From Candidatus Eiseniibacteriota bacterium (GTDB taxonomy: Bacteria > Eisenbacteria > RBG-16-71-46 > SZUA-252), in assembly GCA_031370645.1 (NCBI GenBank), contig JANMQV010000132.1, positions 1 through 11,575 of the forward strand: 11,575 nucleotides of DNA. Direction: 5' to 3'. Under the pieces are notes generated by a model. The model made no database searches. It was not told the origin of the DNA and was given only the letters and a program-made list of their open reading frames with translations. Shown here in pieces: positions 1 through 11,575 of the stretch (the stretch's first letter is position 1; every line of letters begins with the position of its first letter). The translations under genes and the position numbers were made by a program.

Positions 1-85
1 CGTCGATGGCTGTTCGGATATGATCGCGATGGGTTTCCATTTCCTCGATGACCCATGTCGTGTGTGGTCGCGTCATGTTGCTCAT
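1..85 (-). CDS. Possible 5' end of a hypothetical protein running off the window (MSNMTRPHTTWVIEEMETHRDHIRTAID...)
   Basis: ATG at 85 (alternative 76) preceded by purine-rich GGAAGGTGGAG; frame is open to the window edge. Too short to recognise. Confidence 0.3.
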   Translation of the reverse strand, partial: MSNMTRPHTTWVIEEMETHRDHIRTAID

Positions 86-357
86 GCTCCACCTTCCGGT
101 GCGGGCCCGAAACCCGCTCCCCATCCCCTTTTCGGCCGCCATTTATGAGCGCCGTGTGCCTTCTTCAGCAAGTACGACCAGGGCTAGAACCATGCCACCA
201 CGGCGGACGGTGCGGGAATCGCTCCAAGACGATGGGGCCAGCCCTGATCGGCGTCGGTGGGTTGAGTTCGAAGCGCTCATCGCGGGGCGAGCAGATCGGC
301 GGGAATGGAGAAAGTTGCGCTCGCCGCAGCAGAATATTCAAGTCGGAGAGGGGCACG

Positions 358-393
358 GGTGCCGGAGGAAGGGGGCGAATCCGCACGAGGCTT
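358..393 (-). repeat. Degenerate direct repeat of the tRNA-Leu 3' end (att-like)
   Basis: Plus strand 358-393 GGTGCCGGAGGAAGGGGGCGAATCCGCACGAGGCTT versus 705-740 GGTGCCGGAGGAGGGGGTCGAACCCTCACGAGGTTT: 31/36 identical, ungapped, same orientation. Confidence 0.8.
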
Positions 394-409
394 CCCTCCT
401 GGCGGAAGC

Positions 410-616
410 TCAGGCGCGATTTCTCGCCCTGAGCGCGAAGATGAGGCCGAAGAGAGCAGCTCCGCACGCTGCCCCACCTCCGGAGATCCCAACGACGTCG
501 ACCGTCCGCACGTTTTGCGAGAAGTGGAAGAGATTCTGGGAAAATCGAACCAGACTTCCCACTCCGATGAGGAAGAGCACAAGCAGGAGGACGGGATTGG
601 GTCTAAGGCGCTCCAT
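410..616 (-). CDS. Small (68 aa) hypothetical membrane protein with two hydrophobic segments
   Basis: ATG at 616 preceded by SD-like AAGAAAGGGAAC; MERLRPNPVLLLVLFLIGVGSLV...VVGISGGGAACGAALFGLIFALRARNRA. The longer track ORF (410..733) would overlap the tRNA, so the start was moved. Confidence 0.65.
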   Translation of the reverse strand: MERLRPNPVLLLVLFLIGVGSLVRFSQNLFHFSQNVRTVDVVGISGGGAACGAALFGLIFALRARNRA

Positions 617-703
617 AATCGTTCCCTTTCTTCGCGAGGGCGACGTCCACGAGCAGGTGGGCGCGCAGGTGCGCCCGAACCCCGGGAGCCGCTTGTAGCG
701 TGG

Positions 704-792
704 TGGTGCCGGAGGAGGGGGTCGAACCCTCACGAGGTTTAAGCCTCACAGGATTTTGAGTCCTGCGTGTCTGCCAGTTCCACCACTCCGGC
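704..792 (-). tRNA. tRNA-Leu (anticodon CAA), long variable arm, CCA encoded
   Basis: Reverse complement GCCGGAGTGGTGGAACTGGCAGACACGCAGGACTCAAAATCCTGTGAGGCTTAAACCTCGTGAGGGTTCGACCCCCTCCTCCGGCACCA: acceptor GCCGGAG/CTCCGGC, anticodon arm CAGGA-CTCAAAA-TCCTG, T arm GAGGG-TTCGACC-CCCTC. Confidence 0.98.
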
Positions 793-817
793 GGCGGGCT
801 AACTTATTGGAACGGCG

Positions 818-846
818 ACATTATCAGGGGGTGCGGGGGCGGTCAA
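818..846 (-). promoter_or_regulatory. Sigma70-type promoter of tRNA-Leu
   Basis: TTGACC-N17-TAATGT on the minus strand, ending 25 nt upstream of the mature tRNA 5' end. Confidence 0.65.
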
Positions 847-879
847 GGAACCCCCTCCGAGCCCGTGCCAAGATTCCAA

Positions 880-909
880 TTGACAATTCCACAACTAGTT
901 AGGTACTAT
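880..909 (+). promoter_or_regulatory. Sigma70-type promoter, divergent from the tRNA promoter
   Basis: TTGACA (880-885)-N18-TACTAT (904-909) in an AT-rich patch of a GC-rich sequence. Confidence 0.75.
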
Positions 910-945
910 CCCTCCAGCGTCGTCGAAGGCTGATTCCCCCCTGCC

Positions 946-973
946 GGAACTTTTTGCTCGTTTCCGAGTCTAA
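946..973 (+). promoter_or_regulatory. ECF sigma (RpoE/AlgU-type) promoter
   Basis: GGAACTT (946-952)-N16-TCTAA (969-973), matching the established sigmaE consensus and spacing. Confidence 0.7.
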
Positions 974-979
974 AGAGAC

Positions 980-1148
980 GCGCAATCGATGTGAAGTTCC
1001 CTGTCGTTCATGTGACCAGGGCGGTCTGAACCGGCGGTTCCGCCGGAGGGTTGCCTCAGCCCCGCAGGTCGTTCGAGCACGGTCTGTACGGGGAACTTCC
1101 AAATAAACGGGCGGCGAGTCCCTAGGGATTCGCCGCCCGATACATTTT
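980..1148 (+). ncRNA. Candidate structured non-coding RNA of unknown family (possible longer isoform from ~916)
   Basis: Two tandem promoters upstream and no credible ORF. Closing stem GAAGUUCCCUGU (993-1004)/ACGGGGAACUUC (1088-1099); inner helices GACC/GGUC, GCGG/CCGC, CUGA/UCAG; hairpin CCGGCGG-UU-CCGCCGG; terminal 14-bp hairpin. The single non-Watson-Crick pair in each long stem is G-U on the plus strand but A-C on the minus strand. Ends are approximate. Confidence 0.6.
1101..1148. terminator. Probably bidirectional intrinsic terminator
   Basis: CGGGCGGCGAGTCC-CTAG-GGATTCGCCGCCCG (1108-1139), followed by TTTATTT on the minus strand (end of the phosphatase operon) and ATACATTTT on the plus strand. 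Confidence 0.8.
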
Positions 1149-1207
1149 CCGCCTAAGCACGAATCTGCCCGCATCCCGCTCGAGCGGCGCCGAGCCCCAA
1201 TCGGCTC

Positions 1208-2971
1208 CTACGCCATCCCCTTCACCACCACGATCGTCATGTCGTCGTCCAGCGCCCCGTCGCGGTGCGCCTTCACCGCGTCCCAAATCCCGCGCAGGAT
1301 CACCGTCGCCGGCTCCGCCCGTTTGGCGCGGATCACATCGCGCAGGCGATCGTCTCCGAACAGGTCCCCCGTGGCATCCATCGCCTCGGTCACGCCGTCC
1401 GTGTAGAGCACGAGGACGTCGCCGGGTCGAATCTCCACGGCCCGCTCCTTGTACGTCACCGTTTCAAACGTCCCCAGCAGGGGCCCCGTGGCTTCAAGGT
1501 AATCGAACGTCGCCCCGCCCGCGCGGCAGAGAAACGCCGAGTTGTGTCCCGCGTTCACATAGGTGAAGCGGCGCCCCTCGATGTCCAACACGCCGTACAA
1601 CGCGGTCACGAACCGGTCCGGCTCGATGCTCTCCCACAACAAACGGTTCACCTTCCCGATGATCGTCCGAATGGCGTAGTTGTTCCGAATCTCCGCGATC
1701 AACGAAGCGCGGAAGGAAGCCATGATCAACGCGGCCGCGAGCCCCTTCCCCGAGACGTCTCCAACCACCACGCCGAGATGATTGTCCGCGATGCGCACGA
1801 AGTCGTAATAGTCGCCGCCCACCAAGTCCGAGGAGAAGTTCGCGCCGGCGATATCGAAGTTCCGAATCTCGGGATTCCGATCGGGCAGAAACGAACGCTG
1901 GATCCGCTGCCCGATCGTCACCTCTTCCTCGAGGCGCCGCATCTCCAGCACTTCCTCGTGGAGGCGCGTCCGCTCGATGGCTACGGCCGCTTGCGCGGCG
2001 AATGCCATCAGGAGTTCCATGTCCTCCTGCTCGTAGGCGTCCTGCTCGTCCGACTCGAGGTTGAAGGCGCCGATCACCTCGCTGCCGATTCGAATCGGAG
2101 CCACCATCTCGCTTCGCGTTTGGTCGCGCGCGTTCACGTAGCGCGTATCGGTCGCGACGTCGGGGACGATGGCGCCGCGGCCGGTCTTCGCGACCCAGCC
2201 GATCAGCCCCTTCCCAACCTTGACTCGCACCGCCTCGTCGCGATCGGCGTCGTAGCCCCGGAGCGCTTGGCGCTGGATCCACTGCGTCTTCTTGTCGACG
2301 AGGTAGATGCCCGCCGCGTCGTAGCGCACGACCTGGAAGACGAGGTCGAGAATCTGTTCGAGGAGGAGATTACTGTCAAGGCTCGCCGAGATCTTCGTGC
2401 CTAGTTCGAGGAGGAGTTGATTCTCCACCTTCTCTCGCATCGCCTCGGAGTAGACGCGTGAATTCCCCACCGCGATCGCCAATTGCTCGCCTAGTTCCGA
2501 GAGGAATGCCACGTCCTCGGCGGAGGGGACGTGATCCGCGCGATGCAACGTGACGACGCCGAGCGGCTCGCCGCCGCGGCGAAGCGGTAAGGACAGCACC
2601 CCGCCCAATTCCGCCAGGGGACGTCCACCCCACTCCTCCGCGAGATAGAGCGCTTCGGGGATCGTCGCGTCGTAACGGGCTTCCTCTTCAGCCACCGCTT
2701 GACCGGCAAGCCCCTGGCCCACCTGAAGCCGCGGACGGCGGCCCAACACAGGCGTATTTCCGAGCGTCCAGGGATAGAGCACTTCGGTCCGCGGATCGAT
2801 CACCCAGAGGGAGAGTTCATGGAACGCGCTGGCCGAAAGAAAGAAGTCGCGCGCCTTCCGCGCGAGCGCGTCGCGCTTGAGGAGCGCCAATTCCCGCGAC
2901 GCGCGCACAAGGAAGCGAAGCCGATCCACTTCCGTGCGGGCCGGCCCTGCGAGTGTGGTTCGGTCGGTCAT
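1208..2971 (-). CDS. GAF-GAF-PP2C (SpoIIE-family, RsbU-like) serine phosphatase, 587 aa
   Basis: PP2C/SpoIIE motifs VGGDYYDF, VVGDVSGKG, VNAGH, LYTDGVTEA, DDMTIVVV; two GAF-like segments (GQGLAGQAV...LPLRRGGEPLGVV; GKGLIGWVAKTG...TRSEMVAPI). Start set at ATG 2971, which forms an ATGA overlap with the upstream stop. Confidence 0.93.
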   Translation of the reverse strand: MTDRTTLAGPARTEVDRLRFLVRASRELALLKRDALARKARDFFLSASAFHELSLWVIDPRTEVLYPWTLGNTPVLGRRPRLQVGQGLAGQAVAEEEARYDATIPEALYLAEEWGGRPLAELGGVLSLPLRRGGEPLGVVTLHRADHVPSAEDVAFLSELGEQLAIAVGNSRVYSEAMREKVENQLLLELGTKISASLDSNLLLEQILDLVFQVVRYDAAGIYLVDKKTQWIQRQALRGYDADRDEAVRVKVGKGLIGWVAKTGRGAIVPDVATDTRYVNARDQTRSEMVAPIRIGSEVIGAFNLESDEQDAYEQEDMELLMAFAAQAAVAIERTRLHEEVLEMRRLEEEVTIGQRIQRSFLPDRNPEIRNFDIAGANFSSDLVGGDYYDFVRIADNHLGVVVGDVSGKGLAAALIMASFRASLIAEIRNNYAIRTIIGKVNRLLWESIEPDRFVTALYGVLDIEGRRFTYVNAGHNSAFLCRAGGATFDYLEATGPLLGTFETVTYKERAVEIRPGDVLVLYTDGVTEAMDATGDLFGDDRLRDVIRAKRAEPATVILRGIWDAVKAHRDGALDDDMTIVVVKGMA

Positions 2972-3684
2972 CGTGTCGATCGGGTCGTCCGGGTGGGGCG
3001 GCGCTTCGCCGCGCCGCGCACGGCGCTGCCGCCGGCGCAAAGTTCATCGAGATAGGCTCGGAGTTCCGCCGGCTTCAGATGATCCGCGGACCAGAGCGCG
3101 CGGAAGATCCGCTCCCCGCGCGCGGCGTAGCCGGGAATGTGGTCCAGCGTCCGGGCGTAGACGCGGCGCCGTTCGCCGCGCGTCATGGAGGGAAGCCCGC
3201 GACGGTGGAGCCGTCCATCGATCCAGACGTTCCAGAGTTCGTTGAAGGCCTCGCGATCGTCCTCCGGGCAAGACGAGAGATCGACGCCCGCCTCGTGGTC
3301 GTCTTTGAGATGGCTCAGTTCGTGGAGACACGCCTCGGCGAACGAGCGCGACGAGAACTGGCGCGTCGCAAGCGGCGGAAGCCCCGCGCGGCGTCCCCAG
3401 GTGCGCGCCCAGGCGCGGCGACGTTCCCGCGTGACGAAGTTCCCCACCGCGAATGAGAGGCGCGCAGCCCTATGGTCGTGCGTGTTCCACTCGATGTAGG
3501 CGTGGTCGTCCCGGTTCGCAAGATCGATCGCAACCTGGAGATCGTGAACCACGCCGGCCAAGCCGAGCTCGCGCACCGATTGCCGGAGGACCGCCTCGGC
3601 AGCTTCGCGAAGCGGGAATTCAGGAGGGTTCCATCGGATGCGAAGCGCGCCCTCCGCACCCGCCGTGGTGCGCATCGAGGCCAT
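2968..3684 (-). CDS. Hypothetical protein with HExxH motif (putative zincin-type metallopeptidase), 238 aa
   Basis: ACLHELSHLKD followed by EAFNELWNVWIDGRL; start overlaps the upstream stop (TAATG) and stop overlaps the downstream start (ATGA). Confidence 0.75.
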   Translation of the reverse strand: MASMRTTAGAEGALRIRWNPPEFPLREAAEAVLRQSVRELGLAGVVHDLQVAIDLANRDDHAYIEWNTHDHRAARLSFAVGNFVTRERRRAWARTWGRRAGLPPLATRQFSSRSFAEACLHELSHLKDDHEAGVDLSSCPEDDREAFNELWNVWIDGRLHRRGLPSMTRGERRRVYARTLDHIPGYAARGERIFRALWSADHLKPAELRAYLDELCAGGSAVRGAAKRRPTRTTRSTR

Positions 3685-4190
3685 TACTTGGTCACCGCGC
3701 GAACGAGGAAGACGTGACCCACGATTAGCACCGCGAAGAGAGCGGCCGGATGGATTCCGAACGGTGTACGTCGCTCTTTTGGCTTCGCAACGACCGACGC
3801 TACCGGAGGGCCGATTCCGACACCCGGTGCCTTGAATCCGAGAGTTTCAGCGGGAGCGCTTCCCGAGGGGAGCGATGAGCCCGCCCCGAATCGAACCGAG
3901 TCGGGAACCATCGGCGCCGGCTTGTCCTGAAGCCCTTCCGGCAGCGAGTCGGGCAGAACTTGGTTGTCCTGGTCGTCCTCGTCCTCGGTCCAGTTATCAT
4001 CGGAGTTGTTATCGGGGGGAGTCGGATCGATCGGCTCCTGCGACACGGCGGAGACCGACGCCGCAGCCGACGTCCCCGCGACTGCGGGAACGACACTGGC
4101 GCTCGGGATCGCGGCCAGGAAGACCGCGAATCCGAGCGCCAGCGCGAGCGAGCGGATGAGTCGCAGGCTAGAAGCGGAAGCCGAGGCCAA
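3684..4190 (-). CDS. Hypothetical exported or membrane protein: N-terminal signal/TM, acidic Pro-rich middle, C-terminal TM segment
   Basis: RLIRSLALALGFAVFLAAIPSA; DPTPPDNNSDDNWTEDEDDQD; GIHPAALFAVLIVGHVFLVRAVTK. Fills the gap between neighbours. Start uncertain (TTG 4190 or CTG 4166); the track's extension to 4565 overlaps the upstream gene. Confidence 0.65.
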   Translation of the reverse strand: MASASASSLRLIRSLALALGFAVFLAAIPSASVVPAVAGTSAAASVSAVSQEPIDPTPPDNNSDDNWTEDEDDQDNQVLPDSLPEGLQDKPAPMVPDSVRFGAGSSLPSGSAPAETLGFKAPGVGIGPPVASVVAKPKERRTPFGIHPAALFAVLIVGHVFLVRAVTK

Positions 4191-4725
4191 GCGCCCCCAG
4201 CCCGGTGATGCCGAACGTCCCTTCGACCTTCGGGGTGAATCGGTAGCCGACCTCGAAGCCCCACGACGGTCCGTAGACAAGATTGGCGCGACCGGTCCAC
4301 TTGGCGTCGAAGTTGTGCGAGATGGCGATGCCGAACTCGGGGCGAAGTCCGGCCCGGTTGGCGAAGGCTCCGAAGATTCCGGCGATGCTGGGGTCGTGAC
4401 GGTCCCCTTCGACGAACTGGTACATGTAGTGCCCGCCCATGACGAGGTCGTCGTTGAACGTGCCATCGCCGGGTCCGAAGTTGTCGAAGTAGAGGTTGTT
4501 GTCGTCGACTCCAAAATATCCCCCGACCGCGCTCCGCTCGGAGATCGCGAAATCCGCCTGGCCATACACTCCCTCGAACACGGCGAATCCTCCGCGGTTC
4601 ACGCCGGAGACGATATTCGCGTCGGGAATCGTGGCCCATGCGCGCGGGGCGGCGGCGAGCGCCAACGCCAGCGCAAGGCCGAGCATAGTCCATTCGAAAC
4701 GGGCTTTCCAGGTGCGCCGATCCAT
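4168..4725 (-). CDS. Exported protein, probable small outer-membrane beta-barrel, 185 aa
   Basis: Strong SD GGAGG before the ATG; signal peptide ending A-W-A; Gly/aromatic alternating strands (WGFEVGYRF, PEFGIAISHNF); C-terminal LGLGFRF resembling a BAM beta-signal. Confidence 0.8.
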   Translation of the reverse strand: MDRRTWKARFEWTMLGLALALALAAAPRAWATIPDANIVSGVNRGGFAVFEGVYGQADFAISERSAVGGYFGVDDNNLYFDNFGPGDGTFNDDLVMGGHYMYQFVEGDRHDPSIAGIFGAFANRAGLRPEFGIAISHNFDAKWTGRANLVYGPSWGFEVGYRFTPKVEGTFGITGLGALGLGFRF

Positions 4726-4827
4726 GCGTCATTCCTCCAGGTGTAATGCCGCGACCCCCGAGCGCCGATTGTAACCCGAACGGCGATCGGCGGGGAAATC
4801 CACGTTCTCGAGAACGGCGCGCGAGGA

Positions 4828-4866
4828 AATGAAAAACGCCTTCGCGACCGTAAAGCCACGAAGGCG
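4828..4866 (-). terminator. Intrinsic terminator after the 4890..5303 gene
   Basis: Minus strand CGCCTTCGTGGC-TTTACG-GTCGCGAAGGCG (12-bp stem with two G-U pairs) followed by TTTTTCATT. Confidence 0.75.
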
Positions 4867-4889
4867 CGTTTCGTTTTCGAAGGACGATG

Positions 4890-5303
4890 CTACGGGCGTG
4901 AGCGGAGCGCCTCGAACGCGTCGGCGTTCATCAATACGCCGTCACGGAATCGAATCGGCGTCGACAACTGGCCGTAATACCACGCCTCTTCCGAGTGGCC
5001 GATCGGCTGTGAGAGCACGCGCCCCGTCGGATATCCGAGCGTGTCGAAGACGCGACGCATGTCGCCGGGAATGTGATCGCGCCAGTAGGCGATGCGAAGC
5101 GCGTAGCGGAGGAGTTTCTCCTGGTGCCGCACCGACGCGGACTGCCACTCCTTCGTCGCGAGGACCTGCACCTTCCCTGCATCGACGTAGTAGATGAGGC
5201 TCGGCCCGATGATGTCCTTCGTCTGGGCGTGGGCGGTAGGAGTCGACGTGATCAGAACGGCCGTGGTGACCACGGCGAGGGCCAGGGCAAGGTGGCGGAG
5301 CAT
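4890..5303 (-). CDS. Secreted hypothetical protein, possible BamE/SmpA-like fold, 137 aa
   Basis: Sec signal peptide ending A-H-A; pattern V..TLGYP...EEAWYY...IRFRDGVL; SD-like GAGAGG upstream; own terminator. Confidence 0.75.
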   Translation of the reverse strand: MLRHLALALAVVTTAVLITSTPTAHAQTKDIIGPSLIYYVDAGKVQVLATKEWQSASVRHQEKLLRYALRIAYWRDHIPGDMRRVFDTLGYPTGRVLSQPIGHSEEAWYYGQLSTPIRFRDGVLMNADAFEALRSRP

Positions 5304-5339
5304 GGTGCGGGGCCTCTCTCATGTCGGGTGAATCGAGCC

Positions 5340-5381
5340 CCCGCCTCGCGCGGAGGCGGGCGCATGTACCCGTTAATTATA
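5340..5381 (-). promoter_or_regulatory. Perfect -10 box (TATAAT) followed by a GC-rich leader hairpin upstream of the secreted-protein gene
   Basis: TATAAT at 5381-5376 on the minus strand with no clear -35; inverted repeat CCCGCCTC (5340-5347)/GAGGCGGG (5353-5360) without a U tract. Confidence 0.45.
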
Positions 5382-5417
5382 CCTCAAGAGGGGGCTGGAG
5401 GAGCGGGTGAAAAACTT

Positions 5418-5777
5418 CTAGCGACGGTAGAGGATTCTGCCGCAATTCTCGCAGAATTCGTAGGTTGCGCCTTCGGAGTTTCGGCCGATGGAGTTGGTCG
5501 GAAGGCTGATGCGGCAACCGGAGCAGACTCGGCCGTTCACGGGGACGATCACGCGGAAGAAACGGCGGCTCATTCGTTCGTAGGTCTGGAGGAGCCGATC
5601 TTCGACTTGGCTCGCCAGGCGCTCCCGGGTTCGCTCGAGGTTCGAAATCCCCTCCACCGCGAAGCCGAGCTTCTCTTCCTGGGAGGACATCTCGGGATCC
5701 CGCATCTCGCGGAGCAGGCAGTCGACATCCTGCAACTGGATCAGGGTGTCAAGGGATTCGGCGGTCGTATCATTCAT
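5418..5777 (-). CDS. Short C4-type zinc-ribbon protein (zf-RING_7/DUF164, HP0958/CT398-like), 119 aa
   Basis: N-terminal LIQLQDVD helix, LLQTYERM, CSGCRISLP and CENCGRILY; 8-nt overlap with the upstream EIIA gene. Confidence 0.88.
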   Translation of the reverse strand: MNDTTAESLDTLIQLQDVDCLLREMRDPEMSSQEEKLGFAVEGISNLERTRERLASQVEDRLLQTYERMSRRFFRVIVPVNGRVCSGCRISLPTNSIGRNSEGATYEFCENCGRILYRR

Positions 5778-6267
5778 TGGCTGCCTCGATCAGGGTCCGC
5801 CGCACAGTTCCAAAGTCGGGGGCTTCCAGAATACGCTGACGCGTCTTCGCGAGTCGAACGGCGCGGACGATTTCCGCGACCAGGTTGAGATAGACGGGGT
5901 CTTTCTCCAGCGGCGGCGCCACGATGAGGAAGCAGAGGTTTGTCGGGATGCCGTCGGGAGAGCCGAAATCGATTCCCTTGCTTGAACGGGCGATCACCAT
6001 CGAGCGCTCGGTGATGAGGGTCGAGCGGGCGTGAGGCACCGCGATCCCCTTCCCGAGCCCTGTGCTGCCGAGCGCTTCCCGACGCCGCACCGCATCCAGA
6101 ACCCCTTCGGGGTGGCGCGTCACGTCGGCGGTCGCCAGGACCGCAACCATCTCCTCGAGAACGGACGATTTCCGCTTCGATCGGAGCTCGGAAATAAAAA
6201 GCGCCTTCCGGAGGTGCTGCCTGAGCAGCGGGATCTCAACAGTCGGCGAGAGCGTGGTGGGGCTCAT
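5770..6267 (-). CDS. Stand-alone PTS EIIA component (fructose/mannitol/Ntr family, PtsN-like), 165 aa
   Basis: RREALGSTGLGKGIAVPHARS with the phospho-acceptor His, and GIDFGSPDG. Start set at ATG 6267; the track's longer N-terminus overlaps the opposite-strand TPR gene. Confidence 0.92.
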   Translation of the reverse strand: MSPTTLSPTVEIPLLRQHLRKALFISELRSKRKSSVLEEMVAVLATADVTRHPEGVLDAVRRREALGSTGLGKGIAVPHARSTLITERSMVIARSSKGIDFGSPDGIPTNLCFLIVAPPLEKDPVYLNLVAEIVRAVRLAKTRQRILEAPDFGTVRRTLIEAANE

Positions 6268-6322
6268 TCCTTTGAAAGACCTGTGGGCGGGGGTTGACGG
6301 TTTGCCTCCTCCCCTAGCACGT

Positions 6323-6352
6323 ACGTTACAAGACGCAATCCCCGCATGGCAA
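6323..6352 (-). promoter_or_regulatory. Possible sigma70-type promoter for the EIIA/zinc-ribbon pair
   Basis: TTGCCA-N18-TAACGT on the minus strand, about 55 nt upstream of ATG 6267. Confidence 0.4.
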
Positions 6353-6478
6353 GAAGGTTCTCCGCCGGTGGCTCGTTGCGGCCCTCCGACGCGAACTGCC
6401 CGATGGCTGAGACCGCAAGTTGATGCCGCTAAACCCCTTGTAATGCCGGCGGATAAACCGCCCCTGAGCGACGCGAAG

Positions 6479-6494
6479 CGGCACGCACCTTGCG
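6479..6494 (+). promoter_or_regulatory. Sigma54 (-24/-12) promoter of the TPR gene
   Basis: CGGCACGCACCTTGCG: GG (6480-6481)-N10-GC (6492-6493) with GGCACG and TTGC; the predicted start near 6505 lies just before SD GGGAGGA (6508-6514). Confidence 0.7.
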
Positions 6495-6522
6495 ATGTGT
6501 TTGCCGTGGGAGGACTCTTGCC

Positions 6523-7029
6523 ATGGCCAGTCAGAGGGACCGCCGTCAGCGTCAAGTCGCCGTCGTGGGCGCGATGGGACACGATGAATTCATGACGGGT
6601 GTTCGCATGCTCTACGCCTGCCGCTATCAGGACGCCCTGGCGCACTTCCAGGAAGCGGTCGTCCTGGAGCCGCTCGCGAAGGGCTATCTGAGCTATCTCG
6701 GCCTCGCCACGGCGCACGCGCAGCGGAAGTTCTCCGACGCCGAACACCTCTGCCGGAGGGCCATCGAGGCGGAGTACCACCGTCCCGAACACTACTTCAA
6801 TCTCGGCGAAGTCTACGTCCTCGCGGGCCGGAAGTCGGACGCGATGAAGTCATTCAATCAGGCGCTCTCGTGGAATCCGAGTTACGACGCGGCCCACGAC
6901 GCGCTCCGAAAACTGGGCGTGCGGCGTCCGCCGGTCGTCCCGATCCTGCCGCGAAGCCACCCCCTGAACGTGTTCCTCGGAAAGACACTCCGCGGGAGCA
7001 AGAAGAGCACGGCGCGCGCCACCGCCTAG
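6523..7029 (+). CDS. Tetratricopeptide-repeat protein, 168 aa
   Basis: SD GGGAGGA 8 nt before ATG 6523; TPR patterns ALAHFQEAVVLEP, YLSYLGLA, AEHLCRRAIE, HYFNLGEVY, AMKSFNQALSWNP; basic C-terminal tail. Confidence 0.9.
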   Translation: MASQRDRRQRQVAVVGAMGHDEFMTGVRMLYACRYQDALAHFQEAVVLEPLAKGYLSYLGLATAHAQRKFSDAEHLCRRAIEAEYHRPEHYFNLGEVYVLAGRKSDAMKSFNQALSWNPSYDAAHDALRKLGVRRPPVVPILPRSHPLNVFLGKTLRGSKKSTARATA

Positions 7030-7048
7030 CGAAAGCCGGCGGGCGCGC
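7014..7048. terminator. Possible hairpin between the convergent TPR and permease genes
   Basis: GCGCGC-CA-CCGCC-TA-GC-GAAA-GC-C-GGCGG-GCGCGC; GNRA loop, no U tract. Confidence 0.3.
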
Positions 7049-7891
7049 TCAGTAGTTCGACTTCCAGTCGATCAGCCCCCTCGCCCGGGCCGTCTGTTCA
7101 CACCAGGCGAACCACCAATACCCCGCCACAACGGTCGCCGCGGTGCTCGCCGCGAGGATGAGCAGAAGCATTCCGTCCCCCGTGCCCATGAGAATTCGCG
7201 AATAGGGCTTTCCCGACAAAATGCGCCGCAGGAGTTCGAGCCAATAGGTGAACGGCAGCAGCAACGAGATCCGCTGCGCCCACGCCGGCAACACGTCGAG
7301 CGGAAAGACGGCGCCGCAGAGCAAATAGAAGACCCCGCCCAATCCCTCGTTCAAATTGATGCTGTGCCTCGCCACCACGAGTGAGATCCCCGCGAGCGCC
7401 ACACCCAGCCACGCCACGCCGATCAGTCCGACGAGCGTCACCGCCAGCAATTTCGCGATCGTGGCGACGTCGTGGCGGAGCGGCACGCCGAGCACGAGCG
7501 CTCCGAACACGAGCGCGAACGCCACGCCCAGCGAGGCGGTCGCGATTTTCGTGAGTCCCCTGCCCAGGAGGTAGTGGAGCAGTCGAATCGGCGCGACGTA
7601 GATGTACTTCATCGTCTCGTAGTCCTCGCGGTCCCGGAACACCGCCCAGGAAATGCCGATGAGGACTTCCGTCACGTAAAGGAAGAACGTGTTTCCGATG
7701 AAGAGCTGATGGAACGCGGCGGCCCCGACGGTGCCGCCCGAGACGATCCTCGCCATCAGGAAGAGGATGAGGGTCGTCGCGAGCGGCTTCGCGATGGCGA
7801 AGACGACGAAGAGGAACGGATCGGTCCAATTCGCCTCGACCTGCCAGCCGATCCACGCGCCAGCGCGCATCGTCTCCCACGTCCGCCTCAT
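7049..7891 (-). CDS. ABC-2-type transporter permease, 280 aa
   Basis: About six hydrophobic segments; DREDYETMKYIYVAP, CGAVFPLDVLPAW, LLPFTYWLELLRRIL. ATG 7891 lies 4 nt after the upstream stop. Confidence 0.92.
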   Translation of the reverse strand: MRRTWETMRAGAWIGWQVEANWTDPFLFVVFAIAKPLATTLILFLMARIVSGGTVGAAAFHQLFIGNTFFLYVTEVLIGISWAVFRDREDYETMKYIYVAPIRLLHYLLGRGLTKIATASLGVAFALVFGALVLGVPLRHDVATIAKLLAVTLVGLIGVAWLGVALAGISLVVARHSINLNEGLGGVFYLLCGAVFPLDVLPAWAQRISLLLPFTYWLELLRRILSGKPYSRILMGTGDGMLLLILAASTAATVVAGYWWFAWCEQTARARGLIDWKSNY

Positions 7892-7895
7892 GCGA

Positions 7896-8732
7896 TCACC
7901 CGCCCCGAATCGTGAGGCGCCCTTCCTTCTTCCCGAGGTTCTCCATGAAGAGGAGCGACCGGTGCGCGAGGAAGAGGTAGAGGAAGAGGAGTCCCGTTTG
8001 GATGGGGACGATCCAGACGACGGGGATGAATCCGTGCGCCGCCTCACCGTAAAGAATCTGGCGAATGCCGTCGAGTCCTAGCGTGATCGGGATGAACCCG
8101 GCCAGCGACGCCGCCACGGCTCCGAGCGCTCGCACCGGGAAGTAGAATCCGGAGAGGAGATAGACCGGCTCCTGGAAGAGCGTCGCGGTGTTCCACGCCT
8201 CCCGTCCCCACATGAGGAAGACGCTGCTGAGAATCATTCCGAGCCCGTAGAGCGAGCCGAGCGTCAGGACGAAGAGGCCGAGCGCACCCGGGACCCGCGC
8301 CCAGGGAAATGGGACGTGGAAGAGGAGGATTCCCGCGAGAAGGATGACGATCGCCCGCGTCGTCGTCGCGACCATGCCGCCGAACGCCATCCCGAGGAGA
8401 ATCGACATGCGCGAAACGGGCGTGATGAGGTAAAGCTGGAGTTGCCCCTGCTCCTTCTCCCAGAAGAACTGGCTCGCCATGCTCCAGAGCACGTTGTTCC
8501 AATAGGCGATCATGGCGCCGCCCAGAACCGCGAACCCTTCAAATGCCGGCGGCGCGCCGAGTCCCCGGTAGACGAGAACGAAGGTCGCCATCGAGAGGAT
8601 CGGGAAGACCGTCTCCCCGATCAGCCAGGAGCGTTCTCGGAAGGCGGCGAAGATTCGCACGCTCGCGCGGGCCGACACCGCGCCGAGATTCATCTGGAGG
8701 CGTTCGCCGAATGACTGCTCTTCGCGGCTCAC
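7896..8732 (-). CDS. ABC-2-type transporter permease, 278 aa
   Basis: WEKEQGQLQLYLITPVSR, LSGFYFPV, IPITLGLDGIRQIL; GTG start at 8732 forms a GTGA overlap with the ATPase stop. Confidence 0.92.
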   Translation of the reverse strand: MSREEQSFGERLQMNLGAVSARASVRIFAAFRERSWLIGETVFPILSMATFVLVYRGLGAPPAFEGFAVLGGAMIAYWNNVLWSMASQFFWEKEQGQLQLYLITPVSRMSILLGMAFGGMVATTTRAIVILLAGILLFHVPFPWARVPGALGLFVLTLGSLYGLGMILSSVFLMWGREAWNTATLFQEPVYLLSGFYFPVRALGAVAASLAGFIPITLGLDGIRQILYGEAAHGFIPVVWIVPIQTGLLFLYLFLAHRSLLFMENLGKKEGRLTIRGG

Positions 8733-9745
8733 GCGCGTTCCACCAGATCCGCGCCGTCGGCCTCCTCGAGGCCCCGGCCGACGAGGTGCACGAAGACGCT
8801 CTCGAGCGACGGCTCCTGCTTCGTGAGATTGAGGACGGCGACGCCCCGCTCCCGGAGCGTTCCGAAGACCTCTCCGATCACGTCGTCCGCCGCGAGGGTG
8901 AGCCGGATCTCCATGGCGCCCGTTGCGGGATGCGTGTGGTGGAGCGCGCTTCGAACCCCCCCGATGGCGGCGCTCCACCCGTCGGGTGGCGCCGATCCCA
9001 CGTGGAGCACGAACGCCGTATCCTCCGGGAGTGCTCGCTTGAGCGCGATCGGCGTGTCGAGCGCCAGGATCTTCCCGTGGTCGATGATCGCGACGCGTCC
9101 GCAGAGTTCGTCGGCTTCCACCATGTAGTGCGTCGTGAGGAGCACCGTTCGCTCGGGGCGCTCCCGCACCCACCGCGAGATGAAACTCCGGATGGAACGC
9201 GAAGCCTCCACGTCGAGCCCGAGCGTCGGCTCGTCGAGAAAGATGATTTCCGGGTCACTCATGAATCCACGCGCGAAGTTCACCTTCTGTTTCATCCCCG
9301 TCGAAAGCCCCGACATGCGCGTGTCGGCCTTGGGGCCCAGGCCGGTGATCTCCATAAGTTCCTCGGCGCGGGCCCTCGCCACCGGCCACGGCACCCCGTA
9401 GAAGCGCGCGAAGAGATGGAGCGTCTCCCGCACGGTGAGAATGCCGTAGCCGGAGGAATCGCCTCCGGAGACGAGATTGATGCGGTGCCGTACCGCGAGC
9501 GGGGCCGTCGCCACGTCGAAGCCGGCGACGAGCGCGCGCCCCGAGGTCGGGAGGAGGAGCGTCGTGAGGATCTTGATGAGGGTGCTCTTCCCGGCCCCGT
9601 TCGGACCGAGGAGCCCGAAGCATTCGCCCCGCTCGACGCGGAGGTCGACGCCGCGAAGCGCTTCGACCTCTCGCTCGCGGCGCGTGCGGAACCGGCGCGT
9701 GAGCGCGGTCGTCTCGAGGGCCGGGGCGGATGAAATCGACGTCAT
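8729..9745 (-). CDS. ABC transporter ATP-binding protein (DrrA-like exporter ATPase), 338 aa
   Basis: Walker A GPNGAGKST, signature LSTGMKQ, Walker B IIFLDEP, H-loop LTTHYM, C-terminal EPSLESVF. Confidence 0.97.
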   Translation of the reverse strand: MTSISSAPALETTALTRRFRTRREREVEALRGVDLRVERGECFGLLGPNGAGKSTLIKILTTLLLPTSGRALVAGFDVATAPLAVRHRINLVSGGDSSGYGILTVRETLHLFARFYGVPWPVARARAEELMEITGLGPKADTRMSGLSTGMKQKVNFARGFMSDPEIIFLDEPTLGLDVEASRSIRSFISRWVRERPERTVLLTTHYMVEADELCGRVAIIDHGKILALDTPIALKRALPEDTAFVLHVGSAPPDGWSAAIGGVRSALHHTHPATGAMEIRLTLAADDVIGEVFGTLRERGVAVLNLTKQEPSLESVFVHLVGRGLEEADGADLVERA

Positions 9746-11574
9746 TTGCCGAGCAATCTCCGAAGCGCGTCTCGGCTCTTCTTCAACGGGTCGTCGGTGG
9801 CGCTGCTGTCCTTCTTCGCGGCGCCGGAATCTGCCGGCGTCGCCGTCGCCGTCGAGTCGGTGGCGCTCCCCTTCGTCGGAGGTGTGAGCTTCTCGGTCAG
9901 CGATTTCGTGAGCGACTTGGTCAGGGCGTCCCTCAACTCCGCCCCTGCCGCGCCGAAGAGATTCCCCGCCTTCAATTGAACCTTCGGCGCGTCCGTCGTT
10001 CCGCCGATGCCGAGTTGGACCGGGAGTCGCCCGTCCGAATCGCGCGCGAGCCGCGCGAACTGCGCGAGGGCGCTATTCCCCTTCACGCGTTCCGGAGCGA
10101 GGCGAAGCAGGAGTCCGAGGTTCAGGGACTTGTCCATTCCGAGGGCGCCCGTCAGTTCGAATTTGTCGGAGCCGAGATCGCCGCGGACCTTGTCGAGGAG
10201 GAGTCTCCGTCCTTCGATCCGAAGCACGTGCGAGATCGTCTTGAACGCCATATCGGTTTGGCCGCCGAGCCCGAGGAGCCCGCGGATCTTCCGGATCGAT
10301 TCCGTCTCCGCGATCTTCCCCTGCTCGACGGTGCCGGTCAGATTTCCACGGAGTTGATCGCTCACCTCCGCTCCCGGAAGTCCCGGCCCCGTGAGGTCGA
10401 CATTGCCGCTGAGCGCGCCGGTGATACCGAGCTTGAACGGGAGGAACCCGCGCGCGAACTCCTCCACTGGCGCCTTCAGCACGTCGAGCTTCAACGCGTA
10501 GGACGGCTTCGCCAGGAGATCGCGCACCGTGAGGCCGCCCCCGATCATCCCCGTGCCCATGGCGCCGTGGATCGGCTCCACCGTGAGCGTCCCGCCTTGG
10601 AAGCGGACCGGCATCGTGACGTCCCTAAGGGTCATCGTGCCCTGCCGAAGTTCTCCGATCGAGACGTCCGCCGTGAACGACTGGAACGGGAGGGCCATCG
10701 GAGCGGTACCGGGCGCCGGAGACCCAGGCGCGTTACCGGCGCCCTTCGCCGGAACGGGGGGCGTCCACTCCTCCGCGATGAAGCGGTCGAGGCGTGCGAC
10801 GAACGCGCCCGTGCCGAGCGGCTTCCCCATCGTGACGACGCCCGTGACCTTCGCGGTCGTGGAGCCGACCGTCGCGTCGAGCGATTTAACCTCGACGCGC
10901 GCGGCGTCGCCGGCGAGTTGGAATTGAAGCCTTCGGATGGGAGGCTGGAGCCCGGGCGCCGTTCCGCTCAGGTCACGGCCGTTCACCGTCCATCGCACCT
11001 CGGGCGGCGTGGGGGCGCGCGTCACGAAGAGGGCGCGGACGCCGATCATGCCGCTCTTCCAGGTCGGCGTGTTCGGCGCGAGACCGTTCAGCCGCGCGGC
11101 CGGCGCGTCGAGCTCGAACGTCCCGTTCGATTCACCCCCCGGCACGGTGGAACCGTTCGCCTCGAGCCGAAGCGAGAGCCCGGAGCCGCCTCCGGAAGCC
11201 TTCGCGGCAAAGCGCCGATCGGGGGTGACGCTCCAATCCGCGGCCACCTGGTCGAGCGAGAACTTGTTGGGCCCAGACTCTACAAAGATCGGCTTCAGCG
11301 AAATCGCGCCGGTCTGAATCGGTGCCGCCGGAGTTCCCGCGATCTTGATCTGCCACGACGCCTTCGTCGACCACCTCGCGGGCGAAGCGGCGGCGAGCGC
11401 CCTGAATGCCGGGTCGCTCGAACGGATTTCTTGTGGGTCTCCCGCGACGGTGAGGTCGAAGCGAGCGGGTGACTTGCCCGCCGGCAGAATGATCGAGCCC
11501 GCCAACTCGCTCTTCAGCGGTCCTAACAGCACAATGCCGCGCGTCACGTCGAGGCGGGGAGCGGCTCCTCCAGA
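9742..11574 (-). CDS. AsmA-family (repeating beta-groove) protein, C-terminal part; 5' end lies outside the window
   Basis: Gly-rich alternating beta-strand pattern throughout; ITGALSGNVDLTG, LRGNLTGTVEQGKI, LPVQLGIGGTTDAPKVQL and a terminal helix DALRRLLGK typical of AsmA-like C-termini. The frame stays open from 11547 to the window edge. Confidence 0.82.
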   Translation of the reverse strand, partial: SGGAAPRLDVTRGIVLLGPLKSELAGSIILPAGKSPARFDLTVAGDPQEIRSSDPAFRALAAASPARWSTKASWQIKIAGTPAAPIQTGAISLKPIFVESGPNKFSLDQVAADWSVTPDRRFAAKASGGGSGLSLRLEANGSTVPGGESNGTFELDAPAARLNGLAPNTPTWKSGMIGVRALFVTRAPTPPEVRWTVNGRDLSGTAPGLQPPIRRLQFQLAGDAARVEVKSLDATVGSTTAKVTGVVTMGKPLGTGAFVARLDRFIAEEWTPPVPAKGAGNAPGSPAPGTAPMALPFQSFTADVSIGELRQGTMTLRDVTMPVRFQGGTLTVEPIHGAMGTGMIGGGLTVRDLLAKPSYALKLDVLKAPVEEFARGFLPFKLGITGALSGNVDLTGPGLPGAEVSDQLRGNLTGTVEQGKIAETESIRKIRGLLGLGGQTDMAFKTISHVLRIEGRRLLLDKVRGDLGSDKFELTGALGMDKSLNLGLLLRLAPERVKGNSALAQFARLARDSDGRLPVQLGIGGTTDAPKVQLKAGNLFGAAGAELRDALTKSLTKSLTEKLTPPTKGSATDSTATATPADSGAAKKDSSATDDPLKKSRDALRRLLGK

Positions 11575-11575
11575 G

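Follow-up and report, generated by a model that had tools for sequence, protein, structure and literature searches.

A very probable, conserved and structured small RNA gene of the uncultured phylum Candidatus Eisenbacteria, with relatives in microcompartment operon leaders

The sigmaE small RNAs MicA, RybB, and MicL of the Enterobacteria and ErsA of Pseudomonas resemble the RNA described here in being stand-alone genes with a near-consensus GGAACTT-N16-TCTAA-type motif and an intrinsic terminator. In contrast to them, our RNA conserves a three-way-junction core rather than a 5' seed and has a sigma70-type promoter in tandem upstream; it matches none of them in sequence or structure, and Hfq (PF17209) had no match in the genome, which is 95.4% complete. 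The GlmY/GlmZ-type small RNAs have dual sigma70/sigma54 promoters, a likeness in that housekeeping and alternative-sigma promoters are combined, and relatives of our RNA use sigma54. There is no homology between the two, however, and here the promoters stand in tandem about 63 nt apart without overlapping, the alternative sigma factor being of the ECF type by motif. By analogy with the GlmY/GlmZ type, our RNA could plausibly work as a decoy that binds a protein. EutX/Rli55 of the eut microcompartment system and SreA/SreB are riboswitch-containing or leader-derived trans-acting RNAs. They share with our locus a sensor-like RNA domain, which is tied to microcompartment operons in relatives and belongs to a terminated stand-alone RNA here, whereas no ANTAR-type hairpins, ligand or B12 aptamer were detected with Rfam and the window's family of genomes has no microcompartment genes. 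In the YrlA Y RNA and in 6S/Ms1, as here, a single-copy RNA has its 5' and 3' ends joined in a terminal helix of conserved sequence, with inner modules that vary by subtype.

The window, that is, the whole stretch of 11,575 nucleotides that was analyzed, very probably contains a self-contained, structured non-coding RNA gene of Candidatus Eisenbacteria at positions 880-1149 of the plus strand. It is an apparently expressed small RNA of an uncultured soil and sediment phylum and is without counterpart among the Rfam families; among the texts covered by a full-text literature search, no paper on RNA regulators of Eisenbacteria was found. The gene and its neighbors are made up as follows.

704-792, minus strand: tRNA-Leu(CAA), divergent neighbor, upstream in 17/19 related loci
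880-909, plus strand: P1, sigma70-type promoter (TTGACA 880-885, 18-nt spacer, TACTAT 904-909), predicted start near 916
916-990, plus strand: 5' leader of the long (P1) isoform only, poorly conserved save for the P2 boxes
946-973, plus strand: P2, ECF-sigma-type promoter motif (GGAACTT 946-952, 15 nt, GTCTAA 968-973), predicted start near 979-981
991-1100, plus strand: structured core of about 110 nt, defined by fold and covariation
1101-1107, plus strand: single-stranded linker AAATAAA, whose sequence varies among the orthologues, all of which keep it A/U-rich
1108-1149, plus strand: intrinsic terminator, a 14-bp stem-loop (1108-1139) and then ATACATTTTCC
1208-3040, minus strand: GAF-GAF-SpoIIE (PP2C) phosphatase gene, downstream and convergent in 19/20 loci

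Transcription from P1, with a predicted start near 916, very probably yields an RNA of about 230 nt that ends at the terminator; P2 would yield a leaderless transcript of about 168 nt and so bring the RNA into a stress response in addition to its basal expression. A preliminary description, made from the letters alone, had proposed an orphan RNA gene with products of about 165 and 230 nt; these sizes fit the anatomy given above, and one metatranscriptome contig corresponds to 926-1144. Every sequence element that it listed (the promoter boxes, the closing stem with nested helices, and the 14-bp hairpin) is present. The locus thus has its own promoter and no credible ORF, ends in a G+C-rich hairpin with a U tract behind it, and is conserved as one unit, all of which is expected of an intrinsically terminated small RNA gene.

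DNA from 870 to 1150 was matched in 21 of 24 genomes of the family at 69-95% identity, and among 16 genomes from outside the family there was one weak match. With a covariance model of the core (R1), a single copy was recovered in 29 of 31 family genomes, and one copy in the window's own genome. Since the feature is conserved, single copy, and covarying, it is more than a chance arrangement. One genome (G016) contains the complete P1-P2-core-terminator unit amid different neighbors, with no phosphatase gene beside the intact RNA gene, from which we conclude that the RNA gene is autonomous. The mechanically called ORFs over the RNA (954-1106 on the plus strand, 50 aa; 899-1174 on the minus strand, 91 aa) were rejected as genes: across 20 orthologues the longest ORF ranges from 23 to 91 aa, with changing frames and sequences, and neither strand conserves one, in agreement with the earlier reading that no credible ORF is present. 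The word "orphan" has to be given up, because relatives sharing the basal helix are found throughout the phylum. We therefore refer to the RNA of the window as type A of an RNA family running through Candidatus Eisenbacteria.

The core is closed by an invariant helix of 12 to 13 bp, in which 991-1003 (GTGAAGTTCCCTG) pairs with 1089-1100 (CGGGGAACTTCC). This helix encloses an internal loop, a short YGT/ACG helix, and a helix rich in G-U pairs, together with a three-way junction that carries two hairpins. The predicted fold energy is -85.2 kcal/mol for the plus strand (z score, -5.86) and -73.4 kcal/mol for the minus strand (z score, -4.18). Of the 46 pairs predicted by RNAalifold, 11 show compensatory changes. 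Over 31 distinct sequences and 35 pairs, 97.7% of cells are paired, compared with 35-53% in controls in which the partner was slid; 12 pairs have changes on both sides, and none of 500 shuffles reached the observed values. The closing stem with nested helices, first drawn by eye, is therefore borne out by covariation. About 183 of 1,071 cells are G-U pairs, which would be mismatches on the minus strand and so assign the RNA to the plus strand, as had been suggested. The conserved positions are the helices and junctions, conservation does not extend to the 5' tail of the short isoform (979-990), and folding of the full-length RNA leaves the core intact. The terminator hairpin at 1108-1139 has the 14 pairs previously counted and is followed by ATACATTTTC; its stem also covaries (pair 157/166 is UA in 8, GC in 6, and CG in 4).

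Both promoter elements are conserved along with the helices. P1 has 10 of 12 consensus matches, and two promoter-like sites were found where shuffled sequences gave an expectation of 0.2. TTGAC(A/T) is present in all 20 orthologues, and at 36 distinct loci the P1 spacer is 18 nt long in 35 and 19 nt in one, with 33 distinct spacer sequences and a -10 box that reads TATAAT in 22. The proposed TTGACA-N18-TACTAT promoter thus stands, with fixed spacing. The P2 motif, originally given as GGAACTT-N16-TCTAA, which equals the RpoE/AlgU-type consensus, is invariant in 20/20 orthologues without a gap between the boxes. It occurs once per genome, at the RNA locus, in 36 of 41 family genomes, and the spacers of 36 loci comprise 30 distinct sequences of a fixed length of 15 nt. 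Because a reversed-pattern control yields 0 to 3 occurrences per genome, occurrence alone is at chance level and the motif is informative only through its fixed position. The distance from P1 to P2 varies from 31 to 38 nt, and that from P2 to the core is 15-19 nt in 35 of 36 loci. As a motif match, P2 has the properties of an ECF-type promoter (-35 GGAAC and -10 GTC/TCTAA about 16 nt apart, conserved). Use by an ECF sigma factor is plausible from the motif, and we lean towards P2 being a real promoter with a start near 980.

The genome of the window has 11 ECF-sized sigma factor genes, which pass the TIGR02937 superfamily model; the best score of an ECF gene against the RpoE equivalog model is 144 bits (cutoff, 236). 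The P2 motif was absent upstream of all 16 sigma genes, three of the ECF genes being at contig ends. A conserved ECF gene on contig C131 is preceded by GGAAC(C/T)-N16-18-G(G/T)GTA, with a -10 box that differs from that of P2. The strict motif has no second copy in the genome, and among the 42 sites with at most two mismatches none has exactly one. A P2 regulon was considered and rejected, as the 41 two-mismatch sites lie mostly within long ORFs, including, by eye, HAMP-like and cold-shock-like coding sequence. Four additional matches in the family were likewise set aside; they have N16 spacing, and two resemble a single HAMP-type coding sequence.

It is also conceivable, if rather unlikely, that P2 is not a promoter and that GGAACTT and GTCTAA are functional parts of the P1 transcript. 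As an example, GGAACUU could compete for GAAGUUCC with the identical sequence on the 3' side of the closing helix, or GUCUAAAG could serve as a single-stranded seed. GGAACTT does occur both at 946-952 and in the closing helix at 1092-1098, the metatranscriptome contigs include 928-978 and so indicate that the region is transcribed, and neither a sigma factor nor a regulon was found for the motif. The type A leader has no conserved structure; the sole pairing that RNAalifold predicts for it is that of the invariant GGAACTTT with GAAGTTCC, which a weak Ms1 alignment also uses. Against this, the exact 15-nt spacing with 30 spacer sequences and variable distances to other elements is the signature of a promoter, the core is intact in the full-length fold, and the alternative pairing shows no covariation. 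Furthermore, the stand-alone relatives of a different family carry a box pair of similar spacing, (G)GATCC-N16-CGT(C/T)T(A/T), with fixed spacing at 6/6 loci, the same -10 element, and another -35 element, so the match of GGAACTT to a helix strand is not general. The occurrence of GTCTAAAG 5' of the core in two loci of the type B relatives described below would suit a role in the transcript, as these loci lack a GGAAC box.

Evidence of expression comes from two studies. A 219-nt metatranscriptome contig (X15) matches 926-1144 apart from 2 differences, and the other study gave a 191-nt contig (X16) that equals 931-1121, so that the leader is covered from 926 and 931, respectively, through 990. 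Neither dataset had a long, closely matching contig outside the RNA region; the other coverage consists of short pieces, mostly loose ended, over the tRNA and, in X16, of two short stretches of the phosphatase gene. Contigs of relatives in two runs cover the P1 region (864-973 and 871-1071), and one relative's contig runs from the core beyond the terminator into the 3' end of the phosphatase gene. Parts that the contigs leave uncovered are uninformative. RNA-library contigs carry neither strand nor end information, and, given the contigs over P1 and the one past the terminator, DNA carry-over or antisense transcripts may contribute to them.

At gathering thresholds, the 4,227 models of Rfam 15 identified only the tRNA, which agrees with the proposal of a plus-strand non-coding RNA gene outside the Rfam families and completes the database comparison that the preliminary description had recommended. 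A permissive scan gave best scores of 17.8-19.5 bits against cutoffs of 55-162 (Ms1, 17.8 bits against 162; BjrC80, 19.5 against 80), and nothing was found in type B and type C relatives. Among the individual classes considered, 6S RNA was rejected because the canonical copy is located elsewhere (C126:8931-9111; 88.8 bits), and the SRP RNA, correctly excluded at first sight, is on another contig (C204:5984-6083; 65.8 bits). The idea of a Y RNA was dropped, since the Ro/TROVE domain (PF05731) had no match in the genome.

Apart from the window's own, 70 species genomes contain the basal helix, GTTCCCTG...CGGGGAAC with YGT/ACGGT. The search pattern was found in 71 species genomes in total, 57 of them labeled Eisenbacteria or Eiseniibacteriota, with one apparent chance match. 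The relatives include stand-alone RNAs behind ECF-like or sigma54 promoters, and 36 loci are leaders behind sigma54 promoters (type B), in which a large hairpin follows the core relative; at 22 of these loci, the start of a microcompartment (BMC) shell gene lies no more than 300 nt downstream. A recurrent same-strand gene set downstream, as expected of a cis-acting leader, is a property of type B only, and in the window no plus-strand gene follows the RNA. BMC genes were found in 0 of 31 genomes of the window's family, compared with 100 of the 119 genomes sampled from the rest of the phylum. The link between types A and B rests on about 24 shared bases, whose invariance across types is partly built in because the search pattern required them. 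Model R1 scored weakly on type B (26.3 bits; E, 0.009 per genome), and at the scale of whole genomes it left four of five type B genomes unrecovered and gave a weak hit at the known locus in the fifth (18.7 bits; E, 0.86), from which we take R1 to be specific for type A. An ATG after the type B hairpin was rejected as an ORF start because it is not conserved. In two type B loci without a GGAAC box, GTCTAAAG lies just 5' of the core.

We suggest that it is the folded core, not a free seed, through which the RNA would act. The invariant basal helix and internal loop (GTTCCCTG..YGT / ACGGT..CGGGGAAC) would form a module at which a protein or small ligand docks or is sensed. In the relatives, including the leaders of sigma54-driven microcompartment operons, the same module encloses other inner domains. 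In the family of the window, which has lost the microcompartment genes, the RNA would have survived as a stand-alone trans-acting regulator or decoy. We put this forward tentatively as the most likely mechanism, and the explanation as a whole, comprising the RNA gene, P1 and P2, and the core-module mechanism, is on balance probably correct. More speculatively, and with distinctly less confidence, the basal module (GUUCCCUG..YGU / ACGGU..CGGGGAAC) might be a new, portable, Eisenbacteria-specific sensing or docking module for one conserved protein or metabolite, used in cis as a sigma54-dependent BMC switch and in trans in RNAs behind ECF or sigma54 promoters; the RNA of the window would then be derived from a leader, have outlived the loss of microcompartments, and have been rewired to a stress sigma factor. 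If true, the module would define a new class of riboswitch or a new regulatory system of RNA and protein. For an uncultured phylum, the locus offers an RNA gene that is well delimited and apparently expressed and whose fold is supported by covariation, and two clean promoter types that are available as references for how sigma70 and ECF factors recognize promoters in Eisenbacteria. The catalogue gains a candidate RNA family that, being tied to about 70 related elements that include conserved leaders of sigma54-dependent microcompartment operons, provides an example of a regulatory RNA module used both in the leaders of operons and in genes that stand alone. The locus also raises a testable question, that of the partner bound by the shared basal module.

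The preliminary description had favored an envelope-stress RNA among envelope genes, in the manner of an ECF (sigmaE-like) small RNA that would silence outer-membrane protein or other envelope mRNAs by base pairing, as MicA, RybB, and MicL do. Part of this stands, as an ECF-type promoter is plausible: P2 is invariant with fixed spacing and equals the RpoE/AlgU-type consensus, there are 11 ECF-sized sigma genes in the genome, and the gene is a stand-alone one with an A/U-rich linker before the terminator. The remainder does not hold up well. Pfam identified the phosphatase, a PTS-EIIA-like protein, and an ABC-2 transporter among the neighbors, with nothing for the remaining ORFs tested, so these are not envelope genes. 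Hfq had no match, which does not prove that it is absent, the RNA resembles no small RNA in Rfam in sequence or structure, and no regulon with the same promoter was found in the genome. Repression of outer-membrane protein mRNAs fits poorly with conservation of helices and junctions instead of a seed or the 5' tail at 979-990, and with relatives that are sigma54 microcompartment leaders. We therefore regard an envelope-stress RNA of this kind as unlikely.

The gene next to the RNA is indeed convergent, as noted at the outset. The terminator hairpin may also end the mRNA of this phosphatase gene, since the minus strand has TTTATTTGG after the same hairpin. Riboswitch-controlled antisense RNAs exist, and by the same arrangement a riboswitch-like or protein-controlled core could act in cis by gating the terminator at 1108-1149, read-through producing an antisense RNA over the phosphatase gene. 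Core relatives that lead microcompartment operons, with a sigma54 promoter before them and a large hairpin after them, are in line with such a sensor, as are the convergent phosphatase after the RNA in 19/20 loci and the relative's contig that passes the terminator. We nevertheless consider it quite improbable: inspection of the orthologue alignments by eye revealed no consistent antiterminator pairing between core and terminator, the 14-bp terminator stem is long and stable, the contigs are strandless, and G016 retains an intact RNA unit beside other neighbors.

That there is no RNA gene at all, and that the block is a DNA-level regulatory sequence for the tRNA-Leu or phosphatase genes with a shared terminator, is hardly credible, for although TTTATTTGG on the minus strand would let the terminator serve the phosphatase mRNA, and a minus-strand promoter-like site and a tRNA start close to P1 in one genus might be read in this sense, the compensatory changes and strand-specific G-U pairs indicate RNA, the minus-strand site is unconserved, the unit persists without either neighbor in G016, and the RNA contigs are mostly confined to the unit. 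The minus-strand site in question, a sigma70-like TTCACA-N17-TAGACT at 995-967 possibly used by the tRNA, had been considered as a candidate and was rejected as not conserved; many genomes carry GCGTCTAA, which reads TAGACG on the minus strand, and have three extra bases in the spacer of the site. In the one genus with the close spacing, the tRNA starts 11 nt from the -35 box of P1.

The RNA gene at 880-1149, on the forward (plus) strand, does not code for protein; it is conserved as a unit, folds, and has signals for promoter and terminator. Every element named in the preliminary description is present, namely, both promoter motifs, a stretch lacking any credible ORF, a 14-pair hairpin, and a convergent next gene. 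The features of the locus, with the means by which each was located, are as follows.

704-792, minus strand: tRNA-Leu(CAA), divergent from the RNA (Rfam)
880-909, plus strand: sigma70-type promoter P1, TTGACA-N18-TACTAT (promoter-motif search)
946-952, plus strand: -35 box GGAACTT of P2, the ECF-sigma-type motif (sequence)
968-973, plus strand: -10 box GTCTAA of P2 (sequence)
1108-1139, plus strand: hairpin of 14 pairs, then ATACATTTTC (terminator search)
1208-3040, minus strand: next gene, a GAF-GAF-SpoIIE phosphatase, convergent to the RNA (Pfam)

No ORF conservation was found across the RNA region on either strand. DNA 870-1150, single copy in the window's genome, has matches of 69 to 95% identity in 21 of the 24 further family genomes compared with it (7/7 within the genus); of the 16 genomes from outside the family, one gave a match, a weak one. 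R1, the covariance model built on the 113-nt core, had a single hit in each of 29 of the 31 family genomes. Among related loci, 17 of 19 have the tRNA-Leu upstream, and 19 of 20 have the phosphatase gene downstream and convergent. In genome G016 the whole RNA unit is complete amid other genes, and the unit therefore behaves as an autonomous module. The initial placement of the RNA among envelope genes was not borne out: the window neighbors that Pfam can name are the phosphatase, a PTS-EIIA-like protein, and an ABC-2 transporter.

An alignment of 20 sequences from four genera contains four conserved blocks: AATTGAC(A/T)-N18-TAnnAT; GGAACTT-N15-GTCTAA; the closing-helix strands GTGAAGTTCCCTG and CGGGGAACTTCC; and the inner helices with the terminator. 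The predicted fold of 985-1150 is more stable on the plus strand (-85.2 kcal/mol; z, -5.86) than on the minus strand (-73.4 kcal/mol; z, -4.18), and RNAalifold gave 46 pairs, 11 with compensatory changes, terminator-stem pairs among them. The closing stem and nested helices first drawn by eye proved to be conserved and covarying. Among 31 distinct type A sequences (the window's RNA type) aligned to R1, an alignment that leans somewhat to the model's structure, 97.7% of the cells are paired, versus 35 to 53% when partners are slid by 1 to 3 columns; both sides change in 12 of 35 core pairs, and none of 500 shuffles matched the observed pairing values. About 183 of 1,071 cells hold G-U, which the opposite strand would read as a mismatch, so the plus strand is the functional one, in agreement with the initial reading. 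Eight pairs of the closing helix never vary in type A, and at these the sequence, besides pairing, therefore appears to be constrained. The heptamer GGAACTT at 946-952 recurs at 1092-1098, in the 3' strand of the closing helix; both are complementary to 996-1002, and all three segments are invariant in the family.

Six RNA-library (metatranscriptome) runs contain part of the stretch, and four, each from another study, were compared with 600-1500, on the understanding that contigs from such libraries carry neither strand nor true ends and that DNA carry-over is possible. A 219-nt contig in run X15 corresponds to 926-1144 with 2 differences, and a 191-nt contig in X16 corresponds to 931-1121. 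The flanks in these two runs are represented by short pieces only, mostly loose-ended; the tRNA is covered in both, and X16 also has short pieces over the phosphatase gene at 1219-1254 and 1377-1407. This coverage fits a discrete transcript from P1 to the terminator, and both contigs show RNA that includes the leader ahead of P2. Contigs of relatives in X17 and X18 cover the P1 region too (864-973 and 871-1071), and one X17 contig runs beyond the terminator into the 3' end of the phosphatase gene. Transcription from P1 is supported, and we infer a second, ECF-type start at P2.

Both promoter motifs are conserved in relatives. The P2 motif, which we take to equal the RpoE/AlgU-type consensus, occurs in all 20 aligned orthologues, a figure free of locus-selection bias. 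Across 36 distinct type A loci, selected by the P2 motif, the P1 -35 box is TTGACA in 31 and TTGACT in 5, the -10 box is TATAAT in 22, and the two boxes stand 18 nt apart in 35 loci and 19 nt apart in the other, with 33 different spacer sequences; P2 has 30 different spacer sequences, all of 15 nt. The distance from P1 to P2 varies from 31 to 38 nt, and that from P2 to the core is 15 to 19 nt in 35 of the 36. Invariant P2 boxes at fixed spacing over a variable spacer have the look of a promoter. The strict motif is unique in the window's genome; in 36 of 41 family genomes it is found a single time, in every case at the RNA locus. A reversed-pattern control was about as frequent genome-wide. 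Allowing up to two mismatches gave 42 sites in the window's genome, none with exactly one mismatch and most of the rest in long ORFs.

The window's genome has 16 sigma70-family genes, 11 of them ECF-sized. All 11 pass the ECF superfamily model, and none reaches an equivalog cut-off (best, RpoE at 144 bits versus 236); no P2 motif was found upstream of the genome's sigma genes. The most RpoE-like ECF gene, on contig C131 (G000:C131:127767-128411; family loci L178-L207), is conserved in 38 of 40 family genomes and has its own conserved upstream motif, GGAAC(C/T)-N16-18-G(G/T)GTA, with a -10 box unlike that of P2. This motif is probably an autoregulated promoter. It ends a few bases before the start codon, and the mRNA may be leaderless; a zinc-finger (HxxxCxxC) anti-sigma gene comes next. 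In another family, stand-alone relatives of type C carry (G)GATCC-N16-CGT(C/T)T(A/T) at fixed spacing with variable spacers in 6/6 loci, a putative box pair that lends P2 independent support as a promoter. P2 is, in our view, fairly probably a genuine promoter of the ECF type. The chief rival reading is that its boxes work as RNA within the long transcript, where GGAACUU, a sequence repeated in the closing helix's 3' strand, could compete for GAAGUUCC; however, this alternative pairing lacks covariation, and the core stays intact in the full-length fold.

The tRNA was the sole match in the window to Rfam 15 at gathering thresholds, and no family reached threshold at the RNA locus, in keeping with the view that the RNA belongs to no known class. 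Under permissive thresholds, the best matches fell far under their cut-offs and rested mostly on the terminator hairpin (Ms1, 17.8 bits versus 162; BjrC80, 19.5 bits versus 80). Identity with 6S RNA or SRP RNA was rejected: the genome's copies lie on other contigs and score over the cut-offs. In the portions of the literature available to us, nothing was found on small RNAs of Eisenbacteria or on microcompartment leaders such as those described below. We rate the RNA family as new but its general kind as known, that of bacterial small RNAs with an alternative-sigma promoter; its one unusual feature is a basal module that cis-acting leaders share.

The term "orphan" did not survive wider comparison. 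Weak R1 matches in other families share GTTCCCTG..YGT...ACGGT..CGGGGAAC, and a pattern search with these bases in 185,579 species genomes, for which about one chance match was estimated beforehand, found the basal-helix pattern in 71, of which 57 are labelled Eisenbacteria or Eiseniibacteriota. Ten of ten tested relatives had no Rfam match. Nine matching records (e.g., L096, L104, L121, L144, L151, L152, and L160) are labelled as other groups: Omnitrophota, Hyphomicrobiales, Limnocylindrales, Udaeobacter, Saccharimonadaceae, Acidobacteriota, Bacteroidota, and Oscillospiraceae. At least two of the nine have cores identical to those of window-family genomes (L152 to L008 and L160 to L012), and the submitters' taxon labels of those records look unreliable. 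The match at L150 (Oscillospiraceae label), also among the nine, lies inside a coding sequence and looks like a chance match rather than a real RNA copy.

Type B comprises 36 loci (including L094, L102, L122, and L133) with the invariant inner segment GGGCTGATCCCCCTATCGCGAGCGAAGGAGTC, a sigma54-type promoter, (C/T)GGCAC-N5-TTGC, about 95 to 110 nt upstream, and a long GGGCCC...GGGCCC hairpin after the core. A microcompartment shell gene starts inside the 300-nt flank in 22 of the 36, and one larger locus has EutN, BMC, and aldehyde dehydrogenase domains downstream (Pfam). This leader of about 300 nt, made up of a variable 5' part, AACCGAATAC, the core, and the hairpin before the microcompartment operon, is unmatched in Rfam; it may be a new cis-regulatory RNA of other Eisenbacteria families. 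In tallies that include the unpublished genome G048, BMC shell genes (PF00936) were found in none of the 31 genomes sampled from the window's family and in 100 of the 119 sampled from the rest of the phylum.

Stand-alone RNAs, each ending in a terminator of its own and preceded by an ECF-like or sigma54 promoter, make up type C (L154, L097, L143, L125, L114, and L118) and two single variants. In four of the six type C loci a GGAACCGTCAAT-like box is also conserved, some 45 nt farther upstream, and in four of six a conserved gene comes next, its product starting M..R....EAFLEAAH; L118 has two tandem RNA copies. The type C genome G122 has an extra sigma54 microcompartment leader (L210; G122:C3:6500-8000) that retains the inner type B motif, TTCGTG..CTGATCCC..AAGGAGT..CACGGT, but not the GTTCCCTG/CGGGGAAC helix that encloses it elsewhere. 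This outer helix would thus seem separable, which suggests that helix and inner motif are distinct modules. Homology between the RNA types is likely, on the basis of about 24 bases that the search pattern itself required.

As to mode of action, we tentatively favor a core whose fold as such is recognized by a protein or ligand, which is possible, if short of probable, because invariance is concentrated in the basal helix, internal loop, and junction, because the one 5' tail left free in the short isoform (the predicted transcript from P2) is unconserved, and because the same basal module encloses differing inner domains, operon leaders included. A base-pairing stress small RNA, close to the role first proposed, is unlikely, that tail being unconserved; neither Hfq nor Ro protein was found in the window's genome (95% complete). 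More doubtful still is a terminator that conditionally lets antisense transcription into the phosphatase gene, a reading to which the X17 contig that passes the terminator is relevant. A DNA-level element with no RNA at all is scarcely credible beside the covarying helices and the leader present in RNA.

Some smaller features of the locus were also recorded. The terminator may also end the convergent phosphatase mRNA, i.e., be bidirectional, because TTTATTTGG follows the hairpin (1108-1139) on the minus strand. A candidate tRNA promoter, TTGACC-N17-TAATGT, was seen by eye at 848-820 on the minus strand; in one genus (L009:233-340), no more than about 11 nt separate the 5' end of tRNA-Leu from the P1 -35 box, and no convincing tRNA-Leu promoter was found there. 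The PTS-EIIA-like protein (5773-6792, minus strand) has 340 residues, of which the N-terminal 190 have no Pfam match, as is the case for several long ORFs nearby, and only the C-terminal 140 match PTS EIIA-2 (PtsN-like).
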